Shown here: positions 1 through 64,000 of the stretch, in pieces
Layout: each line of letters starts with the position of its first letter
Numbering within the stretch: the stretch's first letter is position 1
From: Sulfolobales archaeon
Lineage (GTDB): Archaea; Thermoproteota; Thermoprotei_A; Sulfolobales; NBVN01
Length of the DNA: 64,000 nucleotides
Reading direction: 5' to 3'
NCBI GenBank assembly: GCA_038831135.1
Contig: JAWBKW010000001.1
Span: 5,614-69,613 of the forward strand
Translations under genes and position numbers: made by a program
Notes under the pieces: generated by a model
The model's database searches: none
Told to the model about the DNA's origin: nothing
The model's input: only the letters and a program-made list of their open reading frames with translations

Positions 1-98
1 ATATGCCTTAAATACTTTACCTCTTCCTGAGGGAGTTGAGGTTATAGACATCACTCCAATACTCTCGGACGCTATAAATAATTTAATTAGGAATTAAG

Positions 99-1148
99 AT
101 GGTAGCAATTAAGTATTATGTAGTTCTATCCGGTGAGCATAGAACACTCCCTGCTTCTGAGTTAAGGTCAATAGCGTTAGCTGAGGGATTAAGTTATAGG
201 GAGTTAGCTAACTTAGACATGGTTCTGATTTCCGAGTCAACAGAAGATTTACCGACTTACGTAGCCAGAGCAGCACTAACTAAAGTTTTTGGCGAAGTCA
301 TCACTATTTCAGAGTCTGGTGCTGACCTCTCGAGTGTAGCTAAGGACATTAATTGGGATGAAGTATTACGCGATAATGAATTATATACTATAGACTTAAT
401 TCGTATTAAGGAATACTCCAAATGGATTACTTACGAATCAATAATAAACACCGTTAAGCCATTAATACATAAGAAATTCTTACACTATAGTGAGGTAGCT
501 AAGACTCTAACACCTCCGGCTGTGGTGGACTTCATCCTCAGCGATGGTTTGTTAATCGTAGGTAAGAGACGTTATAAACGGGAGTTCTCAATCTTCAGTA
601 GTAAAGACCCTAAAAATAGACCGGTCTACAGGCCTGGGACCATGAAATCCGTAATGTCAAGAGTTTTAGTTAACTTAAGTAGAGTAAGTGTTAGGAGGAA
701 GGAAACCTACCTAGATCCTTTCTGTGGGGTCGGGGGTCTCTTAATCGAGGCATGCTCCATTGGACTCAGATACGTAGGTTCCGACATAGATAGTAAGTGT
801 GTAGAGGGTGCTAGAGATAACCTAACCCACTTCAACTGCGTCCCATCAGTAATCGTAGCTGACGCATGTAAATTACCTTATAGGTACGTTGATGGGGTCG
901 GTACAGACCCTCCCTACGGTAGATTAACTAGGAGTGGAGGACGTAAGACTCTTTACGAACTAATGGAGTGTACTATTAATTGCTTAGCCGATGTAATTAA
1001 GAGGGGAGGTTATTTAGTGCTAGCTCAGTCTAAGGAAGTACCTCTATATGACTTACTAACTAATGCTGGCTTTAAGTTGATTGAGAGGCATTATAATTGG
1101 CTCCATAGATCCTTAATTAGGAATATATATGTGGCTGTTAGGGCATGA
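99..1148 (+). CDS. THUMP-domain tRNA (guanine-N2)-methyltransferase, Trm11/Trm-G10 family
   Basis: 349 aa. SAM motif I LDPFCGVGGLLIEA and N-methyltransferase motif IV TDPPYG lie in the C-terminal half. The N-terminal half is THUMP-sized. The stop overlaps the next gene's start by 4 nt. Confidence 0.7.
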   Translation: MVAIKYYVVLSGEHRTLPASELRSIALAEGLSYRELANLDMVLISESTEDLPTYVARAALTKVFGEVITISESGADLSSVAKDINWDEVLRDNELYTIDLIRIKEYSKWITYESIINTVKPLIHKKFLHYSEVAKTLTPPAVVDFILSDGLLIVGKRRYKREFSIFSSKDPKNRPVYRPGTMKSVMSRVLVNLSRVSVRRKETYLDPFCGVGGLLIEACSIGLRYVGSDIDSKCVEGARDNLTHFNCVPSVIVADACKLPYRYVDGVGTDPPYGRLTRSGGRKTLYELMECTINCLADVIKRGGYLVLAQSKEVPLYDLLTNAGFKLIERHYNWLHRSLIRNIYVAVRA

Positions 1149-1894
1149 ACCTTAAGATAATCTTCCTCGGTTGTAGAGCACCATCACCATCACTCAACGC
1201 CTTCACATCAATAGCAGTAGTCTGCGGCGGCGAAGTAATATTATTAGATGCCGGTGAAGGCACGCAGAAGTACTTAACTCTAGCTGGGTTAAGTCTAGCT
1301 AAAGTTACGAACGTGTTCATAACACACCTACATGGTGACCATGTACTGGGTTTAATCCCTCTTATGGAGTCGAGGTCATTACTAGGTATTGAGAAGGGAT
1401 TAACGATCTACGGACCTCCAGGAATTAAGGAATATATCCAGCATAATCTAAGGATACTTAACTTCACCCCCATATATCCTTACGAGGTGATTGAAGGGGG
1501 TAAATTCAATTTAGAAAATAATAAGTACTCTGCGGAATCGTTCCCAGTTACGCATTCAGTAAATACTTTAGGTGTTAAACTCAGGATCCGTAACAAAACC
1601 ATAGTCTATACCTCAGACTCAAAACCCTGTGACGCAATAATTAAGAATGCTGAAAAAGCTGACGTATTAATACATGACTCAACATACAGTTATATTGACT
1701 CAGATAAAGCACGTGAGTACATGCACTCGACTTCTGTGGAAGCGGCCTTAGATGCCGCACTCTCAGATGTTAAGACATTAGTCCTCACCCATGTTAGTAT
1801 GCGTTACGATGATACGTCAAAATTGGAGCGTGAGGCTAAAGCAAAATTCTTCAACACTATAATGGCTGAGGAGTTAATGACTATGTTTCTATAG
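1145..1894 (+). CDS. rnz: Ribonuclease Z (tRNA 3' endonuclease), short form
   Basis: 249 aa. Metallo-beta-lactamase signature ITHLHGDHVLGL (HxHxDH) and an N-terminal FLGC...LLDAGEGT pattern typical of RNase Z. Confidence 0.8.
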   Translation: MNLKIIFLGCRAPSPSLNAFTSIAVVCGGEVILLDAGEGTQKYLTLAGLSLAKVTNVFITHLHGDHVLGLIPLMESRSLLGIEKGLTIYGPPGIKEYIQHNLRILNFTPIYPYEVIEGGKFNLENNKYSAESFPVTHSVNTLGVKLRIRNKTIVYTSDSKPCDAIIKNAEKADVLIHDSTYSYIDSDKAREYMHSTSVEAALDAALSDVKTLVLTHVSMRYDDTSKLEREAKAKFFNTIMAEELMTMFL

Positions 1895-1899
1895 ATTCA

Positions 1900-2340
1900 T
1901 CATACTTTAGGAATAGGGGATTCCCAAAGAGGTCTACCCTTAGATGTTTTAGGAGCTAACCAATCGATTACCTCCCTAACTTTATCTGTAGTTATAGTTA
2001 GGGTTATTGGTCCTAGCGGTGATTCCTCGTCATGAGTTATGAGGGATGCCTTACCAGCATACGCTGATTGTTTATGGAATTTAAGCACTAAAGTGTTTTC
2101 TCCAACTAAAGATTTCAGCATAACGTTACGTGCGGTATCTAAGATCCTCTCAACACGTAAGAGTCTATGTAGCTTAATTAATGACTTAATATCCGTTGAA
2201 ACACCCACTAATAATTTATACCCTCCGCCAACATCTACAACATCTAACTTACTTACATCAACTAAGTTAAGTACCGCCTTCTTAACCTTATCAACGTCTT
2301 CAGTGGGCTTAACCTCGGTCTCTACACGTACCTCAATCAA
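1900..2340 (-). CDS. UPF0201/DUF54-type small protein (putative RNA-binding)
   Basis: 146 aa. The N-terminus MIEVRVETEVKPTEDVDKVKKAVLNL matches my memory of the archaeal UPF0201 family. It overlaps the upstream UPF0200-like gene by 4 nt, a conserved archaeal pair. Confidence 0.5.
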   Translation of the reverse strand: MIEVRVETEVKPTEDVDKVKKAVLNLVDVSKLDVVDVGGGYKLLVGVSTDIKSLIKLHRLLRVERILDTARNVMLKSLVGENTLVLKFHKQSAYAGKASLITHDEESPLGPITLTITTDKVREVIDWLAPKTSKGRPLWESPIPKV

Positions 2341-2915
2341 CGCTTAACTAACTCCTTAACCTTATTTACTACGTGATAAGTTAGCTCGTCAGCTCTTAAA
2401 CCTTCGTTAACTACCATCAAGTCAGCTAACGCGATTACGGAGCCTAAACCTAATCCTAATTCGCTTAGGTCTCTTTGAACGAACTCGTCCCAATCCTTAG
2501 GATCGCCGTCTCTCCCCCTTAACGAAAGCCTTAAGAACCTAGTCCTAGGCGATGAATGTATAGCTATTACGTAAACATCACCGTATTTCTTAAAGGTATT
2601 AACCTCATCTAAAGATCTAACCCCATCAACCACAACTATTTTAATCCCTTTACTTAAGACCTCCTTAACTACCTCCCTAGCGATATAATCAGCGCCGTTT
2701 TCCCTACGTATTTCCTTAGCGAACTCCATAATAGACTTAGATGTCATCTTAATACCTCTCTTCACGGCTTCACGTCTTATAATATCCCCCATAGAAACTA
2801 CAGCATCAACGAGATGTTTAACTCCATTAACTACTAAGGTCTTCCCGGACCCAGGCATACCAGTAACACATATAAATAAACGTTTCGTATCTTCAGGGAT
2901 TTCTATACTTAACAC
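2337..2915 (-). CDS. UPF0200-type P-loop kinase (dephospho-CoA-kinase/adenylate-kinase-like)
   Basis: 192 aa. Walker A motif GMPGSGKT near the N-terminus. Its size and its pairing with the UPF0201-like gene fit the family. Confidence 0.6.
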   Translation of the reverse strand: MLSIEIPEDTKRLFICVTGMPGSGKTLVVNGVKHLVDAVVSMGDIIRREAVKRGIKMTSKSIMEFAKEIRRENGADYIAREVVKEVLSKGIKIVVVDGVRSLDEVNTFKKYGDVYVIAIHSSPRTRFLRLSLRGRDGDPKDWDEFVQRDLSELGLGLGSVIALADLMVVNEGLRADELTYHVVNKVKELVKR

Positions 2916-3037
2916 CTTAAGTAGTAATAAGTTTGAGTTCTTAATTAAGCTATGTACTTGAAGTAATAACTCAACGACCGTATTAATTGCGACTACCTTT
3001 ATCTGTATCTCAGAATTATTACTCTATCGGTGCTTGT

Positions 3038-3220
3038 ATGCCTGTAATATATAGATGTAGCATATGCGGTTCCGTACTATATTCTTTCGATAAAGTAGGG
3101 CAGGACTTCTACGGACTGCCAACACCTTCCGAATTAGCTACTAAGTTAGGTGGTAAATGCTTTAAATGCGGAAGCAGTCTAGGAACCCCTAAACTAGATA
3201 ATATTAAGTTATCTAAGTAG
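3038..3220 (+). CDS. Small zinc-ribbon protein (function unknown)
   Basis: 60 aa from the ATG at 3038; the track ORF starts at a TTG at 2987. Two CxxC pairs (CSICG, CFKCG). The 3' end overlaps the convergent cca gene by 8 nt. Confidence 0.35.
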   Translation: MPVIYRCSICGSVLYSFDKVGQDFYGLPTPSELATKLGGKCFKCGSSLGTPKLDNIKLSK

Positions 3221-4625
3221 TATCGCTGAGCCACTGCGGTCTTTTAGAAATAAATCTATAAAACCACACCTTAAACTCGTCAGAGCTATCATAAATAGGT
3301 TTTAAATTACATATCTTAACCACTTCATAACTCCGAATATGCCTCGCCATAAGTATCTTACCAGCCTCGCCAAGCAACACGTCATACGGTGTTAAGTACT
3401 TCCTAACCTTCATAACTACTAAATCACCTAAGTCGTTGATCCATGGACCCACAGAACCTTCACCTTCAACACCTAAGTATTTCTCTAAGAACTTACCAGC
3501 ATCCTCAGTCCTAAAAGATTTAGGGCCTACGTGTAGTGTGTAGAGAGGTAATTCCCTAGGAACTACCTCATAAAGTAATACACCTAAACTCACTTCATCA
3601 CACCATAAATCGCTGTCAACGACTTCGAAGTCGAACTGCTTTAAGAGGCTTTGACCACGTCTCAAACACTTCTTAAGTTCTCCCCATATAACATCAGGTG
3701 AAGTGCCTTCTTCATAAATAATTAAGTAACCAACCACTGCTGTCCTGCGATTATTTATGGATTGTTCCGCATCATCCCAACTACCTACACTTGTTTTAGG
3801 GTAGAAATAATTTATTGATGGTCTCTCTAAAAACCTCCTACACGCTAAAACAGCTGTAGAAAGAGATTTAGGTGATAGTGCTGCGGCAGCGTTTCTCCTA
3901 GGGTCTACAGGGTCGGGGAAGATTAGCGGTTTCTTCTCAAAAACCCTTAAATAATCTCTAATATCTTCAAACATTTTTAAAAGGTCGATTACCTGGGGTG
4001 GTTTCCAATTAGCAATACCTTTTACAGCATCTATAAACGACCCATAGTAAATTATGAGTAATTCCGTTAGATATCCGGAAAATCCCTCAGTCTTGATTTC
4101 AGCACCGTAAACCCCTATACCCTTGAAAAATTTCTTAAGTAGTCTTACATCATTATTCATTTCCTTAGTCAGCTTACTCTTAACGAAGGCTGTGTGGAAT
4201 ACCGTTCTATCTACTGCAGTCTTAATCTCATCTACGCTAAACGCCATATATGCTGGTACGACATCCACTTCAATACCGTCCTCCTTAAACCTTAGGTATG
4301 GATGGGAAGCGTAGAGTCTCTTAGGTTTGAAGGGGCTTAATACCTCAAGCATCTTATTCACTAATCCCTCTAGCCATTCCTTAGTCATTCCATCATATCT
4401 GATTAGGACGAAGATATCAAGGTCTGTATCATTCCTAATGTGCGTATCTTTGCTAACAGATCCCTCTAGGCTGATTCTGAAGGGGTAATTAAGCTCCTTA
4501 AGTAGAGGTTCTAGACGCGAACTAAGATCCTTAAATAAATCTAAGGCTCGCTGAGTCTCTTCAGGAGTTGGTAATATGGTGTTTAGTACATAGTCGCGGA
4601 TAGACCTTAAGTCCTTCTCGAACAT
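3213..4625 (-). CDS. cca: CCA-adding tRNA nucleotidyltransferase (archaeal class I)
   Basis: 470 aa. Nucleotidyltransferase motif LEGSVSKDTHIRNDTDLDIFVL (GS...DxD). Length and layout are typical of the archaeal CCA-adding enzyme. Confidence 0.85.
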   Translation of the reverse strand: MFEKDLRSIRDYVLNTILPTPEETQRALDLFKDLSSRLEPLLKELNYPFRISLEGSVSKDTHIRNDTDLDIFVLIRYDGMTKEWLEGLVNKMLEVLSPFKPKRLYASHPYLRFKEDGIEVDVVPAYMAFSVDEIKTAVDRTVFHTAFVKSKLTKEMNNDVRLLKKFFKGIGVYGAEIKTEGFSGYLTELLIIYYGSFIDAVKGIANWKPPQVIDLLKMFEDIRDYLRVFEKKPLIFPDPVDPRRNAAAALSPKSLSTAVLACRRFLERPSINYFYPKTSVGSWDDAEQSINNRRTAVVGYLIIYEEGTSPDVIWGELKKCLRRGQSLLKQFDFEVVDSDLWCDEVSLGVLLYEVVPRELPLYTLHVGPKSFRTEDAGKFLEKYLGVEGEGSVGPWINDLGDLVVMKVRKYLTPYDVLLGEAGKILMARHIRSYEVVKICNLKPIYDSSDEFKVWFYRFISKRPQWLSDTT

Positions 4626-4627
4626 CT

Positions 4628-5197
4628 CTAATCAGCTAATAGAACTTCAAATAAGTCCGAATATATAGGTCCTTTAGGTGTTAATGTGCTCTTCTTAAGC
4701 TTGACTTTAGTCACGGGCGAAGGACCAACATCCACATCATTCAATTCTGCAAAGAGTTCTGATAAACACCTACTTGGTTTAAACTCCTTAACACGGGCTA
4801 ATGTTAGATGTGGAGTAAACTCCTCCTTCTCTGGTTGAAAACCTAACCTCCTTAAACCCTTCTCTATACAATCCCTAATTAATTTTAATTGATTAGAGCC
4901 TTCAGAAACACCTAACCATATGACTCTAGGCCTTCCCACGGATGGGAATGCCCCAACACCTCTAAATCTAATGCTAAACCTCTTAAAATTTGAAACACAT
5001 TGCAATACATTAGTAATATCATTTATTAAATGCTCGTTAACTTCTCCGATAAATCTTAAAGTCATATGTAGGTTCTCATCCTCTACAGCCTTCAAATCGA
5101 TGTATGACGAGCAAGCATTCACTCTATTCTTAATATCGATAATCCTCTTTAAGGTGTTTAAGTCCTCCACCTCCACCGCTATGAAGACTCTTACCAT
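4628..5197 (-). CDS. thpR: RNA 2',3'-cyclic phosphodiesterase / 2'-5' RNA ligase (2H family)
   Basis: 189 aa. Two HxT/S motifs (HMTLRF and HLTLAR) define the 2H phosphoesterase fold. It lies 2 nt downstream of cca. Confidence 0.85.
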   Translation of the reverse strand: MVRVFIAVEVEDLNTLKRIIDIKNRVNACSSYIDLKAVEDENLHMTLRFIGEVNEHLINDITNVLQCVSNFKRFSIRFRGVGAFPSVGRPRVIWLGVSEGSNQLKLIRDCIEKGLRRLGFQPEKEEFTPHLTLARVKEFKPSRCLSELFAELNDVDVGPSPVTKVKLKKSTLTPKGPIYSDLFEVLLAD

Positions 5198-5264
5198 ACG
5201 TCATCAAGTCCCATTTTATATTGGGAATAAATGTTTAAATTTATGTTTTAGTTATGTGTGTGTG

Positions 5265-5373
5265 GGGGCCGTAGTCTAGCTTGGCTAGGATGCCAGCCTG
5301 GGGAGGAATCCCCACCGGACCGCTGGTAGGGCATACCTCAGTAAGGTCCCGGGTTCAAATCCCGGCGGCCCCA
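5265..5373 (+). tRNA. tRNA-Pro (GGG) with two introns
   Basis: Acceptor GGGGCCG/CGGCCCC plus discriminator A. T arm CCGGG-TTCAAAT-CCCGG. Anticodon stem CCAGC/GCTGG with loop CTGGGG..C and anticodon at 5300-5302. The gene is 109 nt, about 34 nt too long. A 17-nt insert at 5304-5320 follows position 37. A second ~17-nt insert lies within 5327-5348, in the variable-loop region. No encoded CCA. Confidence 0.85.
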
Positions 5374-5546
5374 CTATTTAGTTTAAGGGATTTAACCATT
5401 GATATAGCTCTCTTAGCGGCTTCCTCTAAATTATCTCCGGAGACATTAAATACTAGGTTCGTCCCTTTAATCCTTAATTTAAATCTACGCTCACCATCTA
5501 TGATGTATTCTTCAACGAGTTCTAAAACGATCCCCTTCTCATTCAT
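5355..5546 (-). CDS. Hypothetical small protein (63 aa)
   Basis: ORF only, with no motif. The last 19 nt are antisense to the tRNA-Pro 3' end. The stop TGA is the complement of the T-loop TTCA. Confidence 0.3.
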   Translation of the reverse strand: MNEKGIVLELVEEYIIDGERRFKLRIKGTNLVFNVSGDNLEEAAKRAISMVKSLKLNSGAAGI

Positions 5547-5635
5547 GTAATCACACCAACTTACTTTAGTAACATTAATTAAATAAGTGAGCTACATGAG
5601 TTATCCTTAATTCAATTCTCTTGAGCCGGAGTTAA

Positions 5636-6076
5636 TCATTTAATGTATTCCTCCAATGATGGTAATAACTTCAGCTCTCTTAGTACTTCGTCAAGGTCTT
5701 TACTATTTAATAACACGTCCTTACTTAATTTGTAGGTGTTATTATTTATTCTCTCTAATTGCTCTAGCCCTACGGTCCTCCATTTATCGCCAGATATTTT
5801 AACGGCTATGAATGCTTGACCACCAGCTCTCTCAGCGAAGTCTCTTAGTTTACGAATTTGCTCCTCACTTATGTATATGGTATCAGGCTTAGACCTACTC
5901 TTAACTTCAAACACTAAAACCTTACTTGATTTAATAGCTATTAAGTCAGGGTATTTAGCTTTCTTAATTTTGGCCCCACTTGCTGGAGCACGCATAACAG
6001 CAAAGCCATACTTCCAGAGTTTGATAACTAATTCACGTTCTGCTGCATACCCCTTAGTCCTTCTCATTAAACACAC
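5636..6076 (-). CDS. hjc: Holliday junction resolvase Hjc
   Basis: 146 aa. Pattern KGYAAERELV...GFAVMRAPASG...PDLIAI...VFEVKSR matches the archaeal Hjc nuclease core (E...PD...ExK). The true start may be the Met at 6067. Confidence 0.85.
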   Translation of the reverse strand: MCLMRRTKGYAAERELVIKLWKYGFAVMRAPASGAKIKKAKYPDLIAIKSSKVLVFEVKSRSKPDTIYISEEQIRKLRDFAERAGGQAFIAVKISGDKWRTVGLEQLERINNNTYKLSKDVLLNSKDLDEVLRELKLLPSLEEYIK

Positions 6077-6167
6077 CCAACTACTTTCAATAATGCTATC
6101 TCAAACTATAAATTAGTTAAGCATAAGTTTAAAATAAATGTAGATTATTTCCACATAGGTGTGATTC

Positions 6168-6965
6168 GTGATAGACATATTCACTATAATATTGATAGCA
6201 TTTACTGTGCTAATTATTTTCTCATTACTCAGCGCCAGCATTAAGGTTGTTAGGGAGTATGAAAGGGCCGTTCTCTTCAGACTTGGTAGATTAGTAGGTG
6301 TTAGAGGTCCCGGATTATTCATCATAATACCGTTCGTAGATAGTTTGGTTAAAGTTGATTTAAGGGTCGTAACTACTGACGTGCCTAGGCAGGAAATAAT
6401 GACTAGAGATAACGTTACAGTAAATGTTGATGCAGTAATCTACTATAGGGTTGCAGACCCTGAGAAGGCAGTCACTAAGGTAGCTAACTACCCATACACG
6501 ATAACTTTATTGAGTCAAACAGTATTAAGGGATGTTATAGGTCAGGTGGAGTTAGATGACTTACTCTCAAAAAGAGATGAACTCAATAAAAGGATTCAAA
6601 GTATTATAGATGAGACTACGATGCCTTGGGGTATTAAGGTAGTCGGCGTTACATTGAAGGGTGTTGAACTACCTGAAAATATGAAGAGAGCTATGGCTAA
6701 GCAGGCGGAGGCCGAAAGATGGAGGAGAGCTAGGATAATTGAGGCTGAGGGTGAAAAACAGGCATCTAAGATACTATCTGAAGCAGCTGAAGAATATGAA
6801 AGACATGCTGTAGCTATTAGGCTTAGGGAACTTCAGACATTGACCGAGATAGCTAAGGAGAAGTCATTAATTGTAGTGACGGAGACATCAAGACCTGAAT
6901 TAAGTGCCTTATCAACATCTATCGGGGTAGTAAAGCAATTAAGTAGTAAGGAAGAAGGAAAGTAG
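6168..6965 (+). CDS. SPFH/band-7 stomatin-like membrane protein
   Basis: 265 aa. N-terminal TM helix, then an SPFH core (VREYERAVLFRLGRL...VDLRV...TRDNV) and a C-terminal coiled coil (AEAERWRRARIIEAEGEKQA). Confidence 0.85.
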   Translation: MIDIFTIILIAFTVLIIFSLLSASIKVVREYERAVLFRLGRLVGVRGPGLFIIIPFVDSLVKVDLRVVTTDVPRQEIMTRDNVTVNVDAVIYYRVADPEKAVTKVANYPYTITLLSQTVLRDVIGQVELDDLLSKRDELNKRIQSIIDETTMPWGIKVVGVTLKGVELPENMKRAMAKQAEAERWRRARIIEAEGEKQASKILSEAAEEYERHAVAIRLRELQTLTEIAKEKSLIVVTETSRPELSALSTSIGVVKQLSSKEEGK

Positions 6966-6968
6966 GTT

Positions 6969-8291
6969 ATGCCTAAATTACTGCTTAGGTTAGCGTTACT
7001 AGTTGCTTTCTTAATGTTGTTACCCTCCTCATTAGTGTCTGATGCGTCACAGCAAATTAATGAGGCATTAGTGGTTGAGATACTACCTCCATTCGACACT
7101 ATAGACCCAGGCATCGCTGAATGCGTTAGGGAAGCGTTAGATGATGCTGAGCGCTCTAGAAACGCAGTAATTATTCTGATAGATTCTTATGGTGGTTGGC
7201 TTGACTCAGCGCTAGCTATAGGTGATGCTATATACCTATCTAAGACTCCAGTTATTGGATTTGTAGCTGGTGGTAAAGCCTTAAGTGCAGGTACGTTAAT
7301 ACTCCTACCTACCCATATATTCGCGATATCCTCTAACTCCATAATAGGTGCTATGCAACCAGTTTCCTACGACCCGTTAACTGGTAGTGTAAGGTACTTA
7401 AATGAGAGTAAGGTACTAAATCCAATCATCGAGAAGGCTGTATTATATGCTGAGAGTAGAGGTAGGAACGTATCCTTAATTAAGGAATTCATAACAAGTA
7501 ACTTAGTTCTAAATGCTGAGGAATCTAGGGGATTAGGTATAAGCGACTTAATAGTAAACAGCATAGACGAATTAATTAATGAAGTTAACGGGGAGGAAGT
7601 TAAGACTGTGCTAAACACGTATACCATAAATATAAAGAGTTATCACCGCTATACGTGTAGCCTAAGGTCTAGAACGCTCTCCGTACTCACAAATACGTTA
7701 GTTAGTACAGTATTATTTACTGTTGGCGTTATGGCCTTAATTTTCTCGGTAGCGTCCGCCAACCTCTACGCAGCCTCCTTGGCCTTAGTCTTCCTAATTT
7801 TAGGACTTATAGGTTCTGGCTTCAATCCGAACATAGCCTCGCTATTAATGATAGTACTAGGTTCGCTACTTCTTATGCTGGAGCTCTTCGTAATACCCGG
7901 TTTCGGTATTACGGGTATTGCCGGAATTATCTTCTTAGTATTCGGTATACTACTCATCCCATCTTCCATCCCAGCAACAACTGCTTTAACTCCGGAGCAA
8001 TTAACAGTTTTTAGATTTACTGCAATAATTATCGGAGTTATAGGTGCGTCTACAACAACATTAATATTTATGAAATTAGTTAAAATTAGGAAGATGAAGA
8101 GACAACTCTTTAATTTAGAGGGTAAGGTAGGTAAGGCCTTAGATAGGCTAATCCCTAACACGTACGGATACGTATTCGTTGAAGGTGAGTATTGGCTGGC
8201 TAAGTCTGAAGAGCCTATAGAACCTGGTGAGTTAGTAGTCGTAGTAAAGCATGTAGAAACTCATTTAGTGGTGCGTAAGTATGTCACTTAG
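6969..8291 (+). CDS. NfeD-family membrane-bound ClpP-class serine protease (stomatin operon partner)
   Basis: 440 aa. Signal/TM, ClpP-like domain (IDSYGGWLDSA...GKALSAGTLI), multi-TM middle and a C-terminal OB-like NfeD domain (GYVFVEGEYWLAKS). It lies 3 nt after the stomatin gene. Confidence 0.8.
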   Translation: MPKLLLRLALLVAFLMLLPSSLVSDASQQINEALVVEILPPFDTIDPGIAECVREALDDAERSRNAVIILIDSYGGWLDSALAIGDAIYLSKTPVIGFVAGGKALSAGTLILLPTHIFAISSNSIIGAMQPVSYDPLTGSVRYLNESKVLNPIIEKAVLYAESRGRNVSLIKEFITSNLVLNAEESRGLGISDLIVNSIDELINEVNGEEVKTVLNTYTINIKSYHRYTCSLRSRTLSVLTNTLVSTVLFTVGVMALIFSVASANLYAASLALVFLILGLIGSGFNPNIASLLMIVLGSLLLMLELFVIPGFGITGIAGIIFLVFGILLIPSSIPATTALTPEQLTVFRFTAIIIGVIGASTTTLIFMKLVKIRKMKRQLFNLEGKVGKALDRLIPNTYGYVFVEGEYWLAKSEEPIEPGELVVVVKHVETHLVVRKYVT

Positions 8292-9477
8292 CGGATACGC
8301 AGATCTCCCACTTCATACAGGTCACGTACCGCACTGGCTTGCTGAACTTATGAAATCGCTTGCTAAGGAAATAATTAAGACCTTAATTATGGAGTTCGGT
8401 AATGAGGGACTCCTTAGAAGGCTTTCTAACCCGTTATGGTTTCAAGCATTCAACAACGTAATAGGTATGGATTGGGATAGCAGTGGCTCAACAACAGTTA
8501 CTACCTCAATAATTAAACACGTGCTTAATGAGTTAAACCTTGATGTTAGAATTGCAGGCGGTAAGGGTCAGACATCATTAAGTACACCTCAAGAAATATC
8601 AAGATATGTGGAGGAGTTAGGTGGCAGCACCTCATTAATTAATGAGATGGTTAGATACTCCAAACTATCTGCTAAGGTCGATAGCGTATTACTCCAAGAC
8701 GGATTCATTCTCTATCACCACGCGATAGCTTTCGACACAAGCGGTAGGTGGGTTGTAATACAGCAAGGTATGAATGCGGAAAATAAACTTGCACGTAGGT
8801 ACCACATAGCTTGGTTCACAACAAACACAATAGACGAAGAACCTCATTCAGGTATATCATCAAACCATAAGGGTGAGGTACTTAATTTAACAGATATAGA
8901 ATCTAGGAGATGTAAAAAAGTAATCTTAGACTTAGTTAATGAAGAACCTAGGAAATTAGTTACTGCGGTGTACGAAGTAAATAGAACCTTAAAGAACATA
9001 AGAACTTTATACTCATATACATCACTTAGAGAAAATCAGAAGCAAGACACAAACATACCATACAACCGTAACATCCCTTATTATAGACCGATAAGGATTG
9101 ATAAGACGTTTATAGCTAAGTTAAGAAAAGCTTATGAGGTAAGACCTTCAACCATTGAAGATATGTTACTAATATCGCAGTTAGGGGGTGAGGTTGTCAG
9201 AGCTTTAAGTTTGATTTCCGAATTAATATATAGAGAACCTCCCTCACTTAAGGATCCTGTCACTCATCCATATGATCCGTTCAAATACGCTTTTGCTGTA
9301 GGTGGTAAGGACGGAATCCCCTTCCCAGTTAAGAGAGAGCTCATGGTTAGCGTCATTAAGGAGTTAGAGGAAGTGGTTAAGGACGCTGAATTAGGCAATA
9401 AGGAGATGTTAATTGCTTTAAGAGCTCTCAGTAGGCTTGCGCCAAAAGAGTTTTACCTAGAGAGCTCCATAACATGA
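8281..9477 (+). CDS. DUF763-like conserved hypothetical protein
   Basis: 398 aa. The N-terminal ADLPLHTGHVPHWL motif is one I associate with the DUF763 family. The start overlaps the NfeD stop by 11 nt. Confidence 0.5.
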   Translation: MSLSGYADLPLHTGHVPHWLAELMKSLAKEIIKTLIMEFGNEGLLRRLSNPLWFQAFNNVIGMDWDSSGSTTVTTSIIKHVLNELNLDVRIAGGKGQTSLSTPQEISRYVEELGGSTSLINEMVRYSKLSAKVDSVLLQDGFILYHHAIAFDTSGRWVVIQQGMNAENKLARRYHIAWFTTNTIDEEPHSGISSNHKGEVLNLTDIESRRCKKVILDLVNEEPRKLVTAVYEVNRTLKNIRTLYSYTSLRENQKQDTNIPYNRNIPYYRPIRIDKTFIAKLRKAYEVRPSTIEDMLLISQLGGEVVRALSLISELIYREPPSLKDPVTHPYDPFKYAFAVGGKDGIPFPVKRELMVSVIKELEEVVKDAELGNKEMLIALRALSRLAPKEFYLESSIT

Positions 9478-9545
9478 CTTGTCCACATCTTCTAAAACCT
9501 TTTAATTTAATAAGCTTGAGCATCCTGATATTGTGGTGACGTTAA

Positions 9546-10601
9546 TTGCTAAAAGGTGATTTGCTGGAGTTCGTCAGAAATGAAGTTAAGGGTGTTATAT
9601 ACCATAGCTGTATTTTAGATGAGATTAAATTAGGTGGTAGGAACTATCCTAGAAGCGGTAAATATCTTATAGAAATAGATGAGCAACAACTAGATGAATT
9701 ATACCTTACTATAGTGGCTGTGCTCAATGAACCAGTAAATAAGGTCGTGTGGAAGGTAGGTGTTGATGGATTAAATATTACTCGTGAATTCAAACCTCAG
9801 ATAATTAATGAATCATCTATAGGTAGTATCTACACTACTCATGTATTTGATTTAAGCAAGATAGTTAAGGGAGGTAAATCATATACTTTAACAATATCAT
9901 GTGATTCCTCAAAACCTATAGTCATAAATGGTTTAGAATTAGTTGGTACAAGGAAGGTTGGTGATGTGTTGACTGAGGTAGTTTATAAAGCCGGTTGTGT
10001 GTTGCTTAACCCATCAGAGACTTACTTCATCAAATCAACCTTCTCAAAGGAAGGACCCTACAACATCTCCCTCTTCATGAATTTACCATCAAGAAACGCG
10101 TTAGTGGATATAACTTTAAATGATTCATTCATTAAGACTTTAAATAATTTACTAGGATTAAATAGCGTTCAATTATCTGATGTTTATTTGTTGAAGGAAA
10201 ACATCCTAGCTATTAAACATAGAGACACCGTTGAGATGTACCACCCAAGATTCGTAGGGATATATTCAGTACTTAAGTATAACGTTAGTTGTAGAGGTCC
10301 TGAAATCAACATGACCTTAGAGGAGATCTCATGCAGTAATGACTCATGTAAAGCCGTAGTAAATATTAAAAATGAAGGTGATATCGTATGCGATAACGTC
10401 ATGCTCGTCGGTTTCTCAACCGGAAACATGATACTACGTGATTTGATTCCATCGATAAAGCCTGGCGAGGAAATACGTAAGTGTTATAATATAAATACTA
10501 AAGGAATAGATAACAGGTTAGTTATAAAAGTTGTTTATAGGAAATTCGGCAAACAGATAATTAGTGAGGCAAAGTTAGCAATACCTTTCAACAGGTCTTA
10601 A
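9546..10601 (+). CDS. Hypothetical protein (beta-rich, possible C-terminal Ig/CARDB-like domain)
   Basis: 351 aa with a TTG start. No signal peptide or catalytic motif recognised. The C-terminal segment AVVNIKNEGDIVCDNVMLVGF is reminiscent of CARDB-type domains. Confidence 0.35.
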   Translation: MLKGDLLEFVRNEVKGVIYHSCILDEIKLGGRNYPRSGKYLIEIDEQQLDELYLTIVAVLNEPVNKVVWKVGVDGLNITREFKPQIINESSIGSIYTTHVFDLSKIVKGGKSYTLTISCDSSKPIVINGLELVGTRKVGDVLTEVVYKAGCVLLNPSETYFIKSTFSKEGPYNISLFMNLPSRNALVDITLNDSFIKTLNNLLGLNSVQLSDVYLLKENILAIKHRDTVEMYHPRFVGIYSVLKYNVSCRGPEINMTLEEISCSNDSCKAVVNIKNEGDIVCDNVMLVGFSTGNMILRDLIPSIKPGEEIRKCYNINTKGIDNRLVIKVVYRKFGKQIISEAKLAIPFNRS

Positions 10602-10727
10602 TTCGCAAATGAACCTACGGTCGAGCATAATTCGAATATTCTAATAAAGGTAATTCCTTAACCAGCAAGTTATGCTTACCTAACTCAACATGGGTTAGTA
10701 CTAGATCAACGCCTCGTGGATTGGTGG

Positions 10728-11654
10728 TTAAACCTCAACGTATATCTTCATTAGCAGATCTGCTAGAAACGCCATTATCCCAACAAACATAGCTACCTTA
10801 GTGTAGCTTCTGAGTGATGCAGATGCTTTAATGATGTCAGGCTCGGAGCGCGCCCTAACCAGCTTAATAATCGAATATAATAGTAGGGTATCAGTAACGG
10901 TTACTAGGGCTAGATAAGTAATTCCATACATGTTTGATAAGTAGGGGTACGGTGAGAACATCACTATAAAAACCATTAACGCTAATGATATTTGCGACGC
11001 GTATTTAACGCCTTTAGTGGTAGCTAACGTCTTAACACCTCTTTTGGAATCCCCTATTACATCTTCTACACCCTTTATTATCTCTCTCATGAATGTGAAT
11101 CCGAAGGCATATAATGCTGGAATTAATGTATACGTTACTAAAGTAATTTCTCTACAAATCTCTGAGAGCGCTAAACCACCGAATATAATTGAATTAGCGC
11201 TTGCAACGCTAATTGCTAAGTTACCTATTACTCCCTCTTTCTTTAATTCCTTAGAATAAGCGATCAGTAATAACCCGTTAAAGATCGCGTAGAAGAATGT
11301 AATTAACCCTATAGTAAGTGACAGAGTTACACCTATAATCATTAAGATCAGGCTTAGGATTAATGCTTCATTCCTATTAACTCGACCCGAAGGTATAGGT
11401 CTTGAAGGTTTATTAATGGCATCTATCTCAGCATCGTAATAGTCGTTGATGACGTACCCTCCTCCAGCAACGAGGATGACGGTAATCACTGGAATTATAA
11501 CTGAAGCTAGATCTATACATGCACGATTACTTACTACTACATAAACTGCATTAAATCCTAAGAAGGTAGCCATTGCGGAAACCAGGAGATTATGAATCCT
11601 TAATATCTCAACAAATCCACTTAGTCTCCATATAAATCCACTCATATCAATCAC
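10728..11654 (-). CDS. UbiA-family prenyltransferase, likely digeranylgeranylglyceryl-phosphate synthase
   Basis: 308 aa polytopic membrane protein. First Asp-rich motif NDYYDAEIDAINKPSRPIPSG (NDxxDxxxD...RP), as in archaeal lipid DGGGP synthases. Confidence 0.65.
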   Translation of the reverse strand: MIDMSGFIWRLSGFVEILRIHNLLVSAMATFLGFNAVYVVVSNRACIDLASVIIPVITVILVAGGGYVINDYYDAEIDAINKPSRPIPSGRVNRNEALILSLILMIIGVTLSLTIGLITFFYAIFNGLLLIAYSKELKKEGVIGNLAISVASANSIIFGGLALSEICREITLVTYTLIPALYAFGFTFMREIIKGVEDVIGDSKRGVKTLATTKGVKYASQISLALMVFIVMFSPYPYLSNMYGITYLALVTVTDTLLLYSIIKLVRARSEPDIIKASASLRSYTKVAMFVGIMAFLADLLMKIYVEV

Positions 11655-11851
11655 CTATTAAAGCACTTCCCAATTACTAAGTATTTATTTGAAGCCTTTA
11701 TTAAATTAAGACCGCAGATTTTCTCTTCTATAGAACAATAATTACTTGATTACGCGATTACCCAAAACTTAATAATTGATGATTCCTTAGCATACGTAGT
11801 AGTTAAAAATTAAAATTTAGTGTGATAACGTATTAAGTGTTGATGTAAGGT

Positions 11852-12241
11852 ATGAATTCCTCTAAAAGGAGGTTCGGCGTTGCGCTCTCTTCAGAACTTG
11901 CTGATGAATTAGACAACATCGTCAGAAGTTTTAGTGTTGATAGGTCTAAGGTCGTTGAGCATGCTATTAAAGGATTCATAACAGAGTTCGTACATTATAG
12001 AAAGCCTCATAGGTGTACTGGGGTCTTAGTACTCTTCAACCGTGAGCATGATATTACCTCAACCACTAACCTTATCGATGAGTATAAGGATATAATCCTT
12101 GCTTACACTCACCAACATATAAGCACGTACTGTATAGAGGTTCTGATAGTTAATGGAGACTCAGCAACAATAGCTGATCTACATCATAAGGCATTGAAGA
12201 ACAAGTATAGATGTAGGTATGTACCTCTAGACTACAAGTGA
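11852..12241 (+). CDS. nikR: NikR-like metal-responsive ribbon-helix-helix regulator
   Basis: 129 aa. N-terminal RHH (RRFGVALSSELADELDNIV...RSKVVEHAI) and a C-terminal ACT-like domain with His/Cys ligand candidates (HRC, HQH, CIEV). Confidence 0.65.
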   Translation: MNSSKRRFGVALSSELADELDNIVRSFSVDRSKVVEHAIKGFITEFVHYRKPHRCTGVLVLFNREHDITSTTNLIDEYKDIILAYTHQHISTYCIEVLIVNGDSATIADLHHKALKNKYRCRYVPLDYK

Positions 12242-12317
12242 GAGGTTACGTGTTTAAGTTCTGCATTTTACTAAGGAGTAATAATTAAATTATTTCAAGT
12301 AAGCAGATTTGTCGGTG

Positions 12318-12566
12318 ATGGAAACGTCTAAAACTAAGCATAAGTGCTGTGTATGTGGTAAGGTATATCCTGAGGGTCAAGGAATTACTTTAGTAGTAGA
12401 TGATGAAGTAGTAACGCTTCATAGTAGAAGATGCGCTGTTAAATTCCTAAAATCATTGCTAGATGAATTAGAACCAACCACTTCGAAAGAAGTTATCAAG
12501 AAAGTTAAGAAGGAATTCGACGAAATTCTAAGTAAGCGAGCTTTAAGCACTTCTAAGAAGATATAG
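12318..12566 (+). CDS. L24e/TRASH-like zinc-binding small protein
   Basis: 82 aa from the ATG at 12318; the track start is a TTG at 12309. CCVCGKVYPEGQGITLVVDDEVVTLHSRRCAVKF resembles the CxxC...C fold of L24e/TRASH domains. Basic C-terminal tail. Confidence 0.4.
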   Translation: METSKTKHKCCVCGKVYPEGQGITLVVDDEVVTLHSRRCAVKFLKSLLDELEPTTSKEVIKKVKKEFDEILSKRALSTSKKI

Positions 12567-12593
12567 TTAGTAGCAATTGTTTCGTACTTTTTG

Positions 12594-13433
12594 TTAGATC
12601 TCACGTAATGCTTTGATGATGTTTTCTCTAAATAAGAGTCCCGCCAGAAATCCTTCAGAGTTTATTACTGGCAAACAGCTTATCCTATTCTTAATCATGA
12701 TGTCGGATGCTCTAGCTAGGTCCTCATCCTCCTTAACAGTAATAGGGTTACGTATCATGATATCAGAAGCTATTAGAAATGAATGAGTTTTAAGTAAATC
12801 ATAACGCACTCTAAAGTCCCTACGTACATCTCTAAATATCGCTGAGCCCGAACCAGCACCTAACAATATGTCAAGTACGTCACCACTAGTTATAATTCCT
12901 ACAGGTCTATCCTCATCAATTACAACTAATTTCTTTAACTCTGATTGAAGTAACACATCAATTACATAGTATATGCTGTGATTTGGTGAGACAGTAGAAG
13001 GGTTCTTAATCATAAAGTCCGATACCTTAAACATGTTATGGAACTTACTTGAAAACGCTTTTAATATATCGTATTTAGTTATTATTCCTACGAGCCTATC
13101 GTTATTATCTATTACTGGTAAAGAACCTAATTCATGTCTGAGCATGAATTGAGCAACTGATTTTAATGTCTTATTAGGTGATATGGCATATACCGGCGTC
13201 GTCATTATTTCATTAACAGTTATCGTATCAAGTGGTTTAATATATCTCTTACGATTGAAGACTATCTTAGTGAAGTCGCTTTTACAAACTATACCGATCA
13301 CTCTACCGTGTTCGGTTATAACCACTCTACCAATTTTATGTGTCAGCATTAAATTCCTCACATGTGTTAGCGGGTCTTCCTTATCAGCAGTTATCACTGG
13401 AGAACTCATATATGATGATACCTTAGGGACCAT
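12594..13433 (-). CDS. CBS-domain protein (four CBS repeats)
   Basis: 279 aa. Repeated CBS patterns (MSSPVITA...HKIGRVVIT, MTTPVYAI...GSLPVID, MIKNPSTV...KKLVVID, MIRNPITV...SCLPVIN). Confidence 0.8.
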   Translation of the reverse strand: MVPKVSSYMSSPVITADKEDPLTHVRNLMLTHKIGRVVITEHGRVIGIVCKSDFTKIVFNRKRYIKPLDTITVNEIMTTPVYAISPNKTLKSVAQFMLRHELGSLPVIDNNDRLVGIITKYDILKAFSSKFHNMFKVSDFMIKNPSTVSPNHSIYYVIDVLLQSELKKLVVIDEDRPVGIITSGDVLDILLGAGSGSAIFRDVRRDFRVRYDLLKTHSFLIASDIMIRNPITVKEDEDLARASDIMIKNRISCLPVINSEGFLAGLLFRENIIKALREI

Positions 13434-13497
13434 AAACCATCACCAACTAATTTAGCCATTATCCTATATTTATTTAGAGCTCTAATATTTTAATTCG

Positions 13498-15432
13498 TTA
13501 TTTTGGCACTAATTTACTCACTCTACTCGGTCCTGGTATCTTAAGGACTAATTCATTTAAGTCTATGTATCTTAACCTTTTATCGTTACTTACGAAGAAC
13601 TCAACTAATTTTTTGGCAATGATTTCCTTCTTCTCTGTTCCCGGACATAATAACACGTAATACTTACATTTACTGAATATATAGTCTTCAGGACCCACTA
13701 ATACCTTATAATATTTATCATCAATTATTGAGATACCTAAGGCTAATTCCAGCTTCACATTTCTTATGTAGTTTTTCTCACCGTAGATCATAAATGAACC
13801 GGGAGCTAAGTACTCACCAGCAGGCGCCTTCTTACTTACTTGCCTTCCATAAACCCAGAAGACATCTAGGCTTCCAAAACCTTCCTTCCACCCTTTACTA
13901 TAGCAGGCAGCTAATGTAGCCACTTCAAATAAGGTGTTTTCTGTAGTTTTTCCCCCACCTGATTTTAGTATAAATACGGGAGCTCCGACTATATCAGCAT
14001 GCATGAATATATCATCATCGTTGAGGTACTTCCTTACTAGCTTCTCGTTTTGACTAGAGTCTCTACCACCCAACGCCAGATAACCTTCAGATGTGATGAT
14101 CCAGTGATATTTATCGTACCAATCTACTTTCTTTGATATTGGTGGTGCACTAAGCGATTCCTTCTCAACTAGTAGAGAGCTTCTCTTACTCAGCGCTTCT
14201 TCGATAACCTCGTTAACTTTCTTAATCTTATCCTCAAAATCTTTTATCTGCATCTTAATCTTTATCAAGTAATTATTAACTCCTTCTCTTACGTTAAGCT
14301 CTATAGGGATGCCATTAATGTTCACTATAAATGTTCCTCTACTTCTATCATAGCTTGATGTACCGCAAGAATTAACATGCTCCCAACCATATTTCTTGAC
14401 TGCATCCCAGACACACCTATATATCTCTTCCAAGGTGTTATAATTTAATGAGACAATGTCGTGAATTGTTTTAAGTTCATCTAATTTCTTAGTATAATTA
14501 TTTAATTCAACCTTAAGGTCGACGATTAATTTCTCAATTCTAGCTAATTCATCATTTAACGATTTAGAGTCTTGAGTGATAACCTCAGTAGCAAATAATT
14601 TAAGAAAGTACTCATCAACTGCCTCATTAAAACTCTCAAACGGAAGGACGCTTAGAGATTCCTTAAATGTTGTAGGTTTGAAGGGGAGGAATGAAACGTA
14701 ATTACCGTCTTTAGTGATGATCACCGGTTCCGGATTTTCAATAACATTATTTACAAAACGTACTATCTTGTCCCTAATTCCTGATGTTATAGCCTCAGAT
14801 ATAGTAACCTTCTCATAGCTATCTTTTAGTACTTCATTAACTATCTCAGGCGGTATCCCTAACCCCCTTATCAGACCTCGTTGCAGGTTATCGTACTTAA
14901 TTAATGCCTCAAACCATTCTTGAACACTCAACACTCTAAAGTCTTTGTAGATTGGTGGTAAAGTATAGGTCCTCCCTATGATGACCTTTCTATCCTTAAC
15001 TTTAAGCTCTTTAGTAGTAATTAATACCCTATCTTCGGAATCTACTAGCGATGCTATTCCGCGAGGTATTAATTCCACATAGAGATTATAGGTATTCTCT
15101 CTACCTTCAAGTTCTATAACAGCGATCCTCTCAAACTCTACTTGCTTAATATTTCTTACTTTTAAGTTATTCAGATATCTTCTAAACAGAGATGTTTTAC
15201 CTGAAACTTGAAGCCGAGATACGGTCTTAGTGACATGGAGTCTCTCAGCAGGTTTCAGAAGTAGGTATAGGGTTTCAGCAGGGTTCCTCAACTTTAGTAT
15301 AAGGCTGCCCACCGCATCATTATAAACATTATCTATATATGAATTTACTATCTTATCCTTTAATTCTTTTATTATAACTGCTAAATCAAGAGAGCTGAAA
15401 GCCTTCTTCATGGGCAAATCTTTACTTGACAT
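13498..15432 (-). CDS. NFACT/Rqc2-family protein (FbpA N-terminal domain + DUF814), ribosome quality control homolog
   Basis: 644 aa. NFACT-N-like N-terminus, central coiled coil and a C-terminal NFACT-R/DUF814 segment (DDIFMHADIVGAPVFILK). Confidence 0.8.
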   Translation of the reverse strand: MSSKDLPMKKAFSSLDLAVIIKELKDKIVNSYIDNVYNDAVGSLILKLRNPAETLYLLLKPAERLHVTKTVSRLQVSGKTSLFRRYLNNLKVRNIKQVEFERIAVIELEGRENTYNLYVELIPRGIASLVDSEDRVLITTKELKVKDRKVIIGRTYTLPPIYKDFRVLSVQEWFEALIKYDNLQRGLIRGLGIPPEIVNEVLKDSYEKVTISEAITSGIRDKIVRFVNNVIENPEPVIITKDGNYVSFLPFKPTTFKESLSVLPFESFNEAVDEYFLKLFATEVITQDSKSLNDELARIEKLIVDLKVELNNYTKKLDELKTIHDIVSLNYNTLEEIYRCVWDAVKKYGWEHVNSCGTSSYDRSRGTFIVNINGIPIELNVREGVNNYLIKIKMQIKDFEDKIKKVNEVIEEALSKRSSLLVEKESLSAPPISKKVDWYDKYHWIITSEGYLALGGRDSSQNEKLVRKYLNDDDIFMHADIVGAPVFILKSGGGKTTENTLFEVATLAACYSKGWKEGFGSLDVFWVYGRQVSKKAPAGEYLAPGSFMIYGEKNYIRNVKLELALGISIIDDKYYKVLVGPEDYIFSKCKYYVLLCPGTEKKEIIAKKLVEFFVSNDKRLRYIDLNELVLKIPGPSRVSKLVPK

Positions 15433-15497
15433 CTTACTACCTAATAGGTACAGAACTACTTAAATATGTTTGATTTAAGTTAATTAGGGTATAGTGG

Positions 15498-15764
15498 ATG
15501 GATATAGTGACGCTTAAAGCAATATATGGAGTGATTTCTGGAGTTATACTATATTTTCTAACGTTCTTCTTCACAGCATTTTTACCGGCGTTTAAGGATT
15601 TAGTATTAATTGTTGCATACATCTCACTATACGTGGGCTACATACCTTTAATGAACATCTTAAATATACAACATAAGAAACATCTAACTAAAGGTATTGC
15701 AGTTTATTATTCTATTTCGTTCCTGACATGGGTTATTATTTACGACATAGTACCAATACGGTGA
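15498..15764 (+). CDS. Hypothetical small membrane protein
   Basis: 88 aa with three predicted hydrophobic helices. No motif. Confidence 0.3.
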   Translation: MDIVTLKAIYGVISGVILYFLTFFFTAFLPAFKDLVLIVAYISLYVGYIPLMNILNIQHKKHLTKGIAVYYSISFLTWVIIYDIVPIR

Positions 15765-15774
15765 TATCTGCCCC

Positions 15775-16335
15775 TTGAGGGATATAGAACTGAATGAGGT
15801 TAGAGATTGTATTACTTGGTATAATGCTTTATCAAGTAGTTACGATGAGCTATACGGGGAGGAACAGAGGATTAAGTATAAGAAGATCTTAAAACATCTA
15901 CGTAAAGACTTGGGAGCAGTTCTCGATGTTGGCTGTGGGACTGCGACTCTATTAGAGTACCTCATGGATTCTGGGTATAGGGTATTACGTTATACATGTA
16001 TAGATGTCAGCGATAAAATCATTGAAATCGCTTCTAAGAAGTTTATAAGCAACAGGTATGGAACTGTTTTAACAGATTTTATAGTAGCAGATCTCACATT
16101 TCCGCCTTTTAGGGTTGGAAACTTATTCGATTTGATAACTATGATTACTGTATTGAGAGAAAACTATAACGTATCTAACATAATTAATAATTACTTAGAT
16201 AAGGTTAAGGAGGAGGGCTACTTGGTATACACCGTAATTAGGAAAGGATTAAGAAGTGATGAGTTAAGATATGAAGAATTCTTTATAGTGAATAATTCAG
16301 GTAAATCTTTAGAGACACAATGCATTAGTAATTGA
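15775..16335 (+). CDS. Class I SAM-dependent methyltransferase
   Basis: 186 aa with a TTG start. Motif I VLDVGCGTATLLEYL, followed by an acidic post-I residue (CIDVS). Confidence 0.7.
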   Translation: MRDIELNEVRDCITWYNALSSSYDELYGEEQRIKYKKILKHLRKDLGAVLDVGCGTATLLEYLMDSGYRVLRYTCIDVSDKIIEIASKKFISNRYGTVLTDFIVADLTFPPFRVGNLFDLITMITVLRENYNVSNIINNYLDKVKEEGYLVYTVIRKGLRSDELRYEEFFIVNNSGKSLETQCISN

Positions 16336-16560
16336 TTTATTCAATATTATTGAGTTGTCGTATTCCTTAGTAAGGGATTTACTTAAATATTTATTTCCTT
16401 TAGATCTTCCTGTTAAGTCTCTAAATAGTAATGTTGGTGCGTTCTTAACTCTGAAGCCGGTATAACATATTTCTATGTTCGAGGCTTATTCGGTCTAAGG
16501 GAATCTTATTTTAGTTAGGGCGCAATAATTATGTTTCAGATTAATGTATTAGGTATTGCC

Positions 16561-18684
16561 TTAGTCTATCCAATCCCTTACCTCAAGTTTTTTAGGTATA
16601 TATTCATCCATTAAGAACTTAAGTCCTTTACTAGTGAGCGCCTCTATCTCTAATTTTGCTCCCTTATTCATGAATATGTCGATCTCGTTTTTCCATCTAG
16701 GTGTTTGGAACCATCTATAGTTTATTAGTTCTTTAGCTCTCTTTATGTCCCTATCCTTGGCTTTAATTATGTAGTTCCTTCTCTCAGACTCTGAGAGATA
16801 GGGACTCTTCTTGATGTTGGGACTTCCGAAAATATCTGAAGGCATTACACCTAGAAACCTAAGGCCAGGGGTAGCTAGCCTCTCACTCTCATACGATAGT
16901 GTTATAGAACCTATTTTGAAGACGCTGTAGATATACCATCCGTAAGGGTCGCTATTATGGTATATTACCCCGTAAGAACCTATGAAGGAATTACATTCTG
17001 GTACCATGAAATCATATACGTAACCAGTATAGTCCTCCTCCAAAATATCTATTACCTCAGCGAACGTTACATGGGTTGAAGGAATTTCCGTCAAATTAAG
17101 GCGTTTAATTGATGGGAGGCTTATCTTAATTAAATCCTTATATTCATCAACACCATATGGTAGTATACTTAATGAGAGTAAGATGTTAAATATTTGCTTA
17201 GCCCTAACTCTATCCTCTACGATAAGTACAGGGACCCCATCTTCATAACTTAAACATCCATAATTTTCAAATATTTTTTTAAGGAAGTCTACAGCACCCT
17301 CATCATACTTATATAGATTTACGTAATCACCCCTTAACACGTTACTTGCACTTGACGAAGTACTTACATCACTATATTGTAAGTATGTTTTACGGTCTAA
17401 AGCTTGTTTATTATAGCTAGATACCTCTATAGCTAACTTAGATACGCTTTCGGTTAGATATTCACCATCATCAACGTCTTGGTTAGTCAAGAAGTTAGGG
17501 GCTACCGCTAATGTTGGAATTTTCTCTATTGCAGTACTTGTCCTTAATATAGGTGGTAAATTCGAAGCAACTAATATATGATCACCTGGTCTTAGGCTCC
17601 GCGCCGGTAAGACAGCTATAACCCCATCCCTTAAGACGAAGAGAGAGTGACCTCCTGTGACTTTAACTGTTCCTCTATTATTAGTTCTTATCGATAATAC
17701 CTTATCATTTATCCAGTGTCTGTAGGCGTAACCTATCTTCCTCCACTCAATGTTTCCTGATATAGGGTCCCATGCAGGAACTTCTAGGTCTATGAAGATC
17801 CTCTCTTTCTCGCTGTTGCTAAAGTAATGACCTATTAATTCCTCCACAGGACCTACTCTAACTATGTCATTCTTTGGATCCTTAATTATTACAACTTCAT
17901 CTGCTGGTATGCTATCGGTTATTATGTAGGTTGGGAGGTTCAACTCATCACTTAATCTTCTAACGAATCTTCTGGTGGCTCTATCAGGTTGACCTGCACT
18001 AGTTATTAGAAGCGTTTTATACTTTCTCCAAAATCCTGCTCTATGGAGTTGTTGGAACACAGCATCTTTCTCGACGATTAATACATATTCAGCGTCTACG
18101 TCTAGGAATTCTATGAGGTCAGGTGTAGGCTCTATTGAGTAGGCCCCATGCCCCATCTTACTTAGGTCTATGACGTCATCTCCAGATCTTATCCTCATAT
18201 TACCAACGATCTTGCCCTTCTCCTTACTCAGTATTAGTAGCTCCTCCCTAAGGAGATTTATAAACACTTCAATGTCTCTAATAATTCCGTCGGATTCTTT
18301 CTGTTCATCCCACGTATTCTCGTTCTCGATTTTATTGCTAGCTGTGCGGTATCTTATGGTATGCTTACCTCTATAGAATAGGTCACGGATTGTTGGGTAC
18401 TCATTATTAATTAACGACTCATATATTATTCTGGCCATAACTACGGTTTGCATAAATTTCTTAGCTTCCCTAATATCTAAGAATGTTCTACTTAATGTTT
18501 CAGGACCTAATAGTAGGAGTTTCCTCTCTTCATCGTAAATCGTATTACTTAACGTCCTCTTCGGAAGTATTATAGTAGGACTCTCACCTTTAATGATCTG
18601 TTTAACAAGCTCCCTGAACTTCTCAACCATAACACTTACTGCTTTATCTCTTGCCCTTCTATCAACTGAAGAAATTAATTGCAT
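16561..18684 (-). CDS. top6A: DNA topoisomerase VI subunit A (Spo11 homolog), intein-containing precursor
   Basis: 707 aa. Catalytic Tyr motif TIRDLFYRG. Toprim region VLIVEKDAVFQQL...LLITSAGQPDRATRRFV...YIITD/SDPYGWYIYS is interrupted by a 320-aa insert. The extein totals 387 aa, normal for Top6A. It lies directly downstream of top6B. Confidence 0.9.
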   Translation of the reverse strand: MQLISSVDRRARDKAVSVMVEKFRELVKQIIKGESPTIILPKRTLSNTIYDEERKLLLLGPETLSRTFLDIREAKKFMQTVVMARIIYESLINNEYPTIRDLFYRGKHTIRYRTASNKIENENTWDEQKESDGIIRDIEVFINLLREELLILSKEKGKIVGNMRIRSGDDVIDLSKMGHGAYSIEPTPDLIEFLDVDAEYVLIVEKDAVFQQLHRAGFWRKYKTLLITSAGQPDRATRRFVRRLSDELNLPTYIITDSIPADEVVIIKDPKNDIVRVGPVEELIGHYFSNSEKERIFIDLEVPAWDPISGNIEWRKIGYAYRHWINDKVLSIRTNNRGTVKVTGGHSLFVLRDGVIAVLPARSLRPGDHILVASNLPPILRTSTAIEKIPTLAVAPNFLTNQDVDDGEYLTESVSKLAIEVSSYNKQALDRKTYLQYSDVSTSSSASNVLRGDYVNLYKYDEGAVDFLKKIFENYGCLSYEDGVPVLIVEDRVRAKQIFNILLSLSILPYGVDEYKDLIKISLPSIKRLNLTEIPSTHVTFAEVIDILEEDYTGYVYDFMVPECNSFIGSYGVIYHNSDPYGWYIYSVFKIGSITLSYESERLATPGLRFLGVMPSDIFGSPNIKKSPYLSESERRNYIIKAKDRDIKRAKELINYRWFQTPRWKNEIDIFMNKGAKLEIEALTSKGLKFLMDEYIPKKLEVRDWID
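16954..17913 (-). mobile_element. Intein (aa 258-577 of Top6A), Ser1 / Ser+1, in the Toprim DxD motif
   Basis: N-terminal splice block SIPADEVVIIKD. Block B is KVTGGHSLFVL (TxxH) and block F is YVYDFMVPECNSFIG. Block G is GVIYHN followed by S. Removing the insert joins YIITD to SDPYGW. The central region has only a degenerate LAGLIDADG-like motif (FLKKIFENYGCLSYEDG). Confidence 0.8.
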
Positions 18685-18692
18685 GAGATCAC

Positions 18693-20291
18693 CTACTCAA
18701 CACTTAAAACGACGTCATTGACTCCCTTAACTTTAATATTCTTGAATTTCTTAAGGATTAGACCCATTAATAGCTCAGATATAGATTCATGAGATGTTTC
18801 ATTAGTAATTCTGGCTAGTGATGTAGCCACGTCCGGTATATACTTAATAATATTGATAGCTTTCTCAATCTCCTCAACCTCCCTACGTCTCTTAACAATG
18901 TATAACTTCAACTCACGTGCTACATCCCTGATACAGCTTTCAACCTCTTTCTCAACTTCAGGTACGTCAGCAATACTTTCCTTACCAACACCCTTATACG
19001 GTACTTTAGTACTACATATATGGACTAGAATGACTAGCGGTGCTGGCCACTTAACTTCATAGACATCCCATTTTATGATTCCGTTCTTGGGCTCAATTAC
19101 TTTCCATACAACGTCGGAACTTTCATCATAAAGTAATGGGATCTTGTTAGCGAATCTTAGCAGTAGAGGCTCTTCAGACGGCGGTATATCACCTCCATAA
19201 GCTATACCAGCTTCAACGATAAATGGATGTCCTTCATAGACTTTCGCTTTACGTGTCCTGGCTGCCACGAATTCCGGCTTCAATATAACCTTCAAACCTG
19301 TCTTTATGATTTCCTCACCTAGGTATGAGAGGTGGTCAGCCCTCGGCGGTTTGAAGTTATTGTATTCTTTTAAGGTCTTAACAAGCGTTTCTATCTCTTC
19401 GTTAGTTAAGTTCTTAGGATCTTTTAGTGGATCTATCTTAACTATTTCTGTTATGGTGTTCGCAGTTATCTCACCTATTCCTTGAAATTCTCTAATTAGG
19501 AAGTCTTTAAGGGTTTTAGTATTTGTTGATTGTATTAACATCTTAAATAACTCTATATCGACTCCTTGCGGGTGCGGTTTAACTTCACGCGGTGGTTTAG
19601 GCATTAATGTAGTGCTTCTCTCAAAATAAATTAAGTTATTTGACGGATCTTTAAATATTATTGAGGCGTAAGGAGCTATTATGGCGGTTCGTTTTAGGTA
19701 CTCATATATCTTCGGTTTAGCCCTATTCCAATCACCTTCTATAAATAACTTAACTATGGTTCCATGCCAATCACTTTCCTTTCTGAAGGAAGCCCTATAG
19801 AGGATTATTGGTTTATTTTCCTTAATGTCAATAAGTAACCTGAACGCGTAGATCCTCGATGAGTTTATTGTCGAGGAAATCACCTCTACAGGCTTACCGG
19901 TTGTTAATTGCCCATAAAGTACAGCCATCTTAGCGCCAAGCCCGAACATACCCCTAGTCTGTCGAAGCACGTACTTAGAGCTATATAGTAATTGAGCAAA
20001 CGCTTGAGGTACGTTGTCTGGCGGTATACCTATTCCGTTATCTTCTACACTAACTAGGTAAACATCAGGTCTCTCAGGCATAACATCAGAGTCTATAGAT
20101 ACTTTAATAACTGGTAATATACCATGAGAGTCTGCAGCGTCGAGGGCGTTTTCAACTAGTTCTCTAACTGCTTGGTAAATAGCTCTTACAGGGTTTGAGA
20201 AGCCTGCAATCTCTTTATTACGGTAGAAAAATTCAGCAGCACTTAAGCTCCTAAACTTCTCATTGCTTGAGATACTCATACTTACTATCAC
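18693..20291 (-). CDS. top6B: DNA topoisomerase VI subunit B (GHKL ATPase)
   Basis: 532 aa. Bergerat-fold N box ELVENALDA, G1 box DNGIGIP and G2-like GMFGLGAKM. It lies 8 nt upstream of top6A. Confidence 0.9.
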   Translation of the reverse strand: MIVSMSISSNEKFRSLSAAEFFYRNKEIAGFSNPVRAIYQAVRELVENALDAADSHGILPVIKVSIDSDVMPERPDVYLVSVEDNGIGIPPDNVPQAFAQLLYSSKYVLRQTRGMFGLGAKMAVLYGQLTTGKPVEVISSTINSSRIYAFRLLIDIKENKPIILYRASFRKESDWHGTIVKLFIEGDWNRAKPKIYEYLKRTAIIAPYASIIFKDPSNNLIYFERSTTLMPKPPREVKPHPQGVDIELFKMLIQSTNTKTLKDFLIREFQGIGEITANTITEIVKIDPLKDPKNLTNEEIETLVKTLKEYNNFKPPRADHLSYLGEEIIKTGLKVILKPEFVAARTRKAKVYEGHPFIVEAGIAYGGDIPPSEEPLLLRFANKIPLLYDESSDVVWKVIEPKNGIIKWDVYEVKWPAPLVILVHICSTKVPYKGVGKESIADVPEVEKEVESCIRDVARELKLYIVKRRREVEEIEKAINIIKYIPDVATSLARITNETSHESISELLMGLILKKFKNIKVKGVNDVVLSVE

Positions 20292-20367
20292 GCACCATAT
20301 GATTATTTATCTTAAGTAAATCTTTTAAGGTCGAAGCCTTAACGTCCTAAGTAAAGTAACCATAAAA

Positions 20368-20655
20368 TTATTTAAATATGACTAAGCTAGTACCAAGTAA
20401 TTGCCCAGGTATGTTCTTGCTCATACGAACTACTACTATATTATTTTTCCGGCTGTGAGCCCTGACTATCTTACCTCTATACTCATTACCTTTTTCATCC
20501 CTTATCAATACCCTACATCCAATTAAGGAGTCTACTTTGGGGAACTCACTGCCTACAACCTTAACTAGTAAGTAATTATTAAGCTGTTTAGCCTTACCCA
20601 TCTTATAATTTAAAGCGATGCCTTGACCGATAGGATTCATTGATTGTTCACTCAC
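20368..20655 (-). CDS. rpl35ae: 50S ribosomal protein L35Ae (eL33)
   Basis: 95 aa. LIGCRVLIRDEKGNEYRGKIVRAHSRKNNIVVVRMSKNIPGQLLGTSLVI matches the L35Ae pattern (LIG..V......G.I.R.HG..G.v.arf...lPGq.lG). Confidence 0.8.
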   Translation of the reverse strand: MSEQSMNPIGQGIALNYKMGKAKQLNNYLLVKVVGSEFPKVDSLIGCRVLIRDEKGNEYRGKIVRAHSRKNNIVVVRMSKNIPGQLLGTSLVIFK

Positions 20656-20764
20656 CTTCCTCAGCCCCTAAGCTAATAAATTAGTAAGGTTTAAAAGCTT
20701 GTAGAGCTTTACTTATAAGTCACATATTACACTTTAACTATTAGGAACTTGAGGAACGAAGTAA

Positions 20765-21262
20765 ATGAAGTTCATCGCTGATTCGATGCTGGGTAACTTA
20801 GCTAGGTGGCTTCGATTACTTGGTTACGATACCCTATACTTTCGAAACATTGAGGACTGGAAATTACTTAACTTAGCTAGGGATGAAGGTAGAATACTAC
20901 TAACTAAAGATCTAGGGCTTTATAGGAAATCGATTAAGAGAGGCATTACATCGATTTATATAGAGTCTTCAGATATTGCTGAGTCCTTAGCGTTAATCTC
21001 AAGGAAGTTAGGTATTAAGTTAAGGTTTGATGGAAGCAACACTAGGTGCCCTCTTTGCAATACTTTACTAGTTAATATCCCGAAGGCGGAGGCCTTACAT
21101 TTAATACCTCCAGAAATTTGTAGGAAGTACGACAATTTCTGGCGATGCCCTAGGTGCTTTAAGGTATTTTGGCAAGGAAATCATTGGGACACCATTGGAA
21201 AAATAATCGATGAAGCAAATAATTTAGTGAAGAGTAGTATAGTTGGTGGTGGTAATGGCTAA
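20765..21262 (+). CDS. Mut7-C/DUF82 PIN-like RNase domain protein with C-terminal zinc ribbon
   Basis: 165 aa. N-terminus MKFIADSMLGNLARWLRLLGYDT. C-terminal CPLCN...CPRC. Confidence 0.7.
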   Translation: MKFIADSMLGNLARWLRLLGYDTLYFRNIEDWKLLNLARDEGRILLTKDLGLYRKSIKRGITSIYIESSDIAESLALISRKLGIKLRFDGSNTRCPLCNTLLVNIPKAEALHLIPPEICRKYDNFWRCPRCFKVFWQGNHWDTIGKIIDEANNLVKSSIVGGGNG

Positions 21263-21929
21263 TGAGTATATAGAACCAAATGATCTAAGCATAGATGAAG
21301 GTGTTTTTCTGGTTAAGCTTGCTAGGGAGGCGGTTGAGAGGTATTTAAAAAATGGTGATGTTTTAAGACCTCCACCTAATACTCCGTCAAATTTATTACT
21401 TAAAGGTATGTCCTTCGTAACCATACGGAAGTTAGTACTAAATAACTACGAATTACGGGGATGTATCGGTTATTTACAGCCTATTGAACCGCTTGCAAGT
21501 AACGTAATTAATGCAGCGATAGCGGCGGCAGTAGAAGATCCTAGGTTCAATCCTATGAGCGAGGATGAACTGAGTAACGTCATATTTGAGGTCTCGGTGC
21601 TTTCAATACCTAAAACATTAACAAGCAAGGGTTGGGAAATACTTAACGAGATTAAAGTAGGCATTGATGGATTAGTGGTAGAGCATGGGATTAATAAAGG
21701 TTTACTCCTTCCTGAAGTACCAGCGGAGTATTGTTGGGATAGTGAGACCTTCATAAGTGAGACTTGTCTAAAGGCGGGGTTACCTCCTGACTGTTGGTTA
21801 CATCCGAGGGTTAGAATACAAAGATTTAGTGCGGCAGTATTCAAGGAGTTAAGACCGTGTGGTGATGTAGTAAAGGTGGACTTGCTAAGTGAGTTTAGAC
21901 GTAATTGCAGTCATATACTCAGTCCTTAG
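21255..21929 (+). CDS. AMMECR1-domain protein
   Basis: Signature LRGCIGY and a conserved DPRF segment. ATG at 21255 (MANEYIE); the track start at 21243 is in frame. It overlaps the upstream gene end. Confidence 0.8.
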   Translation: MANEYIEPNDLSIDEGVFLVKLAREAVERYLKNGDVLRPPPNTPSNLLLKGMSFVTIRKLVLNNYELRGCIGYLQPIEPLASNVINAAIAAAVEDPRFNPMSEDELSNVIFEVSVLSIPKTLTSKGWEILNEIKVGIDGLVVEHGINKGLLLPEVPAEYCWDSETFISETCLKAGLPPDCWLHPRVRIQRFSAAVFKELRPCGDVVKVDLLSEFRRNCSHILSP

Positions 21930-22035
21930 GACGAATATAGTGATACCTAAGTTAAAGCTTTGATAATAAAGCACTTTAATGAAGTAAATAAACTTATAAT
22001 TATTTCGGTTGGAGTTAGTTTAGGTAAGTCGATTT

Positions 22036-22659
22036 ATGAGGGTTAAGCTCTTAACATGTAATCAACTAAACGGTAGTGTCAAAGCGTTAGTTATGTTGGG
22101 ATTTAAAATCTCATCAGGTAAAGTTAAGGAGAAGGGTATCGATTATTACTTAAGGGAGTATTCTGAGGACTTAAGTAATTGGGTTCTGGAAGGTGTTAAA
22201 TATCCATCAGTCCTTGAACATGTTGTATTCACATTCTACATTGAGGGAATTTCAAGGGTTACAAGCCATCAATTAATTAGACATAGATTAGCCTCCTACA
22301 CTCAGGAATCTCAGAGATACTCAGCTATAGGTAAGGACTACATAATACCTGAGACCGTAACCAAGGCAGGATTTAGTGAAAGATATAAACGGTTTATGGA
22401 AGAGGCTTTCAAATTATATGATGAATTAGTTAATGCAGGGATTCCTTACGAGGACGCTAGGTACGTACTACCGCAGGCAGTTACTACTAGGCTTATAATG
22501 ACCTTAAACCTTAGGGAATTGCTGCACATAGCGTGTTTAAGACTTTCTGGTAGTGCTCAATGGGAGATAAGGGAGTTAGTGCATAATATGATTGTTGAGG
22601 TTAAGAAGGTGTTGCCTGAAATTAATAAGTTAATTGAGGGATATTGTAGGGAGGCGTAG
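22036..22659 (+). CDS. thyX: FAD-dependent thymidylate synthase ThyX
   Basis: 207 aa. ThyX motif RHRLASYTQESQRY (RHRxxSxxxxSxRY). Confidence 0.85.
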   Translation: MRVKLLTCNQLNGSVKALVMLGFKISSGKVKEKGIDYYLREYSEDLSNWVLEGVKYPSVLEHVVFTFYIEGISRVTSHQLIRHRLASYTQESQRYSAIGKDYIIPETVTKAGFSERYKRFMEEAFKLYDELVNAGIPYEDARYVLPQAVTTRLIMTLNLRELLHIACLRLSGSAQWEIRELVHNMIVEVKKVLPEINKLIEGYCREA

Positions 22660-22663
22660 AGAA

Positions 22664-23188
22664 ATGATACTCTCAGACTTCGATCTTAGGGCTTACCTCA
22701 GTTCCGGTAGGTTAAAAATAGATCCGTTTTCTGAGGAAATAGTTAGGGAGAACGGTGTTGATCTGAGGCTAGGGAGTAATTACTGTATGATTGTTGAGTC
22801 GAATGAGGCTTTCGATATATTAGGTCATGATGATCTAAGCAAATACTACGAGTGTGGTGAATCTGAGCAGTTCGTGTTAAAACCAAATAAACGTTATCTA
22901 CTTCACACACTTGAATACGTAGCGCTCCCGCCTGAACTAATGGGTTTTGTAGAACTTAGATCTACGTTTGCTAGGTTAGGGCTCATGATACCTCCAACAA
23001 TCATTGATGGTGGTTTCGAAGGACAGATAACTATTGAGGTGCTCTCAACTTCATTTCCAATTACTTTAAGGGCTGGAGTTAGATTCTTACATGTGGTGTT
23101 CTCGAAACTGACTACACCGGTTAGCAAACCGTATAAGGGTAAATACCAATGTCAGAAAGGAGTGAGGCTACCAATACTAAAAGATTGA
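22664..23188 (+). CDS. dcd: dCTP deaminase (dUTPase-fold)
   Basis: 174 aa from the ATG at 22664 (MILSDFDLRAYL...IDPF...GVDLRLG), preceded by GGGAGG. The track ORF begins at an upstream TTG inside thyX. Confidence 0.85.
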   Translation: MILSDFDLRAYLSSGRLKIDPFSEEIVRENGVDLRLGSNYCMIVESNEAFDILGHDDLSKYYECGESEQFVLKPNKRYLLHTLEYVALPPELMGFVELRSTFARLGLMIPPTIIDGGFEGQITIEVLSTSFPITLRAGVRFLHVVFSKLTTPVSKPYKGKYQCQKGVRLPILKD

Positions 23189-23189
23189 A

Positions 23190-23250
23190 AGAATCAGTGG
23201 GCTCCTAAGTCTTCATTTATTTATCCGTGACCGCCACACTCATCACTTAA
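23190..23250 (-). ncRNA. C/D box sRNA candidate (2'-O-methylation guide)
   Basis: Read on the minus strand: C box GTGATGA (23246-23240), 12-nt spacer GTGTGGCGGTCA, D' CGGA, 7-nt linker. Then C' ATGAAGA, 12-nt spacer CTTAGGAGCCCA and D box CTGA (23197-23194). Both guide spacers are exactly 12 nt. It is intergenic. The RNA ends are approximate. Confidence 0.55.
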
Positions 23251-23342
23251 GGGACACTCCAAAATCATTAAATTAAACATATATTTAATTCTAAATGAAT
23301 TTCAATTCAATTATATTCTAATAGCGATAATATTAATACTGT

Positions 23343-23549
23343 TTAAGTTGTTAGGATTTTACTGACTACTTCGGTAGGTAGGTCAGCGGCCCTAACGACC
23401 TTAGCTGTTTTAGGCGGTTTTTTAACACATACACGTAAAGGAACATATCTTGCTGGGTTATCCTCAGCTTTGCTCTTGAGAACTCTAACCTTAATATATT
23501 TATCCTTACCTATCTCAATGTATAGATATTTTTCTTTCTTTAGGCCCAT
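23343..23549 (-). CDS. Hypothetical small basic protein (68 aa)
   Basis: ORF only. Lys/Arg-rich with no recognised motif. Confidence 0.35.
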   Translation of the reverse strand: MGLKKEKYLYIEIGKDKYIKVRVLKSKAEDNPARYVPLRVCVKKPPKTAKVVRAADLPTEVVSKILTT

Positions 23550-23630
23550 AATCCCAACCTACTAACTTAGTCTTCTTCAGCTTTAAAAGTATTTTATCTT
23601 TTTAATGATTAACTATGTGGTTGGTGGTGA

Positions 23631-24284
23631 TTGGATAATAAAGAGTCCTTATGGTCTGAGATAGTTAGTAGAGTCTCTGAGTGTTCTAGATGCGTGCTTC
23701 ATAAGTATAGAACCAAGCCTGTACCTGGTGAGGGGTCACTTAATAGTAAATTAATGTTTATAGGTGAGGCACCAGGCCAGAAAGAGGATGAGGAGGGTAG
23801 ACCATTTGTTGGATCAGCTGGTAAATTATTAACGGAGATGCTTGAGAGTAGAGGCATTAATAGATCTGAGGTATTTATAACTAATGTTGTTAGATGTAGA
23901 CCTCCTAATAATAGGGAACCCGCTGACGATGAGATTAAGGCATGTAGTGAATTCACCATATCAATTATCAAATTAGTAAGTCCTAAAATATTAGTTACTT
24001 TAGGGAACCATGCTGGTAGATTTATTTCTGGTCTGGCAGGTATAAAATGGGTTGGTGTTAGTAGGATGCGTGGTAAGTGGTTTAAGGCTGACTTATTAGG
24101 TCTTAAAGACATGTACATATTTCCGACTTACCATCCAGCAACAGCACTTTACAACCCAAATATCAGGTCAGTGATAGAGTCAGACTTCAACGCAATTAAG
24201 GACTTATATGATGTTATTTCTAAAAACATATCTAGTAGGAAGCCTCCAACGCTGTTGGACTTTATTAGAGGTGGGAGTTATTAG
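23631..24284 (+). CDS. udg: Uracil-DNA glycosylase, family 4 (Fe-S type)
   Basis: 217 aa with a TTG start. Motif A is GEAPGQKEDEEGRPFVGSAGKLL and motif B is YHPATALYNP. N-terminal Cys pair CSRC plus later Cys residues fit a 4Fe-4S cluster. Confidence 0.85.
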   Translation: MDNKESLWSEIVSRVSECSRCVLHKYRTKPVPGEGSLNSKLMFIGEAPGQKEDEEGRPFVGSAGKLLTEMLESRGINRSEVFITNVVRCRPPNNREPADDEIKACSEFTISIIKLVSPKILVTLGNHAGRFISGLAGIKWVGVSRMRGKWFKADLLGLKDMYIFPTYHPATALYNPNIRSVIESDFNAIKDLYDVISKNISSRKPPTLLDFIRGGSY

Positions 24285-24747
24285 CCTGAAATACAGTTAT
24301 GAAGAGTTAAGGAGGGTAATAGAAGAAAAAGTTAAGGAATTGAGGAAGGAGTTAGAGGTTTACGAATCGATATTAAAGGTTTTGGAGAGGTTTAGCAAGA
24401 CTCCCGAGAAAGTCAATGATAAAAAGTTTAAGGAAGAAGTAATCACTCTAAAGGACAGTGAAGACAATATAGTTGCGACTATAACTGTAACCCCAAATAA
24501 AGTTAAGGTCGTCCCTCTAATTAAAATAGATAGTGAGCATAGACTTGTTAAGTCGTATTTAGTTAAATTTTTGGAAGAGAAAAAGACATCATCGATAGGT
24601 AGGGTTTCTAGGTATGAAATCAAGGATGCGGATGGTTACGTATCTGAGATAATTATAGAGGGTAATTTCAACGAGTATTTCACGGTAGAGTTAGAGGCTG
24701 CCTTAATGTATATAATAAATTCTATACCTAAGGAATCCTCAGATTAA
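24271..24747 (+). CDS. Hypothetical protein (N-terminal coiled coil, C-terminal beta domain)
   Basis: The ORF track gives 24208..24747. An in-frame GTG at 24271 overlaps the UDG stop by 14 nt and is my preferred start. No motif recognised. Confidence 0.4.
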   Translation: MGVISLKYSYEELRRVIEEKVKELRKELEVYESILKVLERFSKTPEKVNDKKFKEEVITLKDSEDNIVATITVTPNKVKVVPLIKIDSEHRLVKSYLVKFLEEKKTSSIGRVSRYEIKDADGYVSEIIIEGNFNEYFTVELEAALMYIINSIPKESSD

Positions 24748-24838
24748 CTCTGAGCAGACATCTAGGTCTTCTTGCCGGTTTTCATCATCAGGTTATTTAT
24801 CCTTAAATCACTTAAATTTTTAATTTAATTAGCAAAGT

Positions 24839-26659
24839 TTGGTTTGGGGGATTGTGGACTTTATAATATTAGCTCAAACGTTTGATAAGTTGGAGGGTAT
24901 TACAAGTAGGATACAGCTCACTAACGTATTAGTAGATCTTTTTAGAAAAACACCCTCAGAAGTTATTGATAAGGTTGTATACTTGATTCAAGGGAGGCTG
25001 TGGCCTGAATGGAGTGGATTGCCTGAATTAGGTGTCGGTGAGAGGTTCTTAATTAAGGCAGCGTCAATAGCCGTTAAAACTAGCGAATCTGATTTAGAGA
25101 AAATATATAAACAATTAGGTGATTTAGGGAAAGCTGTTGAGATTCTAAAGCAACGCGGGGGTTCAGGAGGTTTAGCTAAGTTTATTTCAGGTTCTAAACA
25201 GGACGTAAAGCTAAGCATCGAAAGAGTTTATGAGACTTTAAGTAAGGTCGCCTCTATGACTGGTGAAGGAAGTAGAGATATTAAGATTAAGTTGATCGCA
25301 GGTTTGTTAATTGATGCTGAGCCGATCGAGGCTAAGTACTTAGTACGTCTTATTGAGGGTAGGTTAAGACTCGGCATTGGGGATGCAACGGTCCTAGATG
25401 CGTTAGCTATTTGCTACGGTGGTTCTCAAGATTATAGAGTAATTGTTGAGAGAGCCTACAATATTAGGGCTGACTTAGGTAATGTTGCTAAGACGTTAGC
25501 GTTGGGAGGTATAGAATCGCTTAAAACCATAAAACCTAAGGTTGGGGTCCCCATAAGGCCTATGTTGGCTGAAAGGTTGAATGAGCCGAGCGAGATCTTA
25601 AGTAAGGTTGGTGGTAAGGCTATAGTTGAATTTAAATATGATGGTGAAAGGGCACAGATCCATAAAAGTGGTAATGATGTTTGGGTTTTCTCTAGGAGAC
25701 TTGAAAACATTACACATCAATACCCTGATGCTGTCGAGGCAGTCCTTAGTGGCTTAAAATGTAGGGAGTGTATCGTTGAGGGTGAGATAGTTGCTATAGA
25801 TCCTAGCACTAACGAGTTAAGAACTTTTCAGGAATTAATGCATAGAAAAAGAAAGCATGACATTCATGAAGTCGTTAAGGAATTTCCGGTTAGACTTTAC
25901 CTCTTCGATGTTCTCTACGTAGATGATAAGGATCTCACGCTTCAACCAATATCAGTTAGAAAAAGGTATCTCCAAGACATAGTAATTCAAAGCGAGAGTT
26001 TGAGGTTGGCTGATTCAACCATTACTGACGACCCCAACGAACTTGAGAGATTCTTCCTAAAGTCTATAGAGAACGGTTGCGAAGGTGTTGTTGTGAAGGC
26101 TATGCATGATCAAGCCATCTACCAGGCAGGTGCGAGAGGCTGGCTCTGGATTAAGTATAAAAGAGATTATAAGAGTGAGATGATCGATACGGTAGACTTA
26201 ACCGTTATCGGTGCTTTCTATGGTAGAGGGAGGCGTGGAGGTAAGTACGGTGCACTACTTATGGCTGCCTACGATCCGGATACCGACACTTTCAAGAGCG
26301 TCTGTAAGGTTGGTTCCGGATTTACTGATGAGGATTTAGAAAAAATTCCATCATTACTTCAGCCATATATTATCGATCATAAGCATCCAAGGGTCGACTC
26401 CGAATTAGAGCCCGACGTATGGGTTGTTCCTGCATTAGTAGCTGAAGTAATAGGTGCTGAGTTGACTTTATCCCCCCTACACACGTGCGGCAGAGGTAAG
26501 GTTAAAGAAGGAGTTGGGATATCTATTAGGTTCCCGAGGTTTTTAAGGTGGAGGGATGAAAAGAGGGCTGAAGATGCGACGACAGTTGATGAATTAATTG
26601 AAATGTATAAAGCCCAGCTTAGGAAGATATCAGAAGAAGTTACTCAGGAGCAAATATAG
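24839..26659 (+). CDS. lig: ATP-dependent DNA ligase
   Basis: 606 aa. Adenylation motif I EFKYDGERAQIH (KxDG). Motifs III (LYLFDVLY), IV (EGVVVK) and V (WLWIKYK) are visible. The true start may be the GTG at 24854. Confidence 0.9.
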   Translation: MVWGIVDFIILAQTFDKLEGITSRIQLTNVLVDLFRKTPSEVIDKVVYLIQGRLWPEWSGLPELGVGERFLIKAASIAVKTSESDLEKIYKQLGDLGKAVEILKQRGGSGGLAKFISGSKQDVKLSIERVYETLSKVASMTGEGSRDIKIKLIAGLLIDAEPIEAKYLVRLIEGRLRLGIGDATVLDALAICYGGSQDYRVIVERAYNIRADLGNVAKTLALGGIESLKTIKPKVGVPIRPMLAERLNEPSEILSKVGGKAIVEFKYDGERAQIHKSGNDVWVFSRRLENITHQYPDAVEAVLSGLKCRECIVEGEIVAIDPSTNELRTFQELMHRKRKHDIHEVVKEFPVRLYLFDVLYVDDKDLTLQPISVRKRYLQDIVIQSESLRLADSTITDDPNELERFFLKSIENGCEGVVVKAMHDQAIYQAGARGWLWIKYKRDYKSEMIDTVDLTVIGAFYGRGRRGGKYGALLMAAYDPDTDTFKSVCKVGSGFTDEDLEKIPSLLQPYIIDHKHPRVDSELEPDVWVVPALVAEVIGAELTLSPLHTCGRGKVKEGVGISIRFPRFLRWRDEKRAEDATTVDELIEMYKAQLRKISEEVTQEQI

Positions 26660-26666
26660 TTAATGT

Positions 26667-26987
26667 TTAGGTAACAGTAGTGATTATTACTCTCCTACTC
26701 TTACCAATTAATTTCAGCTTACCCTGATTAATCAACTCCTTAATAACACTCCTAGCAATACCTACGTTAACCCCAAGCTTTGATGAAAGGGCGTAAGGAG
26801 TTACAACGTTTAAATTATTTACTTCCTTAATAGCTCTATTAACTAGGGACTCATCCAATATTACAGCTTGCGACTTCTTTTCACGTTGCTCGGACTTCCT
26901 TATCTGTTGCCTAAGCTGTTCCTCCATAATTTTCTTCTGACGTTTCTCAACTATAGATATGGGTTTACCTCCCTTACCTCCACCCAT
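26667..26987 (-). CDS. rps25e: 30S ribosomal protein S25e
   Basis: 106 aa. Lys-rich N-terminus and a winged-helix C-terminus VVTPYALSSKLGVNVGIARSVIKELINQGKL, typical of S25e. Confidence 0.8.
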   Translation of the reverse strand: MGGGKGGKPISIVEKRQKKIMEEQLRQQIRKSEQREKKSQAVILDESLVNRAIKEVNNLNVVTPYALSSKLGVNVGIARSVIKELINQGKLKLIGKSRRVIITTVT

Positions 26988-27088
26988 TACGACACACCTG
27001 GATGAAAATATATTACACAGCTTAAAGATTTACATGAAATCATAATACCTTGACGACATATGAAGTAAACTAATAAACTACATAGAGG

Positions 27089-27343
27089 TTATCTAAAGGT
27101 TCCTATTAAGTTATCATCCACATATATCGTTACCACTGGTATGGTCTTACCTCTAATGTATATTGATATGTTGTGTTTCTCAACATCACCGACTGTGAAG
27201 TCTGTCCTTAATGGATTCCCAGTTAATACGAAAGTCTTCTGCAACTCATCATCTATGTATAATAAGACTTTACTAGTGAACATATCATAGTCAATCATTA
27301 CTACATGTTTTTCTTTCTCACCGACTGGTAATTTTAAATGCAT
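27089..27343 (-). CDS. Hypothetical small protein (84 aa)
   Basis: ORF only. Predicted all-beta, with no motif. Confidence 0.35.
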   Translation of the reverse strand: MHLKLPVGEKEKHVVMIDYDMFTSKVLLYIDDELQKTFVLTGNPLRTDFTVGDVEKHNISIYIRGKTIPVVTIYVDDNLIGTFR

Positions 27344-27406
27344 TTTAACACCTAGTTAAGGTTATTATTAATATATTAAGCTTTTACCAAAGTACATTCT
27401 AGACTT

Positions 27407-28174
27407 TCAAACCTTAAGAAACCTCATAAATACTATGTACCCAGTGTGCCCTACCATTCTCGACTTAGGTCTAACAGCATCCTTCTTAACTTCGTATTCC
27501 CTAAGCATAAGCTCACATACTTTAATATCTATGAATAACTTAGTGTTTGAAGCATACGTAACTAATTTTTCGACCTGATTAATAGTTGGTAGGAATGAGA
27601 GTAGAGTTGCCGACGGCTTTAAAGCATTAACTAATTTATTGAGGGCATTCCATGGGTCCGGTATATCTAGTATAGCAGAATCTATGTTGGTGTCATCTAC
27701 TTCATTCCTTATATCCTTATTTCTGAAGGTAACTCTATCATCTAATCCAATAAGCTTTAAGTTCCTGTACGCCACCTCTATATAATCCTTGTTCAACTCA
27801 TAAGCATAAACATGTCCGTCATCACCTACGTACTTCGCTAATATAGCAGTCATGAATCCGGTTCCAACACCCCCCTCAATAACTCTAGAGCCTGGACCGA
27901 TATCAGATAGTAGTAACATCAACCCTAAGTCTTTAGGATAAATAACTTGTGTAACCCTCTTAAACCCCTTCATCATGTAGTCTAATAAGGTAGGTCTCAG
28001 TAGGTAAGCATTAACACTAGTACTTAACTTAATGGAATCACCGTAATTCATACCAACTATATTATCAACCTTAATCAGGCCCTTATCAGTCGATAATTCC
28101 TTGCCTTTAATAACTTTAACCAGCTTAGACCTCCTCTCATCTATATGTATTAATACATGAGAATCGTAATTGAT
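27407..28174 (-). CDS. trmI: tRNA (adenine-N1)-methyltransferase TrmI (Trm61/GCD14 family); start codon non-canonical or unresolved
   Basis: MTase core QVIYPKDLGLMLLLSDIGPGSRVIEGGVGTGFMT. The track ORF starts at the ATG at 28051. However, 57 further in-frame codons up to the stop at 28223-28225 encode the conserved TrmI N-terminal beta domain (DSHVLIHIDERRSKLVKVIKGKELSTDKGLIKVDNIVG). They contain no ATG, GTG or TTG. An ATC start at 28174 would give 255 aa, the usual TrmI size. Confidence 0.75.
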   Translation of the reverse strand: MNYDSHVLIHIDERRSKLVKVIKGKELSTDKGLIKVDNIVGMNYGDSIKLSTSVNAYLLRPTLLDYMMKGFKRVTQVIYPKDLGLMLLLSDIGPGSRVIEGGVGTGFMTAILAKYVGDDGHVYAYELNKDYIEVAYRNLKLIGLDDRVTFRNKDIRNEVDDTNIDSAILDIPDPWNALNKLVNALKPSATLLSFLPTINQVEKLVTYASNTKLFIDIKVCELMLREYEVKKDAVRPKSRMVGHTGYIVFMRFLKV

Positions 28175-28263
28175 GGCTCGGTTCTGATGTCTTACATCAT
28201 CACTCAGAAATACCAGCCCTCCTCACAGCCCTACACATGCCTGAAATTCATTATTTATTCAGG

Positions 28264-28286
28264 TTTAAATACCTATTTAAATACCT
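28264..28286. repeat. Tandem direct repeat TTTAAATACCT x2 (period 12), TATA-like
   Basis: Copies at 28264-28274 and 28276-28286 are identical. The repeat lies upstream of trmI and downstream of the RHH gene. An adjacent inverted repeat, CCTGAA(12 nt)TTCAGG, sits at 28240-28263. Confidence 0.6.
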
Positions 28287-28340
28287 AAGTACGTTATTAA
28301 GCCGTAACAGAAGCTTAATTTAAAATTAATGAATGAGGGA

Positions 28341-28568
28341 TTATTTTATTTTGATGTACTTTACATTGTTAAAGTTGTGGTTGCGGGTTTCGGGCACTGA
28401 GTTTTTAGAAGTGCTTGATTCCTCATCACCAAACCATAACTCGCTCTTTAGGAGATCTCTTATAGCGATTCTTATAACTTCACTTCTACATGAGTACCTT
28501 CCCAACTTAACTAACTCATCAATACCTTCTACGTATATATCTGGGATTTTCACGGTGACTAACTTCAT
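28341..28568 (-). CDS. Ribbon-helix-helix (CopG/Arc-MetJ type) DNA-binding protein
   Basis: 75 aa. [37 protein letters not shown] is a classic RHH beta-alpha-alpha pattern. Confidence 0.7.
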
Positions 28569-28710
28569 ATAATTACCCGCTTAGAACTTTAGGGATGGAT
28601 TAACTTAAAAAAATTTCGTCATAACTCAAGAGATGCGGCGTTTCTTACTTAGTAAGAGGTTATTGACCTTACATCTCAGATTTATTTACCTTGAAGTGTT
28701 TAACATTTAG

Positions 28711-29967
28711 GTGGCTCTCCTGACAGATTTTAAGTCTATTAGGGATGATTTCCCTCTACTTAAGTCTAGGAAGGTGGTTTACTTCGATAATGCTGCAACG
28801 TCACTTAAACCTATTCAAGTTATAGATGCTGTAAGAAACTATTACGAGTGTTTAGCTAGTAATGTACATAGAGGGGTTCATAGACTTTCTATGGAATCTA
28901 GTAGATTGTATGAGGATGCTCACGAGGAGGTCCGAAAGTTCATTAATGCCAGGTACTTAGATGAGATAGTATTTACTAGCGGTACTACTCAATCGTTAAA
29001 TCTAGTAGCATACATGCTTGGGCTATCACTAAGTAGAGGAGATAATGTTGTGGTGTCTATCATGGAACATCATAGCAACTTACTTCCTTGGGTCACTCTC
29101 TCCAAGGTTAGAGGCTTCGGGTTAAAGGTTGTAAATATTAGAAACGATTATACGTTAGATTATGATGAGTTATCAAATCTAGTTGATCGTAGCACCAAGG
29201 TTATCTCAATAACCCATACTAGCAACGTATTAGGAACCATAGTTGATATTAAGAGGGTTTCGAAGATAGCTCGTGAGGTTGGTGCTTTTTTAGTGGTTGA
29301 TGGTGCTCAGAGCGTTCCCCACATACCTATCTCGGTAACCGATCTAGATGTTGATTTCTTAGCCTTCAGCGGTCATAAGATGCTAGGACCTACAGGTATT
29401 GGGGTGTTATATATTAGGAAGGAACTTCAGGAGTCTTTAAACCCCCCATTCACTGGCGGTGGTATCGTAGATAGTGTTAGGTATGAGAACGGTGAGTTCT
29501 CTATTAAGTTATTAGATATGCCTTGGAGATTTGAACCTGGAACGCCGGACATAGCTGGAGCAATAGGTCTAGCAGAGGCAGTCAGATACTTAAGGAGGTT
29601 AGGTATGGATAATGTTGCTATGCATGAGAAGGAATTATTGAGATATGCGCTAAGTAAACTAAGTAATGATGAAGTAATATCTGAGAAAATAATTATTTAC
29701 GGCCCCAGTAATTTAGAATTTAGAGGAGGCATTATATCCTTCAATATTGCAGACTCCAACCCGCACATAATCGCATCCTACCTTGATACCTACAATATAG
29801 CTGTAAGAAGCGGTCAGCACTGCGCTCACCCGCTCCATCAACGCATCGGTGCTAATTCAGGTACAGTAAGGGCAAGCCTCTACATATATAATACTGAGGA
29901 AGAGGTCAACACAATGATAGAGATCCTCAGAGATTACATCATTAAGTTTACACCTAAAAATAAGTAA
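28711..29967 (+). CDS. sufS: Cysteine desulfurase, SufS/CsdA-like class V aminotransferase
   Basis: 418 aa with a GTG start. PLP-lysine context FSGHKMLGPTGIG and catalytic Cys context RSGQHCAHPL. Confidence 0.85.
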   Translation: MALLTDFKSIRDDFPLLKSRKVVYFDNAATSLKPIQVIDAVRNYYECLASNVHRGVHRLSMESSRLYEDAHEEVRKFINARYLDEIVFTSGTTQSLNLVAYMLGLSLSRGDNVVVSIMEHHSNLLPWVTLSKVRGFGLKVVNIRNDYTLDYDELSNLVDRSTKVISITHTSNVLGTIVDIKRVSKIAREVGAFLVVDGAQSVPHIPISVTDLDVDFLAFSGHKMLGPTGIGVLYIRKELQESLNPPFTGGGIVDSVRYENGEFSIKLLDMPWRFEPGTPDIAGAIGLAEAVRYLRRLGMDNVAMHEKELLRYALSKLSNDEVISEKIIIYGPSNLEFRGGIISFNIADSNPHIIASYLDTYNIAVRSGQHCAHPLHQRIGANSGTVRASLYIYNTEEEVNTMIEILRDYIIKFTPKNK

Positions 29968-29986
29968 ACACGGTAAATTACTTTGA

Positions 29987-30421
29987 GTGTTTATGATAAT
30001 GAATATTAGCAGAGGTTCCATAAGTCTTATTAAGAAATTACCTCTCTTAATGGGTCTCCTAATTTTCTACATCTACGGCGTACTATGGACTCTAAAACCT
30101 CGTAAAATAGTAGACATGAATGATTTACTTAGTCAGTTCTATTACGGGTTCCTCCGTTTAAAAAAGGAGGATGTCGAGATAGTAAAGTTAACTAATAAGG
30201 AGCTTATAACTATTTCTAAAAACCCTTGTCCAATTCTAAAGCTCACTCTATTACTCGGCATGGACACCAGATATACGTGTAGATTTATTTCAGAAACAGT
30301 CTGTAGGTACGTCCTAAAGAGGATTAATCCAGAATTAACATTTGAGAGGAATTACAGCTATATAAGGCCATATAAAGACGGCTGTATGGAGAGAATATAT
30401 CTTAAGGATGATTTAGCTTGA
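29987..30421 (+). CDS. Hypothetical protein (possibly L-2-amino-thiazoline-4-carboxylate hydrolase-like Cys-rich domain)
   Basis: 144 aa. N-terminal TM helix. The Cys-containing C-terminal half (CPILK...CRFISETVCRY...GCMERI) resembles that family only loosely. Confidence 0.3.
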   Translation: MFMIMNISRGSISLIKKLPLLMGLLIFYIYGVLWTLKPRKIVDMNDLLSQFYYGFLRLKKEDVEIVKLTNKELITISKNPCPILKLTLLLGMDTRYTCRFISETVCRYVLKRINPELTFERNYSYIRPYKDGCMERIYLKDDLA

Positions 30422-30471
30422 AATGAAGGCATTTAAAATAATGTAAGACATAAGTCATTATTTTAGGTCCC

Positions 30472-30912
30472 TTATTCGTACTTCTTAATTAATTCCTGGA
30501 TTATTCTATGATGTTCTTCCTCATTTTTTGCTAATGCTTCAGCAATAGACTTAAGGACTGGATAATTAAATAATTCAGCCATCTTTTTATAGGTTTTAAT
30601 CATTTCACTCTCTATATCTAGATGTTCTTTTAGAAGTTTCACTATAATCATTTTCTCTAGTTTCGAAGGAACTACCTCTTTAACATCTTTTAAGACTTCA
30701 GCTTCCTTACTTAGTGCTGACTCATAAGCTTTTAATAAACCTGTAACAACCTCCTTATGGATTATGGTCTCAATAGAAACCTTCTTCAAAACATTTTCAA
30801 GGTCTTTAACCTCCATACCCTGAAGCCTTAAAACTCTAATACTGTGAAGGTAGGAATCAGCGGCTTTTTCTTCAGTGTCCAATGCCCCTCTTATTACATC
30901 ATTTAAAGACAT
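30472..30912 (-). CDS. Ferritin-like four-helix-bundle protein
   Basis: 146 aa, all-helical. Spaced Glu/His motifs (EEKAADSY, ETIIHKE, ESEMIKTY, NEEEHHRI) are compatible with a di-iron ferritin-like fold. Confidence 0.5.
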   Translation of the reverse strand: MSLNDVIRGALDTEEKAADSYLHSIRVLRLQGMEVKDLENVLKKVSIETIIHKEVVTGLLKAYESALSKEAEVLKDVKEVVPSKLEKMIIVKLLKEHLDIESEMIKTYKKMAELFNYPVLKSIAEALAKNEEEHHRIIQELIKKYE

Positions 30913-31325
30913 AATATCACACTATTAATTTAGTAAAGAAATTAATAAATCTATCTAACTTTAAATCTAATAAATTAACTCAACACAATGTAAATCCAAA
31001 TGATTATTAATTCAATAATAATTCATCTAAATGATTATCTTTCTATATATAAAGTAATCTAAAATACGTCAAACACTCCCCACACTATATTGGATTAAGC
31101 CAAGAACATATATAGCTACTAATGAAGACCATCTGAAGGTAACTAGAGTAGATTGAGCTACTGAAATTTTGCGAAAACTGATTCAGCTGCTTCTGTTTTC
31201 ATGAGGTTTACAAGGTTTGGTATTAATCTATGGTTATTGGGGATATGTTGCTTCGGTCGAAGGAGGTATGCAGGGGGCTTGATATTAGCTATACGACTTT
31301 GAGGGAGTATGTGAGGAGGCTGGGT

Positions 31326-31343
31326 GATCCTACATGTAGGATC
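31326..31343. repeat. 18-bp perfect palindrome GATCCTACATGTAGGATC
   Basis: Read directly from the sequence. It lies in the GC-rich part of the 572-bp gap between the ferritin-like gene and tRNA-Gly. Confidence 0.9.
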
Positions 31344-31484
31344 TCTTAAGCCTAGTAGAGCTTTTTATAGGGTTCATATATAATGGTTGGTATCAAATCA
31401 GACCCTCTTTTAACGTTAACTTCGGTGGGTTAAAGGATTGTCTAAGTCCTTAGACTAGCTTACATTAATATTAATGTGAGATGA

Positions 31485-31560
31485 TGCGGCGGCCGGGATT
31501 TGAACCCGGGATTTCCGGCGTGGAAGGCCGGCGTCCTAATCCATGCTAGACGACCGCCGC
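31485..31560 (-). tRNA. tRNA-Gly (TCC), intron-less
   Basis: The reverse complement reads GCGGCGG-TC-GTCTAGCATGGATTAGGAC-G-CCGGC-CTTCCAC-GCCGG-AAATC-CCGGG-TTCAAAT-CCCGG-CCGCCGC-A. No encoded CCA. Confidence 0.9.
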
Positions 31561-31604
31561 CAGAATATATTAGTTTATTTAGAGTTTAAGTTTTTTATCG
31601 GTAA

Positions 31605-32057
31605 GTGGTTTTAGGTGGTTTAATGGAGTGTGGCGGGTTTAAGTTTCTGGAACATACGGCTGATGTTTATTTCGTTGCTAGTGGGGGTTCTCTCGAGGAG
31701 GCATTCGTTAATGCTGCTAAGGCTATGTTTGAGACTATAACAAATACTTCTAAGGTTAATATTGACTCATGTTTTGAGGTTGTTGATTCTTGCTATGACT
31801 TACATAACTGTGTATATAGGTGGTTGGAGGACTTACTAATACTTCATGATAGTCGTAATTTAGTGTTTAGGGACTTTGAGTTTAGGTTTATTGTAAAGGA
31901 AGAGGATGAGTATAAGTTCCTAGGTAGAGCATGTGGTGAGGTATACACCCCAGGCAAGCATGAACCTAGGATGGTTGTTAAGGCGGTGACTTACTCTCTA
32001 ATGAGCATTGAGAACTTAGATGGTTGCTGGAGGATTTACGTAGTGTTAGATATTTAA
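31605..32057 (+). CDS. Archease (RtcB ligase activator family)
   Basis: 150 aa. FKFLEHTADVYFVASGGSLEEAFVNAAKAMFE is the archease N-terminal signature. The start is either the GTG at 31605 or the ATG at 31623. Confidence 0.85.
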   Translation: MVLGGLMECGGFKFLEHTADVYFVASGGSLEEAFVNAAKAMFETITNTSKVNIDSCFEVVDSCYDLHNCVYRWLEDLLILHDSRNLVFRDFEFRFIVKEEDEYKFLGRACGEVYTPGKHEPRMVVKAVTYSLMSIENLDGCWRIYVVLDI

Positions 32058-32096
32058 TTAAAGTTTATTATCCTTTAATAATTCAATAATTATGGT

Positions 32097-32192
32097 GCCG
32101 CCGTAGCTCAGCCTGGGAGAGCGCCCGTTGAGCGGTAGGCTCAGGCGAAGCTGAAGACCGGGATGTCGGGGGTTCAAGTCCCCCCGGCGGCA
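32097..32192 (+). tRNA. tRNA-Phe (GAA) with a 22-nt intron inside the anticodon stem (between positions 30 and 31)
   Basis: Acceptor GCCGCCG/CGGCGGC plus A. D arm GCTC-AGCCTGGGA-GAGC. T arm GGGGG-TTCAAGT-CCCCC. Removing 32128-32149 (TTGAGCGGTAGGCTCAGGCGAA) gives anticodon arm CCCGG-CTGAAGA-CCGGG, with the anticodon at 32153-32155. Confidence 0.85.
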
Positions 32193-32458
32193 CTACCTCT
32201 CTTCCTAACTAATGCAAACGTAGAGCCTCGAACATCAACTACTTCACCATTAACCATATTCGCTACCTCATGAGCTACTGAATCAATATCTACGTTATTT
32301 AAAGTTTTGAACGACTTCATAACCCTAATTTTAACTACTCCCTCCCTCTTAAGGTGGTTCTTAATATCATTTAGTACGTTTTCGTTTATCCCTCCCTTAC
32401 CTATGTATATATGTGGCTTACCAATTACTGCCCTCACTACTTTCCTACTTTTCTGCAT
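32174..32458 (-). CDS. YhbY/CRS1 (CRM-domain) RNA-binding protein
   Basis: 94 aa. GKPHIYIGKGGINENVLNDIKNHLKREGVVKIRV matches the YhbY pattern (iGk.Gvt..vi..i...L..hELiKvk). The last 19 nt are antisense to the tRNA-Phe 3' end. Confidence 0.7.
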   Translation of the reverse strand: MQKSRKVVRAVIGKPHIYIGKGGINENVLNDIKNHLKREGVVKIRVMKSFKTLNNVDIDSVAHEVANMVNGEVVDVRGSTFALVRKRGSAAGGT

Positions 32459-32754
32459 TGTAACCTACTCACCCAACCACATAGTAAACAAGTTTTAGAA
32501 ATTATAACGTATTTACGTACCCCTCTTATCCTATATCTTGCAGTTAAGCCTGGTATGAGAGGGATGAAACATTTACTACATACGCCTCTTTTTAAGTATC
32601 TAGGCATCCTAACATCTGCTTTATTAATAATCCTTAAGGCTAATTCTATATATCTCCTAGCTCTCTCAATATTACCTGACTTGGTGGCTAGTAATGCCTC
32701 AGAATATAGGATCTTAGCTCTCTCAAGCGCTATTTCCTTAACTTGATTTTTAAT
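32437..32754 (-). CDS. rnp4: RNase P protein component 4 (Rpp21/Rpr2); not in the ORF track, no canonical start codon
   Basis: A 105-codon open frame is bounded by TAG (32764-32766) and TAG (32437-32439). It encodes IKNQVKEIALERAKILYSEALLATKSGNIERARRYIELALRIINKADVRMPRYLKRGVCSKCFIPLIPGLTARYRIRGVRKYVIISKTCLLCGWVSRLQC. This is the Rpp21 helical N-domain plus a CxxC...CxxC zinc ribbon. The only ATG is codon 50. I take the ATT at 32754 as a provisional start. Confidence 0.8.
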   Translation of the reverse strand: MKNQVKEIALERAKILYSEALLATKSGNIERARRYIELALRIINKADVRMPRYLKRGVCSKCFIPLIPGLTARYRIRGVRKYVIISKTCLLCGWVSRLQCRKVGK

Positions 32755-32761
32755 CCTGAAT

Positions 32762-32777
32762 CCCTAAATATTTAGGG
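32762..32777. promoter_or_regulatory. 16-bp perfect palindrome CCCTAAATATTTAGGG (bidirectional TATA-like element) between rnp4 and nep1
   Basis: Read directly. It occupies most of the 28-bp divergent gap. Its promoter role is inferred only from the AT-rich TAAATATTTA core. Confidence 0.35.
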
Positions 32778-32782
32778 TAGTA

Positions 32783-33466
32783 TTGGAAGTAATAAGTATA
32801 ATAATAGCTGAAGCTGCGTTAGAGACCGTACCTTCTGAGATTTCAGGGCATCCAGCAGTTATTAGTTCTTCTAAGGTGAGAGGTAAGCATTGGAGTGAGA
32901 TATTACTCGATGTATCTCTCCACTATAGTGCCATGAAAAAACTTCAAAATAGATCTAAGCGTGGAAGACCGGACATAATACACACAACTCTTTTAGAGGT
33001 CCTTTCAAGCCCTCTAAACCTCGAGGGGCATCTTAACTTATACATACACACGGTAAACGACTACGTGATCTTCATAGACCCAACAACTAGGATCCCACGA
33101 AATTATCTTAGATTTGTAGGTTTAATTGAACAATTATTTAAATACGGGCAAGTCCCGCCTCAGAGTGCAAAACCATTAATGAGGATTAAGAATCTCAGTT
33201 ATAGTAACTTGCTTAGAACTCTAGACCGAGATAAAGTAATAGTGCTTAGTGAGGAAGGCGAATACAGGGACTGCGAGACGATATGTAGGTTAGCTCTAAG
33301 GGAGGACCTACCAATAGTTATAGGTGGTTTCCCCCACGGGGACTTCAGGGAGGATATATACGAAAGTGGTAAGTACGTATTCTCAATATATAAGAGATCC
33401 CTTGATACATGGGTAGTATCATCGAGGGTAATGAGTGGTTGTGAAAAGGTACTAGGTATTATATAG
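32783..33466 (+). CDS. nep1: Ribosomal RNA small subunit methyltransferase Nep1 (Emg1, SPOUT class)
   Basis: 227 aa with a TTG start. IIIAEAALETVPSEI...RGRPDIIHTTLLEVLSSPLN...LYIHT...RIPRNYLRFVGLIEQL matches the Nep1 family pattern. Confidence 0.85.
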   Translation: MEVISIIIAEAALETVPSEISGHPAVISSSKVRGKHWSEILLDVSLHYSAMKKLQNRSKRGRPDIIHTTLLEVLSSPLNLEGHLNLYIHTVNDYVIFIDPTTRIPRNYLRFVGLIEQLFKYGQVPPQSAKPLMRIKNLSYSNLLRTLDRDKVIVLSEEGEYRDCETICRLALREDLPIVIGGFPHGDFREDIYESGKYVFSIYKRSLDTWVVSSRVMSGCEKVLGII

Positions 33467-33516
33467 AGAATAAGCTATCTAAGGTAGCCTCATGTGTAGT
33501 AAGGAAACCATTAATA

Positions 33517-33615
33517 TGGTGCCGCGGCCGGGATTTGAACCCGGGTCACGGGCTATCCCTGCAGGAGTTAAGTCTCGAGAGGCCCGCATACTTGACCGGG
33601 CTATACTACCGCGGC
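33517..33615 (-). tRNA. tRNA-Glu (CTC) with a 21-nt canonical (37/38) intron and an encoded CCA
   Basis: The reverse complement reads GCCGCGG-TA-GTATAGCCCGGTCAAGTAT-G-CGGGC-CTCTCG[AGACTTAACTCCTGCAGGGAT]A-GCCCG-TGAC-CCGGG-TTCAAAT-CCCGG-CCGCGGC-A-CCA. Confidence 0.85.
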
Positions 33616-33660
33616 ACCTTTAGAAACTTATTAGAAGTAGCTTTAAAATATTTTTATGCA

Positions 33661-34200
33661 TTACATCTTTTTGAAATTGTAATGTTTCCTATCACCACTA
33701 GGATTGCCATTAGAATCTGTTGAGGTTTGCTGTCGAATTCCCCGGAAGTACAAATGTAGTAAGCGGTATATCACGAAAATCATTGCTAATTGACCCCAAT
33801 CCAAGCTAATTACAGTGTTTTCTGAATGATTAGACGTTAATGTAATTAGTAGTGGGTAGATCAATATAGATACGTCTTTAGTGTTTGAGTAGATCGTTAA
33901 GTAAGTGTAATTAGCTAATATCAAACCCATTGATGCGAATAACATCACATAACGCAAAATCCTAACTTTATGAAAAGGGAAATACAGTAATAAACAGATA
34001 AGGAAGAGGAGAACCGTTGATGCATGAAATAGCATATATATTGTGTAGAAAGAGCCATACATATATAAGTGATAGGTATACGTTAGAGATTTTTGTGAGG
34101 TCATCATTAATGTATAAAAAATCAATGAGAGTGATAAAAGGTAAATAACCAAGGCACCTACGTAGTACGTTAAGTACCACTTACTATTCTGGGAAACCAA
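33661..34200 (-). CDS. Hypothetical polytopic membrane protein
   Basis: 179 aa with about 5 hydrophobic helices. No motif. Confidence 0.4.
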   Translation of the reverse strand: MVSQNSKWYLTYYVGALVIYLLSLSLIFYTLMMTSQKSLTYTYHLYMYGSFYTIYMLFHASTVLLFLICLLLYFPFHKVRILRYVMLFASMGLILANYTYLTIYSNTKDVSILIYPLLITLTSNHSENTVISLDWGQLAMIFVIYRLLHLYFRGIRQQTSTDSNGNPSGDRKHYNFKKM

Positions 34201-34414
34201 CCAACTACACCTAACACGTTCTTGTTTTTAGGTCCTACTATAATAAATATTTTTTATTTATAAATATCATTATATTGACTAATACAATTAACCTAGGTGG
34301 GCCATAGCATTCCTAAGTTTTAAGTACACTAACTTATTCGTTATTTATTCATGAAGTAGGTTTTTCACTTTTCATCAAGTGTTATCCTTATAATTTACAT
34401 AGAGTGTTAATTAT

Positions 34415-34475
34415 TGGAGTGATGAAAAGAGGGTCTAATGAACGGCCGTGATTTAAGCTGGAAATGCTGATTAAA
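34415..34475 (+). ncRNA. C/D box sRNA candidate (2'-O-methylation guide)
   Basis: C box GTGATGA (34419-34425), 12-nt spacer AAAGAGGGTCTA, D' ATGA (34438-34441), 6-nt linker. Then C' GTGATTT (34448-34454), 12-nt spacer AAGCTGGAAATG and D box CTGA (34467-34470). It is intergenic. The RNA ends are approximate. Confidence 0.6.
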
Positions 34476-34489
34476 CCTTAATAAATTAC

Positions 34490-35548
34490 TTAGGCATCCC
34501 TTAAGCTAAATCCGTACTGACTCGTTATAGCTTTAGAACGTTTGATCAGGTCTTCCCTATTTTTCTTGCTTATGTACTTAATTACGTATTTTAATGTATA
34601 ATAAACTGTGAAAAGTGAATGCATGTACATACCTATAAATCCAGCTATCGGGTTACTTAAGCATTTATTTAGGCAGACTTCGTTGGATAGCCTACCAAGC
34701 TTTAAAATCATGTAGAGAGTTGTTGTTAAGATCGATATTAACAATACATAGCCAATAATGTTTGACGCTAACATTAACGAATAGGATACTATTAGATATA
34801 GTGGGTAGAGGGAAAATAAAAACCAAGGCAGGAAATCAGGCGGAACCACCATGTTTAGAAGTAATGCTCCTTGAACTGAACCCAAAATTCTTGCTCTTTG
34901 CCACGACTTAACGCCTTCCCAATCATTAGGCAATGCCACAGTAACTAATGCATTTCTATTATAGCAGAAGTTGATACTCTTTCTTAGGGCTTTTATGCTG
35001 AAATAGAAGTCGTCGCTTCGAACTATTGGTGGGTATGTAGATTTGGAGTATACGGAGGCTTTAACTAATTTATTGTTTCCAGGTGCGTGTTTCTTTCTTA
35101 CGTAGCTGAAGAGGACGTGATAAGCATGATACCAATAGAAGAATTTATCAAATAAATTGTTGCAACGTATTAATGGCTTACCCGAAATTACCTCACATTT
35201 ATCTGGAGATGATAGGATTTGAGTAACGTAATCTTCGGAGTAAACATTTTCCGAATCACCCCATATTATGTATTCGTATCCATTATCTAACGCGTATCTG
35301 ACCGCTTCTAACCTTGCAGGACCTACCCCACCAGGTACTTCTTGAATCCTAAATTTAATACATGAATACTTACTTTGGAACTCGGTAAAAACATCCATCG
35401 ACTCGTCTTTGGAGTTTCCGTCAACAATCAACACATCAAAGCATTCGCATATTTTACAGCCACCGACTTGATTTACTAAACTCTCTAGTACTTTTTTAAG
35501 CCCATCAGCATTATCCTTATTCAATATTACGACTAATATCTTACTCAT
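34490..35548 (-). CDS. Family 2 glycosyltransferase with C-terminal membrane domain
   Basis: 352 aa. GT-A N-terminus (ILVVILNKDNADGLKKVLESLVNQ, VDGNSKDES) and a C-terminal third with several TM helices. Confidence 0.75.
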   Translation of the reverse strand: MSKILVVILNKDNADGLKKVLESLVNQVGGCKICECFDVLIVDGNSKDESMDVFTEFQSKYSCIKFRIQEVPGGVGPARLEAVRYALDNGYEYIIWGDSENVYSEDYVTQILSSPDKCEVISGKPLIRCNNLFDKFFYWYHAYHVLFSYVRKKHAPGNNKLVKASVYSKSTYPPIVRSDDFYFSIKALRKSINFCYNRNALVTVALPNDWEGVKSWQRARILGSVQGALLLNMVVPPDFLPWFLFSLYPLYLIVSYSLMLASNIIGYVLLISILTTTLYMILKLGRLSNEVCLNKCLSNPIAGFIGMYMHSLFTVYYTLKYVIKYISKKNREDLIKRSKAITSQYGFSLRDA

Positions 35549-35687
35549 CTAAGTTTCACTCCTTCCTCAAATCACTTAACTAATTATTGGTGTTTAATAT
35601 TGGAATTATTAAGTAAAAAGCTTATTATCCATAAAAGTTAATTAAAGCCTATAAGCAATTCATCAGTAGTAATTAAGGTGTGATAGG

Positions 35688-36149
35688 ATGGTCGATGTTA
35701 GGGAAGTACCGGCTGATGCCTTCATTAAACACCTAGCTAACTATCTAAAAAGTAACGTACCTTCATTAAAGCCACCTAATTGGGCCTTATATGTTAAGAC
35801 TGGACATTTTAAGACTGGGGTTCCTGAAAATCCAGATTGGTGGTACTTCAGGGCAGCAAGTATTTTAAGGAAGCTCTACATAAATGGGACCCCTGTAGGT
35901 GTTGGTGCTTTTCGAGTCATGTATGGCGGGCTTAAGCGTAGGGGTTCCGCACCTCCACATTTTAAGGAAGCAGCCGCCTCAAATATTAGACACATACTTC
36001 AGCAGTTAGAGGCGGCTGGCTATGTTGCTAGGGTACGTGGTAAGGGGAGGGTTTTAACTCCAAAAGGTATGTCTTTACTTGCACGTATAGCTAATGAAGT
36101 GTTTCAGGAGTCAGTTAAGTTAATACCTGGGCTAGCAAAGTATAGTTAG
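35688..36149 (+). CDS. rps19e: 30S ribosomal protein S19e
   Basis: 153 aa. PDWWYFRAASILRKLY and GGLKRRGSAPPHF are S19e hallmarks. AGGTG lies upstream of the ATG. Confidence 0.9.
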   Translation: MVDVREVPADAFIKHLANYLKSNVPSLKPPNWALYVKTGHFKTGVPENPDWWYFRAASILRKLYINGTPVGVGAFRVMYGGLKRRGSAPPHFKEAAASNIRHILQQLEAAGYVARVRGKGRVLTPKGMSLLARIANEVFQESVKLIPGLAKYS

Positions 36150-36156
36150 AGGTGAT
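36149..36156 (+). promoter_or_regulatory. Shine-Dalgarno GAGGTGAT, 5 nt upstream of the ATT codon at 36162
   Basis: The same 8-mer precedes the EF-1alpha ATG (50550-50557). It overlaps the rps19e stop codon. Confidence 0.6.
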
Positions 36157-36161
36157 TTAGG

Positions 36162-36512
36162 ATTAGTGACTATTATGATGAAGAGTTAGAAGAGCTTAAG
36201 AGGCGGCGTCTAGCCGAAATGATGCGGAGGTCTGAGGGAGCTAGGGAAAGAGAGGAGGAGTTAGCTAGGGAACTCCAAAAACAAGAGGTTTTGAGGAGGG
36301 TTTTAACTCCTGAAGCTCGTGAAAGATTAGCTAATATTAAGTTAGTTAAGCCCGAACTTGCTAAGTCTCTAGAAGACTATTTAGTAAGTCTCACGTTGAG
36401 TGGTCGTTTAAATAAGGTTATTGATGATGAGGAACTAAAGGAAATATTAAGGCAGATCGATGAGAGGAGTAGGAGAGATGTTAGAATAACTGTTAGGAGG
36501 AAAGGGGGCTGA
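36162..36512 (+). CDS. PDCD5/TFAR19-like double-stranded DNA-binding protein; probable ATT start
   Basis: The track ORF starts at the ATG at 36219. The frame is open from the TGA at 36153-36155 and encodes ISDYYDEELEELKRRRLAEMMRR, the conserved acidic N-terminal helix of this family. The ATT at 36162 is the only near-cognate codon behind the SD. Position between rps19e and rpl39e matches the conserved archaeal gene order. Confidence 0.75.
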   Translation: MSDYYDEELEELKRRRLAEMMRRSEGAREREEELARELQKQEVLRRVLTPEARERLANIKLVKPELAKSLEDYLVSLTLSGRLNKVIDDEELKEILRQIDERSRRDVRITVRRKGG

Positions 36513-36515
36513 GGT

Positions 36516-36674
36516 ATGGCTAGGAATAAGCCTCTGGCTAAAAAATTAAGGCTCTGCAGCGAGTTAAAGTCTAACTCAGCTATACCTTTATGGGTAATCC
36601 CAAAGACTTTAAGGAAGTTACGTTTTAGACCTAAGAGGAGGTCTTGGAGGAGGTCTAAATTAGGTAATGTTTGA
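36516..36674 (+). CDS. rpl39e: 50S ribosomal protein L39e (not in the ORF track, 52 aa)
   Basis: Translation [52 protein letters not shown] fits the L39e pattern. GAGGT lies upstream. Confidence 0.85.
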
Positions 36675-36687
36675 GGGAGGCTAATAT

Positions 36688-36954
36688 ATGAGTGAAGGTA
36701 TATATGTAATTAATTTAGGTAAACTCTACAGGACCGGTAGGTACAGGAGGTTGGCTAGGGCGATCAAAGCTATTAAGGAGTTCATCAGGAGGCATACGAA
36801 GGCCAATGAAGTAATAATCGACAGATCTATAAACGAGTATATATTTAATAGAGCATATGATAAACCCCCTAGTAAAATAGCTGTTAAGATAACTAAGGTT
36901 GACGAAGGTGTTGTTAAGGCATCACTTGCGTTAGAGGTAAGTGGTGCTTCATAG
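36688..36954 (+). CDS. rpl31e: 50S ribosomal protein L31e
   Basis: 88 aa. RLARAIKAIKEFIRRHTK...IDRSINEYIFNRAYDKPPSKIAVK fits L31e. Confidence 0.85.
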   Translation: MSEGIYVINLGKLYRTGRYRRLARAIKAIKEFIRRHTKANEVIIDRSINEYIFNRAYDKPPSKIAVKITKVDEGVVKASLALEVSGAS

Positions 36955-36971
36955 AGTTACGGTAGATTAAG

Positions 36972-37646
36972 ATGACATTAGAGAAGATGAGGATTTTCGG
37001 CAATCCAAATATAGGTGTTTATATCTTTGCAAATAATAAGGTAGCACTTATACCGCCCTTAAGCGATTCTGAGATTAGGAGGAAGTTAATCAGTAATTTA
37101 GGGGTTGAGGTAATCGAGTGTAGAATTGCGGATACTAACCTCATAGGTGTCTTGGTCGCCGGCAATGATAACGGCTTACTATTACCTAGAATAGCTAAGG
37201 ATGACGATGTTGAATACCTGCAAAGTCTAGGATTGAATGTTAGAGTATTATATACTAACTTCACAGCGTTAGGTAATATAGTTCTAAGCAATAATAAGAA
37301 TGCAGTAGTACATCCTGAAATACATGATAGAGATGTTGATGTGATTAAGAAAGTGTTAGGTGTAAGTAATATCGTGAAGAGGGACATAGGTAGGTTCACT
37401 ACCGTTGGTTCTGTTGCTGTAGTTAATGATGTAGGGGGTTTAATACATCCTGATGTAAGTGATAGTGAGATTAAGGAGGTGTCTAAAATACTTGACGTTC
37501 AGTTAGATGTGGGTACAGTAAATTTCGGAGTTGCATTTATTAAGACCGGACTAGTAGCTAATAATTACGGGGCAGTAGTCGGAGAAAGGACTACTGGGCC
37601 CGAAATCATGAGAATAATCAAAGCTCTCAATATAGGTGGTCAGTAA
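36972..37646 (+). CDS. eif6: Translation initiation factor 6 (aIF6)
   Basis: 224 aa with the pentein repeat pattern (GNPNIGVYIFANNKVALIPP, NLIGVLVAGNDNGLLLP, ALGNIVLSNNKNAVVHP, TVGSVAVVNDVGGLIHP). Confidence 0.9.
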   Translation: MTLEKMRIFGNPNIGVYIFANNKVALIPPLSDSEIRRKLISNLGVEVIECRIADTNLIGVLVAGNDNGLLLPRIAKDDDVEYLQSLGLNVRVLYTNFTALGNIVLSNNKNAVVHPEIHDRDVDVIKKVLGVSNIVKRDIGRFTTVGSVAVVNDVGGLIHPDVSDSEIKEVSKILDVQLDVGTVNFGVAFIKTGLVANNYGAVVGERTTGPEIMRIIKALNIGGQ

Positions 37647-37909
37647 TGGGTGAGGTTAGAGTTTACAGGGTCGAGGGGCTGGCCCTCTTCAGCCCGGATA
37701 AAAACAGAAAGTGGCAACCATTCATAATTGATGTAAGAGCATTAAAGTCTGAGGAAGCTGTTGAGAAGGTTTACTCTGATATGGGGAGTAGGCATAAGCT
37801 TAAGAGAAGTCATATAAAGATAGTTAATGTTAGAGAAATAAGTCCTGAAGAAAGTAAGTATAAGTATATCAAGAGTTTGGAATCCTTCACTGGGTGGTCT
37901 GTTGAGTAA
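37646..37909 (+). CDS. rplX: 50S ribosomal protein LX (L18Ae/eL20 homolog)
   Basis: 87 aa. VYRVEG...F...V.A...EEAVEKVYSDMGSRHKLKRSHIKI fits LX. Position between eif6 and pfdA is conserved. Confidence 0.8.
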   Translation: MGEVRVYRVEGLALFSPDKNRKWQPFIIDVRALKSEEAVEKVYSDMGSRHKLKRSHIKIVNVREISPEESKYKYIKSLESFTGWSVE

Positions 37910-38333
37910 GAAAGTTGAGGTAGACTCATTAGTGCTTGAGTTGAGTGAGGTTAGGAAGTACGTAGAGAGATTGCAATCCACAATATCTCAGTTAGCTTCA
38001 GAATTACAAGAAATAAGATTGAGTAGGGCGGCGATAGAGGAATTATTGAATAGGGGTAGTATAGAAACGTTAATTTCACTTGATGGGAGAGGTCATACTT
38101 ACGTTAGGGGCGTTATTAGTGAGGTTAAGTCTGTCGTAGCTCATATAGGTAGTAATTACTATGCTGAGGTAGGTAGCGACTTAGCTATTAAATTGTTGAA
38201 CGATAAGGAAAGCGATGTTCTCCAAGCACTACGTATGGTTGAGGGGGAGTTAAATAAGGTTTTAACTTACTATCAACAACTCCAGGAGACACTGAATAAG
38301 GTTCTCAGGGAGCAGCAGGAAAAGGCTAAATAA
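37902..38333 (+). CDS. pfdA: Prefoldin alpha subunit
   Basis: 143 aa with a TTG start. Two coiled coils flank a beta-hairpin segment (AHIGSNYYAEV). Confidence 0.75.
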   Translation: MSKKVEVDSLVLELSEVRKYVERLQSTISQLASELQEIRLSRAAIEELLNRGSIETLISLDGRGHTYVRGVISEVKSVVAHIGSNYYAEVGSDLAIKLLNDKESDVLQALRMVEGELNKVLTYYQQLQETLNKVLREQQEKAK

Positions 38334-38370
38334 TTTTTAAATGATAGCCTAGAGTGGAAGTGTAGATTCG

Positions 38371-39282
38371 ATGTTTCGGAAGCTTAAGCAGGTATTTAGT
38401 GAAGCTATCGGGAAGTTATCTGAGGCAATATCGACTAAGGAATTAAGTTATGAAGAATTCGAGGAGTTATTCCACGAGTTTGAGGTATCTCTGCTTGAGG
38501 CTGATGTGGCCTACGATATAGTGCAATTAGTTAAGAAGTCTTTAGCTGATGAGATAGTAGGTAATAAAATTAGTAGGTTTTCAGACCCTTCAGAACATGT
38601 CAGGTCTGTTTTCATCAAAGCACTTAGAGAGTTACTTGATAAGGGGGTATATAATGGGGACTTTATATCGGAGATTAAGGCATCTCCTAAGCCATACATT
38701 ATAGTTTTCATGGGCGTTAACGGCGTCGGCAAAACTACAACTATAGCTAAGGTTGCGTATCTTCTAAAAAGCAATGGTATAAGTTCAGTGGTAGTGGCTT
38801 CAGATACGTTTAGGGCAGGTGCTCAGGAACAGCTAGAACTTCACTCTAGCAGGCTTGGAATACCGTTTATAGGCGGTAAATATAGGTCTGATCCGGCGGC
38901 AGTTGCTAAGGATGGTGTTATGTTTGCAACTAAGAATAGGATAGATGTAACTTTGATAGACACTGCTGGCAGGATGCATACCGATGTAGATTTAATGAAT
39001 GAGGTTAAGAAGGTAATTAAGGTTGTGAAGCCGAATATGAAAATACTTATCTTAGATGCTTTAACAGGTAATGATGCAGTAAATCAGGCCACATGGTTCG
39101 ATAGTCAGGTAGGTGTTGACGCAGTAATTCTGACTAAGGCAGATGCGGATGTTAAGGGGGGCTCCGCCTTAAGTATAATTATGTCTTTAGGCAAACCAAT
39201 ACTGTACTTAGGTGTTGGTCAGCGGTATGAGGACCTAATACAGTATAATTCTGAAATATTGCTTAAAAGGATGCTTGATTAA
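38371..39282 (+). CDS. ftsY: Signal recognition particle receptor FtsY
   Basis: 303 aa. SRP GTPase motifs GVNGVGKTTTIAK (G1), DTAGR (G3) and TKADA (G4). Confidence 0.9.
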   Translation: MFRKLKQVFSEAIGKLSEAISTKELSYEEFEELFHEFEVSLLEADVAYDIVQLVKKSLADEIVGNKISRFSDPSEHVRSVFIKALRELLDKGVYNGDFISEIKASPKPYIIVFMGVNGVGKTTTIAKVAYLLKSNGISSVVVASDTFRAGAQEQLELHSSRLGIPFIGGKYRSDPAAVAKDGVMFATKNRIDVTLIDTAGRMHTDVDLMNEVKKVIKVVKPNMKILILDALTGNDAVNQATWFDSQVGVDAVILTKADADVKGGSALSIIMSLGKPILYLGVGQRYEDLIQYNSEILLKRMLD

Positions 39283-39327
39283 AATATACATATAAAATGG
39301 TTAAAAAGATGTAGTTAAGGTGTTGAG

Positions 39328-39507
39328 ATGGACTTTAAAGGTTTGATAGATGCGTGGAGGAAAATACTCGCAATAGCTGAGAAACCTGAACCTAAGGAAT
39401 ATTCACTACTCCTACGCGTAGTGATCTCTGGTTTATTTTTAGTTGGTGTTGTAGGTCTACTAATACATCTCGCATTCTACTTTATTCAAGGTGGTTATGG
39501 TGGATGA
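39328..39507 (+). CDS. secE: Preprotein translocase subunit SecE (Sec61-gamma), 59 aa, not in the ORF track
   Basis: Translation MDFKGLIDAWRKILAIAEKPEPKEYSLLLRVVISGLFLVGVVGLLIHLAFYFIQGGYGG has a single C-terminal TM helix. Position directly upstream of spt5-rpl11 is conserved. AAGGTG lies upstream. Confidence 0.7.
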   Translation: MDFKGLIDAWRKILAIAEKPEPKEYSLLLRVVISGLFLVGVVGLLIHLAFYFIQGGYGG

Positions 39508-39949
39508 AGCTTCTAAGTTCTTCATAGTTAGGACTACAGCTCGTCAGGAACTTAATGCAGCCCTACTGCTTGAGGCAAGGGCTAAAAATATGGGTGAGGG
39601 ATTTTATTCTATAGTTATCCCACCTGATGTGAAGGGATATATAATTCTCGAGGTTAAGGGTCTTCACTTAGTTTACGGATTAATAAAGGATATGAAGCAT
39701 GTTAAGGGTCGAGCCACCGGCTCTATAAGTGTTGAGGAGCTTGAGAGGTTAATTGTTACTAAGCCAGTCATAAGTGAGTTAAAGCCAGGGGACGTTGTTG
39801 AAATTATTTCAGGACCGTTTAAAGGTTTGAAGGCGTCGGTACTTTCCGTTAATGCTCAAAAGAATGAAGTAACGTTAAATATATTAGAGTCATCATATAA
39901 ACTTGAAGCTACGGTACCGGGTGATTACGTAAAACCGGTTAAGAAGTGA
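39491..39949 (+). CDS. spt5: Transcription elongation factor Spt5 (NusG homolog)
   Basis: 152 aa. NGN domain (FFIVRTTARQE) and C-terminal KOW (GDVVEIISGPFKGLKASV). The start is the GTG at 39491 or the ATG at 39497, and it overlaps the secE end. Confidence 0.85.
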   Translation: MVMVDEASKFFIVRTTARQELNAALLLEARAKNMGEGFYSIVIPPDVKGYIILEVKGLHLVYGLIKDMKHVKGRATGSISVEELERLIVTKPVISELKPGDVVEIISGPFKGLKASVLSVNAQKNEVTLNILESSYKLEATVPGDYVKPVKK

Positions 39950-39955
39950 TGAGTC

Positions 39956-40459
39956 ATGAGTGAGAAACTAGTTAGGGTTAAAGTTCAAGGAGGGAAGGCC
40001 TCGCAAGCCCCTCCATTAGGTCCTACCCTAAACCAGTTAGGTGTGAACGTAGGTGAGGTAGTAAGTAAGATTAACGAGTTAACTAAGGACTTTGAGGGGA
40101 TGGAGGTTAACGTTGACATATACGTTAATCCAGTAACTAAGAATTATAGGATTGAGATTAAATCACCTACCACGACCTCACTCCTTCTTAAGTTTGCTGG
40201 TGCGCAACAACCATCAGGGGATCCCTCGCATAAGAAGGTTGGTGATATTAGTTTCGATAAAGTTGTTGAAGTATCGATACTGAAGAGGTACGAGTTGACC
40301 GCTAAGTCCCTCAAATCAGCTGTTAAATCAGTGATATCTACGGCTGGCAGTATAGGTCTCACCATAGGTGGTAAGGACTTTAAGCAGGTCTTGAAGGAAG
40401 TTAATGAAGGCTTATATGATGAAATTCTCAAGAAATACGAGAGTAAGTGGGTAGCTTAA
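39956..40459 (+). CDS. rpl11: 50S ribosomal protein L11
   Basis: 167 aa. VQGGKASQAPPLGPTLNQLGVNVGEV is the L11 N-terminal signature. Confidence 0.9.
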   Translation: MSEKLVRVKVQGGKASQAPPLGPTLNQLGVNVGEVVSKINELTKDFEGMEVNVDIYVNPVTKNYRIEIKSPTTTSLLLKFAGAQQPSGDPSHKKVGDISFDKVVEVSILKRYELTAKSLKSAVKSVISTAGSIGLTIGGKDFKQVLKEVNEGLYDEILKKYESKWVA

Positions 40460-40469
40460 GGTGTGGTAG

Positions 40470-41114
40470 ATGCCTATAAGCAAGAACGTTATTGAAAAGA
40501 GCGTATTGGAGGCAATTAAATCAGGTAGTGGGAGGAAGTTTAAACAATCAGTAGAGTTAATTGTGGTCTTCAAGGGCTTCGATCCTAAATCACCAGATAT
40601 TAAGTTTAGGGACGCTGTCTACTTACCTAAAGGTCTCGGTAAACCTCCGAAAATAGTGTTAATAGCTGATGGTGATATGCTGTTAAAAGCTAAGGGTTTA
40701 GGTGTTAATGCGTTAGGTAGAGATGATCTTCAGAAGCTAGATAAGAGAGGTGCTAAGAAAATTGCCCGTATATATGACTGGTTCTTAGTTAAATCGGACT
40801 TAATGACTGTTGTTGGTAAGGTTTTAGGCCCGGCTCTAGGTCCTAGAGGTAAGTTTCCAATACCCCTATCGCCGTCCTCGAATTTAGAGGCAGTAATTAG
40901 GCAGTACAGTATGAGTACTAGATTGAGGAATAAGGAACAGGCATGGGTTGGCTGCAGGGTAGGTAGTGAAGATATGGATCCTAAGGATATAGCTGATAAC
41001 ATATCAGTTGTTCTGGAGTATATAGAGTCAAAAATAAAGAAACCCCTAGAAGATAATTGTAGGATTTACATCAAGACAACTATGGGTCCTACTGTGGAGG
41101 TGATACCTGAATGA
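40470..41114 (+). CDS. rpl1: 50S ribosomal protein L1
   Basis: 214 aa. FKQSVELIVVFKG...DLMTVVGKVLGPALGPRGKFP fits L1. Confidence 0.9.
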   Translation: MPISKNVIEKSVLEAIKSGSGRKFKQSVELIVVFKGFDPKSPDIKFRDAVYLPKGLGKPPKIVLIADGDMLLKAKGLGVNALGRDDLQKLDKRGAKKIARIYDWFLVKSDLMTVVGKVLGPALGPRGKFPIPLSPSSNLEAVIRQYSMSTRLRNKEQAWVGCRVGSEDMDPKDIADNISVVLEYIESKIKKPLEDNCRIYIKTTMGPTVEVIPE

Positions 41115-42199
41115 AACCCAGGACATACTCGCAATATTTGAAGTTACTTAATAAGTTGCAGAAAGGGAGGGAGTTAAGGACTAGGGAATCGGGGTCCAGG
41201 GTTGAGAAGGAATTAGTTGTTAAGGAGTTGTGCGAGTTAATACCTAAGTATAAAACCATATGCTTAATCGATTTAAGTAGGACACCCGCATCGCAGTTCA
41301 AGGAGTTAAAGAAAGCCTTCAATAATTATGGAGTAATTAAGGTTGTTAAGAATAATTTATTGATTAAATCGTTAGAGGCTTTGAAGTTAAAGAATTATGA
41401 GGAAGTTATTAAGAACTTAAGAGGACCTAACGCTGTCTTCTTAACTAATTTAAATGCTTTTGAGGTTGCAAGTCTTTGTAGGAAGCTTAAGAGTAAAAGA
41501 TTTGCTAAACCTAATGACGTTGCATTATCGGAGATAGTTATACCTTCAGGTCCTACTGGTATTCCGCCAGGACCTTCACTCTCAATGTTTGGTAAGTTAA
41601 AAATACCTACGCAGGTTAGGGAAGGTTTTATCTGGATAGCTAAGGATGTGACCGTCGCTAAGCCTGGTGATAAGGTTAGTAGTGAATTAGCTTCTCTACT
41701 AAGGAAGTTAGGTATTAAAGTAATCGATGTAGGTATGAATATTAAGATGGTTTATGATGAGGGCTTAATATTCACTAAAATGGATGAGCTGAAGTTAGAT
41801 GTAACTTCTTTTAGGAATGATCTGTTAAACAGTATCAGGTCTGCTATTAACCTCGCGGTTAACGCAGCAATACCTTTACCAGAGGTAATACCTTCAATAA
41901 TATCTAAGGCGTACTTCAATGCTTTGACTATCTCAGCTGAGGCAGGAGTACTAACTAATGAGACACTTCAATATGCTTTAAGTAGGGCGGTAGCTAAGGC
42001 TAATGTACTAGCCGCACTCGTAAGTCCCAAGGTACCAGATCTGGGTATCTCAGTAGTTTCACAACCATTAAGTCATCCAGCATCGGAGACAGGTAAACAA
42101 CCTCAGGAGAGTAAGGGTAAGGAAACTGAAGAAGGTGAGGAGAAAAAAGAAGTTTCAGAGGAGGAATTAGCTGAGGGATTATCATCGCTCTTTGGTTAG
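41111..42199 (+). CDS. rpl10: 50S ribosomal stalk protein P0 (L10)
   Basis: 362 aa. Acidic C-terminal stalk tail EEGEEKKEVSEEELAEGLSSLFG. It lies downstream of rpl1 with a 4-nt overlap. Confidence 0.85.
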   Translation: MKPRTYSQYLKLLNKLQKGRELRTRESGSRVEKELVVKELCELIPKYKTICLIDLSRTPASQFKELKKAFNNYGVIKVVKNNLLIKSLEALKLKNYEEVIKNLRGPNAVFLTNLNAFEVASLCRKLKSKRFAKPNDVALSEIVIPSGPTGIPPGPSLSMFGKLKIPTQVREGFIWIAKDVTVAKPGDKVSSELASLLRKLGIKVIDVGMNIKMVYDEGLIFTKMDELKLDVTSFRNDLLNSIRSAINLAVNAAIPLPEVIPSIISKAYFNALTISAEAGVLTNETLQYALSRAVAKANVLAALVSPKVPDLGISVVSQPLSHPASETGKQPQESKGKETEEGEEKKEVSEEELAEGLSSLFG

Positions 42200-42205
42200 A
42201 TATTT

Positions 42206-44962
42206 ATGTCGGTAGGGGATTACTGGGAGAAGTTCAGAATAGACTTTCTCCCATCTATCGGCTACAAGAGATATGTATGTAAGGTATGCGGATCTAAGTT
42301 TTGGTCATTAACACCAAGGGATACGTGTAACGACGTCCCATGTGAAGAGTATAACTTCTTTAATATCGATATTAAATCACCTAGGCTTACATCGCTTCAG
42401 GCAAGGGATAAATTCCTAGGATTCTTTAAAAAACTCAATCATGAGGTAATCGAACCTAAGCCCGTTATAGCTAGATGGAGGGAAGACCTCTATTTAACAA
42501 TAGCTAGTATAGTCGTATTTCAGCCTCACGTTACTTCAGGCATAGTTCCACCACCTGCTAATCCATTAGTTATAGCACAGCCGTGTATAAGGCTTGAAGA
42601 TATTGATGCAGTAGGTTATACCCTGGGAAGGCATCTGACTAACTTCATTATGGGTGGGCATCATGCCTTCAACTACCCAGACAAGTATGTATACTTCGCT
42701 AATGAGACTGTAGAATATGCTAGAGGGTTTTTTGTTGAGGAGATCGGCGTTCCTGAAGAGGAGTTGACTTTTAAGGAATCATGGTGGGAAGGTGGAGGAA
42801 ATGCTGGCCCATGTCTTGAGGTATGTGTTGGGGGACTCGAAGTAGCTACTCTAGTCTTCATGATGTTTAAGAATTTAGAAGGAGGAGGATATGCAGAGCT
42901 TCCTCTGAAGATAGTTGATACTGGTTACGGTATTGAGAGAATTGCCTGGTTAACAAGTAAGACTCCAACCGCCTTCCATACAGTTTACGCAGGCGTTTTA
43001 GGTAATTACTTACGTATGTTGGAAATTGATGAGGCTCCACCAGAAGTTTTGTGGAGGGCTATCAAATTAATTAGTAGGTACGACATCAAAAGACCTGAGA
43101 GTTATTCAGAACTTAAGGCTTTAATTGCTAAGGATTTAGGGCTAGGTGCTAATTTAGTCTCGAAATATTTAGACGACATGGTTAAAGTATTCACTTTATT
43201 AGACCATGTTAAGACTTCACTACTTCTCCTATCTGATTGGGTTGTACCATCAAATGCTGGCGAGGGTTATTTAGCAAGGTTAGTTCTTAGGAGGATATTC
43301 AGACTACTCAAGATCTTTGATAAGTTAGACTTAGTTAGGGAATTATTTGCTGAGCAAATCAATTATTGGAGAGATCTTTACCCGAATATCGGTAGAGCTA
43401 CTGATTACGTGTATGAGGTAATCGAGCACGAATTAGATAGATTCAACGATGTTTTGAGGAGATCCTCAACAATCTTAAAGAAGTACATCTCCGATAGGAA
43501 AATAGATATCAATGAGTTAGTAGAGTTATATGATAGTCACGGCTTACCTCCTGACTTAGTTGTTGAGGAATGTAAGAAGTTAGGAGTTGGGGTTGAATTA
43601 CCTACTAACTTTTACTCCTTAATTGCTTCAAGACATAGTAGACCTCCCATAAAACCTGTTAAAGCTGCGAAACTACCTTCAGATGTTTTAGAGCGGTTTA
43701 ATAAATTACCACCCACTAGGAGAGTATTCCATGAGGACCCTTACATTAGGAGATTTAGTGCTAAGGTCTTAGACGTTCTGAGGAATTACTTAGTTTTAGA
43801 TCAGACTGCTTTCTATCCTGAAGGTGGTGGTCAGGAAAGCGACACGGGAGTCATAATTGTCGGTCATAATCACTTCAAAGTAGTTGATGTTCAGAAAGTT
43901 GGTGATGTAGTAGTTCATGTTGTTGATAGGGAACTTCCAAATGATTTAGTTGGTGCTGATATAAGCGGTGAGATTGATTGGTTTAGGAGATATTCATTAA
44001 TGAGGCACCATACAGCTACTCATATAGTCTTAGCTTCTGCTAGGAAAGTTCTAGGAAATCATGTATGGCAAGCAGGAGCTGAAAAAAGCGAAGATCGTAG
44101 TAGGTTGGACATAACGCATTATAGGAGTTTAAGTGAAGGGGAAATTAAACGCATTGAAGATCTGGCTAATGAAGTAGTACTGAATTGCTTAGCTGTTAAG
44201 ACTATGTACTTACCTAGGTATGAGGCTGAGGGTAAGTACGGCCTCACATTATACCAAGGAGGTGTGCCTATGGAACCTAATGTTAGGGTAGTAGAGATTC
44301 AAGGAGTTGATGCGCAGGCATGCTTCGGGACCCATCTAAGGAATACTTGTGAGGTAGGTGGGATTAAATTAACCAATGTACAGAGGATTCAGGATGGTGT
44401 TGTAAGGCTTGAATTTATTGCGGGGACTCAGTTAGTAAGGCATGTTAGAAGTGTTGAGGAATTAATTAACGAGGCAACATCATTAGTTGGTGGTAGCGAC
44501 CTTATTAAGAGGTTAAAATCTATAAATGAAGAATTAACTTCAATTAAAAACCTCCTAAACACCTATAGAAGCATATGGTTAGAGAGCACATACTCGGAAA
44601 TCCTCAATACTCTTGAGGAATTTAACGGGATTAGATTTAACGTTAAGTTGTTTAAAGTCAATGATAAGGAAGTTATTAGGGAATTACTTAAGGAGTTAGT
44701 CAGTAAGAATTCTATAGCTATGATTGCTTTAATTCCTGAGGGCGGTGGTAAGGTCTTCACAGAGATCTCAGTAAGTAACAATATCTTACATTTAGTAAAT
44801 GCGGCAGATCTATTTGCTGAGATCTCTAAAGTATATAGTGGTAGGGGAGGGGGTAAGCATGACCACGTTAGTGGGTACATAATCATTGAAGGAGATTTAA
44901 TTGAGGCTCTCAATAAAATTAAGAACTTAATTAAAGACTTTATAATTAGGAGAAGTACTTAA
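42206..44962 (+). CDS. alaS: Alanine--tRNA ligase
   Basis: 918 aa. N-terminal zinc-ribbon-like CKVCGSKFWS, a class II core and editing-domain motifs HHTATH and CFGTH. Confidence 0.95.
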   Translation: MSVGDYWEKFRIDFLPSIGYKRYVCKVCGSKFWSLTPRDTCNDVPCEEYNFFNIDIKSPRLTSLQARDKFLGFFKKLNHEVIEPKPVIARWREDLYLTIASIVVFQPHVTSGIVPPPANPLVIAQPCIRLEDIDAVGYTLGRHLTNFIMGGHHAFNYPDKYVYFANETVEYARGFFVEEIGVPEEELTFKESWWEGGGNAGPCLEVCVGGLEVATLVFMMFKNLEGGGYAELPLKIVDTGYGIERIAWLTSKTPTAFHTVYAGVLGNYLRMLEIDEAPPEVLWRAIKLISRYDIKRPESYSELKALIAKDLGLGANLVSKYLDDMVKVFTLLDHVKTSLLLLSDWVVPSNAGEGYLARLVLRRIFRLLKIFDKLDLVRELFAEQINYWRDLYPNIGRATDYVYEVIEHELDRFNDVLRRSSTILKKYISDRKIDINELVELYDSHGLPPDLVVEECKKLGVGVELPTNFYSLIASRHSRPPIKPVKAAKLPSDVLERFNKLPPTRRVFHEDPYIRRFSAKVLDVLRNYLVLDQTAFYPEGGGQESDTGVIIVGHNHFKVVDVQKVGDVVVHVVDRELPNDLVGADISGEIDWFRRYSLMRHHTATHIVLASARKVLGNHVWQAGAEKSEDRSRLDITHYRSLSEGEIKRIEDLANEVVLNCLAVKTMYLPRYEAEGKYGLTLYQGGVPMEPNVRVVEIQGVDAQACFGTHLRNTCEVGGIKLTNVQRIQDGVVRLEFIAGTQLVRHVRSVEELINEATSLVGGSDLIKRLKSINEELTSIKNLLNTYRSIWLESTYSEILNTLEEFNGIRFNVKLFKVNDKEVIRELLKELVSKNSIAMIALIPEGGGKVFTEISVSNNILHLVNAADLFAEISKVYSGRGGGKHDHVSGYIIIEGDLIEALNKIKNLIKDFIIRRST

Positions 44963-44964
44963 AC

Positions 44965-45633
44965 ATGGTTGGGTTTCTTAGGGATGAATTAATTAAGGCG
45001 TTAGAAGATTATAAATACCTACTAACCAGAGGTTATAATCAGAAGCCCTCCCTTGACTTAGTTACATCTCGCTACAGATTAAGTAAGCCTGAGAGAATGC
45101 TTCTCTTTAGATGTATCCATAGCGATTCAGATGTTGTCGAAGTGTATAATAAAACTGTGACACCGTCACAGATATGTAGTCAGAGATTAGTGATTGACGG
45201 GTTTAACACGTTACTCACAATCACCTCGGTACTTGAGGGTGATTACGTATATCTATGTGATGACGGCTTCGTTAGAGACTTAAGGAGTAGTAAGATCAAG
45301 GACTTCGAAATAGAGGGTATTAAAGCCTCAGCCACAACTCTAATGAGATATTTAAAACTCCTAAAACCTTCGGACACCGTCCTAATACTAGATAAACAGG
45401 TGAGTAAAAGCGGTGAACTAAAAAACGGGTTATCTGAGATACTCACTAATATAAAGGTATTACTAGCATCAAAAGCGGATATAACGGTACTTACAGAAGA
45501 AGGCGTAATATCCTCAAGCGATTTCTTAATACTTAAAAAAGCTAGTAAAGTCTTCGATATGGCAGGATATATAATAATGAATGAGTTCAGGCACAGAATA
45601 ATAGACCTGAACAAAATCCTAAGAGATAGATAA
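44965..45633 (+). CDS. DUF434 + NYN/PIN-like domain protein (putative RNase)
   Basis: 222 aa. N-terminal DYKYLLTRGYNQKPSLDLVTSRYRLS resembles DUF434. RLVIDGFNTLL resembles the NYN-type nuclease start. It lies 2 nt after alaS. Confidence 0.5.
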   Translation: MVGFLRDELIKALEDYKYLLTRGYNQKPSLDLVTSRYRLSKPERMLLFRCIHSDSDVVEVYNKTVTPSQICSQRLVIDGFNTLLTITSVLEGDYVYLCDDGFVRDLRSSKIKDFEIEGIKASATTLMRYLKLLKPSDTVLILDKQVSKSGELKNGLSEILTNIKVLLASKADITVLTEEGVISSSDFLILKKASKVFDMAGYIIMNEFRHRIIDLNKILRDR

Positions 45634-45673
45634 ACGATTTAAAACCGACACCACTAACTAATTTAGGTGATAA

Positions 45674-45751
45674 GGGCCCGTAGCTCAGCCAGGACAGAGT
45701 GCCGGCCTTCTAAGCCGGTGGTCCCGGGTTCAAATCCCGGCGGGCCCGCCA
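45674..45751 (+). tRNA. tRNA-Arg (TCT), intron-less, encoded CCA
   Basis: GGGCCCG-TA-GCTCAGCCAGGACAGAGT-G-CCGGC-CTTCTAA-GCCGG-TGGTC-CCGGG-TTCAAAT-CCCGG-CGGGCCC-G-CCA. Confidence 0.9.
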
Positions 45752-46030
45752 CACTCAAATCAAACTATATTTTTAAGAAGTTCATCATACCACAACCTTG
45801 TGTCTACTTCATGAAACTATAAAATAATACGGCTATGTGGCGATATTAAAGTTAAAGAATGTATGAAGCCTTGGTGTGAAGCGCTAGGAGTCCAGGTTTG
45901 TTACCTAGATTAGCTCGACTGTTTACCGAAGCGCGCTCTAACACCTGTCATGAATACCTTAGCAATAGCCGTCAGTAGACACTATACCACCAATAGAGGG
46001 TTTCATAACATCATCAGCTACAACATCAAT

Positions 46031-46441
46031 TCACTTACTATCCCTTAAAGCCTTTACTGATGCCCTTAACTTAGATTTAAGTATCTCGATGGCTTTAGTT
46101 GTGCAGAAGCTTAATTCAGCTTCTTTTTCGCCTCGATATTTCACTCTTTCTATATATGCTGGATGCGTTTCAATAAATTCGAACTCCTCACCCTTTATAG
46201 CGTTTTCTAGGTTCTCCGGAGTCTTACTAAGGCGTATATGGATTCCAGACACGACTTCAGCATCTTCATCAGCTCACCTTAAGGCTCTGTAGTGATTTAT
46301 CGCATGCATCTGTTCCACACAAGCTATAGCTCTAAACAATGAAGCTACGTTCCTAAATCATTCTCTCTCAGCAATATTAGCAAATATTAAGTACTTTGTA
46401 TGAGCTATTGGCTCACATCCGAAGGCATTCAATAAAGGCAT
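46031..46441 (-). pseudogene. Sulerythrin/rubrerythrin-like four-helix-bundle gene interrupted by two in-frame TGA codons
   Basis: A single 136-codon frame runs from the ATG at 46441. It reads MPLLNAFGCEPIAHTKYLIFANIAERE*FRNVASLFRAIACVEQMHAINHYRALR*ADEDAEVVSGIHIRLSKTPENLENAIKGEEFEF... The TGAs are at 46358-46360 and 46274-46276. The first falls where rubrerythrins have a Gly (A..EG). The last ExxH is degraded to EILK. The track sees only the 73-aa tail. Confidence 0.6.
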
Positions 46442-46447
46442 CTAATG

Positions 46448-48430
46448 TTACTTACTATTTATTGTATCGAGTTTTACCTTCATAATCTTAACACGTGTTG
46501 AATTAAGTACCGACCCTCCGTAGGTATCAACATCATCATTAAGAAGTGCGTTAATCCTTTTACCATCTAATGTATGGGCTTGTCTTGGTGCCCATACAAC
46601 ACCTTCAGATAAGTCGTTACTTATTAACACCTTCATCAAGATAGATGATTTTTCATTCCAGACTTTAACCATATCCTCCGTTGAAACGCCTAACTTTTCA
46701 GCATCTCTTGGGTTGAGATGAATGTAGCTAGGCTTAAAGCCGTAAACTTCTTCGAATTGAGTGTGTATATATAGTGGATGTGCGGAAGATATTAACACGT
46801 ACTCACCTGATGGACCGTAGTCTTCCTCAGGAGGTGAAGGTAAATGCGGTATACCTTCTCTCCCTGCAATTGTGCTATAAAGCTCTATTTTACCAGTATT
46901 AGTTTGGTAAGTATTTTTGGGTTTAGTCTTAACAGATAATGATTTATTTATTAAGAGTTTTTCTAAGTCTGTCTTACCTACAGCTATCTCAAGAATCCTA
47001 TACGGGTCTAAGCATATTTCCATGTAATGGTTTGGAGCTATCTTTTTAGCGATCTCACACATTACCTGGTACTCCCCTACGGACTCACCAAGAGGTTCTA
47101 TAGCTGGTTTATTTAGATATACGGTGTTATGGGAGTAACTGTATATGAGGTCTAATTTCTCATAGAATGTTGGTGCAGGGATAACAAGGTCTGCGGCCTT
47201 AGCTGTGTCGCTCCAATGAGTTTCGTGAACGACGACGAAAACATCATCCCTCTTAAATCCCTCTACGATTTTCGAATTGTTTGGTAACGTAGCTACAGGG
47301 TTATGTAGATGCACATATATGAATTTGAAGATACCCATTGAAATCATCTCGCTAATCTTCTCCATACTTACAATATTCTTAGGTCTCCACTTATCACTAC
47401 CTTCAACAGTTTCAAAATCTATCATCAACCCATCCGTATTACTGTAGTAGAATCCTCTGTGGATGCCCAGGAGTGCAGGTAGTAACGATATAGATCTAAC
47501 TATCTCTCCCCCTCCATACCTCCTCTGAAGACCATAGCCAATGAATATTCCGAAAGGTTTATAGTTAACCATGGCCTCAGCTAGTTCAACAATTACTTCC
47601 TTTGGAACACCGGTAAACCTCTCAACATAGTTTAAATTATATTTGGTTATATAATCTTTAAAGGAATTAAATCCGTAAACGTAATCGTTAATGAATTTTG
47701 TATCCACGTACCCACATTCTATAAGATATTTAGCTAACCCGAGCGCTAAAACACCATCAGAGCCTGGCCTAACATTTATTAAGCGAGTACTCTGTTGAGC
47801 AGTTTCTGAAGATCTCACATCAACAGTTATGATGTAACCGTTCCTAGACTTAATGTCTAGAATTCTTCTCCATAAATGTGGTGCACTTACTGCAGGATTA
47901 AATCCCCAGACAATGGCCATCTTTAACTCATCGATATCATCCGGGAATATACCGTATGTTGAACCATATGTAAGTCTTAAAGCTCTTGCCCCACTGTAAT
48001 CGCATAAACTACGGTCTGTTTGAGTTATGCCAAGGAAGTTCCACAACCTTCTACTAGCATTTCTTGTTAAAATTCCTCTATTACCAGCATATTCTAAGAA
48101 GAGAACGTGTTCTGGGCCATAATTATTCAAAACCTCTTTAAGCCTAGAGACTATTAAATCTAAAGCAGTATTCCAGTCAACCCTCCTAAACACCCCTCCG
48201 CCAACACTAATATGAGGATATAGAACCCTAGCTGGCGAATAAATCCTATCAACATCCTTTGCTGCTCTAGGACAAGTAATGCCTTTAGCATATTTATCCT
48301 CCTCCGCAATAACTCTAACTACTTTAGTTCCATCAACATACGCACGAAGTCTACATGTGTCATAGCAGTCTCTGGGGCAACCAAATAATATATGTTCACT
48401 TATTGCTTGATGATTTTCCACGCTAATCAA
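46448..48430 (-). CDS. Molybdopterin (MopB-family) oxidoreductase catalytic subunit, cytoplasmic type
   Basis: 660 aa. N-terminal Fe-S motif GCPRDCYDTC...TCPR, no twin-arginine signal, and a C-terminal MopB barrel-like domain (VWNEKSSILMKVLISNDLSEGVVWAP). Confidence 0.8.
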   Translation of the reverse strand: MISVENHQAISEHILFGCPRDCYDTCRLRAYVDGTKVVRVIAEEDKYAKGITCPRAAKDVDRIYSPARVLYPHISVGGGVFRRVDWNTALDLIVSRLKEVLNNYGPEHVLFLEYAGNRGILTRNASRRLWNFLGITQTDRSLCDYSGARALRLTYGSTYGIFPDDIDELKMAIVWGFNPAVSAPHLWRRILDIKSRNGYIITVDVRSSETAQQSTRLINVRPGSDGVLALGLAKYLIECGYVDTKFINDYVYGFNSFKDYITKYNLNYVERFTGVPKEVIVELAEAMVNYKPFGIFIGYGLQRRYGGGEIVRSISLLPALLGIHRGFYYSNTDGLMIDFETVEGSDKWRPKNIVSMEKISEMISMGIFKFIYVHLHNPVATLPNNSKIVEGFKRDDVFVVVHETHWSDTAKAADLVIPAPTFYEKLDLIYSYSHNTVYLNKPAIEPLGESVGEYQVMCEIAKKIAPNHYMEICLDPYRILEIAVGKTDLEKLLINKSLSVKTKPKNTYQTNTGKIELYSTIAGREGIPHLPSPPEEDYGPSGEYVLISSAHPLYIHTQFEEVYGFKPSYIHLNPRDAEKLGVSTEDMVKVWNEKSSILMKVLISNDLSEGVVWAPRQAHTLDGKRINALLNDDVDTYGGSVLNSTRVKIMKVKLDTINSK

Positions 48431-48654
48431 CTCACGATATATAAAATAACTAATTAATATATGAAAATTTATGTGATTAGAGACTCGTTATAGGTTATTA
48501 AAATTGATTAGAGGGACTTACTTTAACCTGATGAATCATCGGGACTTATAACCATGCGGGAGAGGGGATGTATTTTACGTGATTTATTTAATAGACTTAA
48601 TGCGTCTAAACCATTTTAAACAATACTATTTGCTTAGGGTTAATCGGTGTATAT

Positions 48655-48993
48655 ATGGAGGTTTTACTAATAGTAGCAGTTATTGCACTCCTCTTAGTAC
48701 TGCTATCCTATAATTATTTATTAGCGGTTAAAATTTCCAGAGGCAATACTGGAAGGAACTTAGACGACGTTAGCGGGGATATAGGTAAGTCTCAGGAGAT
48801 GAGCGTTAGGGCTGTTAAGGCCTATGTGTTAGGTGATTACATAGTTGTTACCACAGTTATTCAGAGAGGTAGTAGTAGGAGAAGTATTGGTGAGGTAGTA
48901 ATAGATGAACCATCGTTGCTCATCCCCTTGACACAGTCGTTGTCGGAGAACGGTAATCTAAATGATAGCGATGATAAGTCAAACGTTAATTGA
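48655..48993 (+). CDS. Hypothetical membrane-anchored protein
   Basis: 112 aa with an N-terminal TM helix. No motif. Confidence 0.3.
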   Translation: MEVLLIVAVIALLLVLLSYNYLLAVKISRGNTGRNLDDVSGDIGKSQEMSVRAVKAYVLGDYIVVTTVIQRGSSRRSIGEVVIDEPSLLIPLTQSLSENGNLNDSDDKSNVN

Positions 48994-49038
48994 TTTAAAT
49001 ACTCAATTAAACAGTAAATTATTGTTGGGCTCTGCGAT

Positions 49039-49515
49039 ATGGTTATGCATAAGATTCTAGTGGATGAGTTGTTAAGCAAAGAACTAATACCAATAGGTAA
49101 GGAAGAATTATCAGAGATTAGTAGATACGTAGTTAATATGCTGACTTGGTGCTCAAGCTATAATGCATCAATATGTGATGAATTTATTAAGTCTTTAGAG
49201 GGTTTTATTAAGTCGCTTTTTAAGCTACGGCTTATGAAGCATATAGTATATGACGGCGGAAAAGGAGGTTCCTTCGATTCATCACTGATAAATGAATTAT
49301 TGCAACTGATTATTGAGTACTATAGATTCATAACCTATGGGTTGTTAGATAATAATGGTAACGTAGTAGTTGAAGTCCTTAAGAATTTTGAGTATGGAGG
49401 AATGAAATACCATCGAAAGTCGATTACCTCTATACCGTTTAAGGATGCGTTACTACTTGCTAAAGCTGGATACGTTAGGTTAATGGATAAAGTCTTTACT
49501 AAAGCAACTACTTAA
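49039..49515 (+). CDS. Hypothetical protein
   Basis: 158 aa, mostly helical. No motif recognised. Confidence 0.35.
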   Translation: MVMHKILVDELLSKELIPIGKEELSEISRYVVNMLTWCSSYNASICDEFIKSLEGFIKSLFKLRLMKHIVYDGGKGGSFDSSLINELLQLIIEYYRFITYGLLDNNGNVVVEVLKNFEYGGMKYHRKSITSIPFKDALLLAKAGYVRLMDKVFTKATT

Positions 49516-49582
49516 CTTTAATTGTTACTTCTTAAGTTATATCTTTTAGATCGTGAGCATTACCTAAATCAAGGTATATGCA

Positions 49583-50443
49583 TCATTTAGACTTATATAG
49601 GTCTTTTCTCCGCGCTTCCAGTAAATTCGGTTCTACTCCAATGTATTCGGCTGCGGTCATTAATTGGACTTCCGAGTATTTACGGACCTCATCTAATAGT
49701 TTCCCATAGTTTAAATCTCTTATTAGGTGATGATCTATTACTACTTTCTCAACCTTCATAGAAAGTTTAGCTAGGCTCTTTACAGAGTTATCTATATCAT
49801 CTTTACTGTAGGCACTACCGACCAGGTAGGTTGGGGGTCCATCAACTATGACTAGCTCAGAGTTTTGGAGGAAGTTTATTGAGTAATCATTTAGTAGACC
49901 TTCAACATCTGATGTAAATCCTACTGATGTATCGCCATATTTTAATGATATCATTAAGACGTAGCCTAATTTATCGCTATTTCCATGTTGCTGAGGTTGT
50001 GAAACGGTTACGGTGGTTTTACCGAATTTAAATTCCTTACCATCACCTACATATATATTTGCGCCAGCATCCCTAACACCTTTCAAGAACTTCGAGGCTC
50101 TGATCTTTTGTGAGTAGTTAATTTTATTATTAGGGTCTTTAACGATTAAAAATTTCGAGTTAAAGAGTTGTAGTGGTATTAAATTTCCTGGGTCGTGATG
50201 ATCGTAGTGGTAATGTGTTATCACTACAACATCTACGTCCGCTAAGAAATTCTTTATGTTTTCGACGCACTCGTGAAGCTTCCTCCACTCAACTTCATGC
50301 GGTGGTAGGCCGTATCTCAGAGGTGCTAAGGAGGCTGAAGGATCGATGAAGATATTTACGTCTGGCGTTGATATGAAGGTAGCCATAGATCTAACTCCTA
50401 AGCTGTCGAAGGCTATTGGACGTACGTTGAGGACGTTAATCAC
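49583..50443 (-). CDS. Metallo-beta-lactamase-fold hydrolase (archaeal UPF0282-like)
   Basis: 286 aa. HxHxDH variant ITHYHYDHHD. Confidence 0.7.
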   Translation of the reverse strand: MINVLNVRPIAFDSLGVRSMATFISTPDVNIFIDPSASLAPLRYGLPPHEVEWRKLHECVENIKNFLADVDVVVITHYHYDHHDPGNLIPLQLFNSKFLIVKDPNNKINYSQKIRASKFLKGVRDAGANIYVGDGKEFKFGKTTVTVSQPQQHGNSDKLGYVLMISLKYGDTSVGFTSDVEGLLNDYSINFLQNSELVIVDGPPTYLVGSAYSKDDIDNSVKSLAKLSMKVEKVVIDHHLIRDLNYGKLLDEVRKYSEVQLMTAAEYIGVEPNLLEARRKDLYKSK

Positions 50444-50549
50444 CTTAAATTACTTATTAGAGTAATTTATTAAGTATTTGAATTAAGGGTTAGTTCTACC
50501 TCTATGTAAAATTTTTAAAAGTCTAGTTACAATACTACATAGCATGGTA

Positions 50550-50557
50550 GAGGTGAT
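50550..50557 (+). promoter_or_regulatory. Shine-Dalgarno GAGGTGAT upstream of the EF-1alpha start
   Basis: It lies 3 nt upstream of the ATG at 50561. An AT-rich TATA-like TTTTTAAAA sits about 40 nt further upstream. Confidence 0.6.
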
Positions 50558-50560
50558 AAT

Positions 50561-51877
50561 ATGAGTAAGGCAAAGAAACCGCATCTAAATCTAGTAATAA
50601 TTGGACACGTAGACCACGGTAAGAGTACCTTGACGGGCCACTTACTACTGAAGTTAGGCTTCATTGATGAGAAGACCCGTAAGGAGGTTGAGGAACAAGC
50701 TAAGAAGGCTGGTAAGGAATCAGAAAAATTTGCATGGTTCTTAGATAGGCTTAAGGAAGAGAGGGAAAGAGGTCTAACTATCTCCCTCTCATTCATGAGG
50801 TTTGAGACTCCTAAGTATTACTGGACTATTATTGATGCACCAGGTCATAGAGACTTCGTTAAGAACATGATTACTGGGGCCAGTCAAGCAGATACTGCAA
50901 TACTTGTGGTATCAGCTAAGAAGGGTGAGTTTGAGGCTGGTATGAGTCCTGAGGGTCAGACACGTGAGCATATAATACTTGCTAAGACTATGGGCTTAGA
51001 CCAGCTTATAGTAGCTATTAATAAGATGGATATAACTGAGCCAGCATGGAGTGAGGCTAGATTTAAGGAAGTTGTCGCAGTACTCACTAAGTTCATGAAG
51101 GGTCTAGGCTATAGGGTCGAGACAATACCCTTCATACCTGTCTCTGGTTGGTTAGGTGATAATTTAATTGAGAAGTCCACCAATATGCCGTGGTATAAAG
51201 GACCTACTCTAGTAGAGGCCTTAGACAGCGTTAAGGAGCCGTCTAAACCTGTTGATAAGCCGTTAAGACTACCTATTCAGGAAGTTTATAGTATCTCAGG
51301 AGTTGGTACGGTGCCTGTTGGTAGGGTGGAGACTGGTAAGTTAAGAACGGGTGATAAGGTAGTATTCATGCCTCCTGGAAAGGTAGGCGATATTAGATCT
51401 ATAGAAATGCATCATGAAAAGTTGGATGAGGCATTACCTGGTGATAACGTAGGGTTTAACGTAAGGGGTGTCGCTAAAGAGGATATTAAAAGAGGGGACG
51501 TCGTCGGACATGTAACTAACCCACCAACAGTAGCTGATGAATTCACTGCCAGGATCTTCGTAGTATGGCACCCAACAGCGATATCGGTAGGATATACTCC
51601 CGTAATTCATGCACATACAGCAAGCGTGGCAGCCAGAATCGTAGAAATAATTGGTAAGTTAGACCCAAGGACAGGTCAAGTAGTTGAGAAGAACCCGCAA
51701 CTCATTAAAGTAGGTGATTCAGCACTAGTAAAGTTCAAACCAATCAAGCCTATGGTTATTGAGAAGTTTAGTGACTTCCCACAATTAGGAAGGTTTGCCA
51801 TGAGGGATATGGGTAAGACTGTAGGGATAGGTGTAGTAATAGACTTAAAACCTGCTAAGGTAGAAGTTAAAGGCTGA
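50561..51877 (+). CDS. tuf: Translation elongation factor EF-1alpha (aEF1A)
   Basis: 438 aa. GTPase motifs [17 protein letters not shown] and NKMD. Confidence 0.95.
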
Positions 51878-51903
51878 ATTACATCTTTAAACGGTGCAAC
51901 TTA

Positions 51904-52215
51904 ATGGTTAATAAAGTGAGGATAAGGCTGTGGAGCGTTAACGTCAACAACCTAAACTACGTGGTATCCCAGATAGTAGACATAGCTAAGAAAACAGGTG
52001 TCGACGTAAGAGGTCCTGTACCATTACCAACAAAGAAGATGTTAATACCTACTTTAGTCCCTCCACATGGTGAAGGGACTAAAGTCTATGAGAAATGGGA
52101 AATGAGGATACATAAAAGGATAGTAGATGTTAGTGCAGACGAAAGAGTTATGAGGCAATTGATGAGGGTCAGAGTCCCAGACGACGTATACATCGAGATA
52201 GAAGTATTAAGATAA
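51904..52215 (+). CDS. rps10: 30S ribosomal protein S10
   Basis: 103 aa. RIRLWS...[10 protein letters not shown]...HKR motif order fits S10. The tuf-rps10 linkage is conserved. Confidence 0.9.
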
Positions 52216-52282
52216 ATTAAATACCTAATTATTAAGTAATAAATTAAAACATATCAATTATTTATAGGTTTAAATTAGTAAG

Positions 52283-52367
52283 GCCGGGGTGCCCGAGCGG
52301 CCTAAGGGGCCGGCCTGGAGAGCCGGTGGGCTAACCGCCCACGCGGGTTCAAATCCCGCCCCCGGCG
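52283..52367 (+). tRNA. tRNA-Ser (GGA), long variable arm, intron-less
   Basis: GCCGGGG-TG-CCCGAGCGGCCTAAGGGG-CCGGC-CTGGAGA-GCCGG-TGGGCTAACCGCCCAC-GCGGG-TTCAAAT-CCCGC-CCCCGGC-G. Confidence 0.9.
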
Positions 52368-52450
52368 CCTCAAACCCTTATAATAATATATAATGGTGTT
52401 TGTTCAATAAGATTGTTAAGAGTTTTAAGTTCTTAAAGCCTGTAGGCTCT

Positions 52451-52593
52451 TTAGGGTTTTAGGATTTAAGTAGACGGTCATTCCTAGCGTTTGAGTATTT
52501 AGGGAAGTACTGTTAGGACTATAAATGTAGGGCTGAAGTTTCTTGTTCTTTCCTAATTTAGTAATTGAGGTTAGGGGCACTTAGTTAATTAGG
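52451..52593 (+). repeat. Cluster of six TTAGG(G) motifs in a 327-bp non-coding gap
   Basis: TTAGG occurs at 52451, 52459, 52499, 52513, 52571 and 52589, three times as TTAGGG. One inverted copy (CCTAA) is at 52552. No ORF is present. Confidence 0.7.
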
Positions 52594-52694
52594 TCTTTCT
52601 TTATTTAGTTTTTGAACGTGTAAGTGTTATCTACACGTATAGGTCTTCAAAGGCCTCTTTTATGAATAAATGTGGGGTTGGGAGTCTTTACTAC

Positions 52695-53168
52695 TTACTC
52701 TAGCTTTGTGGATAATACCTCCTTTTTCATCTCTTCTGCGAATTTCTTTAGTTCTTCATCAATCTTAGAATATTTGATGCCTAAGATCCTAAGTGCTAGT
52801 AGCGCAGCGTTTTTGGCATTACCTATTGCTACAGTAGCTACTGGCACTCCGTAAGGCATTTGAACTATTGATAGTAGGGAGTCAAGACCGTTCAAGAACT
52901 TGGAAGGTGTTGGTACACCAATTACTGGAAGTCGCGTTAGGGATGCGACCATGCCTGGCAACGCTGCAGCACCACCGGCTCCAGCTATTATCACTTCAAC
53001 TCCTCTCTCATGAACTGATTTAATGTAGTCAAAGAGGTGTTCAGGTGTTCTATGGGCTGATAATACCTTAACCTCGACCTCGACGTTAAACTGTTTAAGT
53101 AACTCTACAGCGTCCTTCATATAATCCCAATCGCTCTTACTGCCCATTACTACGGATACCTTAGGCAT
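52695..53168 (-). CDS. purE: N5-carboxyaminoimidazole ribonucleotide mutase PurE
   Basis: 157 aa. [15 protein letters not shown] and [12 protein letters not shown] motifs. Confidence 0.9.
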
Positions 53169-53243
53169 ATAATATCACCACCTACAGGACGCATCCATTG
53201 TACAAAAGCTCGATACTGTAGTTTAAGCATTGTAGGGAACACC

Positions 53244-54608
53244 TCAGTTAGTTGTAGGAGACTTACCTACAGAGGAGATCAACATATTAGCGTATATAAT
53301 CGCTCGTTCAATTAAATCTTTATAATTACCGAGATATTTCCTAAAGTCTAATGCCTCACGTAATTCGTTAGGTGTGAGGATTTTAAGAACTCTATCATCG
53401 TTTAACGCCTCTGTTAGGAGGTCGGTACTATTTCTTAAAGCCTTAATTGTTAGGTCCCTAACGAGTTTATGCGCCTCATACCTGTTTATCCCTTTATCAG
53501 TGAGTTTAAGCATTAAGGACTCTGACATAACCGTTCCCTTACTCAACTCTAAATTTCTGAGCATGTTGGCTGGGTAAACCTTTAAGTTACTTAATACTCT
53601 ATAAAGAGTATCTAGTATCTCATCAATTAATATAAATGTATGTGGTATTAAGACACGTTCAGCACTACTATTGCTTAGATCTCTTTCATGCCATAAGGGA
53701 ATGTTCTCAAGTGCTGTAACCACTAAACCTCTTAAAACTCTAGTAAGACCAGAAATCTTTTCACACTCTACAGGGTTTGTTTTATGAGGCATGGTGCTAC
53801 TACCTACCCTTCCTTCAGCACCTTCAGCTAATTCACCTATCTCAGGCCTCATTAACTCTCTAACCTCGATACTGAATCTCTCAGCTTGAGATGCAAGTAT
53901 CGCTAAAACAGTAATTAACTCTGCAAATCCGTCCCTAGGAACGACCTGAGTAGTTATTTCATGATTCTTCAACCCTAACATACCCATAACCCTAGACTCA
54001 ACTTCTAAGCCCTTACCCCTCCAACCAGCCATCGTTCCAACAGCACCAGCCATCTTACCCTTAACAACTCTACTTTCAGCGGATAGTAGCCTGCTGAGGC
54101 TGTTGGAGAACTCATAAACATAATTAGCGAGTTTAAATCCTAAAGTTATCGGTAAAGCATGTTGAGCGTGTGTCCTACCAACCATTAAGGTGTCACTATA
54201 CTTCCTAGATAAATCTATTAATAGATTAATCACTCTAATTAATTTATTCCTAACTATATTTAGGGCGTCCCGAATCAATAAGGCCCAAGTAGTATCTATT
54301 ATATCGTTACTAGTGGCTCCGTAATGTACATACCTGCTTACATCACCGCATAAGTCGTTAATGGCTGAGAGAAGTGCCACTACGTCGTGACCTACTAACC
54401 TCTCATAATTGTCTATAGTTTCAGTACTTACTGAATATACGCATTTACTTAATTTATCGTAATATCCTTCAGGGGTTATTCCCGCTTCCTCTAAAGCCTT
54501 AATTAGGGCTAACTCAACATCAATCATTTTCCTAACTATGTTATCCCTCCTAAAGACATTCTTCATTTCTTCAGAACCGTACCTAAACTCTAAGGGACAT
54601 ATACTCAA
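53244..54608 (-). CDS. purB: Adenylosuccinate lyase PurB
   Basis: 454 aa. Fumarate-lyase signature GSSTMPHKTNP. Confidence 0.9.
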   Translation of the reverse strand: MSICPLEFRYGSEEMKNVFRRDNIVRKMIDVELALIKALEEAGITPEGYYDKLSKCVYSVSTETIDNYERLVGHDVVALLSAINDLCGDVSRYVHYGATSNDIIDTTWALLIRDALNIVRNKLIRVINLLIDLSRKYSDTLMVGRTHAQHALPITLGFKLANYVYEFSNSLSRLLSAESRVVKGKMAGAVGTMAGWRGKGLEVESRVMGMLGLKNHEITTQVVPRDGFAELITVLAILASQAERFSIEVRELMRPEIGELAEGAEGRVGSSTMPHKTNPVECEKISGLTRVLRGLVVTALENIPLWHERDLSNSSAERVLIPHTFILIDEILDTLYRVLSNLKVYPANMLRNLELSKGTVMSESLMLKLTDKGINRYEAHKLVRDLTIKALRNSTDLLTEALNDDRVLKILTPNELREALDFRKYLGNYKDLIERAIIYANMLISSVGKSPTTN

Positions 54609-55702
54609 GTTACCACCTTATCGAGACATCCGTTATTTACGCACCACTTAATCTCCATCGCAACCCTCCTACCAATGCTTACCGGCTTACCGAAGTATAG
54701 CTTACTATATTGACTGCCAACACCCATATATACGTTAGTACCTCCACCAATCCTAAAAGCCACGTCATAAACTACGACATCTAGATCAGGTGTTACCATT
54801 AACTGTAGTGTGAAGGGGCCTATAATGCCTGGAGGCACTAGTTCATTCACCGCATTGACGAATGAGTCACCAATCACGAATAACTTATTAAGTAAGCTCT
54901 CCCTTATGGTTGCAGGTTCATGACCTACCTCAATATACCTAACAAGGATATCTATAGAGATTTGGTCTTTGGCAGGAATTCTAATCAACCCATCTAAGTT
55001 ACTCTGTATCCTCCTATCAATACTTAATAACTCAACATCATTCCTAGCAATACTTCGGAAGTAGTTAACGTTGAAGTGTGCGCCGACAACTAACTCCTCT
55101 ATTGATGCTTCACTTAAGGTCTTTTCATTAATTATGCCTAAACTAATTAAGTCCCTAATCTTCCTATAGGAATCGTCCCTGTCACGAGCGATAAAGAAAC
55201 CTCTTTCAAATTTTCTAGCGGCTTCGGGAAGTTTAACTATTACTGGCCTATCAATATCGTCGAAGCTCTTGAATACTTTAGGCCTTTTAATACCTGCAGC
55301 ATCAAGTAACTTATAGTAATTATGCTCACCAATTCTTTCCTCCCACTTAAGTAGGTACCTATTACCGAATACTGGTATTGGTAACCTACTCTCTATATTT
55401 TCATACCCTACATAGACTGAAAAACTTCTGTTAGGAACTAAAATGGTGTTCAACTTCCTTAAATCGCTGACAACTCCATCATTAACTACTTCAGAGAATT
55501 TACTAAGTAATACGACTCTATCTATAATTGCCTTAAACCTCATATACGGTAATTCCCTCCCACTCTCACATATAGCTATCGTTAAGAATCCCTCATCCTT
55601 AGCACCGTCGAATACGTCAAGCGCTGAATGACTAGCTATCGTGCCTATGCTAATATTCCTTAAATCGTAGTCCTTAAGTAAGTCACGTGCTTTAAAACTC
55701 AA
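54605..55702 (-). CDS. purP: 5-formaminoimidazole-4-carboxamide ribonucleotide (FAICAR) synthetase PurP (ATP-grasp)
   Basis: 365 aa. N-terminal IGTIASHSALDVFDGAKDEGF is typical of archaeal PurP. 4-nt overlap with purB. Confidence 0.8.
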   Translation of the reverse strand: MSFKARDLLKDYDLRNISIGTIASHSALDVFDGAKDEGFLTIAICESGRELPYMRFKAIIDRVVLLSKFSEVVNDGVVSDLRKLNTILVPNRSFSVYVGYENIESRLPIPVFGNRYLLKWEERIGEHNYYKLLDAAGIKRPKVFKSFDDIDRPVIVKLPEAARKFERGFFIARDRDDSYRKIRDLISLGIINEKTLSEASIEELVVGAHFNVNYFRSIARNDVELLSIDRRIQSNLDGLIRIPAKDQISIDILVRYIEVGHEPATIRESLLNKLFVIGDSFVNAVNELVPPGIIGPFTLQLMVTPDLDVVVYDVAFRIGGGTNVYMGVGSQYSKLYFGKPVSIGRRVAMEIKWCVNNGCLDKVVT

Positions 55703-56717
55703 TTACATCACCGTAGTACGTATTTAAAACAACTCTCCCTCTACCTTTAGCTACATAACCTAATTCCGTAACATTAACTCCCTGGCTATGCGCTATTGAC
55801 TTAAACTCGCTTACATTATCTTCAGGTAAAGTTACAACCATACCTATACCCATGTTGAAAACGTTATACATCTCATAAGTACTTATATTACCTAACTTCA
55901 TTAAAACCTCAAATATTTTAGGGGGCTTAGGAGTATTAATCACTACATCTAAGTCGTTCTTTACGATCCTCCTAACTTTCCTGAACGCCCCTCCAGTTAT
56001 GTGTGCGGCTGAAGATATTAAGTTCCTACTTAGTGACTCTAATATAATTCTTCCGTAGTTACTGACTGGTTTAAGTAATTCATCACCTATTTTCACTCCT
56101 TCAAATAACGCGTTATAACCTACAGTACTCTCTATAACCTTCCTTACTAAGCTATACCCGTTAGCATGTATACCATTACTTTCTAAACCGAATACTACAT
56201 CGCCGTTACTGGCTTTAAACTCCCTATAGAACTCCTTAATGCCTAGCACAACGCATACGACGTCCACACCCCTTATTAAGTCGTTAATTACGGCTGACTC
56301 ACCACCAAGTATTATTAAGTCGTTAGTTATGGCTGCCTCTTCTAAGCCCTTCATGATTTCCTTAAATACCGTCTCGTCAGGATAACTCATCGCTATGTAG
56401 TCTACTAATGCTATAGGTCTTATACCGCTACATACAACGTCATTGACGTTAATGATTACAGCATCCCAGCCGATGACCTGATACCTTCCTAAGTTGGAAG
56501 CTATTAATGATTTTGTACCTACACCGTCTATATGTGCGGATAATTTCAGCCCATCTATGGCGACCCAGGCTGAATAACCACCTAAATCACCCCACATCCT
56601 GCCTAACTTACTACTAACTACTTCATTGATTCTCGAGGAGGTGTCTAACGCTATTTCGTGAAGTCTTCGTTGCATGTCTAAGTCAACGCCTGCCTTAGAA
56701 TACGTCCAATTACTCAT
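55692..56717 (-). CDS. purM: Phosphoribosylformylglycinamidine cyclo-ligase PurM
   Basis: The start is taken at the ATG at 56717 (MSNWTYSKAGVDL), which overlaps the purT stop by 8 nt. The track start at 56783 lies inside purT. DGVGTK and GGESA motifs are present. Confidence 0.9.
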   Translation of the reverse strand: MSNWTYSKAGVDLDMQRRLHEIALDTSSRINEVVSSKLGRMWGDLGGYSAWVAIDGLKLSAHIDGVGTKSLIASNLGRYQVIGWDAVIINVNDVVCSGIRPIALVDYIAMSYPDETVFKEIMKGLEEAAITNDLIILGGESAVINDLIRGVDVVCVVLGIKEFYREFKASNGDVVFGLESNGIHANGYSLVRKVIESTVGYNALFEGVKIGDELLKPVSNYGRIILESLSRNLISSAAHITGGAFRKVRRIVKNDLDVVINTPKPPKIFEVLMKLGNISTYEMYNVFNMGIGMVVTLPEDNVSEFKSIAHSQGVNVTELGYVAKGRGRVVLNTYYGDVIEF

Positions 56718-57957
56718 ACCTATCACCGCAAGAAATACGTATCTTATCTTTAACGCTGTGGAGTTTAGACCTAGCTTCATCAACAGTTAAACCCCTAGCG
56801 ATGAGGACTGCTACCCTCCTACCAGGATAGGTTGACGGTTTACCGAAGATTCTAACATCAACACCTTCGGCACTTAAAACACTACATAATCCGTAGTACT
56901 GAGGTCCCCAAACAACACCCTCTTCAGCGTATACCGCATAGCTAGCACCCGCAGAAATTAAATTAACCTTAGCTACAGGCAACCTAAGTGATGACCTTAA
57001 ATGTATTGCGAATTCGTTAAGGTCTTGAGTAACTAGTGTTACGAACCCGGTATCGTGGGGTCTAGGAGCTACCTCACTCACTAACACCCTACCATCACTG
57101 GTTAGGAATAATTCAACTCCGTAGATCCCTAAACCTCCTAAGGCATTGACGACCCTCATCGAATACTCCCTACACCTACTCAATAAGTCCGCGGGTTTCA
57201 TTGACGGTTGCCATGATTCTATGTAGTGAAACTTTCCGTACCTCCAATGTTCAATAGGTTCTAGCGTATCTGTAATTACCTCTTCGCTAGGGAGTAGGGA
57301 CCTATAAGTTAAAATAGTGAACTCAGTATTTAATTTCACGAATTCTTCAACAATTACCCTACGGCTATTACCTCTACTACGACTTAACACATCTCTATAA
57401 AGTTCGTAGTATTCCCTCTCCTTAAGTGGGGTATTAACTACTACATGCCCATGACCGCTACTACTCATTTCAGGTTTAATTATGCATGGATAGCCAATAC
57501 TATCACATCCCTTAATAACTTCGTACTCATCATTAGCTACAAAATAATTAGTGGTTGGTAGCCCTAAACTCTTAGAAATAAAGTTCCTTAATTCGATTCT
57601 ATTCATACAAATCTTTACTGCTTCGGCATTCGGTGCTATGATACATCCCTCTGCTTCAAGTTCCTTAAGTGCTTCAGTATTGATTGCTTCGATCTCAGGT
57701 ATTATTAGGTTGGGATTCTCCCTACGAACTATGTTTTTAATTGCGTCACCGTCAAGCATGTTAATTACGTATTTTCTATGTGCTATATGCATTGCAGGTG
57801 CGTTATCGTATCTATCAACTACAACGACCTCGATTCCTAACTTATGTGCCTCAAGAGCTATCTCCTTACCTATTTCGCCTCCACCCAATAGCAATACCTT
57901 AATTGAGTTACTACTCAATGGCGTGCCTAAATGATCTCTACACTTACCTATAGTCAT
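56710..57957 (-). CDS. purT: Formate-dependent GAR transformylase PurT (ATP-grasp)
   Basis: The start is taken at the ATG at 57957 (MTIGKCRDHLGTPL...VLLLGGGEIGKE). ATP-grasp core. Confidence 0.85.
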   Translation of the reverse strand: MTIGKCRDHLGTPLSSNSIKVLLLGGGEIGKEIALEAHKLGIEVVVVDRYDNAPAMHIAHRKYVINMLDGDAIKNIVRRENPNLIIPEIEAINTEALKELEAEGCIIAPNAEAVKICMNRIELRNFISKSLGLPTTNYFVANDEYEVIKGCDSIGYPCIIKPEMSSSGHGHVVVNTPLKEREYYELYRDVLSRSRGNSRRVIVEEFVKLNTEFTILTYRSLLPSEEVITDTLEPIEHWRYGKFHYIESWQPSMKPADLLSRCREYSMRVVNALGGLGIYGVELFLTSDGRVLVSEVAPRPHDTGFVTLVTQDLNEFAIHLRSSLRLPVAKVNLISAGASYAVYAEEGVVWGPQYYGLCSVLSAEGVDVRIFGKPSTYPGRRVAVLIARGLTVDEARSKLHSVKDKIRISCGDRYE

Positions 57958-59434
57958 ATATTGTAGCCCCCTTGCCAGGAACCCAATCAACCTTAATGCT
58001 CACTAAGTTATTCCTCCTTCTATAAGTATATACATCTCTAATGATCTCGGACATCCTAATACGTTCCTTAATAACTTCGTCTGACCCTATATCTCTGCGG
58101 TAGTATGTGTCCCAACCATCTGAACATTTGATCAGCTCGGCACACTTATTAGCGACGTTACTAACTACTCCATAATCACTACCACTACAAAGGATTGTAA
58201 CTATTCTTGAACCGGTTGTGTACATAGTTCCGTTATTCCATAAGTCAACACCTGCATACAGTACTTCACACCCGTACTTCCTTATGGTGTCTTCATCTAT
58301 ACTTATTGGGTGCCCTCTAGCGATATTTCTATTAGTAGGGTATCCCTTAGGGCTTACGGCCTTAGCAACAGTCACTAGATCATCACGTATCTTAAGCTTT
58401 ATGCTTGCTAACCTATGGCTGAGTGCAGCTTCAATAATTTCTAAGAAGTCATTATCTATTATATTTAGTAAGTTAACTATCTCAGGATCCCCAAACCTGC
58501 TATAGAATTCTATTACTGTAGGCCCCCAGATGGGGGTAAGCATCATTTGACCGGAGATAGCTCCAACATACCTATCATTAACCACTGACTGTAGAGCCTT
58601 AAGCACTAAACTGACTATCTCTACGCTCTCTCGGTATTCCTGACCATTAATGAATGGTAGTAAGTACCCAGGACCTTGAATAGAGCCCATACCTCCTGTC
58701 TCAGGGCCTAGGTCATTTTCAAACGCATGAGGGTGGTCTTGCACAAGAGGTAGTGGGAGTACGGTATATCCATCTGATATTGTCATTAATGTGTATTCAA
58801 CCCCATCAACTCTTTCCTCAATTAGTAATTTATAATCTATATCTGTGTAATGCTTCATGATATCATTTACTAATTTCCTAGTATACTCCTTACGGATTTC
58901 CGACTTCACATCACTTAGGTATGCTTGTAAATCTGCCATAACTTTAACGCCTTTACCTCCTGCCTGCCTAGCAGGTTTAATTACGACGTCTCCAGCGTTT
59001 TCCACGTACTCCATAGCTTCATCAACATCAGTAAATGCTTTAAATGCTAATCTACCCGGTATTCTAAACTTCCACATGAGCTCCCTCATGAAGACCTTAC
59101 TTTTCTCTACCTCAGCTAATCTACTCGTAACACCGAAAACTGCGTATCCTCCCTCTTTAAGAACGTCTGTAACTCCGTGGAATTGAGGTTCTTCAGGACC
59201 TACTATTACTAAGTCAGGTGATAACTCATCAACTCTGTCAAAGACTTCACGCGGCCTCAAGATGTTACAAGTATATAGTCGGCCTCCACTTACTTCCGCA
59301 ACTCTCTTAAGTCCAGGATTTACGTAAGAAGATAATACATAGATCTTAGGACTTAATAAACTCCTACTCAGCAATAATGCCATAGCATGCTCCCTACTAC
59401 CATCCCCGATAACTACTAATTTCACCCAACTCAC
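57944..59434 (-). CDS. purD: Phosphoribosylamine--glycine ligase PurD
   Basis: 496 aa. VVIGDGSREHAMA (GxGxREHA) and an ATP-grasp domain. GTG start. About 45 aa longer than usual at the C-terminus. Confidence 0.85.
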   Translation of the reverse strand: MSWVKLVVIGDGSREHAMALLLSRSLLSPKIYVLSSYVNPGLKRVAEVSGGRLYTCNILRPREVFDRVDELSPDLVIVGPEEPQFHGVTDVLKEGGYAVFGVTSRLAEVEKSKVFMRELMWKFRIPGRLAFKAFTDVDEAMEYVENAGDVVIKPARQAGGKGVKVMADLQAYLSDVKSEIRKEYTRKLVNDIMKHYTDIDYKLLIEERVDGVEYTLMTISDGYTVLPLPLVQDHPHAFENDLGPETGGMGSIQGPGYLLPFINGQEYRESVEIVSLVLKALQSVVNDRYVGAISGQMMLTPIWGPTVIEFYSRFGDPEIVNLLNIIDNDFLEIIEAALSHRLASIKLKIRDDLVTVAKAVSPKGYPTNRNIARGHPISIDEDTIRKYGCEVLYAGVDLWNNGTMYTTGSRIVTILCSGSDYGVVSNVANKCAELIKCSDGWDTYYRRDIGSDEVIKERIRMSEIIRDVYTYRRRNNLVSIKVDWVPGKGATIYDYR

Positions 59435-60717
59435 CTGATCGAGTGATTAGTTAAGAAACATCGAAGGCATACCTCAACCCCATACACACTAAATAACTCA
59501 GTGATATCATCTATAGAGAGCCAAGTAAGTGAATCCGCCTCAATATACTTAGTACTTAATTCATCATCGAGATTAGCGGAAAGTAATTCATCAGCTGGGG
59601 GTATTTCCATACCGTAGGGACAGCCAGACATCAGTTTAGGACTCCCAATAACTACATGCACCTCTTTAACCCCTAACTTATTTCTAAGTATTTGAACAAC
59701 GTTCTTCATGGTTACTCCCCTCACTAAACTATCATCGACTACTGCAACCCTCCTCTTACTAAGTACGCATTTAATGGGGTTTAACTTAAGTTGCACACCA
59801 ATTAATCTATCTCTTGGGTCTTCCTTAATTGCTGTCCTATACTTAGTTCCTGTCGATATGAAACCCAGATCAAGTTCCTTATCTAAAGCATTAGCAAAAC
59901 CTATGGCATAGGGTAGCGCTGTATCGGGAACTCCTACAACTACATCAACATTATATTTAAACGTTTTTGCTAGTCGTTGGCCTAAGGATTTCCTAATGTT
60001 ATATACATCGATACCGTCCATTACCGAGTCAGGTCTCGCCATATATACGTACTCAAACGAACATAAGGTAGGTTTCCTAACGTCATATACGTTAATTGAT
60101 TTAACGAATTCAGGGGTTATGTAAATTAATTCACCAGGTCTAATACTTCTCTTTAGGTCTCCCCCAAGCACTGATATAGGTGTGGATTCCGTTGAAACTA
60201 TAGCTAGGTCGAAGCCGTAACTACCAATATGAAGTGGTTTAAGCCCCGGAGGAGACCTGTAAGCAATTACTTCATCCTTATTACTTATAGCTATTAACGA
60301 GTAAACACCGTTGAGGTCCGTGACTACCTCAGTAAAAGCTATTGCTAAGTCCTTACCAGACTTTACTAACCTGATGAGGTCCTTACCTAAATCAATTAAT
60401 TGCTTATCTATTACTCCATCAACGATTACAGAGATAGCAAACCCTCCATCACTCAAATGGATGTATTTCACATCACGTAATTCGTTAGATGTGAAAACAC
60501 CACCTATACCTACATATCCTTCAGCACTTAGAAGTAAGTTATTGTTTGATTGCAGGGTACTTGAGCAGTCTTCAAAGGTTAGTAACTCCTTACCATTGCT
60601 TAAGGAAACGAAGTACCTGTCCTGACCTCTATTTTGGGATGCCATAATCCCATAGTAGATGTACTTACCAACCCTCCAGAGTTCATCAAACGCCACTACA
60701 CTAATTAACCCCGCCAT
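59431..60717 (-). CDS. Amidophosphoribosyltransferase paralog lacking the Cys1 nucleophile (PurF-like)
   Basis: 428 aa. The N-terminus is MAGLISVV, where true PurF has MCGI. The PRPP-binding motif is retained (RVAVVDDSLVRGVTMKNV). It is co-linear with purF immediately upstream. Confidence 0.7.
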   Translation of the reverse strand: MAGLISVVAFDELWRVGKYIYYGIMASQNRGQDRYFVSLSNGKELLTFEDCSSTLQSNNNLLLSAEGYVGIGGVFTSNELRDVKYIHLSDGGFAISVIVDGVIDKQLIDLGKDLIRLVKSGKDLAIAFTEVVTDLNGVYSLIAISNKDEVIAYRSPPGLKPLHIGSYGFDLAIVSTESTPISVLGGDLKRSIRPGELIYITPEFVKSINVYDVRKPTLCSFEYVYMARPDSVMDGIDVYNIRKSLGQRLAKTFKYNVDVVVGVPDTALPYAIGFANALDKELDLGFISTGTKYRTAIKEDPRDRLIGVQLKLNPIKCVLSKRRVAVVDDSLVRGVTMKNVVQILRNKLGVKEVHVVIGSPKLMSGCPYGMEIPPADELLSANLDDELSTKYIEADSLTWLSIDDITELFSVYGVEVCLRCFLTNHSIR

Positions 60718-60721
60718 CTAA

Positions 60722-62086
60722 TCAACCCCTAGAAAATACTGACTCTAAGGACTCCACGTTTATATCCTTGAATGGGTAGGTCCCTGTGAAACATGCAAGG
60801 CAAGGGGATGATAACTTAGTTGCCCACTTAAGGCCCTCTATAGTATTATAGAGTATTGAATCTGCATATATCGCCTTAGCAATTGATTCAACGTTATTTA
60901 ATTTAGAGGCTATTAACTCTCTCCTACTAGGGAAGTCAGTACCCATGAAGCAGGGATACCTTATAGGTGGACTAGCTATTCTGACATGTATTTCAGAACA
61001 TCCACTACACCTTAGTAATTTATTGATTTCATTGAGGGTCAAGCCCCTTATTAGCGAATCATCAATAACTGCTACTTTCTTACCATCAATCACTGACTTA
61101 ACTACGCCGTACTTGATGCTTGAGATAAATTCCCGAATCCCTGGAGGCATTATAAAACTCCTACCAACGTACCTATTCCTAAATAATCCCTCATCAAACC
61201 TAACACGCTTAGCATAGCTGTACCCTAATGCGGCGCTTCTACCGCTATCTGGTACCGGAATAGCTACATCTACATTTACTTCATCATAAGTCCCTAAGTA
61301 CGACCCCATACGGACTCTGGCTTCATGTACTTGAACGCCGTTGAATACCGTATCAGGTCTTGAGAAATAGATGTATTCAAAAATACATGGAGTGAAGCAT
61401 TTAATTCCACTACTTACTGACTCTAAAGACTCACCATCATAAGATAGAACTTCACCAGGCCCTAATTCCTTCCAATTACTTAGGCCTAAGGCTTCTAAGG
61501 CACTAGTTTCAGAAGCAACTACAAATAAGTCATCATCAGCAACGTAAGCTAAGGGCTTGAATCCGTGAGGATCCCTAGCCAAGATTATTTTAGGCTCAGA
61601 GGTAAGGACAACTAAGCTATAACTACCTATCACTAACTCACTAAGCTTCTTAACAGCCTCAACAGTATCTCCCAACTCGTTTGATAGTTCATAAACTAAC
61701 TTAGCCAGAGTCTCGGAATCACTTCTACATTCACTATTTAGGTAAGTCTTAGATAGTTCACGATAATTTATGATGTTACCGTTAAATGCGAGTGAAATCA
61801 CCCTATTACCTGATCCAACCTTTATAGGTTGAGCTCCTTCACTCCCCATATAACCCCCAGAGGTTGAGTACCTGACATGGCCGATAGCAACCGTAGAGTT
61901 TAAACAGCTTACCTCATTTAGGTCTAGGGCTGTTAATACGTAACCACTACGAACTACTGTCTTAACATCATTATCTACTATACATGATATTCCAGCAGAT
62001 TCTTGGCCTCTATGCTGCAACTCAAGTAATAGTCTATAAGTGCGCGCAGGGGCGTTTAAGCCGAAGAAAGCAGCTATCCCGCACAT
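60722..62086 (-). CDS. purF: Amidophosphoribosyltransferase PurF
   Basis: 454 aa. Ntn-amidotransferase start MCGIAAFFG...LQHRGQESAGI and PRPP motif KVAVIDDSLIRGLT. Confidence 0.9.
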   Translation of the reverse strand: MCGIAAFFGLNAPARTYRLLLELQHRGQESAGISCIVDNDVKTVVRSGYVLTALDLNEVSCLNSTVAIGHVRYSTSGGYMGSEGAQPIKVGSGNRVISLAFNGNIINYRELSKTYLNSECRSDSETLAKLVYELSNELGDTVEAVKKLSELVIGSYSLVVLTSEPKIILARDPHGFKPLAYVADDDLFVVASETSALEALGLSNWKELGPGEVLSYDGESLESVSSGIKCFTPCIFEYIYFSRPDTVFNGVQVHEARVRMGSYLGTYDEVNVDVAIPVPDSGRSAALGYSYAKRVRFDEGLFRNRYVGRSFIMPPGIREFISSIKYGVVKSVIDGKKVAVIDDSLIRGLTLNEINKLLRCSGCSEIHVRIASPPIRYPCFMGTDFPSRRELIASKLNNVESIAKAIYADSILYNTIEGLKWATKLSSPCLACFTGTYPFKDINVESLESVFSRG

Positions 62087-62089
62087 GAG

Positions 62090-64000
62090 TTACCCCTCTA
62101 GGAGTTTCTCTAGAGATTCCTCGTAGATGTTGCGTAGTTCATTAACATCAAACCTTAATACCTCAGCACCTAAGTGCTTAATTACTAATTCATTACCATC
62201 AACAATGCCTAATACCCCTACATCAACATTTAATTCATGAGCTATCTCTAAGGCTACGTCTAGGGACTCCCTACGAACTTCAACTAGGTACCGAGCCTGA
62301 CTCTCAGAAAACAGTAAGTGCTGTAGGTCGCAACCTCTCTCAGGCGCATTACCTAATTCAATACTCACACCCTTTAAGCCCTTAACGCACATTTCAGTTA
62401 ATGCTACAGCAATACCACCTAAACTGATATCATGTACGGTAACAGCGTAACCACGATCAATTAATTTCTTTACGTATCTCCCATTAAGTATCTCAGTTGA
62501 AGGTCTAGGTAAGGGTACTTCACCAGCCTCAATACCAAAGCATCTATGTAGTAACTCACTACTACCTAACTCAGGATAAGTTACGCCAACAATTAACACG
62601 TAATCTCCTACATACTTTAAATTAAGTGTTGAAGCCCTCCTAACATCTTCAATAACACCGACGCCAACTATGGTGGTCACAGGCTTGACTTGAGATTCAT
62701 TATTTAGATCCTCATTATAGAAACTTACCTTACCCCCGACAATAGGTATCCTAAGTTCTTGAGCCATCCACGAAATACCCTTAACCATCTGAGTGAAGTA
62801 CCAGTATTGGCTGGGTTTTTCGGGGTTTCCCGCATTAAGTTCATCAACTATTGCTATCGGTAGAGAACCTACACTGACTAAGTTTCTGAAACATTCACCA
62901 ACAGCATTAGCCGCGCCTCTAAACGGATCAACATAAGTATACCTAGGGTTACCATCACCCTTCACAGCTATTCCTAGGTGTTTGTCGTCCTCCATCAACC
63001 TAATTACTGCAGCATCTCCATAACCCGGCTTAATCACGGTTCTAATCCCTACCTCATAATCGTATTGACTATATACCCACTCCTTAGATACTATGTTCGG
63101 TGACGAAATTAGTTCCAAGAAAGCGTTTCTGAGGTTAGTAATTTTAGGGACTCTTAACTCATTAGCTAAGGTAAGGTATTCCTTAGGAATCTCAACATCC
63201 CATAACTTAATTTGAGGTCTGGCTAACTCATTAGCAGGAACCTCAGCCACTAACTTACCATTATAGTATACTTTAATGATACCGGTGTTGTCTAAATAGC
63301 CGATCACGCTATACTGTAAGTCATATTTCCTTAGGACTGAAGCGAAGTCATGTAATTGCTCCTTAGAGATTATTACCAACATCCTTTCTTGGCTTTCTGA
63401 AACTAGAACTTCTTCAGGCTCCATATTAGCCTCTCTTATATGCAGCGAGTTAAGTTCTATTATAGCTCCTAACCCATAATCGGCTGTTACTTCAGATATT
63501 GCTGTAGCGAGACCCCCACCACCTAAATCCTTGACGTACTTAATTAGCCCCCTATCAACAGCTTCAGATAATGCATCGATTAGTAGTTTCTCAATTAATG
63601 GGTTACCAACCTGGACAGCAGCTATGTTGCTTGAGTCATTATCGCTTAAGGGTTTGGAAGCAAAGCTACTTCCGAAAACTCCATCCCTACCAGTCGTATT
63701 CCCAACAATTAATATTAGGTCATTAGTTTCAGGCTTATAAGTAAGTAGTTTACTCAGCTCGATGACACCGACACACGCTACATTAACTAATGGATACCTA
63801 CTATAAGACTTATCGAACCAAGTCAATCCAGCAACTACTGGAACACCTATTCTATTTCCGTAATCACTGATTCCCTTAACAACACCTTTAATTAGCCAAT
63901 TAGCGTAGCCGTCATTAGGTTCTCCAAAGAACAGCAGGTCAAGTAGAGCGATCGGTTTAGCCCCTAATGTTAGTATATCACGTACTATCCCGCCAACGCC
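62090..64000 (-). CDS. purL: Phosphoribosylformylglycinamidine synthase subunit PurL (5' end beyond window)
   Basis: The track start at 63826 is an internal TTG. The frame stays open to 64000 and encodes [26 protein letters not shown]...[10 protein letters not shown], the conserved PurL N-domain. The gene is therefore 5'-partial. Confidence 0.9.

Follow-up and report, generated by a model that had tools for sequence, protein, structure and literature searches.

A predicted class-1 intein with an apparently decayed homing endonuclease between the DxD aspartates of a crenarchaeal topoisomerase VI A subunit

How a DNA topoisomerase could work with 320 additional residues placed inside its metal-binding site is the question raised by the ORF at 16561..18684 (minus strand, like all the features given below) of the window, the whole stretch of 64,000 nucleotides from a Sulfolobales archaeon analysed here. 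Judged by family profiles, its product, of 707 aa and 81.4 kDa, is the A subunit of a type IIB topoisomerase (Top6A/Spo11 family): the NCBIfam equivalog profile for Top6A, NF003336, matched it in two stretches with 650.9 bits (cut-off, 531), and PF21180, PF04406, and PF20768 were all above their cut-offs. Top6A from S. shibatae (PDB 2zbk_A, 389 aa) covered residues 2–258 and 578–706, with nothing aligned between them, in agreement with the single contiguous block of excess sequence, aa 258–577, that an earlier note on this DNA had interpreted as an intein.

The catalytic residues established for Top6A, namely a winged-helix tyrosine, a Toprim glutamate, and the DxD motif, were found distributed on both sides of the block. 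The N-extein (aa 1–257; 17914..18684), delimited by the alignment to 2zbk_A and by PF04406, PF20768, and PF21180, includes the winged-helix/5Y-CAP region, with Tyr104 paired with Tyr106 of S. shibatae, the conserved Toprim Glu205 within VEKDAVF, and, as its last residue, Asp257, the first aspartate of DxD. The C-extein (aa 578–707 plus the stop codon; 16561..16953), delimited by the same alignment and by PF21180 profile positions 58–170, starts with Ser578, the +1 nucleophile, and Asp579, the second aspartate, followed by PYGW. The single in-frame insert sits between both aspartates (IITD/S…HN/SDPYGW), at the point where the S. shibatae protein reads YILTD/ADPYGW. Removal of the block generated a 387-aa extein protein of 45.3 kDa reading …YIITDSDPYGWYIY…, in which IITDSDPYGW (D257-S-D) is restored exactly as in intein-free alleles (e.g., P0079 and P0093), as the earlier note had anticipated; the predicted ligated junction peptide after splicing is LSDELNLPTYIITDSDPYGWYIYSVFK.

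Directly upstream and in the same orientation lies top6B (18693..20291; 532 aa, PF09239 and PF02518), which is intein-free and encodes the partner subunit. The same gene order was found at locus L071, and both genes probably constitute an operon. The extein showed strong purifying selection within its clade (pN 0.05–0.08 vs. pS about 0.7), and a strain variant differed from the window extein by five synonymous and no non-synonymous changes, so that the host protein must be functional.

Residues 258–577 map exactly to 16954..17913, with junction translations IITDSIPAD and IYHNSDP, and have the layout of a class-1 intein of 320 aa and 36.0 kDa running from Ser1 to a terminal His-Asn. The Pfam profile for intein splicing, PF14890, matched the insert with 66.5 bits and an E value of 3e-18, above its cut-off of 35.8 bits. 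TIGR01443, for intein C-termini, reached 20.0 bits (cut-off 15.6), while TIGR01445, for intein N-termini, remained just under its cut-off (22.3 vs. 24.5 bits). At the sequence level, the insert also matched inteins of solved structure. All the splicing blocks listed previously were located. In the N-terminal Hint lobe (intein residues 1–125; 17539..17913), these were block A with Ser258 (17911–17913) and block B, VTGGHS, with Thr343 and His346 (T343-G-G-H346, within 17647–17658); in the C-terminal lobe (intein residues 276–320; 16954..17088), block F, VYDFM, with Asp558 (17011–17013), and block G, His576-Asn577 (16954–16959), followed by serine. In intein numbering, the corresponding residues S1, T86, H89, D301, H319, and N320 were invariant in 64 homologues of 27–59% identity, and Ser+1 was present in every intein-bearing allele, the intein-free ones having Ser or Ala at this position. 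An AF2 model of the intein reached a pLDDT of 79.6 overall, with residues 1–125 and 280–320 above 93 and the C-terminal lobe at about 97. In a Foldseek search of this model against the PDB, the top 41 matches were inteins and the top 47 were inteins or closely related splicing or intein-like domains, 2cw7 (1.2e-11), 5o9i (TMt 0.83), and 4e2t (TMt 0.81) being among them. Profiles, sequence matches, conserved residues, and the model together support that the insert is a class-1 intein of the Hint superfamily, for which splicing is predicted from the conserved residues; the products would be proteins of 45.3 and 36.0 kDa, derived from the 81.4-kDa precursor.

The region between both lobes is different in nature. 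Intein residues 126–204 (about 79 aa; 17302..17538) were predicted as disordered (pLDDT below 50) and are rich in indels, with only 24–29% identity and 30–47 gap positions within the clade, and the alignment with full-size alleles revealed that LAGLIDADG motif 1, AWLLGIYTAEG in those alleles, is missing. Residues 205–275 (17089..17301) were modelled with a pLDDT of about 90 as an αββαββ fold, corresponding to the remnant of the second LAGLIDADG half-domain, in which motif 2 is degenerate (FLKKIFENYGC vs. YIKGLIDGDGY), with Tyr replacing the second Asp of the DGDG of full-size alleles. The LAGLIDADG domain PF14528 had no match in the window intein at E ≤ 1, in contrast to full-size alleles at the same site, which match it and keep both motifs; a family-specific endonuclease profile recognised only residues 229–264, around 37 of its 312 positions, with 13.6 bits. 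Within the clade, synonymous sites had reached saturation, with pS at about 0.7 and several undefined dS values, which makes dN/dS rough, so we relied on the pN gradient alone: 0.15–0.20 in the Hint lobes, 0.32–0.38 in the remnant, and 0.51–0.62 in the linker, where it is near pS and change appears about neutral. With one motif lost, the other degenerate, and no match to the domain profile, the homing endonuclease is, on sequence grounds, decayed, as had been suspected from the single degenerate motif. No ORF of 41 aa or more was detected within or antisense to the intein. Its GC content is 0.373 vs. 0.390 in the extein (GC3, 0.31 vs. 0.40), a difference considered as a sign of foreign origin or recent acquisition and discarded; since it is slight and lies mostly in the decayed part, it is read as relaxed selection. 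Mini-inteins consist of a Hint domain only, of about 130–200 aa, without any endonuclease-derived domain. The window intein, with its 320 aa, a half-domain remnant predicted to be folded, and a 79-residue linker, is not one of them.

The search for Top6A alleles with and without the insert, proposed in the earlier note, found both. Inteins at exactly the same Top6A site were detected in about 80 protein clusters and, in a collection of species-representative genomes that yielded 70 Top6A loci, at 19 of these loci, their carriers being MAGs of Desulfurococcales, Sulfolobales, and Thermofilaceae. An intein-only word-index search had returned a single fragment (P0001), and the rarity that this implied was overturned by full-protein and exhaustive representative searches. 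The lengths of these inteins range from 241 to 489 aa, the large ones with intact LAGLIDADG domains. Full-size inteins of 415–489 aa, such as that in the MAG Zestosphaera tikiterensis NZ3 (locus L008), are homologous to that of the window (27–59% identity) and share its junctions, TD/S(I/V)P…HN/SDPYG; both LAGLIDADG motifs and the PF14528 match that they conserve have been lost from the window allele. All the members of the window extein clade (85–90% identity) carry the short form, and in a neighbour-joining tree of the Hint region, drawn without support values, these short inteins are monophyletic inside the full-size alleles, with at least eight apparently independent endonuclease losses at this site in the tree as a whole. 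The half-domain remnant is common to all short alleles, down to the 241-aa ones. The correlation between extein and Hint identities (Spearman 0.03) is uninformative because extein identities span a narrow range, and some outlier pairs in this comparison give a hint of horizontal transfer.

The earlier note knew of no intein described at this site of Top6A/Spo11. That is true of the searchable literature, in which a passing remark (PMC9348778) was the only mention found of a Top6A or Spo11 intein. It is not true of sequence databases: the allele is common in them and has sometimes been annotated automatically, some JGI entries with full-size inteins already bearing the name "DNA topoisomerase VI subunit A/intein/homing endonuclease". 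Literature matches for Spo11 combined with intein were irrelevant, as they concern the yeast VDE endonuclease. In their main text, the surveys by Novikova (2016, PMC4760082) and Soucy (2014, PMC4071816) name Top6B, TopA, GyrA/B, and reverse gyrase as hosts, and Top6A is absent there. The Top6B inteins that these papers report from Haloarchaea and other Euryarchaeota belong to the same enzyme and have LAGLIDADG-type endonuclease domains, but they are located in the ATPase B subunit, at another insertion site and in another archaeal phylum, and the Top6B of the window has none. An intein-bearing Top6B (P0152) is nevertheless among the nearest relatives outside Top6A, its Hint N lobe being 41% identical to that of the window intein.

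Among known structures, the best fold matches were archaeal LAGLIDADG inteins, namely PI-PkoII (2cw7), PI-PfuI (1dq3), and the Tli and Pho VMA inteins (7qsu and 7qst), with E values from 1e-11 to 3e-9. They share with the window intein the Hint horseshoe and the insertion of an endonuclease domain between the N and C lobes, but identity is only 12–15%, and their endonuclease is complete, with two motifs, instead of a half-domain remnant and a disordered linker. Two archaeal examples without an endonuclease, the Pho RadA intein (4e2t) and the TFIIB mini-inteins (5o9i), on which the Hint domain superposes well, with TMt values of 0.81–0.83, would resemble the window intein in being incapable of homing and vertically inherited; however, at about 170 aa they are mini-inteins in the true sense, and the window intein, at 320 aa, is in mid-decay. 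Finally, an intein in a mycobacteriophage TOPRIM protein has a reported insertion point also in the Toprim active site (Kelley 2016, PMC5050341). Its host is a primase/topoisomerase-like phage protein unrelated in sequence to Top6A, and the likeness refers to the region of the site.

The best explanation of these data, with a probability of about 90%, is in our view that top6A of an uncultured thermophilic crenarchaeon carries a fixed class-1 intein, which splices but has lost its endonuclease, no longer homes, and is inherited vertically. In the 81-kDa precursor expected from translation, Asp257 would be kept apart from Ser578-Asp579 by the Hint domain, and the Mg2+ site of the Toprim DxD could therefore not form. 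According to the canonical mechanism, Ser258 would undergo an N-O acyl shift aided by Thr343 and His346 of block B, Ser578 would attack to yield a branched intermediate, and Asn577 would cyclise with the help of His576 and of Asp558 of block F. The outcome would be a free 36-kDa intein and a 45-kDa Top6A with the native …IITD-S-DPYGW…, able to pair with the Top6B encoded upstream. That Topo VI activity depends strictly on splicing, as the earlier note had stated, is a sound inference. The ancestor of this intein would have been of roughly 480 aa, with a LAGLIDADG homing endonuclease; in the window lineage, motif 1 would have been lost and motif 2 degenerated, leaving the neutral linker of about 79 residues and one folded half-domain, and with this decay homing would have ceased, leaving inheritance vertical. 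The intein would persist because any deletion that is not exact would abolish what is probably the sole type II topoisomerase of the cell; Thermoprotei in general are not known to have an enzyme of this type other than Topo VI.

A domesticated intein, whose conditional splicing in response to temperature, Mg2+, DNA, or stress makes it a post-translational switch on Topo VI, is an improbable alternative, although endonuclease-less inteins with conditional splicing have a precedent (PMC8987985) and such a role has been suggested for the RadA intein of Pyrococcus, which has no endonuclease. The inheritance of the endonuclease-less form through the whole clade with constrained Hint lobes, the folded remnant retained even in the 241-aa alleles, and the position of the two metal-binding aspartates directly flanking the insertion would all fit with a switch. 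However, nothing observed requires it: having to leave an essential protein by splicing accounts in full for the constraint on the Hint lobes, the linker evolves neutrally, and the repeated endonuclease losses resemble ordinary decay. It is equally doubtful that conditional splicing under heat, Mg2+, or DNA gates the only type II topoisomerase of these hyperthermophiles, with the half-domain remnant being kept for that role. Regulation through a redox trap was discarded, as the residues at 1 and +1 are serines and cysteine occurs in the intein only at positions 220 and 307; with no catalytic cysteine, such a trap is impossible.

It is very unlikely that the insert is instead an intein-derived domain that never splices and stays in place for good, the active enzyme being the 707-aa protein itself. 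Splicing is deduced from sequence, which gives this reading some room, but the splicing residues, Ser+1 included, do not vary among about 80 divergent alleles, the variation in length from 241 to 489 aa around a neutral middle is unlike that of a functional domain, and 320 aa between the aspartates of DxD are incompatible with the Mg2+ site of a Top6A of the 2zbk type. We give as little credit to an intein that is still mobile by means of an active, atypical homing endonuclease with a single motif. One αββαββ half-domain is indeed folded at high confidence in the model and under some constraint; however, the motif and profile losses described above include the whole first half-domain, the C-terminal DNA-recognition extension of full-size alleles is deleted in the window intein, and vertical descent agrees with how the intein is distributed in its clade. 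Finally, an assembly or annotation artefact, or a top6A pseudogene, conceivable for a sequence of metagenomic origin, has next to no chance of being correct, as the identical 707-aa protein was found on an independent Logan contig and a 99.6%-identical variant with the same neighbours in another sample, the frame is open and has no competing ORF, and the extein is under purifying selection.

In conclusion, the spliced intein with a decayed endonuclease that we favour is an element of an ordinary kind, and the understanding of intein function is unchanged by it. Its insertion position, between the two metal-binding aspartates of DxD, is unusual, and Top6A adds a host and a site missing from the main text of the surveys cited above. 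Intein-bearing Top6A genes in MAGs are now labelled as "hypothetical protein" or "LAGLIDADG endonuclease, partial", and their inteins must be trimmed ahead of topoisomerase phylogenies. The alleles form a natural series of decay at one site, from 489 to 241 aa with the same half-domain kept, that could be of use in designing minimal thermostable inteins, at a host site barely described in the literature and common in uncultured hot-spring archaea.

The top6A gene of the window (16561..18684, minus strand) encodes a precursor of 707 aa. Aligned with it at about 75% identity, the solved Top6A of S. shibatae (2zbk_A, 389 aa) covers residues 2-258 and 578-706 and nothing in between, its own halves abutting at YILTD|ADPYGW. 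The NCBIfam Top6A equivalog NF003336 likewise matched two stretches (650.9 bits, cut-off 531), and Pfam recognised TP6A_N, Topo_VI_alpha, and a split TOP6A-Spo11_Toprim domain. The insert, residues 258-577, maps exactly to 16954..17913 on the minus strand, with junctions IITD-SIPAD and IYHN-SDP by direct translation. Its deletion leaves 387 aa (45.3 kDa) reading …YIITDSDPYGWYIY…, a junction identical to that of natural uninterrupted alleles, e.g., clusters P0079 and P0093. The earlier note had thus described ORF length, block, junctions, and 387-aa extein accurately in every particular. On the minus strand, AGC codes for both the intein Ser1 (17911-17913) and the extein Ser+1 (16951-16953), so the DNA boundaries of the intein are ambiguous by 3 nt (…GAT|AGC ATA… and …AAT|AGC GAC…). 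The top6B gene, directly upstream on the same strand (18693..20291), has no insert.

That the insert is an intein, as previously claimed, was borne out by its sequence, its predicted fold, and its splicing residues. Pfam Intein_splicing scored 66.5 bits against a cut-off of 35.8, and the C-terminal intein model TIGR01443 was above its cut-off, with the N-terminal TIGR01445 just under (22.3 vs. 24.5). In models of intein-bearing RNA polymerase A'', Tes, RFC, and IF2, the insert also matched the intein part, and among solved inteins it matched PI-PkoII, Pho RadA, and TFIIB. An AlphaFold2 model built from a 64-sequence alignment (pTM 0.79) had pLDDT >93 at intein residues 1-125 and 280-320, and a Foldseek search of the PDB returned only inteins at places 1-41, and inteins or closely related splicing or intein-like domains throughout places 1-47, including 2cw7 (E 1.2e-11), 7qsu/7qst, 5o9i (TM 0.83), and 4e2t (TM 0.81). 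The residues of the class-1 pathway are complete: Ser258 in block A, Thr343 and His346 in block B (VTGGHS), Asp558 in block F (VYDFM), and His576-Asn577 in block G, with Ser578 directly after it as +1 nucleophile. Exactly these intein positions (S1, T86, H89, D301, H319, and N320) are invariant among the 64 aligned homologues, whose identity to the window intein is just 27-59%. On sequence and model, the insert is a class-1 intein whose LAGLIDADG domain has decayed, and the interpretation given in the earlier note is correct.

The suspected decay of the homing endonuclease was also confirmed. Two clear LAGLIDADG motifs (e.g., AWLLGIYTAEG and YIKGLIDGDGY) are present in the full-size alleles of this site, which also have a C-terminal extension and match PF14528. 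Aligned with them, the window allele lacks motif 1 and the entire first half-domain, and its motif 2 reads FLKKIFENYGC, where Tyr replaces the second Asp of DGDG, the position of a catalytic acid in LAGLIDADG enzymes. PF14528 gave no match to the window intein at E ≤ 1, and a profile of 60 full-size alleles recognised only intein residues 229-264 (VLIVEDRVRAKQIFNILLSLSILPYGVDEYKDLIKI; 37 of 312 positions, 13.6 bits). In the AlphaFold2 model, residues 126-204 are disordered (pLDDT <50), while residues 205-275 are confidently folded into an αββαββ unit, with the topology of a single LAGLIDADG half-domain. Judged from alignment and model, the endonuclease is almost certainly dead.

The identical 707-aa protein is present in Logan assemblies (cluster P0002), and this cluster also contains a 100-aa fragment from an NCBI MAG under the label "Sulfolobales archaeon". 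PF14890 was found in 82 of the best 120 Top6A clusters; all 82 share the junctions (T/A/C)D|S(I/V)P…HN|SDPYG(W/F), and intein length varies continuously between 241 and 489 aa. Among the species-representative genome loci recovered, 19 of 70 bore the intein (Desulfurococcaceae/Sulfolobales MAGs, Zestosphaera tikiterensis NZ3, Tiamatella, Thermofilum, and a "Thermoproteales" MAG); both counts are biased rather than estimates of prevalence, since longer matches rank higher and some of the peptides used as queries derived from the intein. Alleles without intein (P0083-P0121) read TD-S-DPYG or TD-A-DPYG. An Ala at +1 could not support splicing, so Ala-type alleles would tolerate invasion only if homing co-converts the codon. 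A subset of intein-bearing clusters (P0021, P0032, P0049, P0058, P0062, P0067, and P0069) shows two extra lineage-specific C-extein insertions, absent from the window, one of ~20-50 aa after …DIFG and another of ~20-30 aa before a Y(P/R)WF motif, giving exteins of 430-466 aa vs. the usual ~387.

An exhaustive 50%-identity library yielded nine representatives at E ≤ 1e-30, and those checked were Top6A by Pfam domains or by a match starting near residue 258. Below them came a sharp drop to inteins of T2SSE-type ATPases, MCM, HerA, and Top6B at ~30-41% identity, which sets the Top6A alleles apart as a distinct family. Among these closest non-Top6A relatives is an intein-bearing Top6B (P0152, 1034 aa), 41% identical over the Hint N lobe; the genes for the two subunits of Topo VI may thus have exchanged inteins.

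Throughout the extein clade to which the window allele belongs (extein identity 85-90%), the intein has the short form (280-320 aa), and the clade is monophyletic, beside 480-489-aa alleles, in a Hint-lobe neighbour-joining tree without support values. In this same unsupported tree, short alleles (≤ 381 aa) fall in at least eight separate places among full-size ones, suggesting that endonuclease decay was repeated independently; every short allele keeps the same half-domain remnant. Hint lobes are more similar than exteins in ~4% of allele pairs (P0074/P0078, 0.85 vs. 0.65; also P0019/P0064 and P0050/P0057), a hint that alleles with an endonuclease have homed horizontally.

Proportions of non-synonymous differences (pN) between the window and four clade relatives (L001, L002, L003, and L049) rise from 0.05-0.08 in the extein to 0.15-0.20 in the Hint lobes, 0.32-0.38 in the half-domain remnant, and 0.51-0.62 in the disordered linker, the last being roughly the same as pS, which is saturated (0.58-0.77). 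In another sample, a strain variant of 99.6% identity (L071, Logan SRR21619488, 3001-5124) differs from window 16561-18684 at 8 of 2124 nt: the extein holds all five synonymous changes and the intein all three non-synonymous ones (V340I, I386V, and Y409H); these small numbers point the same way. Constraint is thus strong on the host protein, moderate on the splicing domain, and mostly absent from the former endonuclease, the stepped pattern to be expected of a precursor that has to splice before it yields a working enzyme. This pattern argues against both a permanent functional insert and a pseudogene.

Elsewhere in the window, Rfam placed tRNA genes at 5265-5373 and 32097-32192 (plus strand) and a tRNA-Glu CTC gene at 33517-33615 (minus strand), the only one also found by ARAGORN. 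Given their length (96-109 nt), all three presumably contain introns, which are usual in tRNA genes of Crenarchaeota. Top6B residues 233-310 gave a sub-threshold Pfam NFACT_N match (27.4 bits, cut-off 31), and a genuine NFACT-family protein is encoded ~3 kb away (13498-15432, minus strand); the resemblance is probably that of a shared helical module and not anything functional.

On the canonical mechanism, the 320 residues that part Asp257 from Asp579 would keep the Toprim Mg2+ site from forming in the 81-kDa precursor. A class-1 reaction would proceed by N-O shift at Ser258, transesterification to Ser578, cyclisation of Asn577, and an O-N shift, releasing a free 36-kDa intein and ligated native Top6A. 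That splicing is conditional and so switches Topo VI on or off is, in our analysis, unlikely. Without an endonuclease, the intein would be immobile and vertically inherited, and it would be hard to lose because only precise deletion keeps the active site.

Topoisomerase inteins are well documented for Top6B, TopA, GyrA/B, and reverse gyrase (PMC4760082, PMC4071816), and a mycobacteriophage TOPRIM protein carries one in its active site (PMC5050341). Our literature search pairing "intein" with "topoisomerase VI subunit A" returned no paper. Some homologues already bear the name "DNA topoisomerase VI subunit A/intein/homing endonuclease" from the JGI pipeline. In conclusion, the Top6A intein is real and ordinary in kind, its host site is essentially undescribed in the literature and common in metagenomic data, and the presence of a metal-binding Asp on both sides of it is mildly notable.

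Follow-up and report, generated by a model that had tools for sequence, protein, structure and literature searches.

A conserved AUU codon as the probable translation start of a PDCD5-like gene in a Sulfolobales archaeon

Where does translation begin in a conserved gene whose reading frame holds no ATG, GTG or TTG ahead of its conserved N-terminus? The question is raised by a PDCD5/TFAR19-like gene on a 64-kb stretch of DNA (the window, meaning the whole stretch analysed) from a metagenome-assembled genome (MAG). In the initial annotation, initiation at an AUU codon was proposed and Thermoproteales were named as the related taxon; the GenBank label is Sulfolobales archaeon, so the taxon was not upheld. 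The coordinates given there for the Shine-Dalgarno (SD) motif (36149-36156), the in-frame TGA (36153), the ATT (36162) and the first ATG (36219) were all correct on re-reading. Homology, selection, conservation of the ATT, spacer indels and identical assemblies support the proposal, and PDCD5 translation very probably begins at AUU 36162.

The PDCD5 locus and its first 19 codons

Features of the locus, and of two further genes considered below, were collected in Table 1. The region reads TAT AGT TAG (end of S19e), AGGTGAT TTAGG ATT AGT GAC TAT TAT GAT GAA GAG. After the TGA at 36153, the PDCD5 frame continues TTT, AGG, ATT and then AGT, and no in-frame ATG, GTG or TTG was found between this TGA and codon 20 (36219). 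The claimed absence of a canonical start from the 19 codons was thus borne out, and the same was seen at L015 and L095, the corresponding loci of two relatives. The GTG contained in the SD motif (36152-36154) lies out of the PDCD5 frame, and two codons on its own frame runs into a TAG (36158-36160).

Table 1. Coordinates of features at the PDCD5, rnp4 and trmI loci of the window.
Feature	Position	Strand	Remarks
rpS19e gene, upstream cistron	35688..36149	+	Pfam PF01090, E=8.8e-52
S19e stop TAG	36147-36149	+	Adjoins SD of PDCD5 gene
SD motif GAGGTGAT	36149..36156	+	Direct reading; overlaps S19e stop codon
In-frame TGA	36153..36155	+	Closes PDCD5 frame three codons before ATT
Spacer TTAGG, 5 nt, untranslated	36157..36161	+	Between SD and start codon
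ATT (AUU), putative initiation codon	36162..36164	+	Near-cognate; unique conserved one after upstream stop
PDCD5/TFAR19-like DNA-binding protein CDS, 116 aa (predicted)	36162..36512	+	Pfam PF01984; stop 36510-36512
First canonical ATG, internal Met (codon 20)	36219..36221	+	GGTG absent upstream
rnp4 (RNase P subunit Rpp21/Rpr2) open frame	32440..32763	-	Pfam PF04032, E=3.8e-15, residues 15-96
rnp4 candidate start ATT	32754-32752	-	Conserved; aligned with orthologue Met
trmI (tRNA m1A methyltransferase) open frame	27407..28222	-	Pfam GCD14, E=4.2e-31, from residue 73
C/D-box sRNA-like element	28176..28230	-	Overlaps trmI 5' open frame (first ~16 codons)

The codons between the ATT and the ATG at 36219 (n = 19 codons) encode SDYYDEELEELKRRRLAE. 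For the ATT-started protein of 116 aa, the whole Pfam PF01984 (dsDNA_bind) profile (1-106 of 106) was aligned on residues 12-114 (E=1.3e-26; 93.3 bits against a cut-off of 26). Among solved homologues, SSO0352 of S. solfataricus (PDB 6IQC, 118 aa) aligned over residues 3-115 (E=1.8e-29), followed by human PDCD5 (2K6B; E=1.1e-15) and MTH1615 (1EIJ; E=7e-14). The N-terminal acidic helix of SSO0352 (YDDEELEEL) pairs with residues 3-11, and the alignment from residue 3 agrees with the acidic helix that the initial annotation had seen upstream of the ATG; the expectation that an AUU start gives 116 aa, a normal family length, agrees likewise with the 118 aa of SSO0352. The window protein and SSO0352 (6IQC/6IQO) belong to the same family at similar length, but SSO0352 and most orthologues have a canonical start codon, and aligned identity is roughly 55-60%. 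By these profile and structure matches, the gene is assigned as a bona fide PDCD5/TFAR19 family member, with dsDNA binding predicted.

Selection on the 19 codons was estimated as dN/dS by the Nei-Gojobori method, on a codon alignment of six lineages. Values were 0.06-0.22 for the extension, with dS >0.8 (near or past saturation), and 0.02-0.09 for the remainder of the gene. Between the window (lineage A) and L015 (lineage B), both without a canonical start, the extension differs by 7 synonymous and 4 non-synonymous changes. As judged from these substitution patterns, the 19 codons after the ATT are real coding sequence under purifying selection. The predicted N-terminal peptide of an AUU-started protein is (M)SDYYDEELEELK.

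The anti-SD at the 3' end of 16S rRNA, as known from other archaea, is ...AUCACCUC. With the pairing taken from other archaea, the SD motif GAGGUGAU (8 nt) would be fully complementary to it. In the 64-kb window, GAGGTGAT was counted 7 times against 1.66 expected, a number reached by one of 100 shuffles. The same 8-mer precedes the ATG of L10/P0 at 41111 (6-nt spacer) and, as had been noted, that of EF-1alpha at 50561 (3-nt spacer). A GGTG core stands 5-8 nt ahead of most operon-internal starts of the window, be they ATG, GTG or TTG, and the 7 nt from GGTG to the PDCD5 start fall within that range. In Pyrococcus abyssi, the aEF1A mRNA leader reads GGAGGUGAU-UUAA-AUG (4 nt) and was called a strong SD (PMC6237735); the PDCD5 layout matches it.

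The start position across relatives

The start region was compared in nine lineages (A-I; Table 2). At the aligned start position, ATT was found in seven species-level lineages, ATG in one (D) and GTG in one (I), and more distant orthologues (e.g. P0016, P0017) carry M at the position aligned with the ATT. The ortholog alignment that the initial annotation had suggested as a check was thus favourable, with the ATT in seven lineages and the 19 codons under purifying selection.

Table 2. SD motif, spacer and codon at the aligned PDCD5 start position in nine lineages.
Lineage	Locus	SD	Spacer	Codon at start position
A	Window	GAGGTGAT	TTAGG	ATT
B	L015	GAGGTGGT	TTAAG	ATT
G	L095	GGGGTGAT	TAAAG	ATT
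C	L009/L028	GAGGTGGT	TGAA	ATT
E	L003-8	GGGGTGAT	AAAC	ATT
F	L011/12	GGGTGGT	TACG	ATT
H	L097	GAGGTGAT	TAAA	ATT
D	L010/L016	GAGGTGGT	GGAG	ATG
I (outgroup)	L098			GTG (GTG AGT GAT)

For lineages A, B and G, the frame is closed by a stop 3-5 codons upstream, a canonical start after that stop is absent, and the SD-internal GTG is out of frame; by this reading of the frames, the ATT is the sole start option there. The spacer between SD and ATT is 5 nt in these three and 4 nt in C, D, E, F and H. Grouping by eIF6 identity gave ((((A,B),(C,D)),E),(G,F)),I, with H nearest to G. On this tree, the 5-nt spacer implies two independent 1-nt insertions (at least). A 1-nt indel between a true start codon and the body of a gene would be lethal to the protein. 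As such indels have recurred while the open reading frame stayed intact and constrained, the spacer must be untranslated, and the start accordingly falls at the ATT/ATG/GTG position throughout the clade.

A point on the other side is that, in C, E, F and H, an SD-internal GTG lies in frame and could in principle serve as the start. The two codons from the SD GTG to the ATT vary in amino acids (VE, VT, IN, IK). Annotation follows the spacer length: with 4 nt the SD-internal GTG is in frame and is taken by gene callers (proteins beginning 'VINIS', 'MVEIS', 'MVTIS'), and in lineages with 5 nt the callers drop to a downstream ATG (P0004, P0007, P0009). Third-base invariance of the ATT was set aside as a statistic, being weak, since some internal Ile codons are equally invariant (e.g. 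ATA in 'RIT'); Ile codon usage is ATA 0.48, ATT 0.35 and ATC 0.17.

In GenBank, the same protein at the same ATT coordinate is already deposited (MEM0453421.1 and others, 'MAG: DNA-binding protein [Sulfolobales archaeon]', 116 aa). PGAP starts PDCD5 exactly at the ATT in GCA_038863035.1 and GCA_038887955.1, and this ATT was the single non-canonical start among 47 PGAP calls inspected. The PGAP call differs from the present analysis in being automatic and homology-driven, with no supporting analysis behind it. It does not extend to the relatives, for which the SD-internal GTG or a downstream ATG is called, and it misses rnp4 and truncates trmI.

Alternative accounts of PDCD5 initiation

A base-call or assembly error, whether an ATT called in place of ATG or one T too many in the TTT run, is favoured solely by the rarity of ATT starts, and its probability is practically negligible. 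The window is of the same species as the GenBank MAG GCA_038863035.1 (2 mismatches in 20,351 bases), and the start-region DNA is identical in two separately assembled MAGs (L001, L002), which excludes a sequencing error for practical purposes. Seven contigs, belonging to at least four GenBank accessions, carry the 116-aa protein (P0001, 100% identical), and five further Logan contigs carry P0004, the 97-aa call; six other lineages, which come from different studies and springs, also have the ATT. If the letters are taken as correct, translation could still begin at the first canonical ATG (36219), giving 97 aa, with the upstream 19 codons a decaying former N-terminus. Prodigal-type callers choose this start (P0004), and a Met one codon later is conserved in most lineages. 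It is nevertheless very improbable: dN/dS of the extension is 0.06-0.2 with dS saturated, even between A and B, which have no canonical start; the Pfam domain and the SSO0352 alignment both begin within the 19 codons; and P0004 is without the conserved N-terminal helix. No GGTG precedes this ATG, and the 36219 column reads ATG, ATG, ATT, ATT, TTG and TTG over six lineages, i.e. non-ATG in four of the six. A start at the SD-internal GTG (36152), followed by a programmed, RF2-like +1 frameshift at ATT-T/AG, draws on the reading GTG-NTT-TAR in A and B, where a TT-ending codon followed by a stop resembles known +1 sites. Lineage G, however, reads GTG ATT AAA GAT TAG, without such a site; the SD-internal GTG has no SD of its own, and the codons from it to the ATT are not conserved as amino acids. 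As the shift-prone codon and stop are not conserved across the lineages needing the shift, the frameshift was rejected, with scarcely more probability left to it than to a sequencing error.

More weight, though still in the range of the unlikely, was given to the possibility that the AUU is used mainly by termination-reinitiation from the S19e TAG (36147-36149), with de novo SD-directed 30S binding minor. Ribosomes that have finished S19e would remain bound to the mRNA and begin again 13 nt further on, with start-codon stringency relaxed. Throughout the lineages, the S19e stop either adjoins the SD or overlaps it, and the arrangement in L003 is an overlapping GTGA. Against a predominant role of reinitiation, no cistron precedes rnp4, the other gene with an ATT, on its strand, and the SD of PDCD5 equals that of EF-1alpha in strength. 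Reinitiation would be one form of initiation at AUU 36162 and does not contradict it.

For initiation at AUU 36162, the following course may be envisaged. The gene order S19e-PDCD5-L39e-L31e-eIF6-L18Ae-prefoldin was kept in all relatives compared, and the PDCD5/TFAR19-like gene is the second cistron of this conserved ribosomal-protein operon. The SD overlapping the S19e stop would position the 30S subunit, with the AUU 5 nt downstream, and initiator Met-tRNA would decode the AUU with a third-position mismatch (two of three bases paired), to yield a product of 116 aa with the N-terminus Met-Ser-Asp-Tyr-Tyr. Work with S. solfataricus extracts showed that aIF1 acts against AUU as a start (Hasenohrl et al. 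2009, cited after PMC4705826 and PMC6237735); low efficiency of the AUU would be expected for this reason. The weak codon may be offset by the strong SD, probably aided by termination-reinitiation coupling to S19e, and may keep PDCD5 output lower than that of the ribosomal proteins with which it shares the mRNA. More speculatively, PDCD5 expression could depend on the level or occupancy of aIF1.

Other genes without a canonical start, and significance

In the initial annotation, rnp4 and trmI were also described as lacking canonical starts, which holds over 52 and 57 codons, respectively, and a lineage habit of Ile-codon initiation was suggested from the three genes. The suggestion stood in part: rnp4 has a conserved ATT, but the ATC of trmI at 28174 is not conserved, and no further gene was found over the ~29 kb compared. 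In detail, when conservation upstream of the first canonical start was assessed for all open frames against relatives (~29 kb), just PDCD5, rnp4 and trmI were recovered. A window- and clade-wide scan for GGTG, 5-8 nt and ATH or CTG without a canonical alternative returned PDCD5 alone as a real gene; scan hits at 6-nt spacing were uninformative, as this spacing necessarily puts the codon in the frame of the SD GTG. A candidate from the open-frame comparison, at 23347-23562 (+), was discarded because it shadows a DUF5622 gene encoded on the minus strand. Two tRNAs missed by ARAGORN were found with Rfam (5265-5373 and 32097-32192); by eye, neither of these resembles an initiator tRNA.

For rnp4, the first ATG of the frame is codon 53. 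The sequence ATT AAA AA(T/A) is common to six lineages, with an in-frame TAG three codons before it in five of the six, and in lineages A-D, where a canonical start is absent nearby, the ATT is the only conserved candidate. It pairs with the initiator Met of orthologues, e.g. P0129 MRRIIKDLALQR. The column of the window's first Met is not Met in lineages C and D, and pN/pS was ~0.2 on either side of the first ATG. The ATT is preceded, at a distance of 6-9 nt, by a G-rich run resembling an SD (AGGGG; GGGTG in lineage G). Nucleotide invariance at this site was rejected as independent evidence, because ATTAAAAAT at the rnp4 ATT, read as its reverse complement, may be a TATA box that serves EMG1, the divergent gene; the rnp4 case consequently rests on the upstream stop, coding constraint and alignment with the orthologue Met. 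The rnp4 protein of the window's species was absent from a collection of 5.8 billion proteins. The gene is unannotated in this species, PGAP calling a 63-aa ORF on the opposite strand instead, and the calls in lineages B, C and D are truncated (88, 89 and 66 aa).

For trmI, the first canonical ATG is at 28051 (codon 58). A conserved N-terminal domain lies upstream of this Met, with a weak TrmI-like_N match at residues 30-61, and the PGAP call, at 214 aa, falls short of the 250-270 aa usual in the family. At its 5' end, the frame overlaps a C/D-box sRNA-like element, which aligned end to end with Rfam sR44 (22.1 bits, E=0.0011; under the gathering score of 45). It consists of box C (UGAGGA), a 12-nt guide (GGGCUGGUAUUU), box D' (CUGA), a C' box, a second 12-nt guide and box D (CCGA, not CUGA), closed by a GGC...GCC terminal stem. 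Boxes C, D', C' and D and the stem are conserved in >25 loci at 45-75% TrmI identity, and in three of the loci (L062, L065, L066) the element carries in-frame stops, which points to conservation at the RNA level. No targets of its guides were found within the 64-kb window. In more distant lineages, the TrmI calls begin at a TTG within the guide or at an ATG within box C'; the window's clade has TTT or TTA at that codon. Among possible trmI starts, the codon at CTG 28207 is fixed by box D', and ATC 28174 is replaced by ATA, GTA, TTA or ACC in relatives. From the open frame, trmI lacks a canonical start, with CTG 28207 and ATC 28174 as candidates, neither established; because of the overlap with the C/D-box-like element, its start was left without assignment.

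To our knowledge, near-cognate initiation is barely documented in Archaea. AUU initiation is known for bacterial infC (IF3) and E. coli pcnB. These conserved housekeeping genes have, as PDCD5 would have, a near-cognate AUU behind a functional SD for their only start; they are bacterial, whereas the PDCD5 case involves the archaeal initiation system (aIF1, aIF1A, aIF2) and is predicted from sequence. The PDCD5-like product is not aIF1/SUI1, and since the gene is not an initiation factor, an autoregulatory loop of the infC type is not implied. A weak AUU is expected to cut output and to sensitise a gene to the fidelity factor, IF3 in bacteria and aIF1 in archaea (PMC4705826). For the Asgard tubulin AtubA, a rare ATT start was inferred (PMC13394414); as with PDCD5, the deposited protein is N-terminally truncated, and the upstream ATT restores the conserved N-terminus with a ribosome-binding site at a plausible distance (PMC13394414). 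The AtubA case was based on one sequence and a structure prediction, in contrast to seven lineages with indel and dN/dS evidence for PDCD5. In ribosome profiling of Haloferax volcanii, ~30% of candidate alternative initiation sites were set aside as near-cognate (PMC7261190). By comparison with such cases, the predicted PDCD5 AUU start is an unusually well-supported member of a known near-cognate class. New here are the clade-wide conservation and the second gene; the ATT call was already known as an automatic GenBank annotation.

For annotation, the consequence is that standard callers truncate PDCD5 or take the SD-internal GTG, miss rnp4 and truncate trmI, and the artefact of the SD-internal GTG may be common wherever the SD core is GGTG. 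Clade conservation and the rnp4 case help with annotation and with the choice of a test case for experiments, and leave the concept unchanged. Seven ATT lineages, the spacer indels and the second gene indicate that a crenarchaeon can use AUU stably as a primary start. A broader and tentative reading, to which we would give a minor share of belief as a whole, is that AUU is a regular, selectively maintained fourth start codon of an uncultured hot-spring Sulfolobales/Desulfurococcales clade. It would have been kept for tens of millions of years on low-abundance housekeeping genes (PDCD5, Rpp21 and perhaps TrmI), where it would hold output under the level of the co-transcribed ribosomal proteins or tie it to how much aIF1 is available. 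If true, this would mean a lineage-specific relaxation, or a regulatory use, of archaeal start-codon stringency.

An sRNA-like element at trmI

A conserved C/D-box sRNA-like element lies on the upstream side of the trmI open frame (tRNA m1A methyltransferase), adjoining and overlapping it, and is also found in the relatives' loci L014, L026-L042 and L051-L066 (see table for coordinates). Boxes C, D', C' and D were identified, with a GGC/GCC stem at the termini, and the 12-nt D' guide (GGGCUGGUAUUU) was invariant. Wherever the TrmI frame passes through the element, box D reads CCGA, not CUGA/UUGA, which suggests that the element is under dual constraint, as RNA and as protein. No targets of its guides were found within the window.

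Features of the window and start codons called within Shine-Dalgarno cores. L-numbers are loci of relatives.
Feature	Position	Strand	Remarks
Topoisomerase VI subunit A gene	16561-18684	-	707 aa; intein-bearing
tRNA gene	5265-5373	+	Rfam; missed by ARAGORN
tRNA gene	32097-32192	+	Rfam; missed by ARAGORN
tRNA gene	33517-33615	-	Rfam; ARAGORN call tRNA-Glu
C/D-box sRNA-like element	28176-28230	-	Conserved
rnp4 (Rpp21)	32440-32763	-	RNase P subunit
63-aa hypothetical ORF	32555-32746	+	PGAP call
Palindrome CCCTAAATATTTAGGG	32764-32782		Mid-gap between divergent rnp4 and EMG1/Nep1 starts
SD-core GTG called as start	28711; 2915		Window
SD-core GTG called as start	L003, L009, L011, L097		PDCD5
SD-core GTG called as start	L095 1671		rnp4

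rnp4, its divergent gap, an intein and probable tRNA introns

In GCA_038863035.1, a GenBank MAG of the same species, rnp4 was not annotated; PGAP instead called an opposite-strand ORF at the locus, probably a shadow of rnp4, and the rnp4 calls in relatives were truncated at the N-terminus. The gap between the divergent rnp4 (ATT, 32754) and EMG1/Nep1 (TTG, 32783) starts spans ~28 nt, and its palindrome occurs at the equivalent position in L014-L019. The palindrome is too close to both starts for a standard -27 TATA box. Each promoter seems to lie within the first codons of the opposite gene.

The three tRNA genes detected by Rfam (96-109 nt) probably contain introns. For topoisomerase VI subunit A, the precomputed annotation of the identical Logan contig shows Pfam Intein_splicing flanked on either side by a TOP6A Toprim segment.

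Start codons called within Shine-Dalgarno motifs

In L097 (ERZ1742239, a 1.6-kb contig at 1.9x coverage), L39e and L31e were absent after PDCD5, and unrelated small ORFs, a HicB-like antitoxin among them, were found there; this gene order comes either from a rearrangement in the lineage or from chimerism of the low-coverage contig.

The GTG of the GGTG Shine-Dalgarno (SD) core was often chosen as the start codon by gene callers, because the 6-nt spacing brings it in frame. In genomes using GGTG as SD, callers may therefore systematically add three spurious N-terminal residues.
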